Shown piece by piece: positions 1 through 64,000 of a DNA stretch of 64,000 bases. The number at the start of each line of letters is the position of its first letter. Positions within the stretch are counted from its first letter, which is position 1. This DNA comes from Oscillospiraceae bacterium (GTDB lineage Bacteria; Bacillota; Clostridia; Oscillospirales; JAAYXM01), in contig JAFQME010000024.1 of assembly GCA_017421025.1 (NCBI GenBank), forward strand, positions 2,820 through 66,819. The letters are read 5' to 3'. Made by a program: the position numbers and the translations under genes. The notes beneath the pieces are model-generated. The model was not told where the DNA came from and ran no database searches. It was given only the letters and a program-made list of their open reading frames with translations.

Positions 1-1864
1 TTTGTGTGGCAAGTTCTCCTTCGGTTTTGGTTACCGAATAACGATAGCCGGCGGGCAGATCGTTGGGATCGGAATATGCGTCGCCGTCTGAAGTGCGCAT
101 GGAATACCCGGAATAATCATTGGTATAGGTGTAAGTGGATTTTTCACGTTGAACGGTGTCGTTATAGAAGGTTTCATAGCGCTCTGCTACACGGAAAATC
201 TCACGAGCTCCGTCTTGACCGTGGTTGACGGTGATTTTGTCGTAAGAATAGTGAGAAGTCAGCCCGGTCGGGTATTTAATCGTGCTGAGATTGAGCACTG
301 TGTTGTATTTTTGGCTTCGAGCGAGAGATTTATTGCCAAGCGGTTCATCGGTGCAATACACTTCTTCGGAGATGTAGCTGAAAGAAGTAGTTTCGTACTG
401 TGCTGCGCTTCGAAATCCATCTGTAATAGAGAAGAGTTGGAACGGCTCGTCGATATCAGGTGTGCTGGTGTACAGATCGCAAAGTTCGTGTTCTAATCCA
501 CCTTCCCGAAGGAAAATGCGGGTGTTAAAGCGATAGGGCTGTATACTGGTGTTAGGAGTATCAAGACCGTAATCAAATTCAATAATGCGACCTGCCGAGT
601 CGACAACTTGGTAGAGCGCACCATGTGCCATTTCGAACGAAATTTCCCCATCTTCGGGGAATCCTGAACCTTCGAACACACAGTAATAGAAGAATTTGAG
701 TTCATTACCCCATTTGTCACCAATTACACGGATTTTGCCTTTGGAGTCGAACAATTCATACCGTCCGTTTTTGTAGGACACCCGGTAACGATAATTGTTT
801 TGGGTGTTCGGGTCAAGCTCTGTTATTGTGATGTCGGAAAGCGGGTAGTCTTCCAAGGTGTAAGAGGAGTCCCCGGTTGGAATCAGACGGTAGCCACCAC
901 CGCCTTGCATACGGTAAGAAATGACAAGCTCGTCGTTTGTACGATATTCCGGAAGACCCCATTCTAAACTGGAGGAAATTGCGGGAAGATCCAATGACCA
1001 ACCGACACCGTAAGGAGAGGATACGGGGTTTCTAATTGCTATCTCGGGGTTATAGTCATCTTTGCGATACCAGTCAGGCCACCAAGGTTGTCCATCGGTG
1101 TGTGTAAACTCGCCATAATACTGGTTGCTATTTCCGGTGAAAAGCAAATCCAACTTGAGATCCATGCCATTTCTTCCGGGAATGTCGACAATGGTTTGGC
1201 GGTAGGAGAGTGTCCCTGAGGATGCACTAACCAGTTCGTTGTTTTTTACATCATATGATGTTGGTGCACTGATAAGATCTCCTCCGATTTGCGACGGCTT
1301 TTCACGGGAGTCTGTATCGGATGAGTTTGATTGCATTGTGTTTGATGGGATATTGGTTGTGTGGAGCGTGAGCGTATCGGACGCAAACTCGTATGAGGAT
1401 ACCGTGCGGTCGGCCACAACAAATGATTCTCCACGGAGCATAAGTGCAATGATCTGCTTGAGATCTTCTGCCGCAAAACGGTCTTTGTGTAGCTGCAAGA
1501 GATAGAGTTGACTGTTTGCGGTAGCTTCGTCTTCGTATGCAACAATAAATTGTTGGTATTCTGCAGGGGTCAAATCAAGCGAGGCGGCAGCTCGTGCGAT
1601 GCGGATACTTTCGAGGATGTTATATCCAAGCCGTTCACATGTGACAAAATCGGCGTTTGAGATTTGCTGAGATTCTTGTAATAATTCTTTTTCTTCCGGG
1701 GTCAGTTTGCTGTATAAACCAACCTCGGTCAAGTAAATTGTGTTGATGATACCATTGGTCAGAATTTCTGACACAAGCGGTTCTGCATGAGCAGTGAGGC
1801 TCACAGACAAGAGTTGTACTCCCATGACGAGCACGAGGAAAATAGATATAAAACGACGTTTCAT
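1..1864 (-). CDS. Secreted YD-repeat/RHS-like protein, N-terminal ~621 aa (3' end lies beyond the window start)
   Basis: Absent from the ORF track because it is open at the window edge. My reverse-strand read from ATG 1864..1862 (SD AAAGGAGAA 6 nt upstream) is stop-free down to base 2. It starts MKRRFISIFLVLVMGVQLLSVSLTAHA (signal peptide). YD-repeat-like blocks follow: YRVSYKNGRYELFDSKGKIRVIGDKWGNELKFFY, VVDSAGRIIEFDYG, HYSYDKITV. Confidence 0.6.
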   Translation of the reverse strand, partial: MKRRFISIFLVLVMGVQLLSVSLTAHAEPLVSEILTNGIINTIYLTEVGLYSKLTPEEKELLQESQQISNADFVTCERLGYNILESIRIARAAASLDLTPAEYQQFIVAYEDEATANSQLYLLQLHKDRFAAEDLKQIIALMLRGESFVVADRTVSSYEFASDTLTLHTTNIPSNTMQSNSSDTDSREKPSQIGGDLISAPTSYDVKNNELVSASSGTLSYRQTIVDIPGRNGMDLKLDLLFTGNSNQYYGEFTHTDGQPWWPDWYRKDDYNPEIAIRNPVSSPYGVGWSLDLPAISSSLEWGLPEYRTNDELVISYRMQGGGGYRLIPTGDSSYTLEDYPLSDITITELDPNTQNNYRYRVSYKNGRYELFDSKGKIRVIGDKWGNELKFFYYCVFEGSGFPEDGEISFEMAHGALYQVVDSAGRIIEFDYGLDTPNTSIQPYRFNTRIFLREGGLEHELCDLYTSTPDIDEPFQLFSITDGFRSAAQYETTSFSYISEEVYCTDEPLGNKSLARSQKYNTVLNLSTIKYPTGLTSHYSYDKITVNHGQDGAREIFRVAERYETFYNDTVQREKSTYTYTNDYSGYSMRTSDGDAYSDPNDLPAGYRYSVTKTEGELATQ

Positions 1865-1965
1865 GAAGATTCTCCTTTCGTGTTATGTGGTGGTTGTACC
1901 ATTTTCATAGTATCATATTGTCAAATAATTGTCAATTTGGGTGGTTTTTTTGTGCAAGGTGTGAT

Positions 1966-1994
1966 TTGACCTGGAGGGTGGTATGTGGTAAAAT
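1966..1994 (+). promoter_or_regulatory. Sigma-70-type promoter for the 2024 aminotransferase gene
   Basis: TTGACC (1966..1971), 17-nt spacer, TAAAAT (1989..1994) preceded by TGg (extended -10). SD AAAGGAGA lies upstream of ATG 2024. Confidence 0.5.
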
Positions 1995-2023
1995 AAATGT
2001 AACACTGAAAAGGAGACAGAAGC

Positions 2024-3331
2024 ATGAAGAAGTCAACGGATTTTCGTTACAACACCGGCGACACCAAGGTGCCTTGGGCGGCGGTTGGTGAGAATTACAA
2101 TGCAGCGGATCTGATGGAAATGATTCGCTTTATGATGCAGGGGCAGGGTGCTGAGTATGACGAAGCACTGCTCAAGGTTTGGGAGGCGGTCAAGCCGCTT
2201 TCTGAGATTGCAACTCCGCCGGGAAAACTCTCGCTTTCTACAAAAGTGGAAGAAGCAGAGGAGGCTTGTAACGAGTATTTGGGCATTGACACTTCGGTGT
2301 TTGTCACGAATGCGACCAGCGGTTTTGAAATCGCTTATAAATACGCAGGCATCGGTCCGGGGGATGAGGTCATCGTCCCTGCCATCACTTTTGTGGCGAC
2401 CATGGCATATCCGCTTGGTGTGGGTGCAAAGCTTGTGTTTGCGGACATTGATCCCCGCACATTGAACATGGATCCTGCAGATGTGGCTCGCAAGATCACC
2501 CCGAAGACCAAGATGATCGTGCCGGTGCATTTGGGCGGATATCCTGTGGATTTGGATCCGATTCTGGCGCTTGCGAAAGAGCACAATATTTTGGTGCTGG
2601 AAGATGCGGCACACGGCTTCGGTGCAGAGTACAAGGGCAAAAAGCTTGGTACCATGGGCGATTTTGCGGCGTTCTCCATGCATGAAGTGAAGAACATCAC
2701 CTCGTTTGGTGAGGGTGGAATCGTGACCACCACTGTTCCGGGATTCTTAGAGCATATGAAGCGTGCACGCTTCCTCGGAATGGATTTCTCTTGTCCGATC
2801 AAGGATTGGTTGTATAACATCACTCCGATTCCCGGAAAAGAGAAGCCCTTTGTTGCACTCAACTACTCCACCACTGAGATTTGCGGTTTGGGTCTCTCTC
2901 TGCAGGTGGCACGAAACGACGAAATCATTGCAAAACGCCGTGCAGCAGCAACCTATCTCACCGAGCGTTTTGCAGAAAACGATGCAATCATTCCGCAGGA
3001 TTTGGGCAACGACGACATCAAGCCTTCGTTCCATATGTATCTTTTGCAGATTGATCCGCAGAAGGCGGGCGGAGACATTCAAGTGCTGAAAAAGAAACTT
3101 GAAGAGCGTGGAGTCACTCAGATTCCGCACTTCGGTCCGCTCTACCGCTTCAATGTTGTTCAGCAGATGGGCTATGATTCGGACGAAATTGCTGCAACTT
3201 GTCCGAATTGTGAAGAGGTATTTTACCATCGCTTCACTCATCTCCCGCTCTACGGGCTGTCTGATGAGCAGTTGGCTTACATGGCAGATTCGATTCTGGA
3301 AGCTGTTGCAGAAATGCAGGCAGGGAAGTAA
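2024..3331 (+). CDS. DegT/DnrJ/EryC1/StrS-family PLP-dependent aminotransferase (copy 1 of 3)
   Basis: 435 aa. Family blocks: GDEVIVPAITFVATMAYPL, VFADIDPRTLNMDP, FSMHEVKNITSFGEGGIVTT (expected Schiff-base Lys context). Confidence 0.85.
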   Translation: MKKSTDFRYNTGDTKVPWAAVGENYNAADLMEMIRFMMQGQGAEYDEALLKVWEAVKPLSEIATPPGKLSLSTKVEEAEEACNEYLGIDTSVFVTNATSGFEIAYKYAGIGPGDEVIVPAITFVATMAYPLGVGAKLVFADIDPRTLNMDPADVARKITPKTKMIVPVHLGGYPVDLDPILALAKEHNILVLEDAAHGFGAEYKGKKLGTMGDFAAFSMHEVKNITSFGEGGIVTTTVPGFLEHMKRARFLGMDFSCPIKDWLYNITPIPGKEKPFVALNYSTTEICGLGLSLQVARNDEIIAKRRAAATYLTERFAENDAIIPQDLGNDDIKPSFHMYLLQIDPQKAGGDIQVLKKKLEERGVTQIPHFGPLYRFNVVQQMGYDSDEIAATCPNCEEVFYHRFTHLPLYGLSDEQLAYMADSILEAVAEMQAGK

Positions 3332-3340
3332 AAAAGTTAC

Positions 3341-3376
3341 AAAAAAGGCACACTTCCTCACGAAGTGTGCCTTTTT
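3341..3376. terminator. Bidirectional rho-independent terminator
   Basis: Stem aggcacacttc / gaagtgtgcct with loop ctcac, flanked by an A-run and a T-run. Sits between convergent genes ending at 3331 (+) and 3452 (-). Confidence 0.8.
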
Positions 3377-3451
3377 GTGGTTGAAACGGAGTGCCGATTC
3401 CCGAGATAATTCAAGATTCTACCCCAAATGTGCGTCCCCAAGTGGCATATC

Positions 3452-6349
3452 CTAGATGTTATAGAAAATTCTGTACAATGTAGCAATTGTCTGTTCTTTT
3501 GTTATGTTTCCTTTTGGATTAAATCCAGTTCCATCACCTTGCATTATACCTTTTTCATATACAAAGTTTACACTATCATTTGCCCAAGATGATATTCCAC
3601 CAGGAAGATTGTAATTGAAAGCAGTTGTATCATATCCCAATAGCTTTACTGTTCGAGTAAGCATAACTGCAGCTTCTTCACGTGTAATCTCCGCAAGAGG
3701 ATCAAATTTTCCTTCACCCTTACCTTTAATTAGTCCCAATCTGTATGCATAGTCAACATCAATAAACAATGCATCATCAAAAGGTACAGATATCATAGGC
3801 AGTTCATTTTCTTCTAACAAACTATGCACGCTTTTACCCGATTTTCTTTCAATGAAATTTACAAGGAATGTTGCAAACTCTGCTCTGGTTATGCTTTCTG
3901 TGTAATTACATTCAAGATATTCAGGCAAAAATCCTAAAACTTTTGCACCTTTTATACTATCTGTTGCCCAAGGACTGTAATTCGTGGAACGTACAACCAT
4001 CATATATTTACTGTAATCCTCAAAACCACTATACCAATCACTTGTTTTAACACACCGGTCAATAGAATTTAAGCTTGAAAGAACGCTATCACAGTCGGCA
4101 TCTTTTCCGCCTAAAATTTTTGCTATTAACACAGGATTTAAAGCAACAGCAGAAACAAATTTTTCAAATGCGTTCTTTTTCACTTGTCCTTTTTTTACAC
4201 CTTCTACATAACTGATACAGATATTGTCACCATACAAAATAAGGTCTTTATATGCATCTGCCATAACAATTAATATTTTGGCATTTTCAACAGTAGGATG
4301 ATTATTTAAGTCTAATTCTAATGCATCTAGCGAAGTAACCATTGCCTTATCTATTTCATTGATTGCAATAATACATAGTGCATCATAAGATAATTCTGAA
4401 GCATTATATACATTATCTGCAACAAATTTACCTGTTTTATAAGCATATTTATATAGAAGTCCATAAGGATTTTTAGAAATAAAATTCTTGTCGATTTCAT
4501 CCTTTAAAGTATCAACCAAAACTTCAACACCAAATTTACCAAACTCCATAGCAAAAATTATTTCAGGATTTGTTTTTGCATTTTTTATTTTGGTTATAAA
4601 AGAATTAGCTGCAGATGTAAGTTCAGCATTTGAAGAACAAAGTGCAATTTGTTCAAGAGCTTCTATCTGTAAATCTCCAACAGCATTCAGCATATATGCA
4701 TATCTAATAGCATTTACCAATTCTCTGTATGTTTTAAATGCTTTTTGACCTTTTTCAAAATGATAGTTAAGAAAATCTAAAGCTTCTGGAAATCCTGAAA
4801 ACTGCGTAAATTTGATAAGTCTTTCTTCGTCTATTGCTCCGTCTAAAAATTCTGCTGTCATATAATAATTGTCACCAAGGGTATCGTCATACATTTCGCT
4901 GCAAGCATTAACAAACGTTGTTACAGCATTTTCTTCTATTGTATCGGCTATATTGGTTAACAATTCTTTGTTTTCAAAGTTTTCAATCAGTATCTCAAAT
5001 AAAATAATTTCATAAAAATTAGTTGATTTTCCATGAAGTATATCTTCTGTAAGTGAATAATATCCTTTCATTAAAGATGCATCACCAATTGCATTTGCCA
5101 TAATTGTGTGCGGGACATCACTATCTTTATAGAAATTATATTCATGATTATTTGTCAATTTTTTTGCTTTTAATACTGGTGTATCAATATCGGCATTCGC
5201 AAATTGTGTTAGATTCATGATATTTACAGGAATTTGACTAGATGTTGTTGTGCCATCTCCAATAGGGACCCACATTGAAGCCCGTTCAGTATCAGTATTC
5301 CAACACCATAAGCTATTATCATTTTTTATAGCCATGTTAATACCTGCACAAGATATATTTTTTACGTCATCCATAATTTTTGTTGGTTGGAAAAATTCGA
5401 GTTCTGTTTTGCTATGATAAGTTCCCTGCCATGTGCTATGATAAATTCCATGCCATGTCCATACACTTCCATCGGTTTTAAGCACCGCATTTGAAGAAAC
5501 CTGGGCAACATTTTCCATTACCTTGATAGGCACGATAGAAGAACTCGGGTCTTCTACTCCGAAGTCTCCATAACTATTTGATCCCCATGCCCATAATGTT
5601 CCATCTGTTTTTATTGCATATGTTGTATCATTTTTTAAATATATATCCGCAACATCATTCAAAATTTTTATTGGAATGCTTTTATCTTTTGTTGTACCAT
5701 CTCCTAATTGTCCGTCTTCATTATTACCCCACATCCAAAGGCTGTTGTCATTTTTTATTGCAGCACTATGTTGAGTCCCGAGAGAAACTTTTTTCACATC
5801 ATTCATAATTTTTGTAGGAATATTAACTGTCTTGTTCTCACCTGTCCCTAATTGCCCTTTCTGATTATTACCCCACATCCAAAGAGTATTATCCGATTTT
5901 ATTGCTGCACTATATGATCCACCGCATGCTGTGTAAATCACATCATCCATTATTTTTACTGGAATATGCGTACTCTTAGTTGTACCATCCCCTAAATAAC
6001 CAAAAACATTATAGCCCCATTTCCAAAGGGAATAATCTGACTTTATTAATGAACCGTGTGCACCGTTGTTAGGAAGTGAAACAAAAATAACATCATCCAT
6101 TATTTTCAATGGGGTTGTTTGTTTGCCTAAGGGTGCATTCGATGGATATAACCTGCTAAAATCTCCCCATATCCACAAACTACCATCTGTTTTTAGTGCC
6201 GCACTTTGATAGCAACCTGCAGATATCATAGGAGATATTACAACCTCTTCAGATGTGTTGTTTGCAAAAGCATACCCAGCACTTGTTGAGCATATAGTAA
6301 AAACTATATGCAGCACCAACACCAAACTCAAAAATCTTTTCCTCATCAC
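3452..6349 (-). CDS. Surface protein with N-terminal RCC1-type beta-propeller repeats, a long helical middle region and three C-terminal SLH domains
   Basis: 965 aa. Signal peptide MMRKRFLSLVLVLHIVFTICSTSAGYAFA. About 7 repeats of the type LWMWGNN..GQLGDGTTK....P.KIM.DV. C-terminal SLH-like units: ITRAEFATFLVNFI, ITREEAAVMLTRTV, ITKEQTIATLYRIF. Strikingly AT-rich compared with the flanks. Confidence 0.85.
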   Translation of the reverse strand: MMRKRFLSLVLVLHIVFTICSTSAGYAFANNTSEEVVISPMISAGCYQSAALKTDGSLWIWGDFSRLYPSNAPLGKQTTPLKIMDDVIFVSLPNNGAHGSLIKSDYSLWKWGYNVFGYLGDGTTKSTHIPVKIMDDVIYTACGGSYSAAIKSDNTLWMWGNNQKGQLGTGENKTVNIPTKIMNDVKKVSLGTQHSAAIKNDNSLWMWGNNEDGQLGDGTTKDKSIPIKILNDVADIYLKNDTTYAIKTDGTLWAWGSNSYGDFGVEDPSSSIVPIKVMENVAQVSSNAVLKTDGSVWTWHGIYHSTWQGTYHSKTELEFFQPTKIMDDVKNISCAGINMAIKNDNSLWCWNTDTERASMWVPIGDGTTTSSQIPVNIMNLTQFANADIDTPVLKAKKLTNNHEYNFYKDSDVPHTIMANAIGDASLMKGYYSLTEDILHGKSTNFYEIILFEILIENFENKELLTNIADTIEENAVTTFVNACSEMYDDTLGDNYYMTAEFLDGAIDEERLIKFTQFSGFPEALDFLNYHFEKGQKAFKTYRELVNAIRYAYMLNAVGDLQIEALEQIALCSSNAELTSAANSFITKIKNAKTNPEIIFAMEFGKFGVEVLVDTLKDEIDKNFISKNPYGLLYKYAYKTGKFVADNVYNASELSYDALCIIAINEIDKAMVTSLDALELDLNNHPTVENAKILIVMADAYKDLILYGDNICISYVEGVKKGQVKKNAFEKFVSAVALNPVLIAKILGGKDADCDSVLSSLNSIDRCVKTSDWYSGFEDYSKYMMVVRSTNYSPWATDSIKGAKVLGFLPEYLECNYTESITRAEFATFLVNFIERKSGKSVHSLLEENELPMISVPFDDALFIDVDYAYRLGLIKGKGEGKFDPLAEITREEAAVMLTRTVKLLGYDTTAFNYNLPGGISSWANDSVNFVYEKGIMQGDGTGFNPKGNITKEQTIATLYRIFYNI

Positions 6350-6561
6350 TTAACCCTTCTTTCCTTTTCTGTTGATATTTTACTATATTATAACATGTTT
6401 CACATAAAAGAGTAAAGACCATATCGGGACGTATGTTTTTGGTACTGTTCTATTCTCGCCTCTCCTCTTTCGGTTTTTGGTGGTTTCATTTTATCATAGC
6501 GGTGGGGGATCAATTTGGGTTTTGCAAAAAAAGATTGTAATCTTGCATAAATAGAGGTAAA

Positions 6562-8007
6562 ATGGATGAAAAGGAGATGAAAGAAATGAAGACAGTCAAA
6601 GACGTTCTCAAGATGATTGAGGAATACGACATTAAGATGGTAGACTTTAAGATGGTGGATATTAACGGACAGTTCCGCCATGTCACCATCCCTGCAAAGA
6701 ATTTTTCGGAAAAGACCATGAAAAACGGCATCGGGTTTGATGCGTCCAACTACGGTTATGCGGTGGTGGAAAAGAGCGATATGGTCTTTATCCCGGATCC
6801 CGATACCGCAATGATTGACCCGTTCTGCGAAATCCCGACCCTGACCATGACCGGAAATGCGATGATCATTGCATCCCCGGAAAACAAGCCGCTTCCGCAG
6901 TATCCGAGAAACATTGTGCGTGCGGCAGAGCAGTACTTAAAAGACAGCGGTATTGCGGACACCATGCTGATTCTTCCGGAGTTTGAATTTTATCTCTTCG
7001 ATCAGGTGGCATGGGAGGTAAAGCCCGAATCCATCGGTGTGACCGTGGATGCAGAGCAGGCACATTGGAACAGTGCGGAAGAGGGGTTGGGAAACATTGT
7101 TCCCAAGCAGAAGAACTACCACATTGCAAAGCCGTTTGATACCACATACGAGGCAAGAAGCGAGATGTGCATGCTGATTGATGAGGCAGGCATTCCGCTC
7201 AATTATCATCACCCGGAAGTGGGTGCAGGCGGTCAGTTTGAAATTGAACCCGAGCTTGGTGAGATGTCCAAGATGGCGGATGCGACCATGATGATTAAGT
7301 ACATCATCCACAACACCGCCCGGAAGTACGGCCTTTCAGCAACCTTTATGCCGAAGCCCATTATGGGTGAGGCGGGCAACGGGATGCACGTGCATATGCT
7401 GCTGCTCAAAGACGGGGAGCCGGTCTTCTCGGACGACAACGGATATTCCAACTTGAGCCGTGAGGCACATTGGTTTATCGGCGGTCTCTTAAAGCACATT
7501 GGTTCGCTGTGCGCTATTACGAATCCGTCCACCAACTCGTTTAAGCGATTGGTGCCGGGATTTGAAGCACCGGTCACGGTGGGTTATGCAACCTCCAACC
7601 GCAGTGCGGTCATCCGTATTCCGGCATATGCAAAAGAGCCGACCAAGCGCCGCTTCGAACTGAGAAATCCGGATGCGACCTGTAACCCCTATTTCTGCTA
7701 TGCTGCGATTCTGATGGCGGGCATTGACGGAATCAAGAATCAGATCGACCCGAAAGCAAATGGCTGGGGTCCGTATGACATGAACCTGTTCCACTTGCCC
7801 GAAGAGGAAAAAGCAAAACTCCAGCATCTGCCCACATCGCTGGACCAGGCATTGGATGCACTGGAGAAGGATCACGACTACCTCACCGCCGGCGGTGTGT
7901 TCCCGACAGAACTCATCCAAAACTTTATCACGACAAAACGTGCCGAAGTACGCAAGATGAATGCGATTCCGCATCCGGCAGAATTTGACTTGTATTACAA
8001 CTTGTAA
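6562..8007 (+). CDS. glnA: Glutamine synthetase, type I
   Basis: 481 aa. Blocks: GQFEIEPELG, ATFMPKPIMGEAGNGMHVHMLL, NRSAVIRIP, RFELRNPDATCNPY. In-frame ATG 6586 (SD AAGGAGA, 8-nt spacing) is an equally plausible start. Confidence 0.93.
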   Translation: MDEKEMKEMKTVKDVLKMIEEYDIKMVDFKMVDINGQFRHVTIPAKNFSEKTMKNGIGFDASNYGYAVVEKSDMVFIPDPDTAMIDPFCEIPTLTMTGNAMIIASPENKPLPQYPRNIVRAAEQYLKDSGIADTMLILPEFEFYLFDQVAWEVKPESIGVTVDAEQAHWNSAEEGLGNIVPKQKNYHIAKPFDTTYEARSEMCMLIDEAGIPLNYHHPEVGAGGQFEIEPELGEMSKMADATMMIKYIIHNTARKYGLSATFMPKPIMGEAGNGMHVHMLLLKDGEPVFSDDNGYSNLSREAHWFIGGLLKHIGSLCAITNPSTNSFKRLVPGFEAPVTVGYATSNRSAVIRIPAYAKEPTKRRFELRNPDATCNPYFCYAAILMAGIDGIKNQIDPKANGWGPYDMNLFHLPEEEKAKLQHLPTSLDQALDALEKDHDYLTAGGVFPTELIQNFITTKRAEVRKMNAIPHPAEFDLYYNL

Positions 8008-8018
8008 GAAAAAGAAGT

Positions 8019-8060
8019 AGCCTGCTTAAGGCCAACCGCCTTGTGCAGGCTGTTTCTTTT
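8019..8060 (+). terminator. Putative terminator after glnA
   Basis: Outer stem agcctgc / gcaggct with inner pairing aaggc / gcctt, followed by gtttctttt. Confidence 0.5.
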
Positions 8061-8088
8061 GTGGTATAATATGGATGAGGTGATTCCC

Positions 8089-9144
8089 ATGGGAAGACGG
8101 CGCGATTTTGATCTTTTGCGCGTGATTTGCTCGATTGCAGTTGTTTATCTCCATGTTGCGGCCCCTGCTTTGCGGCAGACGGCGAACATGGGTGTTTGGC
8201 ATGTGTCCAATTTTTTGACCGCTGTTTGTACTGCGGCAGTCCCGCTCTTTTTCATGATTTCGGGTGCTTTGGCACTTGGCAGCGATAAGACGGCTGATGT
8301 CGGCGATTTGTTGAAACGCAGGCTGTGGCGGATTGCTGTCCCGTTTGTTGTGTGGAGTGCGATTGCAGTGGGCTGTCTCTATTTGCGTGACGGCAAAACC
8401 GTGGCATACGGTGCGTTGGTGGCGGCTATGGTCCGCCCGGTCATCACCCCGTACTGGTTTTTGTATGCATTCCTTTCCATCACCATGCTCACTCCGCTTC
8501 TGCGCCGCTTGGTAGCAGCACTGGATGAGCGAGGCTGGAAGTATTTGTTGGGATTGTGGCTGGTTTTCAGTGTGTGTTCTTCCACCCTGCGTGGATTCAT
8601 GTCGTATTCTGCCGGACAGTGGTTTGGTTGGTATGCTCCGTATTCGCTCTCGTTTCTTGGGGGGATGCTGGGATACTATTTGCTTGGGCATTGGCTGGCA
8701 AATCTGAAAGTGACCGTAAAGGCTTGGAAGTTTGGGTTGGTTGCTTTGGTATCCGTGCTTGTCATTGCAATCGGCACACGCTGGGCATCCATTCGAATCG
8801 GGGAGTATTCCGAACAGTTTAAGAGTTATCTTGCTCTGCCGGTTGTGGTTCTTGCTGTGAGTCTGTTTTTGCTTGCACGTGTGTTGTGGGAGACAAAAAC
8901 AAGCGGAAAGGTTTTGGGAAAACTTGCGGGTGCAAGTTTTGGGGTATATCTCTCCCATCCGATTCTGATGGATATCATCCGCCGGGCGGCAAGCGGCGAG
9001 ACGTTGCTTCAGATTACGACGCTGCCGATTCAAGCCGTGTATTTCCTTGTGGTTGTGGCAGCCAGTGTGTTGCTTTCGCTCATCATACAGGAACTGCCAG
9101 GATTGCGGTATCTGCTTTTGGGAATTCGGAGAAAAAAGGGTTGA
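8089..9144 (+). CDS. Acyltransferase-3 family membrane O-acyltransferase
   Basis: N-terminal RRRDFDLLRVICSIAVVYLHV motif and about 10 hydrophobic helices. Start moved from track TTG 8041 to ATG 8089 (SD GAGGTGA). An extended -10 TGgTATAAT lies at 8062..8070. Confidence 0.8.
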   Translation: MGRRRDFDLLRVICSIAVVYLHVAAPALRQTANMGVWHVSNFLTAVCTAAVPLFFMISGALALGSDKTADVGDLLKRRLWRIAVPFVVWSAIAVGCLYLRDGKTVAYGALVAAMVRPVITPYWFLYAFLSITMLTPLLRRLVAALDERGWKYLLGLWLVFSVCSSTLRGFMSYSAGQWFGWYAPYSLSFLGGMLGYYLLGHWLANLKVTVKAWKFGLVALVSVLVIAIGTRWASIRIGEYSEQFKSYLALPVVVLAVSLFLLARVLWETKTSGKVLGKLAGASFGVYLSHPILMDIIRRAASGETLLQITTLPIQAVYFLVVVAASVLLSLIIQELPGLRYLLLGIRRKKG

Positions 9145-9199
9145 CTTTTAACGGTGGGGGGCATACAATGACCTTACACACAAGAAAGAGGTGTATTTG

Positions 9200-10012
9200 A
9201 TGCAAAAATTTCAGGAAAAGATGAAACTGTTTTATGACAACGAGGTCATCAACTGGCACGAACACGTGTGGTTCAATGCGGACCGCTCAGGGCTCAACTG
9301 GGCGCATTGTGACAAGTTGGTGGAGTCGGTAAATGCAATGGGAATTGACAAGACCGTGGTTTCCAACCCGGTTACTTGGGACCGCTACTGTAAGCCCGAG
9401 GACTTCCGCTTTGCAAACGACACCGTGCTTGAGGCAATCAAGAAATACCCGAAAGAATTGGCGGGGATGTGCTTTGTCAATGCGGGCTGGAGAGACGAGG
9501 CAATTGCCGAAATCCAGCGCTGCTATGATGCTGGAATGTTGGGAATTAAGCTGTATCACCAGTATTTTATCAACGATACCGTTTTGTTCCCGATCATTGA
9601 GAAGTGCATTGAGCTTGACATTCCGATTCTGGTGCACGCAGGCAAACTCACCGTCAATCCGTTGGAGCAGCCGCATATTTCGGACGGCACACATTTTGCC
9701 GATGTGGCAAAGCGTTATCCGGATGCGCACTTTATTATGGCGCATATCACCGGCGGCGGCGACTGGCAGTGGCAGCTTCGTGCTATTCGTGACTGCAAGA
9801 ACGTGGTCACCGACATGAGCGGCAGTGTTTGCGATCGCCCGGTTTTGGAGCAGACGGTTGCGACTTTGGGTGCGGAGAGACTCCTCTTCGGCACCGACAT
9901 TTCGGTAGGTCCGTGCGTGGGCAAGATGCTCTGCGCTGACCTGTCCGAGGAAGACAAAAAGACCATTCTTGCAGGTACTGCGTACCAGCGTTTTTTGAGA
10001 AAGGGTGTGTAA
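9200..10012 (+). CDS. Amidohydrolase-2 (TIM-barrel metal-dependent hydrolase) family protein
   Basis: Motifs: NWHEHVW (HxH), GIKLYH, ILVHAG, MAHITGGGD, LLFGTD. ATG 9200 with SD AGAGGTG; the track starts at GTG 9191. Confidence 0.75.
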   Translation: MQKFQEKMKLFYDNEVINWHEHVWFNADRSGLNWAHCDKLVESVNAMGIDKTVVSNPVTWDRYCKPEDFRFANDTVLEAIKKYPKELAGMCFVNAGWRDEAIAEIQRCYDAGMLGIKLYHQYFINDTVLFPIIEKCIELDIPILVHAGKLTVNPLEQPHISDGTHFADVAKRYPDAHFIMAHITGGGDWQWQLRAIRDCKNVVTDMSGSVCDRPVLEQTVATLGAERLLFGTDISVGPCVGKMLCADLSEEDKKTILAGTAYQRFLRKGV

Positions 10013-10016
10013 CGGT

Positions 10017-10787
10017 ATGAGAATCATCGATACTTGCGGATATATCGGGAATTGGCCGTTCCGCCGACTCACCCGCAACACGGCGGAAGAAGTAGACAAG
10101 CTCATGCAGGAATTGGGCGCAGATACCTTGTTTGTTGCGTCCTCCGATGCGATTTGCTATAAAAACCCGCAGGACGGCAACGAGGCGCTCTTTGAAGCAC
10201 TCGATGGCAAGAACTTTGCTACTAAGTTCTTGAAGTTTGCGGTCATCCGTCCGGGTTATCCGGGCTGGAAGCATGACATTGATGTTTGCATCAAGGAACT
10301 GGGCTTCTTTGGCTTGGAAATCGCTCCGATGTACCACGATCTTACACAAACGGAAATGGCAGAGTTTTACGCTTATGCGAGTGAACTGGGGGTCCCGGTT
10401 CGCATCAACACCGAGTTTGAAAACTGGCGTCAGCACCACCGCTTGGATGACCACCGTGTCATCAATGCGGGCATGCTGGTCCCCATGCTGAAAGCGGGCG
10501 ATGCTCCGCTCATCGTAAACAGCCTGAGCGGCCCGAATGCAGAGTTCGGAGAGATTGCGAAAGCTCGTGGGAATATCTTTGTGGATATCAACCGTGTGGA
10601 CAGCTTTGCGTCCAACAGCTTGGAATACATGGCAGAGGTCATGGGCACCGATGCACTGTGCGTCGGCACGCGTGCTCCGTTTAGCTATGGCGACGGCAAT
10701 CTGGTAAAGATCATGTTCACTAAGATGTTTAGTGACGAAGACCGTGAGAAAATCGCTTGGAAGAATATTTCCAAAATCATCAAATAA
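10017..10787 (+). CDS. Amidohydrolase-related protein, paired with the upstream gene
   Basis: 257 aa from ATG 10017, 5 nt after the upstream stop. MRIIDTCGYIGNWPF start resembles amidohydrolase-2 relatives that lack the HxH motif. The function call is weak. Confidence 0.6.
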   Translation: MRIIDTCGYIGNWPFRRLTRNTAEEVDKLMQELGADTLFVASSDAICYKNPQDGNEALFEALDGKNFATKFLKFAVIRPGYPGWKHDIDVCIKELGFFGLEIAPMYHDLTQTEMAEFYAYASELGVPVRINTEFENWRQHHRLDDHRVINAGMLVPMLKAGDAPLIVNSLSGPNAEFGEIAKARGNIFVDINRVDSFASNSLEYMAEVMGTDALCVGTRAPFSYGDGNLVKIMFTKMFSDEDREKIAWKNISKIIK

Positions 10788-10838
10788 GGCGGAATCGGAA
10801 AACGACGATCCGCTATATTTGGATCTGTTGTAAGAATT

Positions 10839-10875
10839 AAAAAGCTCGACTGTGAAAACAGTCGAGCTTTTTTTA
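10839..10875. terminator. Bidirectional rho-independent terminator
   Basis: aaaaagctcgactg-tgaaaa-cagtcgagcttttttt, between convergent genes. Confidence 0.85.
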
Positions 10876-11112
10876 TTGGAGGAGTTCGCCCAGTGTGCGG
10901 TCTAAGACTTTTGAGAATGCAAGAAACTCAATGTCAGTGACGAAGCGTTTGCCGCACTCAATTCGCTGGATGGCGTTTTTGTCAATGTCAAGACCATATA
11001 ATTGAAGGCGGTCGGCAAGTTCACGCTGAGAAATCTTGAGTTCTTTACGAAAACGTGCTATGTTTTTGCCGCAAAGATTATTGCTGCCGTCTGAAGATTT
11101 ATTGATAAACAT
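10873..11112 (-). CDS. XRE-family helix-turn-helix transcriptional regulator
   Basis: 79 aa. HTH_3 pattern: IARFRKELKISQRELADRLQLYGLDIDKNAIQRIECGKR. Confidence 0.85.
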   Translation of the reverse strand: MFINKSSDGSNNLCGKNIARFRKELKISQRELADRLQLYGLDIDKNAIQRIECGKRFVTDIEFLAFSKVLDRTLGELLQ

Positions 11113-11228
11113 ATAATTCCCTCACTTGACATTTAGTGCTTGTCAACAAGAAAATTATATGCTATAATAAAACAAAGAATGACATTCACTGAATGTCATT
11201 CTGATGGGAAATCATAAATTCTGTGCGC

Positions 11229-11459
11229 TCAGTCTTCTTCTAACAGTTTTGCGGGTGGAATGTCGAGGACTTGTGCAATTTTGAACAGGGTTTCGAGCGA
11301 GATACCACGCACGGTTCCCGTGCCTTCCACCTGCGCAAGGAAATTGACGCTTTTTCCGATGAGTTCTGCAAAGGCTTCCTGCGTGTAACCCGCTTTCTTT
11401 CGGTGGTATGCAATTTTCAGCCCCATTGTGATATAGCGCTCGGCAAATTCGGTTTTCAT
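11229..11459 (-). CDS. XRE-family helix-turn-helix transcriptional regulator
   Basis: 76 aa. IAYHRKKAGYTQEAFAELIGKSVNFLAQVEG. SD GGAGGCGAGGCG lies upstream of the ATG. Confidence 0.85.
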   Translation of the reverse strand: MKTEFAERYITMGLKIAYHRKKAGYTQEAFAELIGKSVNFLAQVEGTGTVRGISLETLFKIAQVLDIPPAKLLEED

Positions 11460-11594
11460 CGCCTCGCCTCCTTTGTTTGGTATTATTGTATCAACAAACG
11501 GGGGCGACTATAATTTATTCAAAGTATATTTTTATTTACTTTAAGAATAATATGATATATAATAAATCAAGAAAAAATTGTAGGGGTGTGCAGG

Positions 11595-12080
11595 ATGGGG
11601 GAAACGGTTTGCTGTGTGTTTGGGCATCGGAAGATAGAAGTCACCGAGGAGTTGCGGGCGAGAGTGCGGTGTGCGGTGCGGCGACTGGTTGTCGATGAGG
11701 GTGTGGACACGATTTTATTTGGCAGTAAAAGCCGGTTTGACGATTTGTGTCACGAGGTTGTGAGCGAGGAACGAAGTGCGTTTCCGCATCTCAAACGAGT
11801 TTATGTCCGTGCGGAGTTTCCGTATCTTACAAAGCAGTACACCGAGTATTTGCTGGAATCCTATGAAGAAACCTATTTCCCGCAGGGATTGGAACGTGCC
11901 GGACATGCGGTGTATGTGGAGCGGAATTTTGAAATGATTCGGCGCAGTCAGTTTTGTCTGATTTATTATGATCCATTGTATTCCCCTCGTGGGCGAAAGA
12001 GTGGGACAAAAATCGCTTACGATTATGCGAAGAAACAGGAGAGAGAGATCATCAATTTGTTCCCAAAGGGCGGTACTTGA
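11595..12080 (+). CDS. DUF1273/SLOG-like protein (YoqJ-type)
   Basis: 161 aa from ATG 11595. CCVFGHRKI...VDTILFGSKSRFDDLC resembles the DUF1273 Rossmann-like fold. Recognition is by eye only. Confidence 0.5.
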   Translation: MGETVCCVFGHRKIEVTEELRARVRCAVRRLVVDEGVDTILFGSKSRFDDLCHEVVSEERSAFPHLKRVYVRAEFPYLTKQYTEYLLESYEETYFPQGLERAGHAVYVERNFEMIRRSQFCLIYYDPLYSPRGRKSGTKIAYDYAKKQEREIINLFPKGGT

Positions 12081-12096
12081 AGTACCGCCCTTTTTA
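12068..12096 (+). terminator. Rho-independent terminator (stop codon lies in the loop)
   Basis: gggcggtact-tga-agtaccgccc followed by ttttt. Confidence 0.8.
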
Positions 12097-12105
12097 TGGT
12101 ATGAT
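12077..12105 (+). promoter_or_regulatory. Putative promoter for the PHP-mntP-(Cys-tail proteins)-rSAM gene string
   Basis: TTGAAG (12077..12082), 17-nt spacer, TATGAT (12100..12105) with TGg extended -10. Overlaps the preceding terminator. Confidence 0.4.
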
Positions 12106-12125
12106 AGCCAAAGAGGTGAAATAGA

Positions 12126-12833
12126 ATGTATCGATATGAAACCCATTTGCACACCTATCCTGTGAGCAGATGTGCAAAGGCGGGGGTACGTGAGACACTG
12201 GATTTTTACAAGAGTCTTGATTATGATGGGGTGTTTCTCACCAATCATTTTTTGGATGGAAACATCAATCTTGACCGAGACCTGTCGTTTGAGAAACAGA
12301 TGGAGTTTTATCTGTCGGATTATGAGGAGGCGCTCGCTTACGGAAAAGAAATTGGGCTGCGTGTGTTTTTTGCACCTGAGATTTCCTATGCGGGCACTGA
12401 TTTTTTAATTTACGGCTTTCTGCCGCAGTGGTACCTGGACCATCCCGAGATTTTGGAGATGGACAAACGAAGTGAACTGGAATTTCTCATGGCAGAGGGG
12501 GCAACTGTGATTCATGCGCACCCGTACCGTGAGGCGGACTACATTGACCATATTCGGTTATATCCGAGAAGTGTGCACGGTGTGGAGGTGTTAAACACCT
12601 GCCGCACGGATTTGGAAAACCAAATGGCGGAGGCGTATGCAACGGCGTACGGACTCCTCAGATTTGCAGGAAGCGACAACCATTTCGGCAGCGGTATGAA
12701 ACGTCTTGCCGGGATGTGCTCGGAAACTCCGATTCGAGATGAGCGGGATTTTGCAGAGCGTGTCCTGAAAAGCCAAATGCAACTTTTCACATTGGAAAGG
12801 GACGAGGAGACTTGGACATTCAATTTGTATTAA
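12126..12833 (+). CDS. PHP-domain (histidinol-phosphatase-like) metal-dependent phosphoesterase
   Basis: 235 aa. N-terminal YETHLHTYPVSRCA (HxH motif), later VIHAHPYRE and GSDNH. Confidence 0.75.
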   Translation: MYRYETHLHTYPVSRCAKAGVRETLDFYKSLDYDGVFLTNHFLDGNINLDRDLSFEKQMEFYLSDYEEALAYGKEIGLRVFFAPEISYAGTDFLIYGFLPQWYLDHPEILEMDKRSELEFLMAEGATVIHAHPYREADYIDHIRLYPRSVHGVEVLNTCRTDLENQMAEAYATAYGLLRFAGSDNHFGSGMKRLAGMCSETPIRDERDFAERVLKSQMQLFTLERDEETWTFNLY

Positions 12834-13384
12834 GCAGCGCTCTCTTGGGATTTGCACTTGCGATGGACGCATTTTCGGTCTCCCTTGCAAACGGGCTCAA
12901 TGAGCCGTGCATGAAACTTCCGAAACTACTCGGGATTGCCGGGGTGTTTGCGGCGTTTCAGGCGCTGATGCCCATGATTGGATGGGTGTGTGTTCACACC
13001 ATGGTGGAGAAATTCACCGTGTTTGCCGGGTGGATTCCGTATATCGCACTTGTGCTTCTCTGCTACATCGGCGGGAATATGATTTACGAGGGCTTGCGAG
13101 GGGACTGTGACGAATGTCTCAAAGTCGGGCTTTTGGCGCTGTTGGGGCAGGGGATTGCAACCTCGATTGACGCACTTTCGGTGGGCTTTACCATCTCGGA
13201 GTACGGTGTGTTGGACGCAGTTTTAGCCTCCCTCATCATTGCGGCGGTCACGTTTGTGGTGTGTACTGCCGGGGGGTTCATCGGAAAGAGTGCGGGGACC
13301 AAGCTTGCAGGAAAGGCGAATATCCTCGGCGGCGTGATTCTGGTCGCCATCGGAATCAAGATTTTTTTAGACGGAGTGTTATAA
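12812..13384 (+). CDS. mntP: Manganese efflux pump MntP
   Basis: 190 aa, 6 hydrophobic helices. Duplicated DAFSV/DALSVG motifs: FALAMDAFSVSLANG and ATSIDALSVGFT. TTG start overlaps the PHP gene by 22 nt. Confidence 0.8.
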   Translation: MDIQFVLSSALLGFALAMDAFSVSLANGLNEPCMKLPKLLGIAGVFAAFQALMPMIGWVCVHTMVEKFTVFAGWIPYIALVLLCYIGGNMIYEGLRGDCDECLKVGLLALLGQGIATSIDALSVGFTISEYGVLDAVLASLIIAAVTFVVCTAGGFIGKSAGTKLAGKANILGGVILVAIGIKIFLDGVL

Positions 13385-13402
13385 AAATAAGGGGGATTTG
13401 AA

Positions 13403-14581
13403 ATGGGTGAAGGTGATTTGACAATACTCGTCACAATTGCGGGCATTGCTTTGATTGTGTATGGGATGAAGAAAAAGAATCAGAAGATTGTGGTGTTTTC
13501 TGCCATTGGTTTGGCGCTTGCTTACGTTGCGTATTTCTGCGCAATCAATGAGATTCCGTGGGCGCTTCGGAAAATCCGGGGTGAGGATTTCATCGGACAG
13601 TGGATGGCGTTATTCGGGATTTTGATGCTCGGCTCACTTGCTGTGACATTGATTCTCTCGCTTGTGGAACTGTTCGTGTGTCTTGGTGCGGCGAAGAGCA
13701 AGGCGTATAGCAGTGAGGATTTGATGCTTCTGCGCAAGCTTGACCGCTATCAAATGGTTGGGTATTACCTGCTGAAAGGCAGACTGGACGGAATCTTGCA
13801 ATGCAAATATTCAAAAAAGAAGGGTGGACGGGTTGAACTCAACCCGAATTGGACCGAGCAAGTAAGACGCACGTATTGCGAGACGAATCCGCAGATCAAG
13901 CAGATTGTGGCATATATTGCAGGCGCATCCAAGGAAAACAACGAGGAAAGAATTTATGCCACCAAAAACACGAAAACTTTATCTGCCATTGTGAAGAAGG
14001 TAGATATCACATCCGGACGTGGCAGGAAATTGATCGTCAAATTCATTCGGAAAGCGAAACCGATTTCTTTGGCGGTGTTGTTTGGACTTGCAGTCGGCGG
14101 TTATTTTGTTGGGTATACGAAACTTCTGATGGGTCTGTATCGTGGTAAAGCGGTGGGAGGCTTGGTGGGGACATTGTTGGTGCTGGCACCAATGTTTACG
14201 ACCATGTGCTATGCCATCAACCGTGGGATTTACGATGCAATGGGTTTTTTGATCAAGCGAAGTCTTGACCGTCAATCAAAACGATTCAAGGGCGTTGAGA
14301 AACCCTTCGAATGTGAGTTCGATGCGAACTTGACCGACGAAGAAAAGGCCGGTATTTTGCGAGCGTATGTGATGAGTGGCGATTTGAAGCGCTACACCAA
14401 TACGGAAGAAGACAAACGGTTTTTGACCTATGTGCTCGGCTCGGTGGTTGTGGCACAAGCGGCAGCGGCAAGGGCGGTAGCAGCGGCAAAGGCGGCGGCA
14501 AGAGCGTCGTCTTCCGGCGGCGGATGCAGTGGCTGCAGCAGTTGCAGCAGTTGTGGTGGCTGCGGCGGCTGTGGTGATTAA
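13403..14581 (+). CDS. Polytopic membrane protein, paralog A, with C-terminal Cys-x-x ladder (...GGGCSGCSSCSSCGGCGGCGD)
   Basis: 392 aa. SD AGGGGGA. About 5 hydrophobic helices. Blocks shared with B and C: INEIPWALRKIRGEDF, DLMLLRKLDRY..GYYLLKGRLDGIL, GGYFVGYTKLLMGLYRGK, LRAYVM. An Ala-rich stretch precedes the tail. I recognise no known family. Confidence 0.9.
   Translation: MGEGDLTILVTIAGIALIVYGMKKKNQKIVVFSAIGLALAYVAYFCAINEIPWALRKIRGEDFIGQWMALFGILMLGSLAVTLILSLVELFVCLGAAKSKAYSSEDLMLLRKLDRYQMVGYYLLKGRLDGILQCKYSKKKGGRVELNPNWTEQVRRTYCETNPQIKQIVAYIAGASKENNEERIYATKNTKTLSAIVKKVDITSGRGRKLIVKFIRKAKPISLAVLFGLAVGGYFVGYTKLLMGLYRGKAVGGLVGTLLVLAPMFTTMCYAINRGIYDAMGFLIKRSLDRQSKRFKGVEKPFECEFDANLTDEEKAGILRAYVMSGDLKRYTNTEEDKRFLTYVLGSVVVAQAAAARAVAAAKAAARASSSGGGCSGCSSCSSCGGCGGCGD
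14507..14578 (+). repeat. Coding triplet-periodic Cys tail of paralog A (6 Cys at 3-residue spacing, ends CGD)
   Basis: tcg tct tcc ggc ggc gga tgc agt ggc tgc agc agt tgc agc agt tgt ggt ggc tgc ggc ggc tgt ggt gat. Confidence 0.95.
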
Positions 14582-14607
14582 GGAATAGAAATTGGGGGGG
14601 ATTTGAG

Positions 14608-16146
14608 ATGAAAGTATTAAAAGGAATTGCGTGTACGGTGCTCTCGATTGTGTTTCTCGCACTGGTTGGATTGCTGATCCTCTTTCCGTTTGCGCTGATG
14701 GATAACGGTGAGAGTTGGAAAGAAGCATTGATTGGTGCTGTGGTGATTGCCGGGGTATGCGCCGGCATTGGCGTGCTTTTGTGGAAGTTGTCCCACACTG
14801 CAATTCAGGTGTGCGGACTCATTCTTGCGCTTTGTGTTGTTATTGGATTGCCTATCGGTTTGTTTGAAAGCGAATCGGTGGGGGGCACAACACTCTTTGT
14901 GACGATCATTGGAATTGTATTGATCGTGCTTGGAGTGACAAACCAAAAGAAGCTGCGTGTGGTGTTTTCCGGCATCGGATTAGCACTCTCTTATGTTGCC
15001 GCATACTGCGCGGTCAATGAAATCCCGTGGGCGATTCGAAAAATCCGGGGTGAGGAGTTTCTCGGACAATGGACCCTGTTGTTTGTGATTTTGATGCTGG
15101 TATCGCTTGCAATCACCGCTTTACTTGCACTCAATACGACATACAAACATCGTGATGAGGCAAAGGACAAGCTGTATTTTGACGGGGATTTGATGATCTT
15201 ACGCAAGTTTGACCGTTATCGCAAAATTGGATATTACATCTTAAAAGCAAGACTGCACGGGATTTTGCAGTACGAGTATCAAGAGGACAAGGGTGGCGTT
15301 GTCAGATTTAACCCGGATTTCACCGAGGAAGAAAAGCGTGCGTATTGCGAGGTAAATCCGCAGGTCAAGCGGATTTTGGCATACGTTGTGGAAAAGCACT
15401 TTGAGGAAGAGCTGGAAAGTGAACTTAGCTCGTTGGTCAAGGAACAAGGTTTGCTTGATGGATGGAATCAATACAAAGCAAACCTCGAGGAACGAGTTTA
15501 TACCACCCGAAACACGAAGTGGGTGCGTGTGGCAGACATTGTATCGAACGTGGAAGCAAAGCCGGAAATTCAGAGCGACGGCGGAACATTTGCAAGCAAA
15601 ATCATTGAGCGAATGAGAACGGTTTTCAAGAGTGTATTTTGGAGTCTTGTGCTCGGCGGCTATTTTGTTGGGTATACCAAGCTTTTGATGGGCCTGCATC
15701 GTGGCAAAGAAGTGGGCAATCTGACCGCACTGCTGCTTTTGGGGGCACCGATCATCGCAGCGATTGCATATTTTATCAATCGCTGGATTTGTGAGAAGCT
15801 GATGGATTGGTTTGTGGCAAGCATCATCAAACACAAAACAAAACACTTTAAGGACATGGAAACACTCTTTAAGACCCACAACTTTGATTCCATTCCGACC
15901 ACCGAAGAGATGACCCGTGTTTTGAGAGCATATGTGCTCTATGACTACGATGCGAAGTATTACACTGCGGCGGAAGAGGACGGGTTGTTTGCAACCGATG
16001 TGTTCAAGTCGGTAGTGGCAGCACAGGTGGCTGCAGCTGCGGCTGCGGCGGCAAAACGGTCGTCGTCTTCCGATGGCGGCTGCAGCGGTTGTGGCGGCTG
16101 TGGCGGCTGCGGTGGCTGCGGCGGTTGTGGCGGTTGTGGAGATTAA
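14608..16146 (+). CDS. Polytopic membrane protein, paralog B, with C-terminal (CGG)n-CGD tail
   Basis: 512 aa. SD GGGGGGA. Has an extra ~100-aa N-terminal hydrophobic extension, then the same conserved blocks: INEIPWAIRKIRGEEF, DLMILRKFDRY, GGYFVGYTKLLMGLHRGKEVGNL, LRAYVL. Ends VAAQVAAAAAAAAKRSSSSDGGCSGCGGCGGCGGCGGCGGCGD. Confidence 0.9.
   Translation: MKVLKGIACTVLSIVFLALVGLLILFPFALMDNGESWKEALIGAVVIAGVCAGIGVLLWKLSHTAIQVCGLILALCVVIGLPIGLFESESVGGTTLFVTIIGIVLIVLGVTNQKKLRVVFSGIGLALSYVAAYCAVNEIPWAIRKIRGEEFLGQWTLLFVILMLVSLAITALLALNTTYKHRDEAKDKLYFDGDLMILRKFDRYRKIGYYILKARLHGILQYEYQEDKGGVVRFNPDFTEEEKRAYCEVNPQVKRILAYVVEKHFEEELESELSSLVKEQGLLDGWNQYKANLEERVYTTRNTKWVRVADIVSNVEAKPEIQSDGGTFASKIIERMRTVFKSVFWSLVLGGYFVGYTKLLMGLHRGKEVGNLTALLLLGAPIIAAIAYFINRWICEKLMDWFVASIIKHKTKHFKDMETLFKTHNFDSIPTTEEMTRVLRAYVLYDYDAKYYTAAEEDGLFATDVFKSVVAAQVAAAAAAAAKRSSSSDGGCSGCGGCGGCGGCGGCGGCGD
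16060..16143 (+). repeat. Coding Cys-Gly-Gly tail of paralog B (7 Cys)
   Basis: 16081 onward reads tgc agc ggt tgt ggc ggc tgt ggc ggc tgc ggt ggc tgc ggc ggt tgt ggc ggt tgt gga gat taa. Synonymous codons are mixed. Confidence 0.95.
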
Positions 16147-16171
16147 AACCAGGATGGTATCGGAGGATAAA

Positions 16172-17602
16172 ATGGACGGGGAAAAGAGAACGATTTGGAC
16201 GAGGATGAAAGAATTCTGTTGCAATTCGAATGTTCAAGTGGTCGTGGGCGGTATCGTATTTTTTGCTTTGATTTTCTTTTTCTGCGCAAACGAGGATATT
16301 GTGCAAGATGAGACCTTTTCGCTGACGATAGCGGCTACGATAGTCGGTGCAGGCTTGATAGTTGCCGGGGTTATTGGCAAACGAAACAGACTTGCGACCT
16401 TTTCTGCAATTTCGTTGGGATTGTATTATGTGATTTGGATTGGCGCAATCAATGAGGTCCCGTCTGTGATCCGAAAGATCCAAGGAGAGGAGTTCTTGGC
16501 GCTTTGGCCTTTCTTGTTTGCTTGCATTGTGGGGCTTTCACTTCTTGTGACAATGCGGGTATGCAAACGTTATTTTCATCGGAAGAGCGCCGAGGCGAAT
16601 GAGAAGATTTATTCGGACGGGGATTTGATGATCCTGCTTGGGTTTGATCGATACGATCGGGTCGGCTATTACCTGTTCAAGGCAAGACTGCATGGGATTT
16701 TGACGTATGAGAAAACAGCGGATGGCATCACTGTCACACTGAATCCTGCACTCAGTGAATCGGAAAAACGGGCGTACTGTGCAGAGAATCCGAATGTAAT
16801 GCAGATTTTGCGTTACATCGTGGAACGGGACTTCGCCGTGAAATGCGAGGAAGAGTACAAAGCGATTTTGGATGAGTTCAAGAGGAATCCCAAAACGCAA
16901 CGCCAGATTGCGGATCGATTCTTGGAGAGGATGGAGGAGCGTCTCTATACCACAAAAGAGGTGCAACCGCTTCCGACCGATACGGTTGTGAGGAGCGTGA
17001 ATCTGAATCTGCGGATTCAGAGTGATGGCGGGAAATTTATTGAAACAATCGTCAAGAATGTAAAGCGCATTGTAAAGAATATCTGGATCAGCTTCTTGAT
17101 CGGTGGATATTCGATTGGGCTTTCAAAACTTTTGATGGGCATACACCGTGGCAAAGAAGTGGGCAATTTGGTGTTTTGCATGTTCTGGCTCGGAGCAATC
17201 GCCATAGGTGTTTGCTATTGGGGAAATAAAAAGATTGTGGAAAATGCGTACCAACAGTTTTTGTGCAGCCTCAAGGAGTACAAATCAAAGAATTTTCATC
17301 AGATTCAAGAAATGCTGGATCATTTTGATTTCGACTCAATTCCGACTGAGGATGAGGCGAAACGGGTTTTGAGGGCGTACGTTTTGCGTGATCGCAGCAA
17401 GTGGACACCGCTCAAACCGGAAGATCCGGTTCGTTTTTCGAGTGATATTTTCCGTGCGGTGGTTGTGGCACATGCAATCGCACAGATGCCATCCAAAACA
17501 ACTTCCAACGACGCCGGCGGCTGCGGCTGTGGAGGCTGTGGTGGCTGTGGCGGTTGCGGCGGATGCGGTGGCTGCGGCGGTTGCGGCGGTTGTGGAGATT
17601 AA
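16172..17602 (+). CDS. Polytopic membrane protein, paralog C, with C-terminal (CGG)n-CGD tail
   Basis: 476 aa from ATG 16172 (SD GGAGG 6 nt upstream). The track start 16073 is an out-of-frame read through the tail repeat of B. Blocks: INEVPSVIRKIQGEEF, DLMILLGFDRY, GGYSIGLSKLLMGIHRGKEVGNL, LRAYVL. Ends ...NDAGGCGCGGCGGCGGCGGCGGCGGCGGCGD. Confidence 0.88.
   Translation: MDGEKRTIWTRMKEFCCNSNVQVVVGGIVFFALIFFFCANEDIVQDETFSLTIAATIVGAGLIVAGVIGKRNRLATFSAISLGLYYVIWIGAINEVPSVIRKIQGEEFLALWPFLFACIVGLSLLVTMRVCKRYFHRKSAEANEKIYSDGDLMILLGFDRYDRVGYYLFKARLHGILTYEKTADGITVTLNPALSESEKRAYCAENPNVMQILRYIVERDFAVKCEEEYKAILDEFKRNPKTQRQIADRFLERMEERLYTTKEVQPLPTDTVVRSVNLNLRIQSDGGKFIETIVKNVKRIVKNIWISFLIGGYSIGLSKLLMGIHRGKEVGNLVFCMFWLGAIAIGVCYWGNKKIVENAYQQFLCSLKEYKSKNFHQIQEMLDHFDFDSIPTEDEAKRVLRAYVLRDRSKWTPLKPEDPVRFSSDIFRAVVVAHAIAQMPSKTTSNDAGGCGCGGCGGCGGCGGCGGCGGCGGCGD
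17516..17599 (+). repeat. Coding Cys-Gly-Gly tail of paralog C (9 Cys)
   Basis: ggc ggc tgc ggc tgt gga ggc tgt ggt ggc tgt ggc ggt tgc ggc gga tgc ggt ggc tgc ggc ggt tgc ggc ggt tgt gga gat. Confidence 0.95.
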
Positions 17603-17605
17603 GCG

Positions 17606-18637
17606 ATGAGTTGTCGAAATAAAAACAGATTGCTGCTGCAATTTCATCTCACGGGAAGATGCAACCTGCGCTGCAAGCATTGTTACCGTACCGAGGGGGA
17701 CACCGAGCCCCTGAAGTTTGAGGATATTGTTGCGGTGGTGGAGCAGTATCAAGAACTGCGAAGAACATACAATGCGGACAAGGGCATTCGACGTCGGGGA
17801 CATATCAACATCACGGGCGGGGAGCCGTTTATCCGCAAAGATATCAAAGAGATTTTACGCTACTTGGGAGAGAATCGTACCGATTTTTCGTATGGGGTAC
17901 TCTCCAACGGCTCGTTTTTGGATGACGAGATGATTGCGATTTTGAAAGAGACCGAAGTGTCTTTTGTTCAGCTCAGCATTGACGGAGACCAAAAGACACA
18001 CGATGCTTTGCGTGCGCCGGGAGATTACAAGCGGGTGTTTGAGGTGGCAAAACGGCTGGAGAAGAACAAAATCCGGACGTATATCAGTTTTACCGCAAAC
18101 AAGGAAAACTTCCGATTTTTGCCCGGAGTTGCGAGAGCGTGCAGGAGAAATCGGATCACCAAGTTGTGGTCGGACCGTTTGGTGCCGATCGGGAATGGAC
18201 AGGAGATTGCTTCCCTTGCCATTTCAAAAAACGAGCTGTTAGACTATGTCAGGACCATGAAACTTGCTCAGGGGAATTTTTTGACCAAACTCTTTTATCC
18301 CAAAACGCAGGTGACCATGAACCGTGCGTTGCAGTTTTTGCAGAGTGACGGATTGGTATACAGCTGCAGTGCGGGGGACAGTCTCATTACGGTGGATGAA
18401 TTCGGACAGGTCATGCCCTGCCGCAGAATGCCGATTGTTTGCGGGAATGTGTTTGATTCCACCTTGAGTGAGATTTATTACAAGCACGAGGTGTTTCAGG
18501 CGCTGCGGAAACAAAAGATTCCGCAGGAATGTCGCTCCTGTGCGTATCAATCCCTTTGCAAAGGCGGGGCGAAATGTCAAAGCCATGCGGTATACGGGGA
18601 CTACACGTGCGCTGATCCTGCGTGCCCGCTCATATAA
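17606..18637 (+). CDS. Radical SAM enzyme with C-terminal SPASM-type auxiliary Fe-S domain
   Basis: 343 aa. The ATG is 3 nt after the stop of paralog C. CNLRCKHC (CxxxCxxC) at residues 19-26, GGEP motif (ITGGEPFI), and a C-terminal Cys cluster CSAGD..GQVMPC...CGNV...CRSCAYQSLCKGGAKC. No N-terminal extension is available for an RRE/PqqD-like domain. Confidence 0.9.
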   Translation: MSCRNKNRLLLQFHLTGRCNLRCKHCYRTEGDTEPLKFEDIVAVVEQYQELRRTYNADKGIRRRGHINITGGEPFIRKDIKEILRYLGENRTDFSYGVLSNGSFLDDEMIAILKETEVSFVQLSIDGDQKTHDALRAPGDYKRVFEVAKRLEKNKIRTYISFTANKENFRFLPGVARACRRNRITKLWSDRLVPIGNGQEIASLAISKNELLDYVRTMKLAQGNFLTKLFYPKTQVTMNRALQFLQSDGLVYSCSAGDSLITVDEFGQVMPCRRMPIVCGNVFDSTLSEIYYKHEVFQALRKQKIPQECRSCAYQSLCKGGAKCQSHAVYGDYTCADPACPLI

Positions 18638-18678
18638 AAAGAGCATCTCGAAAGACGCCTTTCGAGATGCTCTTTTTA
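18636..18678. terminator. Bidirectional rho-independent terminator
   Basis: aaaaagagcatctcgaaag-acgc-ctttcgagatgctcttttt, between convergent genes ending at 18637 (+) and 18694 (-). Confidence 0.85.
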
Positions 18679-18693
18679 TATGAGAGAGGGGGA

Positions 18694-20250
18694 TTAGTTT
18701 TCTTTGTAACATTCGAAGAGTTCATCGACACGCTCGCAATCGGCCTTTTTGTTTTTGGTAAATGCGCTTACCAAGGGCACGATGATAAGCGAGATTGCCA
18801 TTGCAGCAACACCCATTTCCGGGGATTTTGCCGCTGCAGCGGAGAAGCCGGAATTCAGGGAGATCACGAGGGTTGCGCCACCGACGGTGAGCAGACCCGA
18901 GAGGATGCCGGCACATGCTCCGATCTTGGTGATTTTCTTCGAGAACAGACCCCAAATGTACGGGCCGATGAAGCAGCCGGACACAACGCCCCAGGAGAAC
19001 GACATCAGGCTAACGATGATCGGGATGTTCTGAGTTGCGAAAATGAACGAGCAAGCAACGAAGACCAGGCAGAGGATGCGGGTGAGCAACATCTGGGTTT
19101 CGGGCTTGGTTTCACGCTTGCGCAGAGCGGGAATGAGGTCAACTGCGACTGCGGATGCGGAGGTAAGGACGACTGCTTCCAGGGTGGACATGGATGCAGA
19201 GAGCAGCAGGATCATGATGACTGCAAGCAGGATGATGCCTGCAGTGCCGCCGCCGAGGACTTCCATCAAGAGAGAGGGGATGACCGAGTCAACGCCGCCA
19301 GCCGGAAGCTGACCGCCGAGGATGAGGCGGGAAGTGGAGCCGATCAGGTATGCGCCGCAGCCGATAATGATGCAGAAAAGGGTGGAAATCACGGTGCCAC
19401 GCTTGATGGCTGCGGTGTCTTTGATGGCATAGAATTTACCGATCATCTGCGGGAGACCCCAAGTACCGAAGCTGGTGAGCATGATGTTCACGCAAAGGAA
19501 CTTGAATGCACTGCCGCCAAAGAGGTTGGTGAGCTGTGCGCCGGTGATGGGATTCGGGTCATTCGGGAGGGACTGGAAGTTTCTCAGGTTTTCGATGAAT
19601 CCGCCAAGCCCACCTACCGCATCATGGCTTAAGACTGCGACGATCAAGCAAACCACGCCGACAATCATGATGATCCCTTGGATCAGGTCGGTGTATGCGG
19701 TTGCGATGTAGCCGCCTGCGACCAGGTAGATTGCGGTGAGTGCTGCGATGATGAGCATCCAAACCCAGGTTTCAACGCCCGGGAACACGGCAGAAAACAG
19801 CGAGCCGAGTCCTTTGTAGACCGCAGCGGAGTAGGGAACGAGAAATACGAAGATGATAATGGCTGCCAGAATTTTCATGCCCTTGGAGTTGTAGCGCTTG
19901 CCAAAGTAGTCGGGCATAGTTCTTGCTTCCAGCTTCTTGGTCATCTTTCGGGTACGGTTTGCAAAGAGGAGCCAGGAGAGCAAACAGCCGAGGACTGCGT
20001 TTCCGATGCCGATCCAAATTGCGCCGATACCGATGTTCCATCCGTGCTGACCTGCATAGCCGACGAATACGACTGCAGAGAAATAGGTGGTGCCGTATGC
20101 GAATGCGGTGACCCAGGCGCCGATGTTTCGTCCGCCAATCAGAAACCCATCCAGGGTTTTGGATTTTCCGTAGCTGATACAGCCGATGAGTGCCATTGCA
20201 AGCGCATAAACAGCGAGAGCAATGATTGTGTAGAGTTGTGGATTTGTCAT
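18694..20250 (-). CDS. Sodium:solute symporter (SSS) family transporter
   Basis: 518 aa from ATG 20250 (SD AGGAGGA). Contains LDGFLIGGRNIGAWVTAFAYGTTYFSAVVFVGYAG and about 13 TM helices. Substrate not assignable. Confidence 0.85.
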   Translation of the reverse strand: MTNPQLYTIIALAVYALAMALIGCISYGKSKTLDGFLIGGRNIGAWVTAFAYGTTYFSAVVFVGYAGQHGWNIGIGAIWIGIGNAVLGCLLSWLLFANRTRKMTKKLEARTMPDYFGKRYNSKGMKILAAIIIFVFLVPYSAAVYKGLGSLFSAVFPGVETWVWMLIIAALTAIYLVAGGYIATAYTDLIQGIIMIVGVVCLIVAVLSHDAVGGLGGFIENLRNFQSLPNDPNPITGAQLTNLFGGSAFKFLCVNIMLTSFGTWGLPQMIGKFYAIKDTAAIKRGTVISTLFCIIIGCGAYLIGSTSRLILGGQLPAGGVDSVIPSLLMEVLGGGTAGIILLAVIMILLLSASMSTLEAVVLTSASAVAVDLIPALRKRETKPETQMLLTRILCLVFVACSFIFATQNIPIIVSLMSFSWGVVSGCFIGPYIWGLFSKKITKIGACAGILSGLLTVGGATLVISLNSGFSAAAAKSPEMGVAAMAISLIIVPLVSAFTKNKKADCERVDELFECYKEN

Positions 20251-20355
20251 GTTGAGTTCCTCCTGCCTCCCCGCAAAAGTGGGGCTTGATTTCATCTGCA
20301 TCTGATTATATAATAAGGCTTAGGATTGGTCAAACAGATAGATTAGATGTTTGCG

Positions 20356-20370
20356 ATCGAAAATATCGAT
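20356..20370. promoter_or_regulatory. Candidate LysR-type T-N11-A dyad
   Basis: ATCGA-AAATA-TCGAT perfect palindrome in the divergent intergenic region between the symporter and the LysR gene. Confidence 0.3.
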
Positions 20371-20382
20371 GGAGTGAGCCGG

Positions 20383-21270
20383 ATGGAACTACGCAATTTG
20401 ATTACTTTTACCCATGTGGCGGATTTGGGGAGTTTTACAAAAGCCGCCGAAGAACTTGGTTATTCCCAGTCGACCATTTCTTTTCAAATCAAACAGTTGG
20501 AGGAAGAACTGGGATGTTTGCTGTTTGAACGGATCAACCACACAGTCAAACTGACCGCACGAGGGCATGAATTGGTGTCTTATGCACATCAGGTGCGCAC
20601 ACTGACCGAGGAGTTTAAAGAGAATCTGACCCAGACCGAGCCGATTGGGGAAATTCACATCGTCACCCCGGATTCGATTTGCGAGGAACTGATTGATGCG
20701 CATTATATGGAGTTTCATCGCAGATATCCGTGTATTTCCGTGAAGTTCACCACTGCGGACACGTCTGTGATGTTCGATATGCTTGACCGAAATGCGGCGG
20801 ATGTGATTTTGACACTGGATGCACATTCCTACCACAAGGATTATGTGATTGCAAAGGAAGAACAAATCAGCATGCATTTTGTTGCCGCTGCAAACTCAAA
20901 ATTCGCCGGGGTGTCGAGGGTTTCGATTTTTGATCTGGCACAGGAGAAGTTTATCCTGACCGAGCATGGGCAAGGATACCGACGTGTGTTTGACAAGGAG
21001 CTTTCCCGCAAGTCGATCAACATTACACCAGTGCTTGAAATCGGGCGGACGGATATTATTACATCGTTGGTGGCACAAAGCGATATGATCTCGTATTTGC
21101 CGGATTTTGTCACGAAATCCGCAATTGAGGCGGGAAAACTTTGCTATCTGGATATATGCGATTTTGAAATCGAGATTTGGAAGCAGCTTATTCATCACAA
21201 GAATAAATGGCTTTCCAAGAGCCTCAAAGCACTCATTGATTACATCAAGGAAACCGAATTTGGAGAATAA
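20383..21270 (+). CDS. LysR-family transcriptional regulator
   Basis: 295 aa from ATG 20383. MELRNLITFTHVADLGSFTKAAEELGYSQSTISFQIKQLEEELG is a canonical LysR HTH. A substrate-binding domain follows. Confidence 0.9.
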   Translation: MELRNLITFTHVADLGSFTKAAEELGYSQSTISFQIKQLEEELGCLLFERINHTVKLTARGHELVSYAHQVRTLTEEFKENLTQTEPIGEIHIVTPDSICEELIDAHYMEFHRRYPCISVKFTTADTSVMFDMLDRNAADVILTLDAHSYHKDYVIAKEEQISMHFVAAANSKFAGVSRVSIFDLAQEKFILTEHGQGYRRVFDKELSRKSINITPVLEIGRTDIITSLVAQSDMISYLPDFVTKSAIEAGKLCYLDICDFEIEIWKQLIHHKNKWLSKSLKALIDYIKETEFGE

Positions 21271-21305
21271 AAAGAGGGCATCTCAACGAGATGCCCTCTT
21301 TGGTT
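21271..21305. terminator. Bidirectional terminator
   Basis: aaaagagggcatctc-aac-gagatgccctcttt, between convergent genes. Confidence 0.75.
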
Positions 21306-21312
21306 TATATGT

Positions 21313-22560
21313 TTACTTTTTGTAGACTTCGTAGACTTTATGGAATGCATTGGATACCTGCTCGATGGTTTCGTCGGTCCAGGTTTCAATCGGGAAGATT
21401 GCCAGGGTGTCTTCCTGACTCTTTGCGATGTTCGGGAGCAGGGAGTAGGTCATATTATGGTCGCCCTTGTATTCCGGTGCTGCCCACGGATACTGGCTGG
21501 TGCCGAAGACCTTCTTGTTGGTTGCCCAATCGGAGAGGTAGGGAGTTGCGCCGTAGTATGCGATGACATCGCCAATGCCTTCTGCCATGATTGCTTTTGC
21601 AAAGTCAAGCTTGGTGCAGGTGACGGTAGATGCGTCAAACAGCATACGATAGAACCAGTAGGACGGCTCTGCGTTCGGAGCGAGCGGAGAAGCCTTCAGG
21701 CAGGGCAGGTCGGAAAGTTTTGCCCACAGCTTTGCGATGACATCACGGCGTGCCTTTGCGATCGGGAACTGCTTCTGGATCTGGACACGGCCGATGGCGG
21801 ATGCCATTTCGTCGAGGTTGAAGTTGAGGGAGCCGACGCAGTTGGTGCTGCCCGGTTCCAAACCGAACGGCTTACCACGGTCGGAGTTCTGGCGAACTCT
21901 CCAGTAGATTTCCTCATTGGTGGTAAAGACGAGACCGCCCTGACCGCCGGTGCAGGTGTGCTTGCCGTACATCATGGAGAATGCTGCAACATCACCGAAG
22001 GTGCCGACCGGCTTACCGCCGATGGATGCGCCGTGTGCCTGAGCACAGTCTTCCACGATCTTGAGGTTCTTTTCCTTTGCGAAAGCACAAATTGCTTCCA
22101 TATCAGCCGGCTCGCCTGCGATATGAGCGACGATGATTGCACGGGTGCGTTCGGTATATGCTGCTTTGATGCCGTCAATACCGATGTTATAGGTGCCCGG
22201 CTCTGCGTCTGCAACGACCGGGATCATGTTTGCCATGACGATCGGCATCATTCCGCCCGGATCGGTGATCGGGCCGAGGATGACTTCCGAGAACGGCTCG
22301 AGATCGAGTGCACGGAGTGCTACGAATACTGCGGTGGAACCCGAGTTGACACCGTCAGCATAGCCGCCGCCGAGCATTTCGGAAAATTCTTTACAAAGTG
22401 CATCTTCTTCCGGTCCGCCGTAACCCGGAGCAACGCCTTTTGCGATTGCTTCGTCCATGATACGGTTTGCTGCAGCTTTTTCTTCTGCACCGAAGTGACC
22501 ACGAACAGGAAGCGGAGAGGTGACAGCCTTCGGGCCGCCGTTGATCGCAAGAGTTTTCAT
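21313..22560 (-). CDS. DegT/DnrJ/EryC1/StrS-family aminotransferase (copy 2 of 3)
   Basis: 415 aa from ATG 22560 (SD AAGGAGG). Motifs: MKTLAINGGPKAV, GSTAVFVALRAL, FSMMYGKHTCTGGQGGLVFT. Confidence 0.85.
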   Translation of the reverse strand: MKTLAINGGPKAVTSPLPVRGHFGAEEKAAANRIMDEAIAKGVAPGYGGPEEDALCKEFSEMLGGGYADGVNSGSTAVFVALRALDLEPFSEVILGPITDPGGMMPIVMANMIPVVADAEPGTYNIGIDGIKAAYTERTRAIIVAHIAGEPADMEAICAFAKEKNLKIVEDCAQAHGASIGGKPVGTFGDVAAFSMMYGKHTCTGGQGGLVFTTNEEIYWRVRQNSDRGKPFGLEPGSTNCVGSLNFNLDEMASAIGRVQIQKQFPIAKARRDVIAKLWAKLSDLPCLKASPLAPNAEPSYWFYRMLFDASTVTCTKLDFAKAIMAEGIGDVIAYYGATPYLSDWATNKKVFGTSQYPWAAPEYKGDHNMTYSLLPNIAKSQEDTLAIFPIETWTDETIEQVSNAFHKVYEVYKK

Positions 22561-22631
22561 GAGAAAACCTCCTTGTTTGATAGTTTTGCTTGCATTGTAA
22601 CACAAGACAAATGGTTTGTCATTGGATTATT

Positions 22632-23470
22632 TTACTTTTTGAAGAAGAGGACGCCCAAGGTTCCCGGGCCGCAGTGCGAAGTGATGGTGCAGCCGGCACG
22701 GGAGGTGAGAACTTCTTCAAACGGCTGGAGGGATTTGACCAAATCCACTGCCATGGTGAGGATTTCATCGGGAACACCCGAATGGGTGATAAAGATCCGG
22801 GAGAGGTCAAGGTCGGTGCGGCCTTCCAGTCTGCCACGGATGTAATCGGAAACCGAGCGCTCCATACTGCCGCGGTATTTTTTGCCTACGCTCATTTTGC
22901 CGTTTTGCACCACGATTTCGGGACGAAGCTTCATCAGGTTTGCACCGAGTGCCACGATTGCGGAGCAACGTCCGCCTTTTTTTAAGTAGTCCAAAGTTTG
23001 CAGGACAAAGGAAACGTCAAGTTTTTCTGCTGCGTCGGGAGTGCATTTGCGATTTCCTCACGGGAGAGACCCGCATCACGAAGTTCGCACGCACGCAGGA
23101 CCAAATGCCCCGAGCCGGTGGACAGGTTTTTGGAATTGATGACCGAGACGTTTCCAAGTTCAGAAGCTGCGATGGATGCGTTCTGATTGCTGGAAGAAAG
23201 CTCGGAGGACAGGCTGATATGTATAATTTCGTCGCCTGCGTCTACAATGGGTTTCCAGGCATCCTCGTATTCACCCACCGAGATTGCCGAGGTGGTGGGG
23301 AGGGTGCCGGTTTTGTCGACATACGCATAAATCTCTTCAGCGGAGAGGTCTTCGCCGTCACGGCAGAAACGATCCCCGAGTGTGACGCCCATGGAGACCA
23401 CGGTGACACCGAGCGTATCATACATTTCACGGGTGAGATCGCAAGTGGAATCACAGGTAATACGAATCAT
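22632..23470 (-). pseudogene. DegV-family fatty-acid-binding protein, split by a single-base frameshift
   Basis: ORF 23470..22982 is the N-terminal half (MIRITCDSTCDL...). ORF 22994..22632 is the C-terminal half. In the alternative frame the sequence reads AEKLDVSFVLQTLDYLKKGGRCS continuously, which places the frame break at about 23030..23041. Confidence 0.7.
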
Positions 23471-24582
23471 GTCAGTTGCTCCTTTTTCTGTATTTGTTCA
23501 CGCACAATCCGATAAATTGCGGCGCAAAGCGGAACGCCGAAGAGCATTCCTGCTACCCCTGCGATGCCACCGCCCACAGTGACTGCGGCAAGCACCCAAA
23601 TGCCGGGAAGCCCGATGGAGGACCCGACCACCTTGGGGTAGATAATATTTCCTTCCAGTTGCTGGAGAATGATGAGGAAGATTAAAAATCCCAATGCTTT
23701 GATGGGAGAGACTGTCAGAATCATAAAGGCGCCCACGATTGCACCGATGTATGCACCGGCGACCGGGATGAGCGCTGTAAATGCGACGAGCGCACCGATC
23801 ATGGTGGCGTACGGGAGGCGGAAAATGAACATTCCAATGGTACAAAGCACGCCCAGAATCACCGCTTCGGTACACTGGCCCACGATGAAGTGATGGAAGG
23901 AATGGTCCAGCACCTTCAACAGATAACGAATCGTGCTGCGAACACGCTGCGGAAGGATCTGCCGTGCCACACGTCGGATTTGATGGGCAAGGCTTTCTTT
24001 GGCAGAAAGCAGATAAATTGAGAAGATGAGCGCAAGAAGTGCGGTGACAAGGCCGGAGAATACCGAGGTCACGGTGGTGACCACGACATCTACCACGCTG
24101 CCGACGCCTGCGGTGACCACTTCTACAATCTGACCGATGCGGCTGCGCCAGTCGATTTTGAGGAGGGTATCCACAATGTTATCGGGGAGCACACCGGAAC
24201 GGTCGAGGAAGGCGACTGTGTTGGTAAATACACGGGGAAGCCCGGAGACGATGACCTGGATACACGCAGAAAGCTGCGGTACGATGAGCCAAACCACCAA
24301 AACAATGACCGCAATGACCGAGAAATATGCACTCAGCATGGAAATCGGTCGGCGGAGATGGGATGTCACTTTCTTCTTGCTTTTGGGGAAGAACCAAGAC
24401 TCATAGCGGGTCATGAGGATGTTGACCACATAGGCGATCATGGCGCCGATGAGGAGCGGGCTTGCTGCGCCCAGGATTTTTCCGATCAGAGCGATCGCAC
24501 CTTCCCAATAGAGGGTTGCGAGGAAGAACAGAAATGCAACAAGCGCAATTTTGAAGAGTTGTTTGAAGTTCAGTTTCATCAA
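23467..24582 (-). CDS. AI-2E family (UPF0118/PerM-like) transporter
   Basis: 371 aa, about 8 TM helices. C-terminal ...LQQLEGNIIYPKVVGSSIGLPGIWVL... is typical of the family. Confidence 0.8.
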   Translation of the reverse strand: MMKLNFKQLFKIALVAFLFFLATLYWEGAIALIGKILGAASPLLIGAMIAYVVNILMTRYESWFFPKSKKKVTSHLRRPISMLSAYFSVIAVIVLVVWLIVPQLSACIQVIVSGLPRVFTNTVAFLDRSGVLPDNIVDTLLKIDWRSRIGQIVEVVTAGVGSVVDVVVTTVTSVFSGLVTALLALIFSIYLLSAKESLAHQIRRVARQILPQRVRSTIRYLLKVLDHSFHHFIVGQCTEAVILGVLCTIGMFIFRLPYATMIGALVAFTALIPVAGAYIGAIVGAFMILTVSPIKALGFLIFLIILQQLEGNIIYPKVVGSSIGLPGIWVLAAVTVGGGIAGVAGMLFGVPLCAAIYRIVREQIQKKEQLT

Positions 24583-24585
24583 AAA

Positions 24586-25581
24586 TCACCTTTGCTTGAG
24601 CGAGTTAAGAAGCTTGATGAGTGCCACGCTTTCCTCCAACGGGAGAAAGGGCGGTTTGTTTTTGCAGAAATAGTCTGCACAATGGTCGTAATAGTTGACG
24701 GCGGGGGAGAGAGAAATCTCTTCTGAAATCCACTCGATGACTTCGCCGGAATGATAGGACCGATTTTTTGCGGCAAGGCTTTTGCTTGCCTTGGTATCGG
24801 GCAGGCTGGCCGGGTCACAGCGAGTGATACGGAAAGTACGGGAAGCGGCATCAAACACTGCGGTGCCGTATTCGCCGAAGATTTCCCACGGGGTGTGGGG
24901 GAATGTGCTTGCTTCGTTGATTGAGACCGAGAGCAGGACCCCTTCTTTCGTCTTGAGGAGACATTCCACCACATCCTCGGCATCACCCAGGGTTGCGACT
25001 GCATCGGTAAAGCAGAAGGCTTCTGCAACATGGGCTTTGGTGAGTGCAAGGAGTTGGTCGATATAGTGCGCTCCGTAATTCATGAGCATTCCACCGCCAA
25101 ACGAGGAGAATGCCTGCCAATCTGCACGGCGGCGATAGCGGTGGACCGCACGGCGCACATGATAGATGCGGCCAAGCACGCCGGAGGCGATGATGCTCTT
25201 GGCGGTTTCAAATTCATCGGTCACCCGATGCGGTTGATACACCATGAGTTTCCGACCCAGTCGTTTTGCTGTTTCCAGTAAGAGATCCGCTTCTTCGACT
25301 GAGGTTGTCATGGGTTTGTCTAAGAACACGTCTGCACCGTATCGGAATGCGAGCAAGGTCTGCTCACAGTGCAGATGGGTAGGGGATGCAATGACCACGA
25401 GGGCGGGTTTTACCTCTAAAAGACAGGTTTCCAAATCCGTGTACCCGGGGACCTCCGCCTCGGCAAGACGGGAAGGGTCAACATCCACGACTGCAGATAA
25501 GGTGAATTCCGGGTGAGACAACAGTGCGGGGAGATGAAAATCAAATCCGATTCTCCCAAGCCCTACTAAGACCGTTTTCAT
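24586..25581 (-). CDS. Gfo/Idh/MocA-family NAD(P)-dependent oxidoreductase
   Basis: 331 aa. MKTVLVGLGRIGFDFHLPAL Rossmann start; EKPM-like motif LDKPMT. ATGA overlap with the ricT stop. Confidence 0.85.
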   Translation of the reverse strand: MKTVLVGLGRIGFDFHLPALLSHPEFTLSAVVDVDPSRLAEAEVPGYTDLETCLLEVKPALVVIASPTHLHCEQTLLAFRYGADVFLDKPMTTSVEEADLLLETAKRLGRKLMVYQPHRVTDEFETAKSIIASGVLGRIYHVRRAVHRYRRRADWQAFSSFGGGMLMNYGAHYIDQLLALTKAHVAEAFCFTDAVATLGDAEDVVECLLKTKEGVLLSVSINEASTFPHTPWEIFGEYGTAVFDAASRTFRITRCDPASLPDTKASKSLAAKNRSYHSGEVIEWISEEISLSPAVNYYDHCADYFCKNKPPFLPLEESVALIKLLNSLKQR

Positions 25582-26723
25582 TCTGCTTTTTTTCCTCCTT
25601 CTCCGCCTTGTTTCGGGCGGTGATGCGGACGGCGACGACGGTGGTAATGGTTGCGGGGTTTGCTTTCACCGTCTGCTTGTTGGGGTTTGTCTGCCTTGGG
25701 TTGCTGGGGTTTGTCTGCCTTGGGCTGCTGGGGTTTGTCAGCCTTGGGCTGCTGGGGCTTTTCGCCTTGCGGTTTGTCTCCCTGCGGACGGCGTCTGCGG
25801 CGGGGACGGTGCGGCTTGTCTGCCGGGGTGTCTTCTGCCGGGGTCTCTTCGGGGACTTCGGATTTGAAGAAGACCGGGGGAAGCTCTTCCTCTACCACAC
25901 GGCGTTTCGGCTTGGAGCCGAGCGGGCCGACTTCTGATTTGTGGAAGGTTTTGAGTTCGAAGGAATCCCCGCTTTCAAAACGGAGTTTGAGTTTTCCGGA
26001 AAGCAGGGCGACTTCGACCACGGTTGCCGGACCGTCCGGCGTTTCCACCTGCGCCCCCACACGTGGAGTGGTGCGGTGCAGGTCTTCATAGGCTTCCTGC
26101 TCATATTTTAAGCAACACATCAAACGCCCGCAAGTGCCCGAAATCTTGGTCGGGTTGAGCGAGAGATTTTGCTCTTTTGCCATTTTGATGGAGACCGGCT
26201 GGAATTCGTCTAAAAATTCCGAACAGCAGAAAGGTCTGCCGCAGATGCCGAGACCTCCGAGGAGCTTTGCTTCGTCACGCACACCTACCTGACGCAACTC
26301 GATACGAGCGTGGAAGGTGGAGGCGAGATCACGCACCAAATCACGGAAGTCCACTCTTCCGTCGGCGATGAAATTAAATAAGATTTTATTGCTGTCAAAG
26401 GAGTATTCTGCGCTGATGCACTTCATCTCCAACCCGTGCTGGTCGATTTTGGATTGGCACAGGTTGATTGCACCTTTTTCCTTTTCCCGGTTCATCAGGA
26501 CTGTGCCGTGATCTTCCTGGGTGGCGATTCGGAGCACCTTACGCACCGGCTCAACCAGGGTGGATTCGTCCACTTCGTGGTTGGGCATGGAAACGATACC
26601 GAATTCCTTGCCTTGCGCACTTTCTACAATGACCGCGTCTTCACGCTTTGCCTGGACTCCGTTTGCAAGAAAGGTATAGGTCTTGCCGGAGCCGGAAAAG
26701 CGGACGCCGATTACTTCTGTCAA
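25578..26723 (-). CDS. ricT: PSP1-domain regulator RicT (YaaT) with a repeat-rich basic C-terminal extension
   Basis: Strong match to B. subtilis YaaT blocks: VIGVRF, RIELRQVGVRDEAKLLGGLGICGRPFCCS, SIKMAKEQNLSLNPTKISGTCGRLMCCLKYE. Start reassigned to TTG 26723 (SD GGAGGA), 1 nt after the holB stop. Confidence 0.92.
   Translation of the reverse strand: MTEVIGVRFSGSGKTYTFLANGVQAKREDAVIVESAQGKEFGIVSMPNHEVDESTLVEPVRKVLRIATQEDHGTVLMNREKEKGAINLCQSKIDQHGLEMKCISAEYSFDSNKILFNFIADGRVDFRDLVRDLASTFHARIELRQVGVRDEAKLLGGLGICGRPFCCSEFLDEFQPVSIKMAKEQNLSLNPTKISGTCGRLMCCLKYEQEAYEDLHRTTPRVGAQVETPDGPATVVEVALLSGKLKLRFESGDSFELKTFHKSEVGPLGSKPKRRVVEEELPPVFFKSEVPEETPAEDTPADKPHRPRRRRRPQGDKPQGEKPQQPKADKPQQPKADKPQQPKADKPQQADGESKPRNHYHRRRRPHHRPKQGGEGGKKAE
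25673..25762 (-). repeat. 24-bp in-frame tandem repeat (about 3.5 copies) encoding (KPQQPKAD)n in the RicT tail
   Basis: Plus-strand units ctgccttgggttgctggggtttgt (25691..25714), ctgccttgggctgctggggtttgt (25715..25738), cagccttgggctgctggggctttt (25739..25762), plus a degenerate copy upstream. Confidence 0.9.
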
Positions 26724-26724
26724 C

Positions 26725-27540
26725 TTACTGTTCCTCCTCTGCGGAGATTGCACACGTGAGGCGTGCACAAAGACCGCCTAATATGATCGCAACGCCGAGG
26801 TTGCGGATGATGCCGTCTGCTGCACGGTCGATTGCATCGCAGCAGGAGACAAACTCGGCGTATGTAAAAACAGGGGCAGGCTCCCCGGAAATCAGCGGGG
26901 GGAGCGTTCTGAGCGCACCGTCACGCAGCAATGTGCGGCAGGACTCCAAAATATCCCGCAATTCTGCACGGTCGCACTTTTCCAATGCCATGCACGCAGA
27001 AAGAACGCCCAACTCGTCTCGCTTTGAGAGCGGGAGCAAGATGCTCCGTGCCTGGTCGATACAGGCGAGGTCTACTCCGTGACCCGAGAGCTTAATCTGG
27101 GTGCAACGGGAGACCACGGTGGGGAGCAGGTCACTTGCGTGATTGACGGTGAAAATGAAGCAGACATGCTTCGGGGGCTCTTCAATGGTTGCGAGCAGGA
27201 CGTTTTGCTGGTCCACGGTGAGACGGGATGCGTCCTGCACCACATAGACCTTACGGTGACCGTCGTTTGGCAGGATGTGTGTATCCGCAATCATGTCACG
27301 CACAACACCGATTTTGTTTTTTGCCGCATCCATCACAGCGGGTTGGAGCGCATGGATGAGGTCGGGGTGCTCTGCCTTACGGCAAGCAGCACAGACCCCG
27401 CACGGGGGATGTTCCCCCTCGCAAATGAGCGCACGGGCAAGACGCAGAGCAAAGGCTTCTTTTTCTGCGCCTTCTTCCCCTGTGATGAGAAACGAATGCG
27501 GCACACGTCCGCCCGAAAAGATACGGGAAATCCGATCCAT
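26725..27540 (-). CDS. holB: DNA polymerase III delta-prime subunit
   Basis: 271 aa. Contains HSFLITGEEGAEKEAFALRLARALICEG..PCGVCAACRK, and lies between darA and ricT as in B. subtilis. Confidence 0.88.
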   Translation of the reverse strand: MDRISRIFSGGRVPHSFLITGEEGAEKEAFALRLARALICEGEHPPCGVCAACRKAEHPDLIHALQPAVMDAAKNKIGVVRDMIADTHILPNDGHRKVYVVQDASRLTVDQQNVLLATIEEPPKHVCFIFTVNHASDLLPTVVSRCTQIKLSGHGVDLACIDQARSILLPLSKRDELGVLSACMALEKCDRAELRDILESCRTLLRDGALRTLPPLISGEPAPVFTYAEFVSCCDAIDRAADGIIRNLGVAIILGGLCARLTCAISAEEEQ

Positions 27541-27863
27541 TAGAATTTTGCAAACTGCTCAACATCCATCACAAAGATGGTTGCACCGCCAACGGTGATC
27601 TCGGTTGGGACAGACGGGAAGAAGCCCATGCCAAGCTCGCTTGCGGTGGAGACCAACTGCTTGCGGCTGTGGGAATGCTTCTTGATGATTTCGAGAACCG
27701 GTGCGACCTTTTCTTCTTCCACACCCACGATGATGGTGGTGTTGCCGGTCTTTAAGAAACCGCCGGTGGTGGCAAGACGGGTGACCGAATAGCCTTCCTG
27801 GGTCAGGTTGTTGATGACTGCATGAGCGTCATCTGCATTGACGATTGCCATAACTAACTTCAT
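27540..27863 (-). CDS. darA: Cyclic-di-AMP receptor PII-like protein DarA (YaaQ)
   Basis: 107 aa. Close match to YaaQ: MKLVMAIV...VTRLATTGGFLKTGNTTIIVGVEE...VGGATIFVMDVEQF. Confidence 0.88.
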   Translation of the reverse strand: MKLVMAIVNADDAHAVINNLTQEGYSVTRLATTGGFLKTGNTTIIVGVEEEKVAPVLEIIKKHSHSRKQLVSTASELGMGFFPSVPTEITVGGATIFVMDVEQFAKF

Positions 27864-27875
27864 ATTAAGATCCTC

Positions 27876-28964
27876 CTAAAAAAAGATTCTGGGAACACTT
27901 TCGTTTAAGTACAGAGGGCTGACCGGAATCACGACCGGGTCTCCCTCGGATGCAGGGACACGGGAAAGGTCCACCACACAGTGGAGCATTCCGATGTGCC
28001 CAAGGGTTTTGACTCGTTTTCCTCCGATGAGGACATACGGAGTCTGTTTTTTGAGAAGACGGAGGAGGTCCTGGATGAGGTAACGCACCCCGTCTTTCAT
28101 ACGATAGGTATCACGGACTTTTTCCACGCCGAAGCCGTGGAAATAGCCCACCGGCAGGACCGAGACACGAGTGGGGCGGCGCAAACGACATGCGGCGCCG
28201 TAGCCGACTGTGGCACCCGCTTCCAAGGTATGCGGCTCGTGCACAACGGTTTCAAGCTGCCCGACCGGTTTGAGGGATTTTCCGCCTTTTGCAATTCTGC
28301 CGATGAGTGCAGAGCCGATGCGTGCCGCACTTCCGTATACTTCGGGGATGCGGAAAAGGGCGGAAGAGTTAAAGAGATGGGTCAGCCCCGGCTCACATCC
28401 GCACGCAATCATTTCGTCCTCGATTTTGGAGAAGGTTTCGATTTGCGCACGGGTTTTTTTGAGACTTCCGAAGGCTTGGTTTAGATGTGCATAAGTGCCG
28501 CACAGAGAGAGTGCGGACAGGTGCGAGAGTTCCTCGCAGACCGCAGCGGTTGCGCTCGGAGAGAATCCGTACCGCCCCATGCCGAGGTCGAATTTGAGAT
28601 GGAATCTCGCACAAACACCTTGCTCACTTGCAGCAGCGTTGGCACGCTGCATGGCGAGTGAGGAGCCAAGGGTTAAGATGATATTGTTTTGAATCAAGGG
28701 GGAGAGCTCTTCGGTAAAAGCGGTGGAGCGGAGCATCAGAATATCTGCCGAGGGCAGCGCACTGCGGAGTGCGAGTGCATCTTCCACTTCTGTGACCGCA
28801 AAGAATTCCACGCCCATAGAGGCGAGGGTTTCGGCATAGGGAATGAGCCCGAGACCGTAGCCGTTGCCTTTGACCACTGCAATCAGGGTTTTCTCCTCCA
28901 AACGGATGAGCACTTGCTCGAGATTGTGCAGAATACTCGCTTTTGAAATCAGATAGCGATTCAA
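27876..28964 (-). CDS. alr: Alanine racemase-family PLP enzyme
   Basis: 362 aa. AVVKGNGYGLG (PLP-Lys motif), VGYGAA...VLPVGYFHGFG. Confidence 0.7.
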   Translation of the reverse strand: MNRYLISKASILHNLEQVLIRLEEKTLIAVVKGNGYGLGLIPYAETLASMGVEFFAVTEVEDALALRSALPSADILMLRSTAFTEELSPLIQNNIILTLGSSLAMQRANAAASEQGVCARFHLKFDLGMGRYGFSPSATAAVCEELSHLSALSLCGTYAHLNQAFGSLKKTRAQIETFSKIEDEMIACGCEPGLTHLFNSSALFRIPEVYGSAARIGSALIGRIAKGGKSLKPVGQLETVVHEPHTLEAGATVGYGAACRLRRPTRVSVLPVGYFHGFGVEKVRDTYRMKDGVRYLIQDLLRLLKKQTPYVLIGGKRVKTLGHIGMLHCVVDLSRVPASEGDPVVIPVSPLYLNESVPRIFF

Positions 28965-28975
28965 GAAACCCCCTC

Positions 28976-30034
28976 CTATTTATTGCGGCGTAAGAACAAC
29001 AGCTTGCGTGCTTTGCGGAAGATTTTTTCGCCGTTTGTGATTGCCGCATTGATGAGGGGCTTGAAGCGGTATTCAAACTCCCCGACAAATTCGGTGAATT
29101 CCCCGTTGAAGCCTTTTTTGAAACGATAGAGGCCATAGAGCGGGTTGTCTTCGGAAAGGTCGCCCGAAACCCCACGGAAATCATAGACCCGAGCTCCTAC
29201 TTCAATTGCCCATTGAATCATGTGCCACTGGAGCAGGTAGTTGGGCAGGTGGTTGCGGTGGGCATTGGAGGAGGCGCCGTAGAGGTACCAAACCTTGTCG
29301 CCGTAATGCACCGCAAGGGTGCCGGCAACCGGGACGCCTTCCTGGGTGTATGCCATATACAGACGGGCGTGCTCGCCCAGATTTTCCAAAATGTTTTCAA
29401 AGTATTCTTTGGAGCGCACCACAAATCCGTCACGCACACCGGTTTCCAGCATGAGCTTGGCGAAGGGTGCGCAGGCTTCTTTCCCCTCGATTTTCACCAC
29501 AACACCCTTTCGTTCTGCGACACGGATGTTATAGCGGGTTTTGGAATGGAACGAGGCAAGGACTGCTTCTTCGTCCCGACCGTCGGGGTAGAGACGGAAT
29601 ACATAGCGGGGCTGGATGCCCGAGAAGTTTTTCCCCGGGTCACGCAGGGTGTAGCCGAGCGCTTTCATGGAATCGGCAAACTCGATGTCGGACGATAAGA
29701 CATCCGGGTCGATTTTCAGACAGTATGCCTTGTATTTCTTTGCAAGGGCGCACGCACCTTCGGTGATGGCTTTTAAGGTTTCGGTGTCGTGCACATCGCA
29801 GACCGGGCCTCGCCCGGCATACATCAAGGTATAGGGCAGGGACGGGACTTTACGGATGAGAAACGAGCAGGCACCGCAAATCTCACCTGCGGCATTGCGG
29901 ACCAGGACCGCTTCCCATTTCCATTCGGGTTTTTGCGCCGCCCAAAGGTGAGACTGGATGAAATGCCCCTTCGGATGGCTTGCGACGAATGCTTCATAAG
30001 CACCCACGGTTTCTTTTGTAACAAATTCAAACAA
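28976..30034 (-). CDS. FemAB-family peptidoglycan interpeptide-bridge aminoacyltransferase
   Basis: 352 aa. Motifs: FIQSHLWAAQKPEWKWEAVLV, YGASSNAHRNHLPNYLLQWHMIQWAIEVGARVYDFRGV. Confidence 0.82.
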   Translation of the reverse strand: MFEFVTKETVGAYEAFVASHPKGHFIQSHLWAAQKPEWKWEAVLVRNAAGEICGACSFLIRKVPSLPYTLMYAGRGPVCDVHDTETLKAITEGACALAKKYKAYCLKIDPDVLSSDIEFADSMKALGYTLRDPGKNFSGIQPRYVFRLYPDGRDEEAVLASFHSKTRYNIRVAERKGVVVKIEGKEACAPFAKLMLETGVRDGFVVRSKEYFENILENLGEHARLYMAYTQEGVPVAGTLAVHYGDKVWYLYGASSNAHRNHLPNYLLQWHMIQWAIEVGARVYDFRGVSGDLSEDNPLYGLYRFKKGFNGEFTEFVGEFEYRFKPLINAAITNGEKIFRKARKLLFLRRNK

Positions 30035-30117
30035 GGGTAGACCCTCCTTGTGATTCTACTATTCCTATTGTAACTCCATTTTAACATATTTTTCTGAATT
30101 CGTAAAGAAAAAATTGC

Positions 30118-30146
30118 TTGAAATGTCAAGGCTTTGGTGGTATGAT
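30118..30146 (+). promoter_or_regulatory. Putative promoter for the EamA transporter gene
   Basis: TTGAAA, 17-nt spacer, TATGAT with TGg extended -10. Confidence 0.45.
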
Positions 30147-30175
30147 GTTAGCAGTTTGGAAAAAGGAGGGAGCAT

Positions 30176-31012
30176 GTGGTGAACAATCAGGTCAAAGGCA
30201 CAATTTATATGCTGCTTTGTGCGCTTTGCTGGAGTTTTTCGGGACTGCTTGTAAAAGTGATTCCGTGGAGCCCGTTTGCGGTCACAGGGCTGCGTTGTTT
30301 TTTTGGACTGCTGGTTACACTGTTGGTTGTGCGTGACCGCCGTGTCCGGCTGACCAAGCAGAATTTTCTCACTGCGGCATGCGTGCTGCTCACCGCAGCT
30401 TCCTATATCGTTGCCATTCGCATGACCACTGCGGCAAATGCCATTGTTTTGCAGTATACCGCACCGATTCTGATTCTCATTTATCAGATTCTGTTTCAGA
30501 AAAAGCGTGCGACACGGTTGGATTTGATTGCGGTTACCGTCATCCTCTCCGGCATCGTCCTCTTCTTTGTGGAGGGGATTGCGGGCGGTAGTGTTTGGGG
30601 GAATCTGGTTGCCCTTTCTTCCGGTGTTTTTTTCTCGGGTGTGTTTTTGTGCAACGCTCGCCCGGGTGCCACCCCGATGCAGTCGAATATTTTGGCATAT
30701 ATCATGGGCAGTATCATTTTCCTGCCCTCGATTGTGACCAATGTCACGCCCGATCCGCTCGCATGGGGTGCAGCGGTGGTCCTCGGTGCAGTCACCTTGG
30801 GGCTTGCTTACTTTTTCTTTGCCAAGGGCTCGCAGCATATCAGCGCATTGGCAGGGTCACTCATCACTTGTATTGAGCCGATTCTCAGCCCGCTTTGGGT
30901 GGGGCTTGTGGTTGGCGAAATTCCGAGTGCCTGGGGCTTTGGCGGCATGGCGCTGGTCATTCTCGGCGTTGTGGGATACAATGTCATGTTAATTCGAAAA
31001 TCACAGAATTAG
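30176..31012 (+). CDS. EamA/DMT-superfamily transporter
   Basis: 278 aa, 10 TM helices in two EamA halves. GTG start with SD AAGGAGGG. Confidence 0.82.
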   Translation: MVNNQVKGTIYMLLCALCWSFSGLLVKVIPWSPFAVTGLRCFFGLLVTLLVVRDRRVRLTKQNFLTAACVLLTAASYIVAIRMTTAANAIVLQYTAPILILIYQILFQKKRATRLDLIAVTVILSGIVLFFVEGIAGGSVWGNLVALSSGVFFSGVFLCNARPGATPMQSNILAYIMGSIIFLPSIVTNVTPDPLAWGAAVVLGAVTLGLAYFFFAKGSQHISALAGSLITCIEPILSPLWVGLVVGEIPSAWGFGGMALVILGVVGYNVMLIRKSQN

Positions 31013-31049
31013 AAAAAAGCCTTGAGCCAAACGGCTCAAGGCTTTTTTT
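31013..31049. terminator. Bidirectional rho-independent terminator
   Basis: aaaaaagccttgagcc-aaac-ggctcaaggcttttttt. Confidence 0.85.
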
Positions 31050-31767
31050 AGAACATCTCGTCTTGCAGGGCGGAGTAGTCGATTTTTGCCGGAAGCACGG
31101 CTTTGCGGATGGCTTCCATGCGTAAGTCCAGCTTTGCGGAGATATCCGCACACTCTTTGAGCTCCTGCATCATCTCTTCGGTGAATTCAAACTCTTTTTT
31201 GTATCGCAGCTGATGCTCCAAAGTCGCCCAAAAATCCATGGCGATGGTGCGCAGCTGGATTTCCACCTTGATTCGCTTTTTTCCATGCTCCAGGAAGATG
31301 GGGATTTCCACAATGATATGCAGACTGCGGTAGCCGTTTGGCTTGGGGTTTGCGATGTAGTCCTTCATATCAATCAAGGTGATATCGTCTTGCCGCAAGA
31401 GGGCTCGGATGAGAGCGTAGACATCTTCCGGAAACGAGCAGATCACACGCACCCCTGCAATATCGGTGAGGTTTTGCTCAATGGAATCAATGGAGACCGG
31501 AAGATTGCGGCGGATGAGCTTGTCCCGAATGCTGCGGGGACTTTTGAGCCGGGTTTTGATGGATTGGATGGGGTTGCGGTCATGCATGAGAGAGTATTCC
31601 GCATTGAGCACGTTGAATTTGGTCTCAATCTCCATCATGGCACACTTGTAAAACACCATAAGCTCCATGAGTTCGTGGGTGCGTGCTTCGGCAAGCTCAA
31701 AGGTGGGGTCATCGGCGGAGAACATCCGCCGGAGCAGTTTTTCGTCGTCAAAGGTCCAGCCCGGCAT
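31048..31767 (-). CDS. Small alarmone synthetase (RelP/RelQ-type GTP pyrophosphokinase)
   Basis: 239 aa. RelA/SpoT synthetase block: DIAGVRVICSFPEDVY...NGYRSLHIIVEIPIFL...IKVEIQLRTIAMDFWATLEH. Confidence 0.88.
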   Translation of the reverse strand: MPGWTFDDEKLLRRMFSADDPTFELAEARTHELMELMVFYKCAMMEIETKFNVLNAEYSLMHDRNPIQSIKTRLKSPRSIRDKLIRRNLPVSIDSIEQNLTDIAGVRVICSFPEDVYALIRALLRQDDITLIDMKDYIANPKPNGYRSLHIIVEIPIFLEHGKKRIKVEIQLRTIAMDFWATLEHQLRYKKEFEFTEEMMQELKECADISAKLDLRMEAIRKAVLPAKIDYSALQDEMF

Positions 31768-31782
31768 GGGGGAACCTCCTTT

Positions 31783-33384
31783 CTAAATTGAGAGCGCAGT
31801 TTCGCCGGAAACCGCAGGCAGAGTCAGGGTTTTTGCTCCCTGCTCGGTAAAGAGGGTAAATTTCGTTTCACGGTCGTTTTTGCCGCTGACGCTCAGTTTC
31901 ACACTTGTTCCGTCACTTTCGGCGGAGAGAAGCTTGATGCCGACTTTCGCACGGACATAGCCGCAAATCTCATCCATTGATGCGGGGATGGGTTCATAGC
32001 CTTCGATTGCGGAGAACACCCCGTCGAAAGAGGCTTTGACCGTGTTCGGACTCATGCGCTGAATCCATGCGGATTCATGGGTGAAGAACACTGCGGGGAC
32101 AAGGCTTTGGAGCGCACGGGTGATTTGACGGATCCCGTCACGCACGGTTTTTTCCACATTCGAAGTGGGCGACCATTCATAGCCGCAAACGTCACGAATC
32201 TCGGTCACACAGTTGAACAGTCGTGGGTCGTCGGGCAGGTAGTCCGCATAGAACACCGGGTGTTTCCCGTTGTGCGGACCGTCAAGCACGGTACGGTAAG
32301 GTCCGCATTTGACCCACTGCGGGTCCTCGTTGCGGTACGGGGTCGAGGGGGTCATGTGCACCCCGATGAATTCGCAGCCCATCTCCACCAGATAGGGGAG
32401 TGCGTTCTTGCCGGTTTCATAGTAGTGAGCAAGCGCAAGTTTGGAAATCGGAAGCCCGTTTTCCGAAAACCAACTCTTTGCACGGATTGCGTTTTCTTTG
32501 ATGGTGGCATCATCGTAGGGCTTGCCTGCGAAATGGTCAAACCAAATGAAATGCTCGGGGAGGTCGGAGGGCACCCATTCGCACCCTGCAAACGCATGGG
32601 GGAACATGGTGGCGGTGCCGGCTTTTGCATGCTTCTGAAGCTGCTTTAAGGTTGCTTCATTGACATTGTTCTGGAACACGCCGAGCCACGGAATGAGGCC
32701 ATAGGAATTGGCGATATCCACCCAGGAGAGCGGGTTTTCTTCGTCAAACTCACGCCAAGCACCCCAAACATCGTCCACACGCATTCCGACAAACGGCGGA
32801 AGCCCTTGCATGACGATGGGTTTGCGAGCGGCAAAGACCAAGCTTTTCCAAAGCAGGTCATCCAACCCCATGAGTGGGCCACAGACCGAGGGGTTCATCC
32901 AGCCCATATCGTGCCAAAGAACGATGCGGTTTCCCGCTTCGAGAAGCGGTGTGGTACCGAGGGATGCGACCGTGTCGCCCACGGATGCGGAAATCGAATA
33001 GGTATGTGCTGCAAACAGGGCGATGGAATCACCCGAGGGATGCAACGAGGAAATCTCATGCGGAGAAATCAGGATATGCCCGCCTTCTGCAACCGCTGTT
33101 TTCGGGGTCGCAACCCCCAGGGCGAGGGCGAGAGCGGAGTCGAAAACAGCCAGCCCTGTGCCGTTGTCATACGCCATGCGCACCGCACGGAGTGCCGGTG
33201 CTGTGGCGGTCATGTCGGGATGCGCAAGCAGGATGAGCGCATAATCCATACTGCCCGAGGATGTGATGGGGCGTTCGTCATAAGGAAACCCGAACCAGTC
33301 CAAATACGGGCGCAGGAATGTGGTGTACTGCGCATAGGACGGGCTCTTGGGATCGGTCAAAACCAAAATGGAAGCATTTTTCAT
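31783..33384 (-). CDS. Cytoplasmic protein of unknown function (533 aa)
   Basis: Long clean ORF with no signal peptide. SD GAGGTGAAA lies upstream of the ATG. No family recognised. Divergent from the ROK regulator gene. Confidence 0.8.
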   Translation of the reverse strand: MKNASILVLTDPKSPSYAQYTTFLRPYLDWFGFPYDERPITSSGSMDYALILLAHPDMTATAPALRAVRMAYDNGTGLAVFDSALALALGVATPKTAVAEGGHILISPHEISSLHPSGDSIALFAAHTYSISASVGDTVASLGTTPLLEAGNRIVLWHDMGWMNPSVCGPLMGLDDLLWKSLVFAARKPIVMQGLPPFVGMRVDDVWGAWREFDEENPLSWVDIANSYGLIPWLGVFQNNVNEATLKQLQKHAKAGTATMFPHAFAGCEWVPSDLPEHFIWFDHFAGKPYDDATIKENAIRAKSWFSENGLPISKLALAHYYETGKNALPYLVEMGCEFIGVHMTPSTPYRNEDPQWVKCGPYRTVLDGPHNGKHPVFYADYLPDDPRLFNCVTEIRDVCGYEWSPTSNVEKTVRDGIRQITRALQSLVPAVFFTHESAWIQRMSPNTVKASFDGVFSAIEGYEPIPASMDEICGYVRAKVGIKLLSAESDGTSVKLSVSGKNDRETKFTLFTEQGAKTLTLPAVSGETALSI

Positions 33385-33483
33385 GTCGTTTCACCTCTAA
33401 TGCGAGTATATCACAGATTTGGTTGCAAGGAAAGCAAAAAGTGGTATAATAAAGAAAAAGTTTACATTTTACCGGAGGTTGTT

Positions 33484-34587
33484 ATGAGCGAGAGGATCGG
33501 AACCGTCCAACTCATTCAAAAAATGAACCGTGTGTTGGTGCTGGACCGTTTGCGTGCCGGCGGCGAGATGTCACGTGCCGAGCTGTCTGCGGAGACCGGG
33601 ATGAGCCTTGCATCCATTACCAATATTGTGAAATACCTCGCTGAATGCGGCTATGTACGTGAAGTGGGGACGGTTGCCACCTCAAAGGCGGGGCGCCGCA
33701 CCGAGCTTTTGGCATTCAACCAAACCGCAGGCGAGCTTGCGGTGGTGCATGTAGAAGCGAATGAGGTGTATTTTGCACGCTGCGATCTTTTGGGGAGCAT
33801 CCTGGAACAGGGGTGTATGCCCACCTTGGTTGCACAGTCCGGAGCTGTGATGGAGACCGTGCGGCAGGTACTTTCCAAAATTGTAAATGAGCGCACACTG
33901 GGTGTGGGGGTTGCAATCTCGGGTCACGTGGACAACCGAGGTGCGGTGAGTTCGGTGCAGCTCAACTGGGACGGATACCCGGTGCGGGAGAAACTCCTTG
34001 CGGAAGGGTTTCCGAATGTGTTTGTGGTCAACAACTCACGCAGTAAGGCGATGGGGCTGAGTGAGCCCATTGTGGATGGCGTGTTTTTGGATTTGTCCGA
34101 CGGGTTGGGACTGGTGCGTTTCCTTGGCGGACGTGTGGACGAGGGGGTCTCGGGTGAACTTGGTCACACCACCGTGATGAAAGACGGCCCGCTCTGCGCT
34201 TGCGGAAATTACGGGTGTCTGGAGAAAGTGGTCAGTCCCGGGTACTTGCAAAAGCAGTTTGGCGGAAATCTCGAGCGGATGCTGGAGGCGTACGAAAACG
34301 GAGAGCGTGTGCCGGCACTGGTGGAAGCTGCCGAGTATTTGGGCATTGGGCTTGCCAATGTCATCAGTTTGTTTGAGCCGCCGTGCATTGTGATCAACCC
34401 CAACTGTATGACGAAAAAGGACCGGTTTTATCATAGTGTACTGGAATATGCACAGCGTCGGTTGGGGAGATTGTCCCTCCGCCGCGTGATGTATCTGCGA
34501 AGCGAGGTCACACATGAGGCGGCGCTCGCCGGGCTTGCCCGTCATGTCGCAGACGGGATTTTTGGCGTGGATGGCAACGTGGTATAG
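33484..34587 (+). CDS. ROK-family transcriptional regulator (NagC/XylR-like)
   Basis: 367 aa from ATG 33484 (SD GGAGG). wHTH: SRAELSAETGMSLASITNIVKYLAECGYV. ROK Zn motif: GHTTV...GPLCACGNYGCLE. The track ORF 32806 is an upstream read-through. Confidence 0.88.
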   Translation: MSERIGTVQLIQKMNRVLVLDRLRAGGEMSRAELSAETGMSLASITNIVKYLAECGYVREVGTVATSKAGRRTELLAFNQTAGELAVVHVEANEVYFARCDLLGSILEQGCMPTLVAQSGAVMETVRQVLSKIVNERTLGVGVAISGHVDNRGAVSSVQLNWDGYPVREKLLAEGFPNVFVVNNSRSKAMGLSEPIVDGVFLDLSDGLGLVRFLGGRVDEGVSGELGHTTVMKDGPLCACGNYGCLEKVVSPGYLQKQFGGNLERMLEAYENGERVPALVEAAEYLGIGLANVISLFEPPCIVINPNCMTKKDRFYHSVLEYAQRRLGRLSLRRVMYLRSEVTHEAALAGLARHVADGIFGVDGNVV

Positions 34588-34626
34588 TGTTTTTTTGGGA
34601 AAAGTGAACAAAATTTGAAATAATGC

Positions 34627-34655
34627 TTGCTATTTTCATAAGACTCTTGTATAAT
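34627..34655 (+). promoter_or_regulatory. Near-consensus promoter for aminotransferase copy 3
   Basis: TTGCTA, 17-nt spacer, TATAAT. Confidence 0.55.
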
Positions 34656-34694
34656 TTATTTAGACCTTAAAATAATTGAAAGGGGTACATTCAA

Positions 34695-35951
34695 ATGGCA
34701 GAAGAGAAAAAAATCAATGTCGGTGTTGAGTCGGAAGGCGGCATCACCAGCAGTTATAAAGTTGATGACGGTGTTGTCCTGAAGGTTCCGTATTCCTTCT
34801 TCGGCTCCATCTACGACGAAGCAGAAGAGAAGATCCTGCTCGAGACCATGCATCAGGATTCCCTGACCATGGGCCCGCAGGTCCAGCGTTTCCAGAAGCG
34901 TTTTGCTGAAATGGTCGGCACCAAGTACGCTTATGCAGTTTCCAACTGCACCACCGCAATGCACACCGCAGTGTGCGCAATGGGCATCGGCCCGGGCGAT
35001 GAAGTCATCACCACTCCGAACACCTTTGTCGCTACCTCTCTTTCCATCCTGAAGGAAGGCGGCCGTCCGGTTTATGCGGATATCGACCCGCGCACCTTCA
35101 ACATCGATCCGGCAAAGATCGAAGACAAGATCACCAATAAGACCAAGGCTATCTTCGTCGTTCACTACGGCGGACAGATGTGTGATATGGATCCCATCAT
35201 GGAGATCGCTAAGAAGTACAATCTGTACGTTTTGGAAGACTGTGCTCATGCTCCGGGTGCTACCTATAAGGGCCGCCAGGCTGGCTCCATCGGTGACTTC
35301 GGCTGCTTCAGCTTCCACTCCCTCAAGAACATCACCACTCTGGGTGAAGGCGGCATGATCACCTGCAACAACGACGAGTTCGCATTCCGTGTTGACAAGC
35401 TCCGTTGCATGGGTAACGTTGACTGGGAAAACCAGGTCGACTACTGGGTACCGTCCCACTTCGACAACAAGCTCATCGGCGGCAAGTGGTCCAACAACTA
35501 CCGCATGACCGAGTGCCAGGGCGCTGTCGGTAACTGCCAGCTCGATAAGCTCGATATGCTCAACTCCAAGCGTATCGAATGGGGTCGCTACATCTCCGAG
35601 GGTATCTCCGGTATCAAGGGTATCACCCCGGTTTATGAAGATCCGAACTGCGGTCACATCTACCATCTCTACACCGTCTGTGTCGAAGAGAAGGAACTCG
35701 GTGCATCCCGTGACGACTTCATGCGTGTCCTCTACAAAGAAGAAGGCGTTCAGGGCATCCTGCATTATCAGCCGACTTATGACTTCTCCTCTCTCCAGGA
35801 GCTGGGCTACGGCAAGCACCTCTGCCCGATCGCAGAAGAGTTCTTCTATCGCCGCGAGCTGAATACCCCGCATCATCCGCGTCTTACCAAGACCGATTGC
35901 GACAACATCATCCAGGGTATCAAGAACGCAGCAGAAAAGGTCCGCAAGTAA
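34695..35951 (+). CDS. DegT/DnrJ/EryC1/StrS-family aminotransferase (copy 3 of 3)
   Basis: 418 aa. Motifs: NCTTAMHTAVCAMGIGPGDEVITTPNTFVAT, FSFHSLKNITTLGEGGMITC. SD AAAGGGG. Strongly biased C-ending codon usage. Confidence 0.88.
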   Translation: MAEEKKINVGVESEGGITSSYKVDDGVVLKVPYSFFGSIYDEAEEKILLETMHQDSLTMGPQVQRFQKRFAEMVGTKYAYAVSNCTTAMHTAVCAMGIGPGDEVITTPNTFVATSLSILKEGGRPVYADIDPRTFNIDPAKIEDKITNKTKAIFVVHYGGQMCDMDPIMEIAKKYNLYVLEDCAHAPGATYKGRQAGSIGDFGCFSFHSLKNITTLGEGGMITCNNDEFAFRVDKLRCMGNVDWENQVDYWVPSHFDNKLIGGKWSNNYRMTECQGAVGNCQLDKLDMLNSKRIEWGRYISEGISGIKGITPVYEDPNCGHIYHLYTVCVEEKELGASRDDFMRVLYKEEGVQGILHYQPTYDFSSLQELGYGKHLCPIAEEFFYRRELNTPHHPRLTKTDCDNIIQGIKNAAEKVRK

Positions 35952-35962
35952 TTGTAAAACGA

Positions 35963-35996
35963 AATCCCCGAGCATTGTTGCTCGGGGATTTTTTGT
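35963..35996 (+). terminator. Rho-independent terminator
   Basis: aatccccgagc-attgtt-gctcggggatt followed by tttt. Confidence 0.85.
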
Positions 35997-36105
35997 CGCA
36001 AAATAGTTTACCGTAATTTATTTATGTAAACTAAAAGTGAGGGACGGGGACAGGCGGTTGTTTTTGAAAATGTACGTTTGCGATTGGCATGTTCCATATA
36101 AACAA

Positions 36106-36133
36106 TTGAAACTGTCAATAAATATGATATAAT
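36106..36133 (+). promoter_or_regulatory. Putative promoter for the small ORF
   Basis: TTGAAA, 16-nt spacer, TATAAT with TGa extended -10. Confidence 0.45.
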
Positions 36134-36170
36134 CCTAATAATACCATAGTTTATTCAGGAGGTTTTTTTA

Positions 36171-36260
36171 ATGAAAACAAAATTGATTTGGATTACAATA
36201 ACGCTGTTTGTACTGATAGAAGCCATCAACAAAGCGATGGAGGTGAGATCATATGCGTAG
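36171..36260 (+). CDS. Candidate 29-aa hydrophobic small protein (MKTKLIWITITLFVLIEAINKAMEVRSYA)
   Basis: AGGAGG lies 9 nt upstream of the ATG, with its own promoter-like element and one predicted TM helix. It is below the ORF-track size cutoff. No conservation data are available. Confidence 0.3.
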   Translation: MKTKLIWITITLFVLIEAINKAMEVRSYA

Positions 36261-36368
36261 AAATCGTGTGTTCGCTTTTTGTGTTGCGATTGCGAATGAG
36301 CTTGTCGTTGCCCGAAACCGTCGCAGGTGAAGGGGTGGGAGGAGATTGTCGAGAATTTCTGTGGTTGA

Positions 36369-36397
36369 TTGACTTTTGGAGAGCGATTCGGTATAAT
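36369..36397 (+). promoter_or_regulatory. Consensus promoter for uxuA
   Basis: TTGACT, 17-nt spacer, TATAAT. Confidence 0.6.
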
Positions 36398-36428
36398 ACA
36401 GATAACAATACAAATGGAGGAATTTCTT

Positions 36429-37520
36429 ATGCCGATGCAAATGGGTTTTCGTTGGTACGGAGAGGGCAATGACAAGATCAGCCTTTCTGATATCAAGCAG
36501 ATTCCGGGCGTGACCAGCATTGTTTGGGCACTGCATCACAAGATGCCCGGTGAGGTTTGGGAAGTGGAAGAAATCGCTGAGGTGCAAAAGCAGCTTGCGC
36601 CGTACGGATTTAACATGGATGTTGTCGAATCGGTGAACGTCCATGACGATATTAAGATCGGTCTCCCCACCCGTGACCAGTACATTGAGAATTACAAGAC
36701 CACCATCCGTAATTTGGCGAAGTTTGGCGTTAAGGTCATTTGCTACAACTTCATGCCGGTGTTCGACTGGACTCGTTCCAACCTGTTCCACGAAGTGGGC
36801 GATGGTTCTACCGCTCTGTTCTATGAAAAGGGCATGATCCAGGACGACTACAATGCAATGGCGAAGTATATTCTGGACTTCACCGAGAAGTACAATATGT
36901 CCTTCCCGGGCTGGGAGCCGGAGCGTATGGCAAAGCTGGACGAACTCTTTAAGGCTTATGCGGATGTGGACCATGAGAAGCTTTGGGCAAACCTCAAGTA
37001 CTTCCTCGAGGCACTTATGCCGACTTGTGAGGAGTGCGACATCAAGATGGCAATCCATATGGACGATCCACCATGGGATATCTTCGGCCTGCCGAGACTT
37101 CTCATCAATGCGGAGAACATTGACCGCTTCCTCAAGATGGTTGACCATCCGTACAACTGCCTGACCCTGTGCTCGGGTTCCCTCAATGCAGACCCGAACA
37201 ATAACGTGGCAGACATCGTACGCAAGCATTGCGACCGCATTGCATTTGCGCATATCCGCAACATCAAGCATTTCCCGAATGGCGACTTCTCCGAAGCATC
37301 ACACCGTGACTGCGACGGCGAAACCGGCATCATCGAAATCCTGCGTGCATATCACGACGGAGGATATGAGGGCTATATCCGTCCTGACCATGGCCGCCAT
37401 CTGTGGGGCGAGGGTCCGGGTACCGTGCGTCCCGGCTACGGTCTCTATGACCGTGCACTCGGCATCATGTATATGCTGGGTGTTTGGGACCTGCTCGACC
37501 GCCAGGCTTCCGAAAAGTAA
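36429..37520 (+). CDS. uxuA: Mannonate dehydratase
   Basis: 363 aa from ATG 36429 (SD GGAGG). Contains MQMGFRWYGEGNDKISLSDIKQIPGVTSIVWALH and a C-terminal IRPDHGR motif. Confidence 0.88.
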   Translation: MPMQMGFRWYGEGNDKISLSDIKQIPGVTSIVWALHHKMPGEVWEVEEIAEVQKQLAPYGFNMDVVESVNVHDDIKIGLPTRDQYIENYKTTIRNLAKFGVKVICYNFMPVFDWTRSNLFHEVGDGSTALFYEKGMIQDDYNAMAKYILDFTEKYNMSFPGWEPERMAKLDELFKAYADVDHEKLWANLKYFLEALMPTCEECDIKMAIHMDDPPWDIFGLPRLLINAENIDRFLKMVDHPYNCLTLCSGSLNADPNNNVADIVRKHCDRIAFAHIRNIKHFPNGDFSEASHRDCDGETGIIEILRAYHDGGYEGYIRPDHGRHLWGEGPGTVRPGYGLYDRALGIMYMLGVWDLLDRQASEK

Positions 37521-37531
37521 ACAAGATAAGA

Positions 37532-37558
37532 AAAAGCACCTCTTCCGAGGTGCTTTTC
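37532..37558 (+). terminator. Rho-independent terminator
   Basis: aaaagcacctc-ttcc-gaggtgctttt. Confidence 0.85.
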
Positions 37559-37586
37559 TGATTGGTGAAAGGGAGTGAGAACGGAT

Positions 37587-37940
37587 ATGAAACGGCTGAT
37601 TCTTTTGACAATTTGTATTTTGATGTGTGTTGTCGGCTGCGAAAAAACGGGAATGACCTATGAAACTTCGTTTCAAAGCTTCTTTGCAGATGCACGAGAG
37701 ATGCTTTGGGAGAACATCATCTCGAAAGACAGCATTGCGTATGAGGATTTGTTTTTTGAAGACGAAATGGTCAAGCCCCTCTTCATCGATGAAACTGAGG
37801 TCCTTGCGTATTTCACGCATATCCGTGTGGAGACCGACGACGTGACCACCTATACCTACGGGTATTATGCGGTGGACGTTTCCCTTGAGACGATCTACGA
37901 ATATGACATTGCGACGGAAATCTGGCATAAGGTGGAATGA
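37587..37940 (+). CDS. Small lipoprotein of unknown function
   Basis: MKRLILLTICILMCVVGC lipobox. 117 aa. Confidence 0.7.
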   Translation: MKRLILLTICILMCVVGCEKTGMTYETSFQSFFADAREMLWENIISKDSIAYEDLFFEDEMVKPLFIDETEVLAYFTHIRVETDDVTTYTYGYYAVDVSLETIYEYDIATEIWHKVE

Positions 37941-37971
37941 AAAAAGGACTGTATTTTGACAGTCCTTTTTT
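37941..37971. terminator. Bidirectional terminator
   Basis: aaaaaggactgt-attttg-acagtcctttttt. Confidence 0.85.
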
Positions 37972-37973
37972 GT

Positions 37974-38492
37974 TTATTGGATAGAAGCGTAGATTTCCGA
38001 AAACGCTTCTTGTACGTCTTGGTCCAGATCACTGCCTAAGACTTCTTGGGAGTATGTTTCAAACGGGGTATATACCAATTCGAGGAAGGATTCCTCGTCG
38101 GCATCGAAAGATTCCTCGCCAACGGTGATCCCGGCATAGTGCATGGTGAAAGAGGTTTCCCCATCGATTACAAACTGGATGTATACGCTTGCGGGTTGAT
38201 CACAATAGGTACAGTCGCCGCTGAACTCGACCACGTCGGAACCATCGTCCGCTTTGAAGCCTCTCCATTGCGGATTGGAAAAAAAGTTGTCATATGCGTC
38301 TTTGTAGGTGATGTTAGGAATCAGCTCGGGAGAGCCGTTCTGTACCATAGAAATATTCCTGTCAAAGATCGTACCTTGTAACGGGGTGTCGGTGTTTGTG
38401 TCGGCGGTGATGTCGGGGGCATAGTCGGTGCAACCGACAAGTGTGATAAGCAACACCGAAATTGCGAAAAGAACTGCCAATCCTTTTTTCAT
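37974..38492 (-). CDS. Lipoprotein of unknown function
   Basis: MKKGLAVLFAISVLLITLVGC lipobox. 172 aa. SD AGGAGAG. Confidence 0.8.
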   Translation of the reverse strand: MKKGLAVLFAISVLLITLVGCTDYAPDITADTNTDTPLQGTIFDRNISMVQNGSPELIPNITYKDAYDNFFSNPQWRGFKADDGSDVVEFSGDCTYCDQPASVYIQFVIDGETSFTMHYAGITVGEESFDADEESFLELVYTPFETYSQEVLGSDLDQDVQEAFSEIYASIQ

Positions 38493-38504
38493 TAGAATCT
38501 CTCC

Positions 38505-39020
38505 TTATTGTTTGATATTTGTGATTTTTTTCAGATCTTCGATGAATTCACGGACACTTTCTTTGTCGTCCGAATAAATGGTCAGAATTTTCCCGTTGCG
38601 AACGTGAATTTTCAACTTGCGTTCACGGTAACATAAAAGAACGAAAACCGGGAGAACAAAGCCCCAATAGCCGCCGGCGCAACCCAAGACAAGCCCGAAA
38701 ATTCCCAAGAGAATGTTGACCGTTCGCATGTGAAAACTTTCTTCGATTGCCAAGATATCTTCCAAAATGATGACGGGCAGCTTGTTTTTCTTTGCAGGGA
38801 CAGTTTCAAAATGCAGACGATCTTCTGCAACAGTCACTTTGTAACGGACGCCCCAACGTCCTTTGATGACCAGATCATTACCGGAAAAGTTGTATTCTTT
38901 CCCCAAAAACGGATTTTGGGTTTGAGTAACTGCTTCGGTTGCAACATTGGTGTTTGTTTCGCAAAATGGACATTTTGAACCATTTTCCGGTAACTTTGCA
39001 CCACAATTTTCGCAATACAT
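38505..39020 (-). CDS. Zinc-ribbon membrane protein of unknown function
   Basis: 171 aa from ATG 39020 (SD AAGGAG). MYCENCGAKLPENGSKCPFC zinc ribbon, with two TM helices near the C-terminus. Confidence 0.75.
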   Translation of the reverse strand: MYCENCGAKLPENGSKCPFCETNTNVATEAVTQTQNPFLGKEYNFSGNDLVIKGRWGVRYKVTVAEDRLHFETVPAKKNKLPVIILEDILAIEESFHMRTVNILLGIFGLVLGCAGGYWGFVLPVFVLLCYRERKLKIHVRNGKILTIYSDDKESVREFIEDLKKITNIKQ

Positions 39021-39134
39021 AATTTTCACTCCTTCTTCCAAACATAGTACTGATAGGTACTATGACAAACATTTTACCGCAAAAATGGTGTAATGTCAAT
39101 AGTATCAATCGGTACTATTTTTTGGAGGGAAGAA

Positions 39135-39356
39135 ATGCTGTTTCAAAGACTACGTGATTTACGTGAGGATCGTGATTTGCTGCAGATTGACGTGGCAAAG
39201 GTTTTGGGGATTAGTCAAACAGTGTATTCTCGCTATGAACGAGGCTATCAGACGATTCCGATTCCGCATTTGCTTTGCTTAGCTGATTTTTACGGCACAT
39301 CCACCGACTATATTTTGGGGCGGACGAATATCAAAGAGCCGTATAAAAAACGATAA
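39135..39356 (+). CDS. XRE-family HTH transcriptional regulator
   Basis: 73 aa from ATG 39135 (SD GGAGGGA). LRDLREDRDLLQIDVAKVLGISQTVYSRYERG. Confidence 0.85.
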   Translation: MLFQRLRDLREDRDLLQIDVAKVLGISQTVYSRYERGYQTIPIPHLLCLADFYGTSTDYILGRTNIKEPYKKR

Positions 39357-39384
39357 AAAGGACTGCTTAGTGCAGTCCTTTTCG
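39356..39384. terminator. Bidirectional terminator overlapping a convergent stop codon
   Basis: aaaaaggactgc-ttag-tgcagtcctttt. Confidence 0.75.
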
Positions 39385-40089
39385 TTTCTTTAAGAAGATT
39401 TGGAGTTGGGTTTTGTGGTGGCAGAGTTTTTCTTTGCAGTTTTTACAATGCAAGTTTTCGTTTTGCGACTCTTGGAAGCGTTCGGGGAATTTGAGTGCGG
39501 TAACTTCCCAGCGGATGAGGAGTAGGAGTGCTGCAAGCACCAAGGTGATTGCATAGAAGTTGCGCACGAAGAGGAGCGGGGTGAACATCATTGCGTAGTC
39601 CCAGTTATAGATGCGGCAGGTGGTGCAGCATTTGTTTTTCATCATGAGGGTTTGGAACGGACAGTAAAACAGGATGCAGATCATGTCACACACCGAGTAG
39701 AACAGCGCAATCAGGAGCAGGATGCCGGAGTCGATGACATCGGTATAGTAGAGCGCTGCAATGATCCCGTTGAGAATCACCCAGGAGAGGATGACGGCAA
39801 AGACCCCTTTGTGAGGGGTGGGGGATGCATCCGCCGGGATGTAGTTGCGGCGAAACTGCTTTTGGCAGCCCATGCTCTCGGTGGGAGACGGGAAGAAGCG
39901 CAGAACCATCTCCACCAGGAATGCAAACCAAATGACAAAGAGCACGATGTTATTTTGCTCATACCCGAAGAAGATGCCGTTTGCACCGTGGATACGGCTT
40001 GCGATATAAAGGGCAAGCGCAACGAGAAACAGCACCGAGCGGGAGATGAGTTTGTAGATGTGCATAAGAGAGATTTTAGAAAGTTTCAT
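39367..40089 (-). CDS. Cys-rich multi-pass membrane protein of unknown function
   Basis: 240 aa from ATG 40089. About 5 TM helices. Cys motifs: CDMICILFYCPF, KNKCCTTC, and C-terminal HCKNCKEKLCHH. The track ORF extends to 40425 through the 3' end of the neighbouring gene. Confidence 0.7.
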   Translation of the reverse strand: MKLSKISLMHIYKLISRSVLFLVALALYIASRIHGANGIFFGYEQNNIVLFVIWFAFLVEMVLRFFPSPTESMGCQKQFRRNYIPADASPTPHKGVFAVILSWVILNGIIAALYYTDVIDSGILLLIALFYSVCDMICILFYCPFQTLMMKNKCCTTCRIYNWDYAMMFTPLLFVRNFYAITLVLAALLLLIRWEVTALKFPERFQESQNENLHCKNCKEKLCHHKTQLQIFLKKRKGLH

Positions 40090-40140
40090 TTTTAGGGAAA
40101 GCCTCCAATCTGAAAGCCAGTATACCACAAATCGGAGGAA

Positions 40141-40177
40141 AAGAAAAGAGCATGACTTGTTTTCAGTCATGCTCTTT
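40141..40177 (-). terminator. Rho-independent terminator of the 40181..44650 gene
   Basis: agagcatgact-tgttttc-agtcatgctct, with a T-run on the minus strand. Confidence 0.8.
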
Positions 40178-40180
40178 GGT

Positions 40181-43100
40181 TTAAGTTCCTTCGACGGAAT
40201 CCACGATGGTTTGGAAGAGTGCAAGGGTTTCCTCGCTCTCGGCACCGAGTTCGAGTGCTTTTTTTGCAATTCCGTAGACCGAGCGGGAGGCGGAGGTGTC
40301 GCCGTAGACGACGCTTCCGTTCTCCATGATGGCATAGGCTCGAGCGGTGTACTCACGGGCGTAGTTCTTTTCTGCGATGTTGGTGATGACCGCAGTGAAA
40401 GTGACGGTTTCAGCATCGTCTGCATAGAGATTGACCGCAGGGACTTTGGCGACGGTGTGACCGTTTAGTGTTGCGCCGATGGTGAGTTCGGAAAGGTCGG
40501 TAAGGTCGGCGGTCGGGATGAGGACTGTGCCGAATTCCACAACATTTGCAAAGGCGGGGTTGGTTTTGTCGATCGTGGAGATGAAGCGCAGGCCCTGGGC
40601 GCCTGTGGTGCGGATTTGGGCGCCGTTTACCGTTTGGACCTCAACCGGGGTGTAGTTGTATTCTTTGGAGAGCGGGATGGAGAAATTCTGTCCTGCCGCA
40701 ATCTCATACGAGGAGCTTCCTGTGACCAGGCTGAAGTCTCCGATCTCGAGCGTGTAAGTGCCGTCTGCGTTTTTGGCAGCGGCTTCGATTTTGTAGGAAT
40801 GGGCTTTGTTGTTGATGTAGACATAACGCCCTGTGATATCGTCAAGGTCCATCTCGGAATCGGGTGTGACCGTGATGGAGTTTTGGAACGAAAGGGTTTT
40901 GGTGAAGGTTCGAACCGTACCCGTATACTGTTTGATTGCGGCGGTGTCTCCGATTTTGGTGCCGTCCAACAGGTAGTGGTAGGTGTTGAGTCCGTTTTCA
41001 TAGGTCATGACACCCACAAAGCCCTGGAAGTCGAATTTGTCGTCCACACGGTAGGTGACCGCACCGTTGGTGGCATAGACGATATAGTCCACTCGACCGT
41101 TTGTCATGGTGACCTTGATCGCATACGCTTTGTCGGTGGCGGCGGCGCTTCCCGCAAGTTTTACCACGGGCACAACCTCGCTTTTTGCAATATACGGGGT
41201 TTTGTCATACGGCTGGAGCACTGTGGTAAAGAGGGAATCCAAATTGCTTCCCGTGCGTTTCACCAGCATGGAGGAGACTTTGCTCGGATTGTTATAGGTC
41301 TTTGGAGGCTCTGCGGATGCAATGGAGACCAAATCCGGGGTAAAGTCGGAAAGCTGGGTGATTTTGAGTCGGGGTTGGAGCGCAAGGTACGGGGCTGCCC
41401 CTATGGTGGGGAAGTTGCGGAAGTTTTCGATTTTGTAGTCTAAGCTGTACACACCCGACGGAGTGGCGTGGGATACGTCGTAGAAACCATCATATCCGCT
41501 TGCCTGGCTGAAGTTGCCGTAGGCGATCCCCTCGCCCGCATATGTCCCGCTCGCCTGCTTGGTAAAGGTGAGACCTTCGGCGGTCGGTGCGGTTTTGGAT
41601 GCGGGGTGGAGAGCGAAGGTGTGCGTCGTGCCGCCACGGACACGGAAGAAGTCCACACCGTAGCTGACCGTGTCGTCATAATCCACCATGACAGTGGTGC
41701 GGCGGAATTCGCTGGTTGCCGAGTAGGCGGCGGTGTTGCGTGCGTCCATGACCTGAACACGACCATCGTTGTTGCCGTCAAAATTGAGGGCGGTGCCGCT
41801 TGTGACCGCAAGCTGTTTGGTATTGTTGACCTGCACCGTGTTGTGGATGATGGTGGAGCGGTCCCAGTTGAGGGTACGGGGAGTGCCCGAGGTGGATTCG
41901 GGGTATCCGAAGTCGCTCAGCATCGGAATCCCAAATGCATCCATGCCGATGTTGAGTACCGCAGGATGGCCGTGGTTGGTGGTACGGCCGAAGTACATCC
42001 AGAAATCACGCTGGGTGTTGGTTGTGCTGTTTTTGGTACCGTCACGCAGAGCATAGAAGCCGAACGAGCCGGTCATGGCATCGGATTCATCAAACGGATA
42101 CTCGCCATGTTTGTCGATGATTGTTTGTACATCGCCTGCAAGGTCGCTTCCTGAAGTGAAAATGTCGCCTTTGATGCCGGTCGATTTGTTGCCGTTTAAG
42201 AAATACAGGTACTGGCCGATTTCCACATCACCCGTCCGCAGAAATGCGGTGGCGAGGCGGTCGGTGGAGAGGGCGAATTCGTTGTTTGCAAAACCGCCCG
42301 AGTCCCCAATGGGGGCGGTGCCGTTGCGGCACAGGGTGAGCGGGAAGTTGGTTTTTAAGAGTTTGACAAATTTCGGATACGCATAGAGATTTGCACCCGA
42401 GTATCCGTCGTAGGAATCCACCGCATCCACAATGGCGGAGTACGAATTGACCCAGGTATTCGAATAGCCCGGGGCGGCTTCTTCGCCTTGACCGTCACGG
42501 TTGATGGTGGAAAGGAGACTTGAGGTGATGCTGCCGCCCGAGCCCATGACCCAGGAGAGGTGGGACGGGGTTTCACTTGCGGAGTCGAGCACCACAGCCG
42601 CCATGGCAACGGTGGATTGATGCATGCCGTTGTTGCCGTAGATTTCGTTTTCAACACGGACCCCGTTTAACACCCCTCGGAGGAGTCCGTTTTCGATGTT
42701 GGAGCGGATTTTTGCGGGGGTGGATTTGTCGTTTCCCACACCGCCTTTGCCCTCGAGCGCGGACCCGTGCGCACCACGGGCATCGGCGAGGGAGTAGGTG
42801 GATGCTTTGCTTGCGAGGTAGTTTACCACCTCAGCATCGTCAAAGGCGGGGTAGAAGTAGTCGTAGTACATACACAGGTCACGGGCGAGAGCGGTTTCCC
42901 AAATACCGCCCACGATTCTGCCGCGTGCGGTGTTGAAGTCGGAGTTGGAGAGGGTGGGGAAGTAGTCGGATACGTACATATCCGGGTACACGTCCGCAAT
43001 GCGGTCCATCATGATCGCACCCACTCTGCCGTATTTCAAATCGCCGGTATAGGCATAGGCTTTGCCGAGGGCGTCTAAGATTTGGGTGATTTTACCGCCT

Positions 43101-44650
43101 TCGGGGACCATGTCGGCATCCCGATACCAAAGCGCCCAGTGATTGTAGTAGGAAATATACATGTGGCGGCGGTAGGCGGTGCCGTAGCCGAGGTACATTT
43201 GGTAGGTTTCGTTTGTGACATAGCCGAAGCCATCGTCCACACCCCAACCGTGGATGCCTTCGTTTACCACGTTGCCTTTCAGGTCGAGATGCTCATCCTT
43301 TTCGGGAAAGGAACTATTGGTTAAGTACTCTGCGCCGTCTTTTTTTGCTTTTTCATAGTCAAACCAGCCGTGCTCGTTGATGCCGGCTTGGTAGAATTTC
43401 GCAAAGTCGTTTGACGGGAAGCGGCGCCTACAGTTCGGGCATTGGATTTTCCACGGGAAGTTTACCACATCGAATGTCCACGCATAGAACTCGCCTGTGT
43501 GTTCCATGGTATTGACGCCGCAGTAATGACAGTTGTAGAGTTCCGGGTCCCAGCGTGTGGTGACATGGATGCCACGGGGCAAATCCTGCGAGGTGATGAG
43601 ATTCCACGCCCAGTCCCAATCATCCACGTATTCGTCTGCGGTCCAAAATGCGATTTGCGCCTCTTCTTTTGCCCAGGAATAATTCTTGATATTCTCCTGT
43701 GCGGCGGTGCGCTTTTCCTCGGTGATGTAGGTGGGGCGGGTTTTGGTGGTGCTTCCCGACGGGGTGTCGGGGGTGGCTGCACCTGCGACCGAGACCGGAA
43801 TCACGATTCCGCCTTTGGATGTGCCTTTGGTGCCGGAAAGATAGACCGAGGCGGTCCCGGCGGCAAGCCCCTTGACTGTGAGGGTGCTGCCCCGGACGGT
43901 TGCAGCTGCAACCGTGGGGGTCTGGGCAATCACGGTGAGAGAGTCAAGTTCGGGCAGGGTGAGGGTTTTCTCTTCGTCGATGTCAAGGGTGATGGAATCA
44001 AAATTCACATCCAGCCAGTCCCCTGCGGTTGGGGTAAGTGTGAGTGCGCTCACCCACTGGGCCACCTGGGTTTGACCCTCGGAGATTTTCATGAGGAACG
44101 TGTAATCACCTGCCGGCAGTGCGACCGAGGCAAGTGTTGCGGTTTGTTGGTAGAGGAGTTCTTCGGTTTTGGTGTGAAACTGACCCAGGTAATATTCTTC
44201 TGCCATGGGGTCTTCTGCACCCACCGGTGCGAGGTAGGCGTCGAATTTACCGCCGTTGGTGACCCCTGCAAAGGTGACGGTGGGGGTGAAGTAGCCGCTT
44301 GTTGCGGTACGCACGGTCCAGCCCACCCATTCGCCCGAGTCCCCAATGAAGTAGGGACCGAATTCGGGCAGGTTGGCAGAGGAGGAGACCCAACTCCAGC
44401 TGGCACCTGCTGAGGTGCCGTAGTAGATAAACGGGTCGGTGATGTAATTCATGTGGTTTGAGGAAGAGTTTTCCCAACCCCAGGTGGTGACCTGGTTTGG
44501 CTGGTATGCCGCAGTGGACCAACTTCCTGTGCGCAAGCGCATGAAATTGAAATGATATTTGGTTGAGGTGTCAGCTTGCACTGCAACTGCGGAGAGCAGC
44601 GAGAGCAGGATGGCAAGGACTGAAAGAAACACAAAAATTCGCTTTTTCAT
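40181..44650 (-). CDS. Large secreted multidomain protein, heparinase II/III-like (paralog 1)
   Basis: 1,489 aa from ATG 44650 (SD AAGGGAG). Signal peptide MKKRIFVFLSVLAILLSLLSAVAVQA. Contains an N-terminal beta-sandwich-like region, a Big_2-like Ig domain (TVKGLAAGTASVYLSG), a 4-Cys motif (CHYCG...CPNCRR), a heparinase II/III-like block (NHGHPAVLNIGMDAFGIPMLSDFGYPE) and a C-terminal shared module. The track start 45088 is a read-through into paralog 2. Confidence 0.85.
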   Translation of the reverse strand: MKKRIFVFLSVLAILLSLLSAVAVQADTSTKYHFNFMRLRTGSWSTAAYQPNQVTTWGWENSSSNHMNYITDPFIYYGTSAGASWSWVSSSANLPEFGPYFIGDSGEWVGWTVRTATSGYFTPTVTFAGVTNGGKFDAYLAPVGAEDPMAEEYYLGQFHTKTEELLYQQTATLASVALPAGDYTFLMKISEGQTQVAQWVSALTLTPTAGDWLDVNFDSITLDIDEEKTLTLPELDSLTVIAQTPTVAAATVRGSTLTVKGLAAGTASVYLSGTKGTSKGGIVIPVSVAGAATPDTPSGSTTKTRPTYITEEKRTAAQENIKNYSWAKEEAQIAFWTADEYVDDWDWAWNLITSQDLPRGIHVTTRWDPELYNCHYCGVNTMEHTGEFYAWTFDVVNFPWKIQCPNCRRRFPSNDFAKFYQAGINEHGWFDYEKAKKDGAEYLTNSSFPEKDEHLDLKGNVVNEGIHGWGVDDGFGYVTNETYQMYLGYGTAYRRHMYISYYNHWALWYRDADMVPEGGKITQILDALGKAYAYTGDLKYGRVGAIMMDRIADVYPDMYVSDYFPTLSNSDFNTARGRIVGGIWETALARDLCMYYDYFYPAFDDAEVVNYLASKASTYSLADARGAHGSALEGKGGVGNDKSTPAKIRSNIENGLLRGVLNGVRVENEIYGNNGMHQSTVAMAAVVLDSASETPSHLSWVMGSGGSITSSLLSTINRDGQGEEAAPGYSNTWVNSYSAIVDAVDSYDGYSGANLYAYPKFVKLLKTNFPLTLCRNGTAPIGDSGGFANNEFALSTDRLATAFLRTGDVEIGQYLYFLNGNKSTGIKGDIFTSGSDLAGDVQTIIDKHGEYPFDESDAMTGSFGFYALRDGTKNSTTNTQRDFWMYFGRTTNHGHPAVLNIGMDAFGIPMLSDFGYPESTSGTPRTLNWDRSTIIHNTVQVNNTKQLAVTSGTALNFDGNNDGRVQVMDARNTAAYSATSEFRRTTVMVDYDDTVSYGVDFFRVRGGTTHTFALHPASKTAPTAEGLTFTKQASGTYAGEGIAYGNFSQASGYDGFYDVSHATPSGVYSLDYKIENFRNFPTIGAAPYLALQPRLKITQLSDFTPDLVSIASAEPPKTYNNPSKVSSMLVKRTGSNLDSLFTTVLQPYDKTPYIAKSEVVPVVKLAGSAAATDKAYAIKVTMTNGRVDYIVYATNGAVTYRVDDKFDFQGFVGVMTYENGLNTYHYLLDGTKIGDTAAIKQYTGTVRTFTKTLSFQNSITVTPDSEMDLDDITGRYVYINNKAHSYKIEAAAKNADGTYTLEIGDFSLVTGSSSYEIAAGQNFSIPLSKEYNYTPVEVQTVNGAQIRTTGAQGLRFISTIDKTNPAFANVVEFGTVLIPTADLTDLSELTIGATLNGHTVAKVPAVNLYADDAETVTFTAVITNIAEKNYAREYTARAYAIMENGSVVYGDTSASRSVYGIAKKALELGAESEETLALFQTIVDSVEGT

Positions 44651-44712
44651 ACCAAAATCTCCCTTCTTGTTTGGATACTTTGATTGTAGCATGGAATCGG
44701 ACTTTTCGCAAT

Positions 44713-44746
44713 AAAAAAGAGAGAGTTGAAACTCTCTCTCTTTTTG
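44713..44746 (-). terminator. Rho-independent terminator between the two paralogs
   Basis: aaaaaagagagagtt-gaa-aactctctctcttttt. Confidence 0.8.
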
Positions 44747-44759
44747 TTGATGTGATGGA

Positions 44760-47700
44760 TCATTCCCAGGGCCACGATGCGTCGTTGTCGCCGTAGTAGT
44801 TTTCGACCGCATCCACGATGTAGGCGAAGAGTGCGAGGATTTCTTCGCTCTCTGTGCCCACCTCAAGGCCTTTCTTTGCGACCGCATAGACCGAGCGGGA
44901 GGCGGAGGTGTCGCCGTAGACGACGCTTCCGTTCTCCATGATGGCATAGGCTCGGGCGGTGTATTCACGAGCAAAGTTTTTCTGTGCAATGTTGGTGATG
45001 ACCGCAGTGAAGGTGATGGTGCTTTCGTCCTCTGCGTAGATGTTCTTTGCCGGGACTTTTGCGACCGTGTGACCCTTGAGGGTCGCACCGATTTTCAGGT
45101 CGGAGAGTTGATCAAGGTCTGCGGTGGGGATGAGGACTGTACCGTATTCCACCACATTTTCAAAGTCCACAGCGGATTTGTCGATGGTGGAGATGAAGCG
45201 CAACCCTTGCGCACCCGTGGTACGGATCTGTGCACCGTTGACCGTTTTTAACTCGACCGGCTTGTACTCATACTCTTTGCTGACCGGGATGGTAAAGGAG
45301 TTTCCTGCTGCGATCTCGTAGGAGGAAGTTCCTGTGACGAGGGAGAAATCGCCGATGTCGAAGGTATAGGTGCCGTCCGCATTTTCGGTGGCATTTTTGA
45401 TCTGGTAGGAGTGCGTATTGCCGTTTACAAACATGTAGCGGCCACGGACCTCGTCTACATCAATCGGGGTATTCGAGGTGACGGTGATGGAGTTGTCAAA
45501 CGACAGGGTCTTGGTGAAGTCACGCACTGTGCCGGAATACTGGGTATAGTGGGTAAGGTCGCCGATACGAGTGCCATGCGAGAGGTAGGAGTAGGTGTTG
45601 ATGCCGTCCTCATAGGTCATGACGCCAACAAAACCGCAGAAATCGAATTTGTCGTCCACACGGTAGGTGACCGTATTGTTGGTGGCATAGACGATGTAAT
45701 CGACTCGTCCGTTTTTCATGGTGACCTTGACTGCGTACGCCTTATCGGTGGAGGCGGGAGTTCCGCTCATGAGCGTGATCGGTACGACTTCGCTTTTTGC
45801 GATATACGGGGTGGTGTCATACGGCTGAAGCACGGTGGTGAAGAGGGAATCCAGGCTGCTTCCCGTGCGTTTGACCAACAGGGATTTTACCATCGACGGG
45901 TTTCCGCTGTTTTTCGGAGGCTCTGCCGAGGCGATGGAGACTTGCGTCGGGGTAAAGTCGGACAGCTGGGTGATTTTGAGGTGCGGGTTGGCTGCACCGG
46001 TGTTAAAGCTACGGAAATTGTTGATTTTATAGTCCAAACTATACACACCCGACGGGGTAGCATGGGATACGTCGTAGAAGCCGTCATACCCGCTTGTCTT
46101 CGCATAGTTTCCGTATGCAACACCCGGACCTGCATAGGTGCCGCTTGTCTGTTTGGTGAAGGTCAGACCCTCGGCTGTCGGCTCGGTGTTGGAGACCGGA
46201 TGGAGGGCGAAGGTATGGGTGTTTCCGCCTGTGACACGGAAGAAATCCACACCGTAGCTGACCGATTCGTCAAAATCCACCATGACCGTGGTGCGGCGGA
46301 ATTCGCTGGTTGCCGAGTAGGCAGCGGTGTTGCGTGCGTCCATGATCTGGACTCTGCCGTTGTTGTCTCCGTCAAAGTGGAGTGCGGTACCGGTTGTGAC
46401 CTCACTCTGCGGTGTATCGTTGACTTGCACCGTGTTGTGAATGATGGTGGAGGTATCCCAGTTTAAGGTACGGGGGATTCCAAGGGTGTTTTCCGGATAA
46501 CCAAAGTCACTCAGCATCGGGACACCGTAGGCATCCATGCCGATATTGAGTACTGCGGGATGGCCGTGGTTGGTGGTGCGCCCGAAGTACATCCAGAAAT
46601 CACGCTGGGTGTTTTTTGTGTCGGTGAGGGTACCGTCACGAAGTGCATAGAAGGAGAAAGAGCCTGTCATGGCATCAGATTCGTCAAACGGATATTCGCC
46701 GTGGGTATCGATGATTTTTTTGATCTCGCTTGCAAGGTCGGTTGCAGGGGTGAAGATATCCGCCTGAATGCCGTACGGCGAGTTGCCGTTTAAGAAATAG
46801 AGGAACTGGCCGATTTCCACGTCCTTGGTTTGCAGGAAGGTGGGGATGAGGCGGCTCGCCGCAACGTTGATCGTCTTGTTCGCAAGACAGCCCGAGTCAC
46901 CGATCGGGGCGGTGCCGCTGCGTATCAGGGTGAGCGGGAGATTGGTCTTAACGAGTTTTACGAATTTTGGGTTATCGTAAAGACTTGCGCCCGAATATCC
47001 GTCGTAGGATTCCAGCGCATCCACAATGCCTGAGTAAGAAGAAATCCAGGTGTCCGAATAGCCCGGAGCCGCCTCGTCGCCCTGGCCGTCACGGTTGATG
47101 GTGGAGAGAAGGTCGCTTGTGACGTTGCCGCCCGAGCCCATGACCCAATTTAAGGTATCGGTGGTTTCGGTGGGGGAGTCGAGCACCACCGCCGCCATGG
47201 TTGCGGTGGATTGGTGCATGCCCTGGTTACCGTAGATTTTATTCTCTACACGGACGCCGTCGATGATTTCACGGAGCAGTCCGTTTTCGATGTTTTGGCG
47301 GATGAGCTTCGGGGTGGATTTGTTATTGCCGACACCGCCTGCGGTGTCGTTGCGTGCATCGGAAAGCGAGTAGGTCTCTGCCTTGGCGGCGAGGTATTTC
47401 ACCACTTCCGCATCGTCGTATGCGGGGAAGAAGAAGTCGTAATACATGGCAAGATCACGTGCCATGCCGGTTTCCCAAATGCCGCCCACGATTCTGCCGC
47501 GTGGAGTGCCGAAGTCCGAGTTTAAGAAGAGCGGGAAGTACTCGCCAACGTACATATCCGGGTAGACGTCTGCAATGCGGTCGAGCATGATCGCACCCGC
47601 ACGTCCGTATTTTAAGTCACCGGTGTAGACGTAGGCATGACCCAGCGCACCCAGGATGTTGCGCACCGAGCCGCCGTACCAGACCGCCCAGTGGTTGTAA

Positions 47701-49169
47701 TATGCAATGTAGGAATGGATGCGGTTTTGCGCCGCATAGCCTGCTTGCGGGATGATTTTTTCCGAGAGGACATAGCCGTAGCCGTCATCTACGCCCCAAC
47801 CCGTACCTTTTTCCGGATAGAGGTCGTTGGTCAAATACTTTGCACCGTCGGTTTTTGCCTTTTGATAATCAAACCAGCCGTGCTCGTTGATGCCTGCCTC
47901 ATAGAATTTCGAAAAGTCATTGGACGGGAATTCACGGGCGCAGGCGGGGCACTTGATCTTCCAAGGAGAATTTACCACATCGTACAGCCATGGATAGAAC
48001 TGAGACGTGTACTCGGAGAGGTTGGTCCCACAGTAGTGGCAGTTGTACATATCCGGGTCGTTTCTGCCGGTGACTACGGCGCCACGGGGCAGGTCCTGTG
48101 AAGTGATGAAGTTCCAAAGCCAGTCCCAATCATCCACGAATCTGTTGGCAGCGGTAATCATGTTCTGCGCCTGAGACTTCGCCCAATCGTATTTTTTGAT
48201 ATTCTCCTGCGCTGCCGCACGTTTTTGCTCGGTGATGTAGGTTGTGCGGGTCTTGATGGCAACGTTTTCACTCGGGATTGCAGTCGCACCTGTGACCGTG
48301 ACCGGAATCACAGATCCGCCCCGGTAACTGCCCTTGGTGCCGAATACATAAACCGAAGCGGTGCCGGTTGCGTTGGCTTGAATGGTGATGCTGTTTCCGA
48401 CTCTAACTGCGGTTGCAACGCTCGGGTTTTGTGAAATCACGGTATAGGTGTCCCAATCGGAGGGGAGGGCAACGGTCGCAGTCGGGGTCTCTTCCTTATT
48501 CAGAGAGACCGCATCAAACGTGACGTCCAGCCAATCCCCTGCGGTCGGGGTCAAGGTGACCGCACTGACCCATTGAGTGGCCGAGGACTGACCCTCGGAG
48601 ATTTTCATGATAAAGGAGTAATCACCTGCGGGAAGTGCGACCGTGTTCATGGTGGCGTTCTGCTGATAGGTGACTTTGGAGGCGTAGGTGTTCATCTGAC
48701 CGATGTAATACTCCTCTGCCATCGGGTCGGATACACCGATGGGAGCGAGGTAGACATCGAAGTTACCGCCGTTGGAAACACCTGCGAAGGTGACAGAGGG
48801 GATGAAGTAGCCGCTCGTTGCGGTGCGCAACGTCCAGCCAACCCATTCGCCCGGAGTGCCTGTGAAGTAGGGGCCGAATTCAGGCAGGTTTGCAGAGGCG
48901 GGCTGCCATGACCAGGTTGCGCCCTCGCTTTTCCCAAAGAAGCGGTAGGGGGCGGTGGCATAGTTGTGGAAGTTTTCCGAAAGTTCCTCCCAACCCCACG
49001 AGGTGACCTGATGCGGATGGTAGGCGGAATTCGACCACTCCCCGTAGCGCAGGCGCATGAAGTTGAACTGATACGAGGTTTCGGTGTCTGCCGTGACCGC
49101 AAAGGTTGAGGGGAGCAATGCGAGGGTCATGACAAGGACAAGAAGAAGTGCTGAAAGTCGCTTTTTCAT
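44760..49169 (-). CDS. Large secreted multidomain protein, heparinase II/III-like (paralog 2)
   Basis: 1,469 aa. Signal peptide MKKRLSALLLVLVMTLALLPSTFAV. Collinear with paralog 1 throughout: same CHYCG...CPACAREFPSNDF motif, NHGHPAVLNIGMDAYGVPMLSDFGYPE block and C-terminal module. Confidence 0.9.
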   Translation of the reverse strand: MKKRLSALLLVLVMTLALLPSTFAVTADTETSYQFNFMRLRYGEWSNSAYHPHQVTSWGWEELSENFHNYATAPYRFFGKSEGATWSWQPASANLPEFGPYFTGTPGEWVGWTLRTATSGYFIPSVTFAGVSNGGNFDVYLAPIGVSDPMAEEYYIGQMNTYASKVTYQQNATMNTVALPAGDYSFIMKISEGQSSATQWVSAVTLTPTAGDWLDVTFDAVSLNKEETPTATVALPSDWDTYTVISQNPSVATAVRVGNSITIQANATGTASVYVFGTKGSYRGGSVIPVTVTGATAIPSENVAIKTRTTYITEQKRAAAQENIKKYDWAKSQAQNMITAANRFVDDWDWLWNFITSQDLPRGAVVTGRNDPDMYNCHYCGTNLSEYTSQFYPWLYDVVNSPWKIKCPACAREFPSNDFSKFYEAGINEHGWFDYQKAKTDGAKYLTNDLYPEKGTGWGVDDGYGYVLSEKIIPQAGYAAQNRIHSYIAYYNHWAVWYGGSVRNILGALGHAYVYTGDLKYGRAGAIMLDRIADVYPDMYVGEYFPLFLNSDFGTPRGRIVGGIWETGMARDLAMYYDFFFPAYDDAEVVKYLAAKAETYSLSDARNDTAGGVGNNKSTPKLIRQNIENGLLREIIDGVRVENKIYGNQGMHQSTATMAAVVLDSPTETTDTLNWVMGSGGNVTSDLLSTINRDGQGDEAAPGYSDTWISSYSGIVDALESYDGYSGASLYDNPKFVKLVKTNLPLTLIRSGTAPIGDSGCLANKTINVAASRLIPTFLQTKDVEIGQFLYFLNGNSPYGIQADIFTPATDLASEIKKIIDTHGEYPFDESDAMTGSFSFYALRDGTLTDTKNTQRDFWMYFGRTTNHGHPAVLNIGMDAYGVPMLSDFGYPENTLGIPRTLNWDTSTIIHNTVQVNDTPQSEVTTGTALHFDGDNNGRVQIMDARNTAAYSATSEFRRTTVMVDFDESVSYGVDFFRVTGGNTHTFALHPVSNTEPTAEGLTFTKQTSGTYAGPGVAYGNYAKTSGYDGFYDVSHATPSGVYSLDYKINNFRSFNTGAANPHLKITQLSDFTPTQVSIASAEPPKNSGNPSMVKSLLVKRTGSSLDSLFTTVLQPYDTTPYIAKSEVVPITLMSGTPASTDKAYAVKVTMKNGRVDYIVYATNNTVTYRVDDKFDFCGFVGVMTYEDGINTYSYLSHGTRIGDLTHYTQYSGTVRDFTKTLSFDNSITVTSNTPIDVDEVRGRYMFVNGNTHSYQIKNATENADGTYTFDIGDFSLVTGTSSYEIAAGNSFTIPVSKEYEYKPVELKTVNGAQIRTTGAQGLRFISTIDKSAVDFENVVEYGTVLIPTADLDQLSDLKIGATLKGHTVAKVPAKNIYAEDESTITFTAVITNIAQKNFAREYTARAYAIMENGSVVYGDTSASRSVYAVAKKGLEVGTESEEILALFAYIVDAVENYYGDNDASWPWE

Positions 49170-49291
49170 GGTGATTCTCCTTTGATTTTACAGATAGAAT
49201 CATTCTAACATTTTGCGCTAAATTTTGCAACAAAAAAGTCTTGCGTGAGGGGGGTGTGGATGATACAATGGGCATGAAAGGACGTGAGGAA

Positions 49292-50512
49292 ATGAAAACG
49301 ATTCGATTTGCGGTGTGCGGTGCGGGCTGCCGTGGCACCGGTTTGACTTTGGATATTCTCTGCAATTTGGCAGATGTGGAAGTGTGCGGGGTGTTTGACC
49401 CGTATACCGATAAGGCAGAGCATCTTGCTGCGAAAGTGGCGGAAAAACGAGGGGTTGCACCTAAGGTGTATGCATCCGCAGAAGCGTTGTTTGATGCTGA
49501 AAAACCCGATGCGGCGCTGGTTTCCACGAGTTGGGAAGCGCATATCCCGGTGACTCTTTTGGCGTTGGAAAAGGGAATTGCGGTTGCAATGGAAGTGGGC
49601 TCGGTCTATGACGAGGGTGAGTGCCGTGCGCTCATCGAGACATGGGAGCGGACCCGGACCCCGTTTATGTTGATGGAAAACTGCTGCTTCGGGAAAGACG
49701 AACTGTTTGCAACCGCACTTTACCGTGCGGGTGTTTTGGGCGAGGCGGTGTACTGCCACGGTGCGTATATGCACGATTTGAGAGAAGAGGTTTCCTACGG
49801 GGGAAAAAACCGTCATTATCGCTTGGGAGAATACTCGACCCGCAACCGTGACAACTACCCCACCCACGATTTGGGACCGATTGCAAAGCTTCTCGGCATC
49901 AACCGAGGAAACCGCATGGTGAGCCTGGTTTCCCGCTCAAGTGCAGCGAAAGGGCTTTCTGCATATCTTGAAACGAGAGACGATTTGCCCGAGCTTCAGG
50001 GGAGAGTGTTCCGACAGGGCGATATTGTCGAAACCCTGATTACCTGTGAAAACGGGGAACTCATTTCCCTGCGGCTGGATACCACGCTTCCGACCTACTA
50101 TTCGAGAGAATTCACGGTGCGTGGGACCAAGGGGTTGTATGAGCAGACCACCAATCTTGTGATGACAGACGAGGATTTGGAGCATGATTTTGAGCCGTTG
50201 GTCACGATGAGAGCACGGTTGGGCAATGCGGAACAGTATTATGATAAGTATTTGCCCAAAGTGTGGAAAGACATCACACCCGAGGAGATTGAAGCGGGAC
50301 ACGGCGGGATGGACACCATTGAATTCCGTGTGTTCTGCGACTGCTTGAAAGAGGGGCGTGAAATGCCCATTGATGTCTATGATGCGGCGGCGTGGATGTG
50401 CATTGCATATCTTTCGGAAGAGTCGATTCGGACCGGAAAAGAAGTTCCCATCCCGGATTTCACGAATGGGGCATACAAGACCAGACCGATTCAAGATGTC
50501 ATCGAACTGTAA
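49292..50512 (+). CDS. Gfo/Idh/MocA-family oxidoreductase
   Basis: 406 aa from ATG 49292. MKTIRFAVCGAGCRGTG Rossmann start. Later EVGSVYDEGEC / MLMENCCF. Confidence 0.8.
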   Translation: MKTIRFAVCGAGCRGTGLTLDILCNLADVEVCGVFDPYTDKAEHLAAKVAEKRGVAPKVYASAEALFDAEKPDAALVSTSWEAHIPVTLLALEKGIAVAMEVGSVYDEGECRALIETWERTRTPFMLMENCCFGKDELFATALYRAGVLGEAVYCHGAYMHDLREEVSYGGKNRHYRLGEYSTRNRDNYPTHDLGPIAKLLGINRGNRMVSLVSRSSAAKGLSAYLETRDDLPELQGRVFRQGDIVETLITCENGELISLRLDTTLPTYYSREFTVRGTKGLYEQTTNLVMTDEDLEHDFEPLVTMRARLGNAEQYYDKYLPKVWKDITPEEIEAGHGGMDTIEFRVFCDCLKEGREMPIDVYDAAAWMCIAYLSEESIRTGKEVPIPDFTNGAYKTRPIQDVIEL

Positions 50513-50524
50513 GGAGGGACTGGG

Positions 50525-51745
50525 ATGAAGAAGATTCTGGCGATGTTACTCGCTGTTCTGATGCTCTCGGGATGCGTTGCGAGCATCGGAGACGCAGAGA
50601 TGAAAGCGGACGGAACGGGAAGCTGCACTGTGCAGGTCGGGTATAGCGAAGCGGCGGTGGAACAGACCAGGAAGTTTTTGGAAGAAAACGAGGGCGACAC
50701 TACCGGATTCGACGCAGAATTCGAGACACTGAAGCCTTTTGTTTTCGACGGGATTAAGTTTTACGGGGAAGAAGTCAACTTTGCCTTTGAGGATCCGGCG
50801 GAACTTGCGGATACCCTCAATGCCATCCACGGACTGGAAAACAGTACGGTGGATATTGGACGATTTGTTTTCGAGCAAGAGGGCGAAACTCTTACACTGA
50901 GTTTGACTGTGCAAGAGAGTACCGGTAAGATATCGAACGAAGCGATGGAAGTGGATCCCGAAATGGAGGAGATGCTGGAAGATGTGCGCCTTGTTTACAC
51001 CTTCCGATTCTTTGATAAGTTGGAGCAGACATCGGGCAGAAAACTGGATGCATTCAAAATCGAGGACAATACCCTCACCATTGATTACATCAAACTTGCC
51101 GAGCAGGCAAAGGAGGATGAGGAAACCTTCTCGTTTACCGTTTCGAATGCGAACATCCCGACAGCGAAGAGTGCAAGTTTCCCGGATGTCAAGCAGGACG
51201 ACTGGTTTTATGACAATGTCATTTCCATGGCAAATGCCGGGTTGATCGTGGGTCGTGAAAACGGGATGTTCTGCCCGCAGGATCAGATGACAAAGGCGGA
51301 GTTTATTACGGTTGCGGTGCGCACGTATCTTGGCGAAGCGAGAGAAAATCTGCTCTTCGGCAAGGAAGATCCGTGGTGGGACAAATACTATACTGCGGCG
51401 GTGAGCGGATGGCTCATTGAGGAAGAACTCTTCCCACGTGAGAAGATGGATCTTCCGCTTACCCGCGAAGAGATGGCGCAGATCGCACTGGATCTGATTG
51501 TGGAAAGCTATGTGGACAAGGAGCTGGATACTTACACGGCATATGAAAAAATTCCGGACCGTGCCGAGGTGGACGAAGCGTTTAAGGAAGCGGTGGCATA
51601 CTGCTATGCGGACGGGATTTTGCAGGGACGTGATGCGTCGGGCGCATTCCAGCCCAAGGCGCATATGACCCGTGCGGAGGCGTCCACCGTAATGAGTCGT
51701 GTGTTGGAGAGAATTGCAGATGCAAATGAAGAAGATTCTTACTAA
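50525..51745 (+). CDS. Lipoprotein with C-terminal SLH domains
   Basis: 406 aa. Lipobox LMLSGC. SLH-like units: FPDVKQDDWFYDNVISMANAGLIVGRENGMFCPQDQMTKAEFITVAV, ...LTREEMAQIAL..., ...HMTRAEASTVMSRV. Confidence 0.85.
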   Translation: MKKILAMLLAVLMLSGCVASIGDAEMKADGTGSCTVQVGYSEAAVEQTRKFLEENEGDTTGFDAEFETLKPFVFDGIKFYGEEVNFAFEDPAELADTLNAIHGLENSTVDIGRFVFEQEGETLTLSLTVQESTGKISNEAMEVDPEMEEMLEDVRLVYTFRFFDKLEQTSGRKLDAFKIEDNTLTIDYIKLAEQAKEDEETFSFTVSNANIPTAKSASFPDVKQDDWFYDNVISMANAGLIVGRENGMFCPQDQMTKAEFITVAVRTYLGEARENLLFGKEDPWWDKYYTAAVSGWLIEEELFPREKMDLPLTREEMAQIALDLIVESYVDKELDTYTAYEKIPDRAEVDEAFKEAVAYCYADGILQGRDASGAFQPKAHMTRAEASTVMSRVLERIADANEEDSY

Positions 51746-52919
51746 AACGCTGAAACTCTTTCCCCTTGCATTGGTGCTGGGATTCTTTGGCGGCGCAGTG
51801 GGAAGTCTGTTCCACCTTGCGGTAGACTATGTGACCGAGGTGCGGGAAGGTGCGGTGTGGCTGATTTGGCTCCTCCCTGTGGCGGGGGTCTGCCTTGCAC
51901 TGTTGTATCTTGCGGTCAAACGATTTGCGCCGCTGGACACCGACCGCGTGATTCGCTCGGCGCAAGGGGAAGAAGAAGTCCCGGTTGTGATGGCGCCTGT
52001 GATTTTCCTCGCCACGGTGGTCTCGCATCTCTTTGGTGCGTCGGTCGGGCGGGAAGGTGCGGCGCTGCAGCTTGGCGGAAGCCTTGGGAGTACACTGGGG
52101 CGTGCACTGAAGCTTGGTACAGAGGAAAAGCGCATCATCGTGATGGCGGGCATGGCAGCGGTGTTTTCCGCCTTGTTTGGCACCCCGCTTGCCGCTGCAT
52201 TTTTTGCCATTGAGGTGGCGGTGGTGGGCAATATGCGCTATTCTGCGCTGCTGCCTTGCATCCTTTCCTCGTTTGTGGCATATGAAGTGGCGCATTGGTT
52301 CGGAGTTCCGCCCGTGCGGTTTGACGCTGTGGTGCAGCCCGAACTCTCGCTGATGCTGATTGTGCAAGTGACCGTGTTGGCGGTGTTGTGTGCAGGCGTG
52401 GATGTGCTCTTTTGCAGCACGATCCGAGGAGCGGAACACCTCGGCGAGAAGTACCTCAAACACCCGGTGGTCCGTGCTGCTGTGGGCGGTGCGGTGTTGG
52501 TTGCGTTTACCTGTTTGGTGGGAAGCCACGACTACAACGGCGCCGGAACCGGGGTCATCGAAGCCGCACTTGCGGGGGAAGCACACTACGAGGCGTTTCT
52601 CCTCAAAATCCTGTTTACCGCAATCTCGATTGCGGCGGGATTCAAAGGGGGCGAGATTGTGCCCACCTTCTTCATCGGGGCGACCTTCGGGTGTGTGGCA
52701 GGCGGACTGTTGGGGATGAGCCCGGCACTCGGCGCCGCCATCGGACTCTCCTGTATGTTCTGCGGCGTGGTCAACTGCCCCACCGCATCCATTTTCCTTG
52801 CGGTGGAACTCTTTGGCGGAAGCGGGGTTTTGATGTTTACCTACGCTTGCGTGATTGCCTATCTTTTTTCGGGCAGAACCGGGCTTTACAAGAGTCAGAA
52901 AGTGGCGAAAGAAATTTAA
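51720..52919 (+). CDS. ClC-family voltage-gated chloride channel/antiporter
   Basis: Motifs: GREGAALQLGG, GTPLAAAFFAIE, GGEIVPTFFIGATFG. Start at ATG 51720 or 51726. Overlaps the upstream gene's 3' end. Confidence 0.85.
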   Translation: MQMKKILTKTLKLFPLALVLGFFGGAVGSLFHLAVDYVTEVREGAVWLIWLLPVAGVCLALLYLAVKRFAPLDTDRVIRSAQGEEEVPVVMAPVIFLATVVSHLFGASVGREGAALQLGGSLGSTLGRALKLGTEEKRIIVMAGMAAVFSALFGTPLAAAFFAIEVAVVGNMRYSALLPCILSSFVAYEVAHWFGVPPVRFDAVVQPELSLMLIVQVTVLAVLCAGVDVLFCSTIRGAEHLGEKYLKHPVVRAAVGGAVLVAFTCLVGSHDYNGAGTGVIEAALAGEAHYEAFLLKILFTAISIAAGFKGGEIVPTFFIGATFGCVAGGLLGMSPALGAAIGLSCMFCGVVNCPTASIFLAVELFGGSGVLMFTYACVIAYLFSGRTGLYKSQKVAKEI

Positions 52920-52926
52920 GAAACCC

Positions 52927-52959
52927 AAAAGCGGCATCCGCACGGATGCCGCTTTTTTT
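52927..52959 (+). terminator. Rho-independent terminator
   Basis: aaaagcggcatcc-gcac-ggatgccgcttttttt. Confidence 0.88.
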
Positions 52960-52992
52960 GAAATACTTGACATTTTTTTGATACAAAAAGAC

Positions 52993-53021
52993 TTGAAAAA
53001 GGAACAATACGGTGCTATAAT
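52993..53021 (+). promoter_or_regulatory. Promoter for the TasA-like/beta-helix gene
   Basis: TTGAAA, 17-nt spacer, TATAAT. Confidence 0.55.
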
Positions 53022-53064
53022 GTACTCTGTATCTCAGCGAAATTACATAAGGAGGAACATTGAA

Positions 53065-54468
53065 ATGTTCAAGACAACCAAGAGCAGACTTTTGGCTGCG
53101 ACACTGGCACTGCTTGTTTGTATCTCCATGTTCGTTGGCTCCACTTTTGCATGGTTTACCGACAGCGTTTCCAGCGTTAACAACATCATCAAGTCCGGCA
53201 ACCTGGACATCGAAGTTCAGTACAGCTTGGACGGCACCACCTGGAATGACTTGACCGCAGATGCAGCAATCTTTGATGAAAACGATCTGTGGGAACCGGG
53301 TCACACCGTAGTCGGCGCAATTCGCATCAAGAACGTGGGCAGCCTTGCTGCAAAGCTTGACGTTGCAACCAACGTGGTAAGCGAACTCGAAGGCACCAAC
53401 GTCTATGAAGAGTCCTTCAAGCTCTCCGATTACCTGGAAGTTTACACCGGAAACGATGCAAGCGCAATCGACTTTACTGACCGTGCAGGAAGCCTTGCAG
53501 GTCTCACCGCTGCAGCATTCGGCCAGAGCCTGTTTGCTGCTGATGTCGAATTGCTTCCGGGCAATTCCACCGACTGTGTCATCGGCATCACCATGCCGAC
53601 CACTGTTGGCAACGTTGCAAACCACAAGACCGGGACCGCTGCTCCGCAGATCACCTTTGGTATCACTGTGAATGCAACTCAGTTGATGTATGAAGATGAC
53701 AGCTTCGGCGATGATTACGACGAAGATGCTACTTATCCGGGCGGCGATGCAACCCAGTCCGAAACCAATGCGATTGCAAAGAAGCTCGCAAATGCACAGC
53801 CGGGCGACACCGTCTATCTGGAAGACATGAGCTATGGTGACTTCACCCTCGGCTCCGGCGCATACACCTATGCATCTTATCCGGCTGACCTCACCATCGT
53901 TGGCGGTACTTTCGACAAATTTGTCTTAGGTGACAAGGTCTTTGACGGTTGGACTTTCAAGGATGTCACCTTTACCGAAGGCTTGACCGCTGTCAATGCA
54001 GCAACTGTCAGCGACCTGACCCTTGATGGCTGTACCTTCAACGGTGCACGCTTCTCCATCATTGAGACTTCCGGTGTTTCCAACGACAACATCACCGTGA
54101 AGAATTGCTCCTTCCTCAACAACAAGGAACAGTCCAATCCGGCAATCCTGATTCAGAAGGGCAACAACATCACCGTGTCCGGTTGCGTCTTCAACAATGC
54201 AGGTTACAATGCAATTCAGACCAACCAGATGGCTGGCGAATTCGTATTTGAGAACAACAAGATCAACGGCACCACCGACCGTGCAATTCGTATTGCAAAT
54301 GCAGGTGCTAACATCACTGTTACCGGTAACACCATCGTTACCGCAGGCGATGTAGACGGCGAACTCTTCAAGGCATCCGGCACCAATGGTACCATCACCT
54401 TTGACGGTAACACTTGGAACGGCAAGACCGATGCGGAAGTTTCTTTCGACGGCAACGTTGTCAAGTAA
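53065..54468 (+). CDS. Secreted protein with SipW-type signal peptide, TasA/camelysin-like N-domain and right-handed beta-helix repeats
   Basis: 467 aa from ATG 53065 (SD AAGGAGGA). MFKTTKSRLLAATLALLVCISMFVGSTFAWFTD is the SipW-dependent class motif. Then IKSGNLDIEVQ...LWEPGHTVVGAIRIKNVGSLAAKL. C-terminal half has NITVKNCSFLNN / NITVSGCVFNNAGYNAIQ / NITVTGNTIV repeats. Confidence 0.8.
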   Translation: MFKTTKSRLLAATLALLVCISMFVGSTFAWFTDSVSSVNNIIKSGNLDIEVQYSLDGTTWNDLTADAAIFDENDLWEPGHTVVGAIRIKNVGSLAAKLDVATNVVSELEGTNVYEESFKLSDYLEVYTGNDASAIDFTDRAGSLAGLTAAAFGQSLFAADVELLPGNSTDCVIGITMPTTVGNVANHKTGTAAPQITFGITVNATQLMYEDDSFGDDYDEDATYPGGDATQSETNAIAKKLANAQPGDTVYLEDMSYGDFTLGSGAYTYASYPADLTIVGGTFDKFVLGDKVFDGWTFKDVTFTEGLTAVNAATVSDLTLDGCTFNGARFSIIETSGVSNDNITVKNCSFLNNKEQSNPAILIQKGNNITVSGCVFNNAGYNAIQTNQMAGEFVFENNKINGTTDRAIRIANAGANITVTGNTIVTAGDVDGELFKASGTNGTITFDGNTWNGKTDAEVSFDGNVVK

Positions 54469-54556
54469 ACTGAAACACAGTTTAAGAGAGGGTCTAAGGT
54501 GTCTTTCCTTAGGGAGGAATCGGTTTTGACCCGCCCTTTTCCGCAAATACTGCATC

Positions 54557-54607
54557 AAAAAGCACCGATATCCGTCAGGATGATCGGTGCTTTTCTTCTT
54601 TTTTTGT
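54557..54607 (+). terminator. Rho-independent terminator
   Basis: aaaaagcaccgat-(13-nt loop)-atcggtgctttt, followed by cttcttttttt. Confidence 0.75.
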
Positions 54608-54684
54608 GATGCTATCCGCACGAAATTCCGCTTTTCGACGAATCATCCCTATAGGAAGCCGCCTAAAGGACTCTCTCTTTTTTC

Positions 54685-54713
54685 TTGTAAATGCGGGAAA
54701 TTTGTGATAAAAT
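54685..54713 (+). promoter_or_regulatory. Promoter for ahcY
   Basis: TTGTAA, 17-nt spacer, TAAAAT with TGa extended -10. Confidence 0.5.
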
Positions 54714-54744
54714 GTTCTTATCTATCCGAAAGTGGGGAGAAAGT

Positions 54745-55983
54745 ATGAATTTACAGGAAGAAAAACGCCTGATTGCTTCGGGAAAAGAGAAGATTGATTG
54801 GGTGTGGAGATTCATGCCCGTTTTGCAGGAAGTGGAAAAAATCCTGATTTCCGAGGGCACATTCAAAGACAAAACCATTGCGATGAGTATTCACATGGAG
54901 GCAAAGACCGCAAACCTCGCACTCATGTTAAAACGTGCGGGTGCAAAGGTTTATGCCACCGGCTGTAATCCGCTCTCCACGCAGGACGATGTTGCAGCGG
55001 CGTTGGCTGCCGAGGGGGTCACGGTTCATGCGAGATATGGCGTGAGTGCGGAGGAATACGAAAAGGACCTCATAGAGACCCTGCGCTGTATGCCGGACCT
55101 GTTCATTGATGACGGCGGAGACCTGGTGAATTTGCTCCACGGAGAAGCCCATCCGTTCTCGGTGCGTGTCATTGGCGGCTGTGAAGAGACCACAACCGGG
55201 ATTTCCCGCTTGGTCGCACGCAGTGAGCAGGGGAAACTGGAATTTCCGATGCTTGCGGTCAACAACGCAGCGTGCAAGCATTTGTTTGATAATCACCACG
55301 GCACGGGTCAGTCGGTTTGGGACGGCATTATGCGTGGTACCAATGTCATGATTGCAGGGAAGTGCGTGGTAGTTGCGGGCTATGGCGACTGCGGCTCGGG
55401 CGTGGCAAAGCGTGCCCGTGGGCTTGGCGCACGTGTTGTGGTGTGTGAAGTGGATGCGGTCAAGGCGATTTCGGCGGTCTCCGACGGCTTTACCGTGATG
55501 CCCATGATCGAGGCGGCGGAAATCGGAGATATTTTCGTCACTGTGACCGGGTGCAAGGACGTGCTCACCAAAGAGCATTTCGACCGCATGAAGAGCGGTG
55601 CGATGCTCTCCAATGCAGGGCATTTTAATGTGGAAATCAATCTGGATGATTTGGCGCAAGGGGTCACCGAGATTTGCGAGACCCGCCGCAACATTCATTC
55701 TTATACTTATGAAAACGGAAAAGTGCTGCACCTGTTGGGTGTGGGCAGACTGGTCAACCTGGTCCTGGGCGACGGGCATCCTGCCGAGATCATGGACCTT
55801 TCCTTTGCGGTGCAGGCACTTGCGCTCAAGCACCTGGCAGAGACCGGACGGGATTTGGAGCCGGATCTTTACCGTGTACCCGAGGATGTGGATGAGCGGA
55901 TTTCCCTCATCAAGCTTCAGAGCTTGGGAATGCGCATTGACACCCTGACTCGGGAACAGCAGAAATATCTGAAAAGTTTTTAA
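54745..55983 (+). CDS. ahcY: Adenosylhomocysteinase
   Basis: 412 aa from ATG 54745 (SD GGGGAGA). Motifs: HMEAKTANLALMLKRAGAKV..TGCNPLSTQDDVAAAL, GCEETTTG, VVAGYGDCGSGVA NAD site. Confidence 0.9.
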   Translation: MNLQEEKRLIASGKEKIDWVWRFMPVLQEVEKILISEGTFKDKTIAMSIHMEAKTANLALMLKRAGAKVYATGCNPLSTQDDVAAALAAEGVTVHARYGVSAEEYEKDLIETLRCMPDLFIDDGGDLVNLLHGEAHPFSVRVIGGCEETTTGISRLVARSEQGKLEFPMLAVNNAACKHLFDNHHGTGQSVWDGIMRGTNVMIAGKCVVVAGYGDCGSGVAKRARGLGARVVVCEVDAVKAISAVSDGFTVMPMIEAAEIGDIFVTVTGCKDVLTKEHFDRMKSGAMLSNAGHFNVEINLDDLAQGVTEICETRRNIHSYTYENGKVLHLLGVGRLVNLVLGDGHPAEIMDLSFAVQALALKHLAETGRDLEPDLYRVPEDVDERISLIKLQSLGMRIDTLTREQQKYLKSF

Positions 55984-55995
55984 GGAGGCTTTGAC

Positions 55996-56691
55996 ATGAT
56001 TCGTTCTCAAAGACTCAAGTGGGACTCGGACTTCTTCGGGGTCGAGTGCGGCAGAATTGATTTAAACGGTACGGTGAGCGAGCCGGATTTTGAACTCCAT
56101 CTCGCCACCCTCAAAACCATGGATATGATTACCCTTGTCAATCATGACATGGACGATCAAAACGGAGAACTCATTGCAAACATGACCCGGGGGAAACTGG
56201 TGGATGTCAATGTGCAGTTTGTGAAGAAACTGCCCGGAGCACATCAAAAAGGGGTCAATGCGACCGAGCGGTATCCGGGGAATGACAAGCTCACCGCACT
56301 TGCGGAGAGCGCATTCACCGTGTCGAGATTTACCCAGGACCCGAAACTGCGTGCCCTGGGCGGCGGTAACGTGTATCGGGAATGGGTGAAGAATGCATAC
56401 AACCAGTATGGGAAATACTTTGTAGTGCTGGGGGATTCGGATGCATTTTCTCTCTTCCATATTGATGGAAATGCGCTGGTGTTGGAGCTGATTGCGGTCT
56501 CGCCTGAGCATCAGAAGAGCGGGCTTGGGACCCTCATGTGGCAGGTGCTGGAGCGAGAGGCACGGCATCTGGGCGCACGGGAGATTCATGTGGGGACTCA
56601 GCTGCAGAATTTCAGCGCAATGAAGTTTTATCATAAAATGGGCTGTACCATGGTTTCCACCGCACAGGTGTACCATTGGTGGCAGAGATAG
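55996..56691 (+). CDS. GNAT-family N-acetyltransferase
   Basis: 231 aa. C-terminal acetyl-CoA motif: LIAVSPEHQKSGLGTLMWQVLEREARHLGAREIHVGTQLQNFSAMKFYHKMG. Confidence 0.8.
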   Translation: MIRSQRLKWDSDFFGVECGRIDLNGTVSEPDFELHLATLKTMDMITLVNHDMDDQNGELIANMTRGKLVDVNVQFVKKLPGAHQKGVNATERYPGNDKLTALAESAFTVSRFTQDPKLRALGGGNVYREWVKNAYNQYGKYFVVLGDSDAFSLFHIDGNALVLELIAVSPEHQKSGLGTLMWQVLEREARHLGAREIHVGTQLQNFSAMKFYHKMGCTMVSTAQVYHWWQR

Positions 56692-56705
56692 GGTCAGGCG
56701 AGCAG

Positions 56706-57224
56706 ATGGAGTTTCAGAAATTGATTGAAGAGCGGTATTCGGTGCGCTCCTTTCGTCCCGAGCATTTGGGACAGGAGGTGATCGACCGCATTTTGGCGGC
56801 GGGACACAAAGCGCCCACCGGGTGCAACTACCAGCCGCAACGTATTTTAGTGCTCAATACCGATGAATCGATTGAGAAGTTGTCTTCCTGCACCAAGTGC
56901 GGGTTTGGCGCACCGACTGCGATGCTGGTGTGTTACCACCGCAGCGAGACTTGGACCCGTCCGTATGACGGAGCGCACTCTGCACCGGTGGATGCCGCAA
57001 TTGTGGCAACGCATTTGATGCTTGCCGCACATGATTTGGGTGTGGGTTGCTGTTGGGTGATGCACTTTGACCCGGCGGCAATGCGAGCGGCGTTTCACAT
57101 CCCGAATGAGGTGGAGCCGCTGGCGCTTTTGGTGATGGGATATCCGAGTGAGGAAGCCGCACCGCTTCCGTTACACAGCACCGTTCGTCCGATGGACGAG
57201 GTGGTGCGATATGAACAGTTTTGA
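56706..57224 (+). CDS. Nitroreductase-family oxidoreductase
   Basis: 172 aa from ATG 56706. Motifs: RYSVRSFRPE, APTGCNYQPQRILV. Confidence 0.82.
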   Translation: MEFQKLIEERYSVRSFRPEHLGQEVIDRILAAGHKAPTGCNYQPQRILVLNTDESIEKLSSCTKCGFGAPTAMLVCYHRSETWTRPYDGAHSAPVDAAIVATHLMLAAHDLGVGCCWVMHFDPAAMRAAFHIPNEVEPLALLVMGYPSEEAAPLPLHSTVRPMDEVVRYEQF

Positions 57225-57253
57225 GCGGTCAAAACTGAGATAGGAGTTCGCTT

Positions 57254-59713
57254 ATGAAAAAGCCGGTTTGTATTTTGTTGTGTGCAGGAAAAGGCTCCCG
57301 TATGGGGGAGACCTCGACACACAAGGTATGCCAAAAAATTGCGGGAGTGCCTGCGGTCATCCGTCTGATGGATCGGATGAGAAGTGCGGGTGTGACCCGT
57401 TTTATCGTGGTGGTCGGACACCGTGCCGAGGACGTGATGAAAACCCTTGCAAACGAGCCCGGGGTGACCTTTGCGTATCAGCCCGAGCAGTTGGGGACCG
57501 GAAACGCTGCGCTCTACGGTCTGCGTGCCATGGCGGCATCGGGCGAGGAGGGGCCTGTCCTCATTGCGATGGGGGACAAGATCATTGCATCCGGTGTGGT
57601 GGAAGAACTGTTGCGGGTGTATGAGGAAGAAAATGTCCCGTGCGTATTTGCCACCCAACCAGAGGAATACAACCGTTTTGGCGGCAGAATTGTCATCCGT
57701 GACGGAAAAGTGCACGGGATTGTGGAGCACATGGATGTGCTTGCTTGCCGTGTGGCAAGAGGAGAGGCCGCCGAGGACATTATTTGCGAGCAAGGACTTT
57801 CCGAAAAGAAAGCGGCACAGCTTCGTGCGGCGAATGGCACTCCCACCTATCGTTTGGGAGAAAATGAATTTACCCCCGAGGAGATTCTCTCTTCGGGTGC
57901 AATCAATACCGCAACCTATTTGATGGACAGCCGCCTGCTCACACAAGCACTCAGCGGTGTGGGGGCGACCAATGTCCAGGGCGAAGTGTATTTGACCGAT
58001 GCGGTGAATACATTGGCACAGACGGGCGGGGCAAAGACCGTCCATGTGACCGACAAGGAATCCCTGCTCACATTCTCCACCATGGAGGACCTTTTGGGAC
58101 TGGAGCAGTATTTCATTCCGCAGGTGCAGTCTTTGCGCACGGCGAGTGAGTGGCTTTCTGCCCTTGACGGGATGGACGACACCCTCGCACGGATTTACGG
58201 GGCGGAAAATGTTTCCGAGCGCAAAGCCGCTTACCGTGCGGTCCTTGAGGGGTATCTCGCAGAGTACGGGGACGGGGAAGTGGTGATTTCCCGTGCGCCG
58301 GGCAGAGTGAATCTCATGGGTCGGCACATTGAGCACCGTGGCGGAAGCATCAACGTGATTTCCATCAACCGTGAGATGCTTTTGGTTGCGGGGAAACGCT
58401 CGGATGATACCGTGAAAATTGCAAATCTGAAGGAAAACTTCCCGAAGCGGGAGTTTTCCATCTCGGATTGTATGAAAAAATATGAGACCGCAAACTGGGT
58501 GGATTTCATCGAATCCGACGAAATTACCCGAATGGTGACCGACAACAAAGGGGATTGGTCCAACTACATCAAGGCAGGGGTTTTGCGTCTGCAGCTCAAG
58601 GAGAAGCACACCCCGCTTACCGGAATGAATCTGATGTTCTCGGGCAATATCCCGATGGCGGCAGGGCTTTCCTCCTCCTCTGCGCTTGTGGTTTCCACTA
58701 TGGAAGCTGCAGTGGCACTCTCGGGCACCGAGCTCAAAGCGCAGGAGTTTATTCACCTGTGCGGCGAGGGGGAATGGTTTGTGGGCAGCCGTGGAGGTGC
58801 GGGCGACCACGCCGCCATGAAGAGCGGAAAACGCGGCAAAATCACGCACATTTCCTTCTGCCCGTTTGAGATTTGTGAGAGCATCCCGTTCCCGGATGAA
58901 TATGACATGGTGGTCATCAACTCTTACGTGGATGCGAAAAAGAGTGCAGGGGCAAAGGACCAGTTCAATCAGCGAGTGGCGAGTTATGAATTCGGATTCA
59001 TGCTGCTGTATGAGGCATTCCCGCAGTATCGGGAGAAGATGAAGTTCTTAAAAAACATCAATCCCAAGACCTTGCAGGTGCCGTCCAGCGTGATTTACGA
59101 AATGCTGCTCACCCTGCCTGAGCGCATGACCATCTCCGAGATTTATGCGGCACTTCCCGAACGCTATCACGAGAAGATCGACCGCATTTGCAAGAGCCAT
59201 GCGGCACCGGAGTTTTATGAGATTCGCTCGGTCATCCTCTACGGAATCGCTGAGTGTGAGCGTGCGGAAAAGTGCATGGATCTCCTCAAAAACAAGGATT
59301 ATGAGCTGCTTGGGAAACTTATGGACATCAGTCATGATGGAGACCGTGTCACGAAAAACGGCGTCGCCTATGACTGTTCAGCAAGTGATCTGTATCTCTA
59401 TCGCCAGATTGCGGCGTTGGGGAGTCAGGACCCGGAAAAGGTGCTTTCTGCGCAGTTGTGGATGCAGCCGGGCGGGTATGCGTGCTCGACCCCGGTCATC
59501 GACGATTTGGTAGACGCTCTGCATGAGCAGGCGGGGGTCCTCGGGGTACAGCTTTCGGGCGCAGGGCTTGGCGGTTGTATCATGGCACTGGTGGAAAAGG
59601 CGCATACACAGGATGTTTTGGCGTTCTTGAAAGCGCATTATTATGAGAAAAATGGGCTGCCCATGGGTGCGGAGGTATTTGCACCGGTGGAAGGAAGCGG
59701 AATCGTGGAGTAA
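57254..59713 (+). CDS. Bifunctional sugar-1-phosphate nucleotidyltransferase (N-terminal) / GHMP sugar-1-kinase (C-terminal) fusion
   Basis: 819 aa. N-terminal: ILLCAGKGSRMG and QPEQLGTGNA (GlmU-like NTP-transferase). C-terminal: GRVNLMGRHIEHRGG (galactokinase signature), PMAAGLSSSSALVVS (GHMP motif II), SGAGLGGCIMALV (motif III). Confidence 0.8.
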   Translation: MKKPVCILLCAGKGSRMGETSTHKVCQKIAGVPAVIRLMDRMRSAGVTRFIVVVGHRAEDVMKTLANEPGVTFAYQPEQLGTGNAALYGLRAMAASGEEGPVLIAMGDKIIASGVVEELLRVYEEENVPCVFATQPEEYNRFGGRIVIRDGKVHGIVEHMDVLACRVARGEAAEDIICEQGLSEKKAAQLRAANGTPTYRLGENEFTPEEILSSGAINTATYLMDSRLLTQALSGVGATNVQGEVYLTDAVNTLAQTGGAKTVHVTDKESLLTFSTMEDLLGLEQYFIPQVQSLRTASEWLSALDGMDDTLARIYGAENVSERKAAYRAVLEGYLAEYGDGEVVISRAPGRVNLMGRHIEHRGGSINVISINREMLLVAGKRSDDTVKIANLKENFPKREFSISDCMKKYETANWVDFIESDEITRMVTDNKGDWSNYIKAGVLRLQLKEKHTPLTGMNLMFSGNIPMAAGLSSSSALVVSTMEAAVALSGTELKAQEFIHLCGEGEWFVGSRGGAGDHAAMKSGKRGKITHISFCPFEICESIPFPDEYDMVVINSYVDAKKSAGAKDQFNQRVASYEFGFMLLYEAFPQYREKMKFLKNINPKTLQVPSSVIYEMLLTLPERMTISEIYAALPERYHEKIDRICKSHAAPEFYEIRSVILYGIAECERAEKCMDLLKNKDYELLGKLMDISHDGDRVTKNGVAYDCSASDLYLYRQIAALGSQDPEKVLSAQLWMQPGGYACSTPVIDDLVDALHEQAGVLGVQLSGAGLGGCIMALVEKAHTQDVLAFLKAHYYEKNGLPMGAEVFAPVEGSGIVE

Positions 59714-59716
59714 ATC

Positions 59717-60826
59717 ATGACAGAAAAGTTATATGACAACGCATATTTGAAGGAATTTGATGCAGAGGTGCTCTCCTGCGAGGAGAAAAACGGCAAGTTT
59801 GCAGTGGTGCTTTCCCGTACCGCATTCTTCCCCGAAGGGGGCGGTCAGGCGGCAGACCTCGGTGTTTTGGGCGAGGCGGAGGTTCTGGACGTGCAGGAGT
59901 GTGACGGTGTGATTGTTCACACAGTAAGCGCACCGCTTGCAGGATGTGTTCACGGAGTGATCGATTGGGAGACCCGATTTGAGCGGATGCAAAACCACAC
60001 GGGCGAGCATTTGGTGAGCGGTATCATCCACGAGAAGTACGGCTACAACAATGTGGGCTTCCACATGGGGGCTGACTGTCTCACCTTTGATTTTGACGGG
60101 CCGTTGAGCCTCGAGCAAGCCGCCGAGGTGGAAGCACTTGCAAACCGTGCGGTGTATGAAAACCGTGCAGTGACCGTGTCGTATCCGGAGCATCCGGAGG
60201 AGTTGGAGTACCGCAGTAAGCTGGACCTTTCCGAGGGGGTTCGTATTGTGACGGTTGAGGGTTACGATGTTTGCGCCTGCTGTGCGCCGCACGTGGCATC
60301 TACCGGCGAAATCGGGTGCATTAAGATTTTAGACGTCACGCCGCACAAGGGCGGTGTGCGCATCACCATGATTTGCGGAAAGACCGCATACAACGACTAC
60401 TGCGGATTACACGCAGATGTGCGAAAACTGATGAAGTTGCTCAGCGCCCCACGTGACGGGGTGGTGGAGGCGGTGGAAAAACTCCTCGGCGAGATTTCCG
60501 CCGCAAAAGGCGAGATTTCCGCACTCAAGGCGGATTTGGCAAAGTCCGGGCTGGAGGTCACCCAAATCGGGGCATGGGCGGTTGGATTCCTGCCCGAGGC
60601 GGGGTTTGACGCACTGCGCTCCATCATCAACGGGTTATCGGATGGCACCGCACTGTTTGCTTTGAGTGGGGAGTACATGGTCCGTGGTGAGGGTGCCGGG
60701 GACTTGACCCGTGCCTTGAATGCCGCATTTTCCGGGAAAGGCGGCGGCAAGCCGAACTTTACCCAAGGGAAATTGGTTGGAGAGCAGGATGCAATCACCA
60801 AGTTTTTTGAGGAGATGAACGCATGA
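59717..60826 (+). CDS. alaX: Alanyl-tRNA editing protein (AlaX-L type, tRNA-synthetase SAD domain)
   Basis: 369 aa. Zn-binding motifs HTGEHLVSGIIH (HxxxH) and CCAPHV (CxxxH). The symbol is descriptive only. Confidence 0.78.
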   Translation: MTEKLYDNAYLKEFDAEVLSCEEKNGKFAVVLSRTAFFPEGGGQAADLGVLGEAEVLDVQECDGVIVHTVSAPLAGCVHGVIDWETRFERMQNHTGEHLVSGIIHEKYGYNNVGFHMGADCLTFDFDGPLSLEQAAEVEALANRAVYENRAVTVSYPEHPEELEYRSKLDLSEGVRIVTVEGYDVCACCAPHVASTGEIGCIKILDVTPHKGGVRITMICGKTAYNDYCGLHADVRKLMKLLSAPRDGVVEAVEKLLGEISAAKGEISALKADLAKSGLEVTQIGAWAVGFLPEAGFDALRSIINGLSDGTALFALSGEYMVRGEGAGDLTRALNAAFSGKGGGKPNFTQGKLVGEQDAITKFFEEMNA

Positions 60827-62346
60827 AACGCAAATTGTTCCTATTGTTGACCGTGGTGCTGTGTTTGTTTGGCACAGCGGTTGCAACGGATGTGGAAACC
60901 GGAATCCTCCCCACCGAGGAGATTTATCTCACGTTGGAGAAGAGTGACTTTGCGGTGTTTGCCCGTGGGGAATTCACGGGTGAGGAGTACCGTGAGCAAC
61001 TCGACGGGGACTATCTTACCATTTATGATGCGATCAATTCCAGCGCTTTGGGAAGCGAACAGGAGACCGATTTGACCGCAGTTGTGCCGTTGGGATTCTC
61101 GCAGAAGTGGGATGCCACCTTTGTGCGTGATTCCGGTGGAAATGTTTCGGTTGATGCCGAAACGATGGCAAAAGTAGACGAATACTGCCAGGAAAAAGTG
61201 GCGCTGATCTTGCCGGCACTTTCCGGGCTTTTGCAGGATGAAGTGTGTCTTTCCTGGCTGACCAACCAAACCTTTTCGGTTGGAACACCGCTTTCTTATT
61301 CGGTGCTTTGGAGTGGCTCGGTCGGGGTGGGGACGTTGCACCTCAACGACATCACCTTCCGTCTCAAAGACGATTCGATTACTGCGGCGGCAGAGACCGG
61401 AACACTCTCGGATTTCCAATCGGGAATCGCAGATGCGGTTGCGGTGTTGGAGGAAGAATACCATATCGATGACGCTGCAAACCGCTATGAAACCGTGAGT
61501 ATTTTACAGGAGTATGTGTGCGATACGGTGGAATACGCCGACGGGGATCTTACCCCACGCAAATATCAGACGGTTTACAGTGCGTTGGTTGACGGGGTCT
61601 CCGTGTGCGCAGGATACTCCAAACTGTATAAGGCGCTGTGCGATGAATATGAAATCCCGTGTATCTTGGTACAGGGCGAGAGTTTCGATGTGGGACATAT
61701 GTGGAACTATGTCCGCATGGAGGATGGGGCTTGGTACGCAGTGGATACCACCTGGGATGACTTGGGACGCAGTGCGGATACCACCTATTTCCTGTGCGGA
61801 GAAGATGTGCTGTTTTCCGAGCATGTGGCACTGACCAACTGGGGGTACGGATACCCGTATGTCTACCCTGCGTTGAGTGAGACCGGGTATCAGCCGAGCA
61901 CAGTGGAGCTTTCAACCGTAAACGGTGCGCAAATCCGTACAAAAGGTGCGATGGGCCTGCGCTTTATTTCGAGTATGAAAAAGAACGAGGCGGTCGTCGA
62001 ATACGGCATGGTGCTTATCCCGACGGCGGACCTCACCGATGTTTCGGAACTCAAAATCGGTGCCGAGTTGTGTGGACACACTGTGGCCAAAGTTGAGGCG
62101 AAATATCTCTATGCCGAGGATGAGGACAGCGTGACGTTTACTGCGGTTATCACCAACATCAAACCGCAGAATTATACAAGAGAATACACCGCACGTGCCT
62201 ATGCGATTTTGGACAGCGGCGATGTGGTGTATGGAGAGAGTTTTACCTCAAGATCCGTGGCTGCTGTGGCTTCCGCTGCTTTGGAGCGGGACCCCAACCT
62301 CTCAGATGCAGATCGGGAATTGTTCGAAAGTATTGTGGGACAGTAA
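60823..62346 (+). CDS. Secreted transglutaminase-like cysteine protease-fold protein carrying the shared C-terminal module
   Basis: 507 aa. Signal peptide MKRKLFLLLTVVLCLFGTAVA. Cys/His/Asp core: VCAGYSKLYKALC...GHMWNYV...AVDTTWDD. The last ~149 aa are homologous to the C-termini of the two giant paralogs. Confidence 0.82.
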   Translation: MKRKLFLLLTVVLCLFGTAVATDVETGILPTEEIYLTLEKSDFAVFARGEFTGEEYREQLDGDYLTIYDAINSSALGSEQETDLTAVVPLGFSQKWDATFVRDSGGNVSVDAETMAKVDEYCQEKVALILPALSGLLQDEVCLSWLTNQTFSVGTPLSYSVLWSGSVGVGTLHLNDITFRLKDDSITAAAETGTLSDFQSGIADAVAVLEEEYHIDDAANRYETVSILQEYVCDTVEYADGDLTPRKYQTVYSALVDGVSVCAGYSKLYKALCDEYEIPCILVQGESFDVGHMWNYVRMEDGAWYAVDTTWDDLGRSADTTYFLCGEDVLFSEHVALTNWGYGYPYVYPALSETGYQPSTVELSTVNGAQIRTKGAMGLRFISSMKKNEAVVEYGMVLIPTADLTDVSELKIGAELCGHTVAKVEAKYLYAEDEDSVTFTAVITNIKPQNYTREYTARAYAILDSGDVVYGESFTSRSVAAVASAALERDPNLSDADRELFESIVGQ

Positions 62347-62351
62347 AATCC

Positions 62352-62380
62352 AGGACGTCGGAAACGACGTCCTTTTTTGT
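62352..62380 (+). terminator. Rho-independent terminator
   Basis: aggacgtcg-gaaa-cgacgtcct followed by tttttgtg. Confidence 0.88.
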
Positions 62381-62399
62381 GTAAAATATATTGTAAATG

Positions 62400-62428
62400 T
62401 TGACTTAATATGAGTTTTATACTATAAT
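62400..62428 (+). promoter_or_regulatory. Consensus promoter for the VWA-domain gene
   Basis: TTGACT, 17-nt spacer, TATAAT. Confidence 0.6.
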
Positions 62429-62497
62429 GTTGAATAATAGTATATAATGGCGAATTGGTATGTTAATTCGCATAAAAACACGAAAGTAGGGGATTGT

Positions 62498-64000
62498 GTG
62501 AAAAGGGCGATTTCGTTTGTGCTGGCACTGTTTTGCGTGTGCTCAATATTTGCAAGTATGCCATATACCGCATCGGCGGAATCTATGTATATACGCAAGA
62601 TTGTTTCTGTGGTTTACGATGATTCGGGAAGTATGAAAGAGGGCAACGGAGAAAAATGGGCGTACGCAAACTATGCGATGCAGGCATTTTGCGGTATGCT
62701 CAACAGTGAAGATCAGTTGTATATTACATATATGAGCGATGTGGAAGATAATCCAAAACTTGTTCCACCTAAGATTGACCTGACTGCAAACGGCATTCAG
62801 AATTCGGTGAATAACATTCGAAGCCGCACAAAAAAAGGCTCGACACCGTGGGCTGCAGTTGAGACTGCCTATAACAAACTCCTTCAGGCGAAGGATAACA
62901 ATCCCAACACCCAATATTGGCTGGTGGTTATCACCGATGGCGATTTCGATGTGTTTGACAAACAGAAGATGAATGATGTGCAAAAACAGCAGTTTTTGGA
63001 TTTGGAATTCTCCAAGTTTGCACAAACCGCTATGCCGAACGGAACACATATGCAGATTACCTATCTTGCAATAGGGAAAAGTATTTTTGCTCCACAGGCG
63101 AATGCAGATCTCGGAATTACTCCGTATAGAGCGCAAACTGCCAGTGAGATCACAGGCAGAATGGCACAAATGGCAGACAAGGTTTCGGGAAGAAACAGAC
63201 TGACAGGAAATGAACTGAAAAAGATTGATGATAAGACTGTGCAGGTTTCTTCTGCTGCTGTGCCGCTGCTGAATATTGCCGTGATTGCAAACTCCAGTGA
63301 TATAAAAGTGCTGGATGCATACAAAATCAATGAAAAAGAGGAGAAGACCGATCCCATTTCAATTGCCAGACAGGCATTGTTAAATTATCCGAACTTTAAT
63401 GATTTAAACGGAAGTGCATTCTTGCTCGGCGATTCGAACAAAGCTATCGGTTCGGGAACATATCGCATCTTATTTGATAAACCTGTGGATTGGAGTAAGG
63501 TGGCAATCCTTTATGAGCCGGCGTTGGAAGTGCGTATGAACGTAAGCCTCAACGGAAACGAGGTCAAAAACTTCAACGATCTTGTAAATGCGAAAAGTCG
63601 TGATAAGGTTAAGATTTCGTGTAAACTGTATGAAATGAATACAGATAAAGAGATTTCGCCTTCACTGCTTCCGTCGGGAACCACGTATCATCTTGCGATT
63701 CTTGAGAATCATCAGCCGGTGAAAGAAAGTACGGGTAGTGAGATGGCATTGGAGGAACATGAACTTCAACACGTGCCGACAACGCTGAAAGGTGAAGTTT
63801 CTATTCCGGGATTTTCGCCCATTACTTATGTTGTGGAATTCACCCCGGTTGAGTACATTGAGTATGGGATTTCTTCGGAATATAAAAACGATGTTCAAAG
63901 TGTGAAGTTCAATGACATTGGTGCAAATACCGATCTTCAACTGCTGTTCCGCTTTACTGCAAATGGGACTCCTGTTACCGATCCGGAAGCAGTAAAAAAA
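62498..64000 (+). CDS. Secreted von Willebrand factor type A (VWA) domain protein, N-terminal 501 aa (continues past the window end)
   Basis: Not in the ORF track because it is open at the window end. GTG 62498 (SD AGGGGA). My read is stop-free to 64000. Signal peptide VKRAISFVLALFCVCSIFASMPYTASA. MIDAS motif VVYDDSGSM, later GSTPW and LVVITDGDF. Confidence 0.7.
   Translation, partial: MKRAISFVLALFCVCSIFASMPYTASAESMYIRKIVSVVYDDSGSMKEGNGEKWAYANYAMQAFCGMLNSEDQLYITYMSDVEDNPKLVPPKIDLTANGIQNSVNNIRSRTKKGSTPWAAVETAYNKLLQAKDNNPNTQYWLVVITDGDFDVFDKQKMNDVQKQQFLDLEFSKFAQTAMPNGTHMQITYLAIGKSIFAPQANADLGITPYRAQTASEITGRMAQMADKVSGRNRLTGNELKKIDDKTVQVSSAAVPLLNIAVIANSSDIKVLDAYKINEKEEKTDPISIARQALLNYPNFNDLNGSAFLLGDSNKAIGSGTYRILFDKPVDWSKVAILYEPALEVRMNVSLNGNEVKNFNDLVNAKSRDKVKISCKLYEMNTDKEISPSLLPSGTTYHLAILENHQPVKESTGSEMALEEHELQHVPTTLKGEVSIPGFSPITYVVEFTPVEYIEYGISSEYKNDVQSVKFNDIGANTDLQLLFRFTANGTPVTDPEAVKK

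Follow-up and report, generated by a model that had tools for sequence, protein, structure and literature searches.

A gene for a radical SAM/SPASM enzyme that directly follows three genes for cysteine-tailed membrane proteins raises the question of whether those tails are what the enzyme acts upon. The locus was analysed within one 64-kb stretch of DNA (the window). Four genes lie on its forward strand: gene A (13403..14581, a membrane protein of 392 aa), gene B (14608..16146, a paralog of 512 aa), gene C (16172..17602, a paralog of 476 aa) and the radical SAM/SPASM enzyme gene (17606..18637, 343 aa), separated by gaps of 26, 25 and 3 nt. This co-directional layout, as given in the preliminary description, was borne out by a check of the open reading frames (ORFs). 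The mechanical ORF for C begins at 16073, its extra part being the tail of B in another frame (poly-Ala/Val); the ATG at 16172, which yields the 476-aa product, was favoured because GGAGG is located 6 nt upstream. The Shine-Dalgarno sequence of the radical SAM gene falls within the last codons of C. An inverted repeat at 18629..18684 (no strand assigned), with perfect 26-bp arms around a 4-nt loop and with an A-run and a T-run on its flanks, forms a bidirectional terminator and ends the operon ahead of a convergent symporter gene.

The tails of A (GGGCSGCSSCSSCGGCGGCGD; 14516..14578, 6 Cys), B (DGGCSGCGGCGGCGGCGGCGGCGD; 16072..16143, 7 Cys) and C (AGGCGCGGCGGCGGCGGCGGCGGCGGCGD; 17513..17599, 9 Cys), all encoded on the forward strand, carry cysteine at every third residue as originally quoted and terminate as (Cys-Gly-Gly)n-Cys-Gly-Asp. 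No further ORF with such a tail was found in the 64-kb window. Tail codons are a synonymous mix (TGC/TGT; GGC/GGT/GGA; AGC/AGT), and the 9-nt periods of the tail DNA match at just 72-80% (Tandem Repeats Finder), so the periodicity is maintained at the protein level rather than being a recent product of DNA slippage. The tail of A was predicted to be disordered (pLDDT <50 at residues 371-392 of an AF2 model with an overall pLDDT of 73). Across lineages, the tails vary in cysteine number (2-11) and in cysteine spacing (3, 4 or 5).

Protein A, which has an identical counterpart (P0123) in an Oscillospiraceae MAG, opens with two N-terminal helices, followed by the INEIPWALRKIRGEDF motif and a single helix; next come an alpha/beta middle domain, a helical hairpin and a helical C-region, and the Cys tail ends the chain. 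The three proteins are paralogs as first proposed (52% identity for A versus B, 41% for B versus C), and the blocks they share are conserved throughout the family in an alignment of its members. The initial estimate of at least five membrane helices each held as a lower bound, hydropathy giving 5 for A, 8 for B and 6 for C. The proteins had been described as belonging to no recognised family; profile comparison instead assigns them, as divergent members, to the TIGR04222/DUF2207_C superfamily of membrane proteins. Their scores fall under the TIGR04222 cutoff, and the membrane core common to three types of partner protein was aligned by hhalign at 98.7% probability (E 2.3e-16) with the tails removed. 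Gly/Ser/Cys tails in this superfamily have been noted previously, and the link to MNIO enzymes was made in PMC12452194.

Topology was predicted from positive-inside charges and from helix parity, which were concordant: the N-terminus is placed outside in A (2 helices before the INEIPWALRKIRGEDF motif) and inside in B (5) and C (3), the helix counts of B and C being taken from the family alignment and hydropathy. Homologs with an N-terminal Zn-ribbon have an odd helix count before this motif. The tails of A-C are thus predicted to extend into the cytoplasm from the final membrane helix. A Protter analysis of DUF2207 also placed its Gly/Ser-rich C-terminus inside the cell (PMC10457818). TIGR04222 tails were predicted to be periplasmic in PMC12452194, which conflicts with the cytoplasmic topology obtained here and counts against the reading preferred below.

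The enzyme contains the radical SAM motif CNLRCKHC at residues 19-26 (CX3CX2C = C19/C23/C26) and the domains PF04055 and PF13186 (SPASM), in agreement with the preliminary description. Both the radical SAM motif and the 7-Cys SPASM motif (C254, C272, C309, C312, C318, C324 and C340) are invariant, the seven C-terminal cysteines being kept across 71 relatives. An N-terminal RRE domain was not found in its 343 aa. In the comparison with characterised families that had been set beforehand as a refutation test, the curated cutoff of each NCBIfam family was missed by a wide margin (top score 138 bits, where 395 were required). The closest NCBIfam families were the ACGX-repeat system, the SbtM thio(seleno)oxazole maturase, GeoRSP and PapB, with AhbD, NirJ and TIGR04053 also among the top matches. 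Scores for the tetrapyrrole-modifying AhbD/NirJ (~115 bits) are near those for peptide maturases and an RRE is absent; family similarity therefore leaves the substrate class unfixed. The closest solved structures (CteB, SkfB, SuiB, PqqE and anSME) are all peptide or protein modifiers, with CteB (E 6.5e-17) and SkfB (E 4.5e-16) the nearest by sequence.

Linkage was surveyed on one-genome-per-species contigs at 76 loci encoding relatives of the enzyme at 35-71% identity. A Cys/Gly/Ser-tailed protein was encoded ≤2.5 kb from the enzyme gene at 69 of these loci, all from different species, compared with a background of 5/585 ORFs (<1%). The expectation that orthologs of the enzyme adjoin Cys-tailed proteins was thereby confirmed. 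In most cases 1-20 nt separate the stop of the tailed ORF from the enzyme start; the partner is generally upstream, but is downstream in L026 and L040 and divergent in L047. Three informative loci (L007, L038 and L046) had no tailed neighbour in the fetched flanks. The same pairing was seen in some 70 further anaerobic species of bacteria and archaea, from Clostridia, Bacilli, Bacteroidota, Syntrophorhabdaceae, Smithellaceae, Methanobacteriota and Woesearchaeota; its carriers include archaea and syntrophic lineages of the Deltaproteobacteria type.

Partner type changes with enzyme identity. At 57-71%, partners are A-C-type proteins ending in CGD. At 40-47% they are proteins of ~300 aa, 5 of the 6 scanned exceeding the TIGR04222 cutoff (75-99 bits against 43) and the Clostridium ljungdahlii partner (L032) falling below it. 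At 35-38% the enzyme gene belongs to LemA-DUF2207 operons, in which CSSCGGGCSSCGGGCSSCGGGGSW forms the C-terminus of the DUF2207 protein. Several tailed paralogs may accompany one enzyme (three here, five in L012), an arrangement that can be likened to multi-precursor RiPP clusters.

The reverse association was obtained from a context-blind HMMER census of A-C homologs (1.84 billion proteins, 53 representatives). The tail was present in 28 of the ~34 C-terminally complete homologs, as had been anticipated. No downstream radical SAM gene was present in the fetched contexts of three tail-less homologs (P0157, P0161 and P0144), and the enzyme gene was present beside tailed P0147 and P0156. A seeming exception, P0153, does have a tail, but encoded in a different frame downstream of an A8 run. 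Around the enzyme/tail pair, no conserved protease, exporter or metal-related gene and no other conserved biosynthetic genes were found; the proposed metal-binding role accordingly lacks independent genomic support.

Several known systems resemble parts of this arrangement. Cys-tailed TIGR04222 proteins were proposed in 2025 as substrates of O2-dependent MNIO (DUF692) enzymes (PMC12452194). Those proteins belong to a superfamily homologous to A-C and share the helix, the middle domain, the helical hairpin with its G..KL.MG...GK.V motif and the C-terminal Gly/Ser tail with interspersed Cys. Their genes are also linked to one for a Cys-modifying maturase of peptides, and the proposed substrate is likewise a whole protein rather than a small peptide. 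In contrast, the enzyme here is an O2-sensitive radical SAM/SPASM protein unrelated in superfamily to the non-haem iron MNIO enzymes, its hosts are strict anaerobes and archaea whereas the MNIO pairing is mainly from Actinomycetota, and no MNIO or PME partner gene was found at this locus. No published description was found of a radical SAM link to tailed TIGR04222-type proteins or of such a maturation system.

Among radical SAM/SPASM enzymes, SbtM converts -Gly-Cys/Sec- to a thio(seleno)oxazole via H-abstraction at the Cys C-beta (PMC9204691, summarising Lewis et al. 2021). SbtM/SbtMa (TIGR04082), with three clusters and a Gly-Cys(Sec) motif in the case of SbtM, scored 114-150 bits where the cutoff is 350, ranking among the top three NCBIfam matches for each of the six enzyme relatives scanned and in fifth place for the enzyme of the window; it differs in an extra N-terminal region of ~200 aa and in a small soluble selenopeptide substrate, as opposed to a membrane-protein tail. 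The ACGX-repeat enzyme TIGR04340, a hypothetical equivalog, was the best or second-best match with end-to-end alignment (125-164 bits; cutoff 400). By its NCBIfam name, the predicted substrate is also a periodic small-residue repeat with Cys, but on small peptides. PapB/freyrasin, CteB/SCIFF and SkfB build thioethers on Cys residues that are periodic or clustered. These maturases have an RRE at the N-terminus, and their leader-containing peptide substrates subsequently undergo cleavage and export, whereas the system here has no RRE, leader, protease or exporter. Precedents for RRE-less SPASM enzymes altering Cys of full-length proteins are anSME (Cys to formylglycine) and QhpD (Cys-Asp/Glu thioethers). 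Similarity to these is low (anSME E ~1e-9 by profile; NCBIfam 61-66 bits), and both target soluble enzymes at one motif or a small number of sites rather than a low-complexity tail.

The remotest relatives of the enzyme are encoded at the end of LemA-DUF2207 operons (PF09972/PF20990). The A-C core has a relative in DUF2207_C, whose Gly/Ser-rich C-terminus is predicted to be intracellular, but A-C lack the extracellular DUF2207 N-domain and a LemA neighbour. For S. mutans SMU.243, the sole reported phenotype is sensitivity to acid and oxidative stress, and the DUF2207 protein was described merely as Gly/Ser-rich, with no mention of a radical SAM partner (PMC10457818).

From gene linkage and enzyme family we infer that the tail is the substrate. 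The enzyme is probably a dedicated anaerobic maturase of cytoplasmic Cys tails that uses thiooxazole or thioether chemistry, with A, B and C as its membrane-anchored substrates. Its action would be cytoplasmic and directed at the disordered (Cys-Gly/Ser-Gly/Ser)n tail at the C-terminus; seven rather than eight SPASM cysteines would leave one auxiliary [4Fe-4S] site open for a substrate thiolate, and the 5'-deoxyadenosyl radical would take a hydrogen at, or adjacent to, each tail Cys. In CteB, an open auxiliary-cluster site takes up substrate Cys. If the tail is the substrate, two outcomes are favoured: SbtM-type oxidation of each Gly/Ser-Cys unit to 5-thiooxazole is credible at somewhat less than even chance, short-range thioether cross-links of the sactipeptide/ranthipeptide kind are only slightly less likely, and some other chemistry is less likely than either. 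5-Thiooxazole is also the heterocycle made by O2-dependent MNIO enzymes in copper-binding bufferins.

The tails could alternatively be functional partners rather than substrates, an unmodified CxxCxxC ladder binding iron-sulfur clusters or metal and serving as a membrane-tethered electron conduit or as a cluster or sulfur donor to the enzyme, or being merely loaded with its help. Ferredoxin-type cluster motifs have CxxCxxC as their core spacing, and such a ladder could hold iron-sulfur clusters or metals without modification, which speaks against a maturase; the enzyme requires three [4Fe-4S] clusters, leader peptide, protease and exporter are all absent, and tail/enzyme co-occurrence is accounted for as well. 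We nevertheless consider this improbable. Disordered Gly/Ser low-complexity tails of variable Cys number and spacing are unlike a cluster-binding fold, the homologous tails of aerobes are linked to peptide-Cys-modifying MNIO enzymes, the closest relatives of the enzyme all modify peptides or proteins, and radical SAM electrons normally come from soluble flavodoxin or ferredoxin.

It is quite improbable that the target lies elsewhere, be it a tetrapyrrole or other small molecule (cf. AhbD/NirJ) or another protein, with the membrane protein a docking site, transporter-like partner or regulator and the tail incidental to catalysis. The AhbD, NirJ and TIGR04053 matches, the short RRE-less enzyme and the three loci lacking a tailed neighbour are in its favour. 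It leaves unexplained, however, why Cys tails occur in three membrane-protein architectures precisely where the enzyme adjoins and why the enzyme is absent beside tail-less homologs. It also fits poorly with the lack of other conserved biosynthetic genes and with a 7-Cys SPASM motif that has an open auxiliary site, as peptide maturases that bind a thiolate (CteB, for example) typically do. Operon hitch-hiking of ordinary low-complexity ends in related gut or rumen Clostridia is strongly disfavoured and has very little probability: most of the closest loci are indeed related rumen or gut MAGs, but linkage is still seen among enzymes of only 35% identity, extends over phyla and into archaea, and involves three partner architectures and three gene orders, against a tail background of <1%.

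On the maturase reading, the product would be a sulfur-rich, membrane-tethered module that is metal-binding or redox-active, and the system would represent an anaerobic counterpart of the published MNIO-TIGR04222 pairing.

The genes for the three paralogous membrane proteins, A (13403-14581, 392 aa), B (14608-16146, 512 aa) and C (16172-17602, 476 aa), and for the radical SAM/SPASM enzyme (17606-18637, 343 aa) all lie on the plus strand, and the ORF coordinates confirmed the positions assigned to them in the preliminary description. The ATG of C has a GGAGG 6 nt upstream; a start at 16073, which gives the longest mechanical ORF, was rejected as an artefact in which the Cys-Gly-Gly codons of B are read in another frame (16073-16171, plus strand, encoding the Ala/Val sequence MAAAAVVAAVAAAV). 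Only 3 nt separate C from the enzyme gene, whose Shine-Dalgarno sequence sits within the last codons of C. A bidirectional terminator (18629-18684; perfect 26-bp inverted repeat, 4-nt loop, flanking A- and T-runs) overlaps the enzyme stop codon and is shared with a sodium:solute symporter gene converging from the minus strand (18694-20301).

The operon is flanked by MntP, PHP, SSF symporter and LysR genes. The MntP-type manganese efflux gene (12812-13384, plus strand; PF02659, 112 bits) stops 18 nt upstream of A and, being on the same strand, may be co-transcribed with it. Given that MntP directly precedes A, a manganese riboswitch was sought upstream; Rfam returned nothing at the gathering threshold, and at E-value thresholds only spurious plant-miRNA matches on the terminator hairpin. 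MntP was dropped as a component of the system because it is not a conserved neighbor among the 80 other loci described below. Elsewhere in the window, a 965-aa protein (3452-6349, minus strand), judged by eye to carry RCC1-like repeats and an SLH-like C-terminus, is encoded in a segment with 32.5% G+C (vs ~50% in the rest of the window) that may be horizontally acquired cell-surface DNA.

The tails contain six (A), seven (B) and nine (C) Cys residues, every one preceded by Gly or Ser, and terminate in Cys-Gly-Asp. No comparable tail was found in any further ORF of the 64-kb window. Given that the tail codons are mixed (TGC/TGT, GGC/GGT/GGA/AGC/AGT) and that the 9-nt periods detected by TRF match at just 72-80%, the ladder is conserved at the protein level and is no fresh DNA repeat; a simple DNA-repeat or phase-variation origin was ruled out by the mixed codons. 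The antisense frames of all three tails form long spurious ORFs (e.g., 14276-14803 and 15241-16224, minus strand).

The enzyme scored 73.2 bits against the radical SAM superfamily model (PF04055, cutoff 29.5) and 33.8 bits against SPASM (PF13186, cutoff 21.5). The sole Cys residues invariant in 71/71 relatives were C19/C23/C26, which have the CX3CX2C spacing used as the criterion for the SAM-cleaving [4Fe-4S] cluster motif, together with C254, C272, C309, C312, C318, C324, and C340. Canonical SPASM domains (PF13186/TIGR04085) were defined by CX9-15GX4C ... CX2CX5CX3C ... C and two auxiliary clusters. The corresponding spacing here is CX17C ... CX2CX5CX5C ... X15C, with first and fourth spacers longer than canonical, a pattern of two auxiliary clusters with seven ligands instead of eight. 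As known from CteB, seven Cys ligands can leave one iron open to a substrate thiolate, and by analogy an open iron may be available to a substrate thiolate in this enzyme. The closest solved structures by profile were CteB, SkfB, SuiB, PqqE, and anSME.

Assignment to an NCBIfam equivalog required the whole-protein score to reach the curated cutoff, which never happened with the radical SAM equivalogs (TIGR04053, rSAM_ACGX, SbtM, AhbD, NirJ, PapB, anSME, MftC, PqqE, and others). The best score was obtained with TIGR04053 (137.7 bits, cutoff 395); rSAM_ACGX (125 bits, cutoff 400), AhbD (116 bits, cutoff 500), and SbtM (114 bits, cutoff 350) were also far below their thresholds, so the enzyme does not fall within a characterised family with another substrate. 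For six relatives from other phyla, the top NCBIfam models were rSAM_ACGX (141-164 bits), SbtM (129-150 bits), TIGR04053, and GeoRSP, with no score near its cutoff. Given these uniformly low scores, the clade has no curated name. No RRE family in Pfam or NCBIfam matched the enzyme, and since the cluster motif begins at residue 19 there is no room for such a domain. An identical enzyme and an identical protein A are both present in an Oscillospiraceae MAG.

Alignment A1 comprised 22 enzyme relatives, and a GTDB scan using one genome per species gave 80 loci from 80 different records. The preliminary description had tied the enzyme to the Cys tails from this one operon, and the coupling was borne out across genomes: of the 76 loci with a complete enzyme gene, 69 have a Cys/Gly/Ser-tailed ORF no more than 2.5 kb away from it, compared to 5 tailed ORFs among 585 others in these loci. 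By position, at least four of those five background ORFs are expected to be further tandem paralogs in two loci, L012 and L019. The tailed ORF mostly stops 1-20 nt ahead of the enzyme start. Tailed proteins and the radical SAM enzyme are the only families common to the loci, joined by LemA in distant ones; the 80 loci share no conserved protease or transporter family.

The loci were grouped into three tiers. Enzymes of the first tier (57-71% identical) occur in Oscillospiraceae, Acutalibacteraceae, and Lachnospiraceae MAGs behind one to five tandem copies of A-C-type proteins of 390-580 aa with (CGG/CSS)n-CGD ends. Those of the second tier (40-47% identical) follow proteins of ~300 aa in Clostridium cavendishii, C. 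ljungdahlii, Bacteroidia, Syntrophorhabdaceae, Smithellaceae, a Methanobacteriota archaeon, and a Woesearchaeote; five of six partners scanned scored above the TIGR04222 cutoff (75-99 bits vs 43), while the C. ljungdahlii partner (L032) was below it. In the third tier (35-38% identical; Bacilli, Erysipelotrichaceae, Muribaculaceae, and Lachnospiraceae), the enzyme is the last gene of LemA-DUF2207 operons in which the DUF2207 protein terminates in CSSCGGGCSSCGGGCSSCGGGGSW. Five tandem tailed paralogs lie ahead of a single enzyme gene in L012 (3136-9996) and three in L019 (5896-9996), with tails ranging from CSS-rich to Gly-rich (e.g., GGGCGGGGGGGCGGCGGCGGGCGGCGD).

Gene order varies: L026 and L040 carry the tailed gene downstream of the enzyme, and in L047 the two genes diverge. 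Another tailed protein two genes upstream (119-140 aa, ending GCGSCGCSS, then 10-20 Asn and one Gly) is present in four loci that only seem to be exceptions (L010, L016, L023, and L033). This variant cluster, found in some Clostridia MAGs (L010 7146-11041; L016 6292-11041; L023; L033; L088 27-3188), includes a larger second SPASM enzyme (582-586 aa, DynA/anSME-like) and a K+-channel-like gene, then the enzyme. In L088 the channel gene has an A-C-type tailed protein on one side and the enzyme on the other. The ion channel is a recurrent neighbor. The true exceptions with sufficient flank were L007, L038, and L046; L015, L021, L030, and L071 run off their contigs, and the DUF2207 gene of L052 is broken into fragments.

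No Pfam model matched A-C, including PF09972 and PF20990, which occurred exclusively in partners of the enzyme's most remote relatives. Scores against TIGR04222 (cutoff 43 bits) were 15.1 bits for A (E 0.014) and 13.0 bits for C (E 0.06), with no match for B. A core profile was then built from 22 A-C-type proteins with N-terminal extensions and tails removed, and hhalign aligned it to the TIGR04222-type neighbors over 215 columns (98.7% probability, E 2.3e-16). The I-R-x-I-x-G-E-D-F motif of A-C superposes on I-x-G-P-x-F-L of those neighbors, and the hairpin motif G-x-x-K-L-x-M-G-x-x-x-G-K-x-V-x-x-L is identical in both profiles. Five neighbors that pass the TIGR04222 cutoff also match PF20990 (DUF2207_C) weakly, and this together with the hhalign result indicates one membrane core common to the three partner types. 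The superfamily was defined by an I.G(P/E).F motif, a helix, a middle domain, a G..KL.MG...GK.V..L hairpin, and a low-complexity C-terminal tail. By these sequence criteria A-C are remote homologs within the TIGR04222/DUF2207_C superfamily, which corrects the preliminary description, where they were not recognised as any named family. No sequence relative of A-C was found in the PDB.

Word-indexed searches with B and with a tail-less profile recovered at least 10 and at least 3 proteins, respectively, from 8,000 candidates sharing most words; the low yield with B is attributed to low-complexity words. An exhaustive HMMER search blind to gene context, for which the cores of A, B, and C without their tails served as queries, returned just 53 relatives from 1.84 billion representatives, so the A-C subfamily is small. 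The tail is not generally missing from these homologs: 28 are tailed (21 terminate exactly in CGD), ~21 are fragments, and six are complete but without a tail. Two of these six (P0132 and P0167) look frameshifted at the tail, and in P0153 a complete tail lies in another frame past an A8 run and is followed by the enzyme gene. The same A8 frameshift occurs in two assemblies that stem from different samples (L085, ~5240, and L086), where the ...SSGDSGCSGCGGCGGCGGCGGCGGCGD tail is intact but out of frame with the P0153 core; an assembly error, a pseudogene, and phase variation are all possible explanations.

In place of a radical SAM gene, a histidine phosphatase or RCC1-type gene follows the genuinely tail-less proteins P0157, P0161, and P0144. 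For P0157 and P0161 (L081 78-2428; L083 2146-4327) the next gene encodes a 242-aa histidine phosphatase (PF00300), which suggests a second, different partnership of the A-C membrane core. The enzyme is present beside tailed P0147 and P0156, which were picked irrespective of context. Tail and enzyme thus co-occur in both directions.

The layout of A-C was derived from the family alignment, a crude hydropathy scan, and AF2 modeling of A (pLDDT 73). Variable N-terminal helices lead into the short conserved motif and one helix, followed by a Lys/Arg-rich alpha/beta middle domain of 120-190 aa, a tight helical hairpin, a helical region of ~100 aa, and a tail modeled as disordered. The N-terminus is acidic in A and basic in B and C, and two, five, and three helices, respectively, precede the motif, so that charge bias and helix parity are consistent among the three. 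Many A-C-type proteins (L001, L003, L008, L011-L013, L018, L020, L022, and L024-L026), though not A, B, or C, carry an N-terminal CxxC...CxxCG zinc ribbon (PF13240 in P0125), a cytoplasmic module that was used as a topology marker; these homologs have one or five helices ahead of the motif. From charge bias, helix parity, and the zinc-ribbon homologs, the middle domain and the tail are predicted to be cytoplasmic. A Protter analysis of DUF2207 proteins likewise placed their Gly/Ser-rich C-terminus in the cytoplasm (PMC10457818), while actinobacterial TIGR04222 tails were predicted on the opposite side of the membrane (PMC12452194).

Foldseek returned nothing significant for the whole model of A (best E 0.39). 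The P0124 middle domain (equivalent to A residues ~100-200, window 13700-14000) was modeled with pLDDT 88 and pTM 0.81 as a helix-helix-beta hairpin followed by helices, again with no significant Foldseek match (best E 0.32). The weak matches were mostly winged-helix proteins (PadR, TFIIE, RTP, and Pex) and, being non-significant, were not relied upon; if the resemblance is real, the substrate might bring its own RRE-like recognition module.

Cys-modifying radical SAM/SPASM enzymes are well known for small peptides and a few soluble proteins. Compared to those systems, the present clade is not covered by a curated NCBIfam model, the tail proposed as its substrate is a low-complexity extension of a polytopic membrane protein, and its conserved pairing with such tails extends from rumen Clostridia to archaea. 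A classical RiPP cluster has a short leader-bearing precursor, an RRE, and a leader protease and/or exporter, whereas here the candidate substrates are membrane proteins of 390-510 aa and there is no RRE, conserved protease, or transporter. A-C also differ from DUF2207 proteins in having no extracellular N-domain (PF09972). A close parallel involves MNIO (O2-dependent DUF692) enzymes: ~40% of signal-peptide-less Cys proteins encoded ahead of MNIO genes are TIGR04222 proteins with Cys-interspersed Ser/Gly tails, which were proposed as MNIO substrates, and one third of TIGR04222-bearing genomes have no MNIO (PMC12452194, 2025). That study makes no mention of a radical SAM partner. A full-text search found no published description of radical SAM enzymes paired with these tails, an absence that is no proof of novelty. 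In the MNIO system a DUF692/MNIO gene adjoins the tailed protein, but none flanks the window operon.

From the gene linkage, the homologies, the motifs, and the correlation of tail with enzyme, we infer that the enzyme would be a maturase dedicated to the cytoplasmic Cys ladder carried by the neighboring protein or proteins, a reading in which we have moderate confidence. Two unrelated enzyme families, radical SAM and MNIO, would have converged on one tail type, and this convergence argues strongly, if indirectly, for modification of the tails; that the ladder is instead an unmodified Fe-S or metal site serving the enzyme is unlikely. Set beside the co-occurrence of tail and enzyme, it is more doubtful still that the membrane protein is only a partner of the enzyme and the true substrate is something else, for example a tetrapyrrole. 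With tailed ORFs recurring at the enzyme in so many genomes the association is real and non-random, and linkage by chance is exceedingly improbable.

If the enzyme is the maturase of the tails, SbtM-like thiooxazole formation is a distinct possibility, though short of an even chance, given the Gly/Ser before every Cys, the consistent top match to SbtM, and the parallel MNIO link. Bufferin-type MNIO enzymes form copper-chelating 5-thiooxazoles, and SbtM, itself a radical SAM/SPASM enzyme, makes the same heterocycle from Gly-Cys(Sec) by hydrogen abstraction at the Cys C-beta (PMC9204691). Short-range thioethers are nearly as likely, given the closest structures, CteB and SkfB, and the action of PapB on periodic Cys motifs; some other chemistry would be a rather unlikely outcome. 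A metal-binding or redox role of the product is suggested only by analogy with bufferins and the stress phenotype of one DUF2207 mutant, and no conserved metal-related gene was found near the pair across loci. The system probably represents an anaerobic equivalent to the pairing of MNIO with TIGR04222 proteins. The fullest version of this proposal is speculative and rather doubtful as a whole: the unnamed SPASM clade would turn cytoplasmic Gly/Ser-Cys ladders of TIGR04222/DUF2207 proteins into arrays of 5-thiooxazoles or other Cys-derived ligands, as an O2-independent convergent equivalent of MNIO/bufferin, giving membrane-tethered metal-buffering or redox modules.

The convergence points to a division of labor between aerobic and anaerobic conditions. 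The homologous pair in C. ljungdahlii, which is cultured and genetically tractable, occupies ~287.2-289.2 kb of contig NZ_LITT01000035.1 (L032 9055-11029) and makes the prediction directly testable; if confirmed, radical SAM chemistry would gain a new enzyme-substrate pair. DUF2207/TIGR04222 proteins occur in very many bacteria and, to our knowledge, their sole recorded phenotype is stress tolerance. Confirmation would offer a handle on the function of these proteins and, if the reading is true, a first molecular function for a very widespread membrane-protein family of "unknown function."

Follow-up and report, generated by a model that had tools for sequence, protein, structure and literature searches.

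Membrane proteins of the TIGR04222 type with Cys-bearing tails number in the thousands and are without known function, the sole published lead being a loose link to MNIO enzymes. Those with Cys-interspersed Ser/Gly tails have been described as putative MNIO (DUF692) substrates with predicted periplasmic tails, and MNIO is absent from a third of the genomes with TIGR04222 relatives; a radical SAM association of TIGR04222 proteins is not mentioned in that work (PMC12452194). For the formation of 5-thiooxazole from Cys two enzyme types have been reported, MNIO and a radical SAM enzyme, and the products bind copper (PMC11626156). Repeated cysteines are also found in the heterocycloanthracin/sonorensin precursors, where Cys-Xaa-Xaa is the repeating functional unit and whole units are inserted or deleted between variants (PMC2674419). 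Searching the literature on the motif, on SbtM and on SPASM enzymes with Cys/Gly-rich membrane proteins, we found no description of a pairing between such a tail and a radical SAM enzyme.

Three tandem membrane proteins with cysteine ladders

We analyzed a window of 64,000 nucleotides, the whole stretch of DNA under study, for which an earlier note had reported three paralogs carrying Cys ladders of 6, 7 and 9 Cys. The three genes are present as claimed, and the following features were delineated:

13403..14581, + strand: paralog A, open reading frame for a 392-aa polytopic membrane protein, assigned by profile comparison to the TIGR04222 superfamily, with a Cys-ladder tail
14525..14578, + strand: tail A, CSGCSSCSSCGGCGGCGD, 6 Cys, Ser codons all AGY
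14608..16146, + strand: paralog B, open reading frame for a 512-aa membrane protein with a Cys-ladder tail
16081..16143, + strand: tail B, CSGCGGCGGCGGCGGCGGCGD, 7 Cys
16154 or 16172..17602, + strand: paralog C, open reading frame for a membrane protein with a Cys-ladder tail
17522..17599, + strand: tail C, CGCGGCGGCGGCGGCGGCGGCGGCGD, 9 Cys
17606..18637, + strand: radical SAM/SPASM enzyme, 343 aa, with Pfam matches, beginning 3 nt past the paralog C stop

For paralog C, a start at ATG 16154 yields 482 aa, and a start at ATG 16172, with GGAGG 7 nt upstream, yields 476 aa. The three tails are composed solely of C, G, S and D and have the form (Cys-Gly/Ser-Gly/Ser)n-Cys-Gly-Asp. As previously noted, a stop codon follows the Cys-Gly-Asp end in each case, and this codon is TAA; the codons quoted for tail B were also matched exactly. 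The proposed Cys at every third residue applies to most of the ladder, but the periodicity is not strict, tail C opening with C-G-C. Likewise, the Ala/Val segment described ahead of the tails is evident as an Ala/Val-rich helix in paralogs A and B and less clear in C (VVVAHAIAQMPSK).

Pfam and NCBIfam scans of paralogs A, B and C gave no match at E<=0.01. With the TIGR04222 HMM, paralog A scored 15.1 bits (E 0.014) and the family member P0009 9.6 bits, not reaching the curated cut-off of 43 bits, and paralogs B and C gave no match. Homology was established at the profile level: for the membrane body with the tail removed, hhalign aligned the profile of the family, recovered with paralog B as query, to a TIGR04222-type profile over 227 columns with a probability of 99% (E 6.5e-18). 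The tail-less family profile retrieved bona fide TIGR04222 proteins, nine of the ten tested passing the curated cut-off; it gave no match in a metagenome scan, and a genome scan found at least one locus. On this basis the paralogs are best classified as a divergent branch of the TIGR04222 superfamily. Both groups share, besides the homologous body, an I-x-G-x-x-F motif before a membrane helix, a soluble helix/β-hairpin domain, a membrane hairpin with KLxxGIxxxKPV and a disordered Gly/Ser C-terminal tail that contains many Cys and terminates in CGGCG(G/D). The low-complexity, Cys-interspersed Gly/Ser tail is thus a superfamily trait that the window family displays. The two groups differ in that the window proteins score 15 bits or less against the TIGR04222 cut-off, and in that their Cys spacing is regular with a CGD end, whereas the tails of TIGR04222 relatives are irregular and end in CGGCGG(D). 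Furthermore, the hosts of the window family are anaerobic Clostridia, those of TIGR04222 proteins mainly Actinomycetota, and the partner is a radical SAM/SPASM enzyme instead of MNIO.

The topology appears to differ as well. Between the N-terminal zinc ribbons and an external IRKIQGEDF motif the number of membrane helices is odd, and one further helix after this motif leads into the middle domain. By the zinc ribbons and the helix count, the middle domain, the tail and the region following the hairpin would lie on the cytoplasmic side. We infer this cytoplasmic location of the tail from hydropathy and zinc-ribbon logic, in contrast to the predicted periplasmic location of TIGR04222 tails (PMC12452194). 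The pre-tail helix is unlikely to cross the membrane, as it is charged in many family members; an Ala-rich membrane helix leaving the tail outside was rejected, the segment being short or charged in many members of this family, such as C, P0008, P0010 and P0055. The AlphaFold2 model of paralog A (pLDDT 83, pTM 0.70) showed a disordered tail. Foldseek searches of the PDB with the full model and with the middle domain gave no match below E 0.3; the list for the middle domain was dominated by MarR/ArsR winged helices, which were not significant.

A radical SAM/SPASM gene linked to the tail genes

In nine of nine tail-bearing loci with sequence (window, L001, L002, L004, L005, L006, L007, L008 and L009; the loci examined for gene context, of possibly more than 1,000 systems), the gene that comes immediately after the last tail gene encodes a radical SAM/SPASM protein. 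At these nine loci the tail gene and the enzyme gene are 0–8 nt apart or overlap, and the two genes are predicted to be translationally coupled. No radical SAM gene was present downstream of the two tail-less relatives (0/2; P0035 and P0020), and no Cys-ladder ORF was found at the 80 loci inspected for SPASM enzymes of more distant relationship (<=38% identity). Among the flanking genes of the homolog loci we found no further conserved gene around the pair, including no conserved protease, ABC exporter or immunity gene. Zinc-ribbon and 660–725 aa neighbor proteins were rejected as parts of the system, as they occur only in the close relatives L001 and L006. An MntP manganese-efflux gene precedes the tail genes in the window and in the syntenic relative L003; MntP and PHP genes were rejected as conserved partners, this synteny being common to the window and L003 only. 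An MNIO (DUF692/MbnB_TglH_ChrH) domain was absent from the ten flanking window genes and a YcaO-type gene from the window neighbors, and by Pfam annotation the homolog loci carry Radical_SAM/SPASM in place of MNIO.

The enzyme matches the Pfam families Radical_SAM and SPASM, carries the CX3CX2C motif at residues 19–26 and has seven invariant SPASM Cys, which defines its class. In the NCBIfam scan it remained below every cut-off, its best scores being scattered over functionally unrelated SPASM families (TIGR04053, ACGX, AhbD, NirJ, SbtM and PapB), so that its chemistry is not readable from sequence. The best match in the PDB was CteB (E 6.5e-13), and as the radical SAM motif begins at residue 19 and CteB aligns only from its residue 99, the enzyme appears to lack an N-terminal peptide-recognition (RRE) domain. 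The identity of the enzymes among the loci is 42–90%, compared to 28–42% for the partner bodies. At 90% identity their clade falls into about 1,400 clusters, none with an annotation more specific than "radical SAM protein". The two-part system is widespread in gut Clostridia and unnamed.

Although gene linkage alone does not prove an enzyme–substrate relation, the ladder's strict association with a radical SAM/SPASM gene speaks for its being the substrate of the enzyme, which is presumably tail-modifying. The occurrence of a sister branch in strict anaerobes locked to such a gene argues that the Cys tail undergoes post-translational chemistry and suggests an aerobic/anaerobic enzyme replacement like that of FGE versus anSME. 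We therefore regard a two-component protein-modification module as the probable explanation, in which the tail-bearing membrane proteins would be the substrates and the coupled radical SAM/SPASM protein the enzyme. The substrates would be the three paralogous polytopic membrane proteins, with their disordered (Cys-[Gly/Ser]2)n ladder and near-invariant CGGCGD-COOH terminus. The enzyme would act in the cytoplasm on the ladder cysteines, possibly also on Gly C-alpha or the terminal Asp, and might recognize the conserved terminus and/or dock on the cytoplasmic winged-helix-like domain of its partner, this domain taking the place of the absent RRE. Modification would give rise to an array of Cys-derived thioether cross-links or thiooxazole-type heterocycles that is tethered to the membrane and could plausibly serve in metal binding or redox reactions, and the module would be an oxygen-independent counterpart of the pairing between TIGR04222 proteins and the O2-dependent MNIO. 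In its most specific form, namely an RRE-less SPASM enzyme of gut Clostridia installing 5-thiooxazole-type heterocycles or thioether bridges on the cytoplasmic tail of membrane proteins, using their own winged-helix-like domain for recognition, as the oxygen-independent twin of MNIO/TIGR04222 (bufferin-type) chemistry, the proposal is tentative and somewhat doubtful. If true, it would represent a widespread RiPP-style modification of a true membrane protein, yielding a membrane-anchored metal-binding ladder. A modification module would furthermore provide a common gut-microbiome enzyme with a substrate and add one more case of RiPP-like modification of full-length proteins; its minimal form, two genes with an invariant six-residue terminus, makes it a tractable system.

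As in sactipeptide/ranthipeptide systems (CteB/SCIFF, PapB/freyrasin, QhpD), a SPASM radical SAM enzyme gene adjoins a Cys-rich target, and the enzyme scores 100 bits on PapB. CteB is thioether-forming, and its being the best solved-structure match of the enzyme was therefore counted for the modification reading. PapB and QhpD make Cys-to-Asp thioethers, which the invariant Asp near Cys in the ladder recalls. In contrast, the window targets are conserved membrane proteins (392 aa, 512 aa and about 480 aa in length) rather than short leader/core precursors, the window enzyme lacks an RRE and reaches no curated family cut-off, neither protease nor exporter is present, and the possible acceptors in the window tails are almost only Gly and Ser. 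For the bufferins and SbtM, the split between MNIO and radical SAM enzymes is mirrored by the two branches of Cys-tail proteins. On the SbtM model (TIGR04082) the enzyme scored 114 bits against a cut-off of 350, covering profile positions 200–499 only; SbtM differs by some 200 additional aa at its N terminus that have no counterpart in the window enzyme, and bufferins are Sec-exported small proteins. The ACGX-repeat radical SAM model (TIGR04340) yielded 125 bits against a cut-off of 400, and Ala-Cys-Gly-Xaa repeats are absent from tails A, B and C. In anSME systems the target motif is C/S-x-P/A-x-R in a sulfatase; the tails here contain only C, G, S and D, the partner is no sulfatase by Pfam, and the match of the enzyme to anSME in the PDB reached merely E 4e-8.

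Possible roles as metal ligand or released peptide

Alternatively, the ladder could be an unmodified thiolate ligand array, metallothionein-like or Fe-S, binding Zn, Cu or Fe at the inner membrane face, with the radical SAM enzyme having another job, either using the tail as cluster/electron donor or acting on a different substrate of the same pathway. The CxxC arrangement with nothing but Gly or Ser in the intervening positions is classic for metal binding, the ladder spacing is compatible with it, and the MntP gene upstream in the window and L003 would also fit. In addition, the CGGCG end is kept in TIGR04222 relatives with other or no partners, a third of their genomes being without MNIO (PMC12452194), which fits an intrinsic role, possibly metal binding; because it is kept alongside MNIO or no partner, its conservation need not reflect recognition by a radical SAM enzyme. 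We nevertheless consider a purely unmodified ligand array unlikely, since the MntP linkage is limited to one lineage, the coupled radical SAM gene accompanies all nine tail-bearing loci and neither of the two tail-less relatives, and the great majority of SPASM enzymes that have a peptide or protein partner act as modifying enzymes. Both readings, as enzyme substrate and as metal-binding element, may be true together.

Decidedly unlikely is that the tail represents a RiPP core, modified and then cleaved off to yield a free Cys-rich peptide such as an antimicrobial or metallophore, with the membrane protein serving as a giant leader and perhaps as exporter. Several paralogs per enzyme, as seen in the window and L001, are typical of RiPP clusters, and variable-copy Cys-Xaa-Xaa repeats with whole-unit insertions and deletions are shared with the heterocycloanthracin/sonorensin precursors (PMC2674419), whose model TIGR03601 weakly matched the window tails, with 13.7 and 8.5 bits against a cut-off of 35. 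Those precursors, however, are short peptides that are secreted and depend on a cyclodehydratase/dehydrogenase for maturation, whereas the window ladder forms the end of a membrane protein and has no cyclodehydratase/dehydrogenase adjacent to it. A released peptide is further disfavored by the lack of a conserved protease, ABC exporter or immunity gene near the pair and of a conserved cleavage motif before the ladder, where a variable linker runs from an Ala-rich helix into Ser/Gly/Asp, and by the conservation of the 300–500 aa body and its homology to TIGR04222 proteins, which point to a role of the protein as a whole.

Conservation and codon usage of the tails

Within 40 family ladders, 202 of the 236 Cys-Cys gaps (86%) measured two residues and 23 measured three, with few other lengths, and CGGCGD formed the terminus of 32 ladders; the same terminus was found again in about 40 distant homologs, beyond what a chance feature of the window would give. 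For the last six codons (C-G-G-C-G-D) we compared 12 DNA tails from loci with protein bodies 28–42% identical. All six third positions vary, whereas the 12 positions that are first or second in their codons are invariant. The tails are hence under purifying selection, with synonymous sites free and the protein-level end invariant, lending strong support to the earlier note's claim that it is the peptide, with its C-terminal end, on which selection acts. A check for frame-breaks and tail loss, which that note had called for, pointed in the same direction, with 40 intact ladders against about 3 apparent frame-breaks, and 4 full-length tail-less members. A Shine–Dalgarno constraint from the enzyme gene was rejected as the main cause of the terminal Gly-Asp conservation, since this end is equally retained in non-terminal paralogs and in TIGR04222 relatives, with variation at the third codon positions.

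That the tails are functionless neutral low-complexity extensions arising from replication slippage of a TGC-GGC-GGC unit would fit the copy number varying from 4 to 9 Cys between orthologs and paralogs, the narrow TGY-RGY-RGY codon set, in which every ladder Ser codon (45/45) is AGY and thus one transition from GGY, and the apparently homogenized tail ends of the tandem paralogs, but this is highly improbable, being effectively refuted already by the intact ladders and by the terminus, whose residues do not change among homologs of 25–40% identity while all its synonymous sites vary; in addition, a dedicated enzyme strictly accompanies the tails.

At the nucleotide level, TGC/TGT and GGC/GGT/GGA are mixed in the tails as had been described, and perfect repeats are indeed short, the longest perfect period-9 run being 11 matched bases per window tail; Tandem Repeats Finder detected period-9 arrays with merely 72–80% matches. 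The accompanying suggestion that synonymous mixing evolved as an anti-slippage device did not hold up. In 11 tails the summed perfect period-9 runs amounted to 110 observed, versus 99 under synonymous permutation (5,000 permutations) and 92 when codons were drawn according to gene-body usage, i.e. the tails are slightly more repetitive than both nulls, not less, and codon mixing does not exceed the level of random synonymous assignment. Because of this missing deficit of repeats, active codon scrambling was rejected. Between orthologs, changes comprise whole units, as for paralog A and its ortholog P0002, which are 76% identical, yet carry 6 versus 9 Cys.

Cysteine ladders of the window and their family

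The earlier note had described the C-terminal Cys tails (ladders) of three tandem membrane-protein genes, paralogs A, B and C, as regular in peptide and mixed in codons. This description was borne out, with 6, 7 and 9 Cys, respectively, and period-9 arrays matching at just 72–80% (Tandem Repeats Finder).

Ladder genes, tails and enzyme gene of the window
13403..14581, + strand, paralog A, 392 aa
14525..14578, tail A, CSGCSSCSSCGGCGGCGD, 6 Cys
14608..16146, + strand, paralog B, 512 aa
16081..16143, tail B, CSGCGGCGGCGGCGGCGGCGD, 7 Cys
16154 or 16172..17602, + strand, paralog C, about 480 aa
17522..17599, tail C, CGCGGCGGCGGCGGCGGCGGCGGCGD, 9 Cys
17606..18637, radical SAM/SPASM enzyme gene, 343 aa, beginning three bases past the paralog C stop

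A word search with paralog B yielded 10 proteins only, and a tail-less HMM profile run against 1.84 billion cluster representatives retrieved 102, 37 of them with E below 1e-30. The terminal ladder is present in 40 family sequences and ends exactly in CGGCGD in 32 of these. Family ladders contain 4–9 Cys, most commonly 7, with a gap of two residues between consecutive Cys in 202/236 cases and mainly Gly (62%) and Ser (30%) at the other positions. Four full-length members lack the tail, and only about three sequences (P0012, P0048, P0056) show apparent frame-breaks within it.

Directly upstream of paralog A, on the same strand, lie a PHP-domain gene and an MntP manganese-efflux gene (window 12126..13384), the latter ending 19 nt before paralog A. 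The syntenic locus L003 has the same gene order, which the other loci lack; a metal-handling link, confined to this lineage, is possible.

The partner radical SAM/SPASM enzyme

At each of the nine tail-bearing loci for which sequence was available, the last ladder gene is followed directly, 0–8 nt apart or overlapping, by a close homolog of the enzyme. Among them are L008, of the distinct P0055 subfamily, and L009, of the TIGR04222-like P0066; another, L007, belongs to an Oscillospiraceae genome that was assembled from goat rectum. Downstream of two tail-less family members are other genes, not an enzyme homolog. Among more distantly related SPASM enzymes (≤38% identity), none of 80 loci contained a ladder ORF, and no further conserved genes were found around the ladder/enzyme pair.

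The enzyme comprises Radical_SAM and SPASM domains (Pfam), with a CX3CX2C motif at residues 19–26 and seven invariant SPASM Cys. Its best PDB match is CteB (E 6.5e-13), where the alignment starts only at CteB residue 99, and the 343-aa protein lacks an N-terminal RRE, a peptide-recognition domain. It remains far under every NCBIfam cut-off (TIGR04053 138, ACGX 125, AhbD 116, SbtM 114 and PapB 100 bits). The clade comprises 1,392 clusters at E≤1e-60, for which the fullest name is "radical SAM protein [Clostridia bacterium]". Among the loci, the enzymes are 42–90% identical, far more conserved than their partner proteins.

The terminal Gly-Asp codons of the tail genes also serve as translation signals of the enzyme gene (window 17591..17608; L001 about 13205..13230; tail-gene ends in L005, L006, L007 and L009). 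In the window, GGAG stands 8 nt ahead of the enzyme ATG at 17606; in L005, L007 and the second L001 ladder gene (L001b) the enzyme ORF can begin at GTG within GGT GAC; in L009 its ATG overlaps the TGA stop of the tail gene. The L002 enzyme gene (8450..9485) is called at just 296 aa, and since an ATG directly past the tail stop reads ...NRLLLQF, resembling other enzymes, this call probably misses the N-terminus, via a frameshift or assembly error.

Kinship with TIGR04222, topology and proposed function

Paralogs A–C gave no significant match in Pfam or NCBIfam, and a weak TIGR04222 match appears for ladder proteins at relaxed thresholds. The weaker matches of our tail-less profile are proteins of about 300 aa, of which 9/10 tested score above the TIGR04222 cut-off, and comparison of the two tail-less alignments, family versus TIGR04222, resulted in a probability of 99% (E 6.5e-18; 227 columns). 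TIGR04222 tails have irregular Cys spacing, yet end in CGGCGG(D). Based on profile retrieval, the profile–profile match and the common CGGCG-type end, the ladder family forms a divergent branch within the TIGR04222 superfamily, although it falls below the curated cut-off and hence is not a member by that criterion. The window system is an unnamed radical SAM-linked branch of TIGR04222 Cys-tail membrane proteins. According to a 2025 survey (PMC12452194), which does not mention radical SAM enzymes, TIGR04222 proteins reside in the membrane, have Ser/Gly tails with interspersed Cys, and are frequently but loosely associated with MNIOs (oxygen-dependent DUF692 enzymes), of which they are putative substrates of unknown function. 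The canonical TIGR04222 protein P0082 (locus L010) has a weak precomputed DUF2207_C match, a hint that membrane-hairpin proteins whose C-terminal tails are Gly-rich may form a larger superfamily.

The AlphaFold2 model of paralog A (pLDDT 83, pTM 0.70) is all-helical with a disordered tail, and contains a small helix/β-hairpin middle domain. PDB searches gave no significant match for the full model or for this domain alone; the best-ranking hits of the domain, below significance, are MarR/ArsR winged helices. Many family members (P0004, P0005, P0006, P0008, P0014 and others) carry an N-terminal zinc ribbon, missing from all three window paralogs. A zinc ribbon is expected to lie in the cytoplasm. 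It is separated from a conserved IRKIQGEDF motif by one, three or five hydrophobic helices, and past the motif one further helix leads into the middle domain. Together, the cytoplasmic ribbon, the odd helix count and this single helix would place the middle domain, the post-hairpin region and the tail in the cytoplasm, consistent with the K/R distribution. The pre-tail helix, Ala-rich in some members, is short or charged in C, P0008, P0010 and P0055, making a membrane crossing unlikely. A cytoplasmic tail would be within reach of the radical SAM enzyme. L001 (9142..9885) and L006 (253..921) encode a separate zinc-ribbon membrane protein just upstream.

That the enzyme modifies the ladder is the best reading, which we hold to be somewhat better than an even bet. 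It could form 5-thiooxazoles on the ladder, or thioethers like those of sacti- and ranthipeptides, to Gly/Ser Cα or to the terminal Asp. Because 5-thiooxazole formation has been reported for two enzyme types, MNIO and one radical SAM enzyme (PMC11626156), an oxygen-dependent versus oxygen-independent enzyme replacement between the TIGR04222 and ladder branches would be attractive. The CGGCG end, common to branches with different enzymes or none, may serve a mature function, e.g. a metal site, beyond enzyme recognition alone. An unmodified tail that itself binds metal is unlikely, and release of a cleaved tail peptide is slightly less likely still.

Selection and codon usage in the tails

In the last six codons of 12 tails whose DNA was available (loci with protein bodies 28–42% identical), all six third positions vary, versus 0/12 first and second positions, which shows purifying selection on the tail peptide; a neutral slippage product is very improbable. 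Selection on the peptide, as earlier proposed, thus held, whereas no evidence emerged for codon mixing as an anti-slippage device: the longest perfect period-9 runs sum to 110 over 11 tails, compared with 99 under random synonymous permutation and 92 in draws from gene-body codon usage. Whole-unit changes also persist, as P0002, the paralog A ortholog at L003 (76% identical), has 9 Cys versus 6.

Ladder Ser codons are AGY in 45/45 cases (11 tails) versus 31% in gene bodies, and Gly codons are GGY in 83% versus 50%, with GGG at 1/110; given this narrow set, the ladder can be written (TGY-RGY-RGY)n. The Ser codons differ from Gly codons by one transition. Linker Ser just upstream is TCN (window 14507..14515, 16060..16071), in contrast to AGY in tail 14525..14578. 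From this codon bias and the adjacent TCN, the ladder Ser residues seem to have arisen from Gly through one transition each. Ser-rich units are N-proximal within the ladder, and the final two units are always Gly.

The last nine codons are nearly identical at synonymous sites between tandem paralogs (window 16117..16146, 17573..17602), with 8/9 in common for B/C and 7/9 for the L001 genes L001a and L001b (10001..11653 and 11684..13213). As none of the 41 between-genome pairs has more than 6 codons in common (mean 3.6), and the bodies of B and C are just about 40% identical, the codon pattern suggests gene conversion of tail ends among tandem paralogs.
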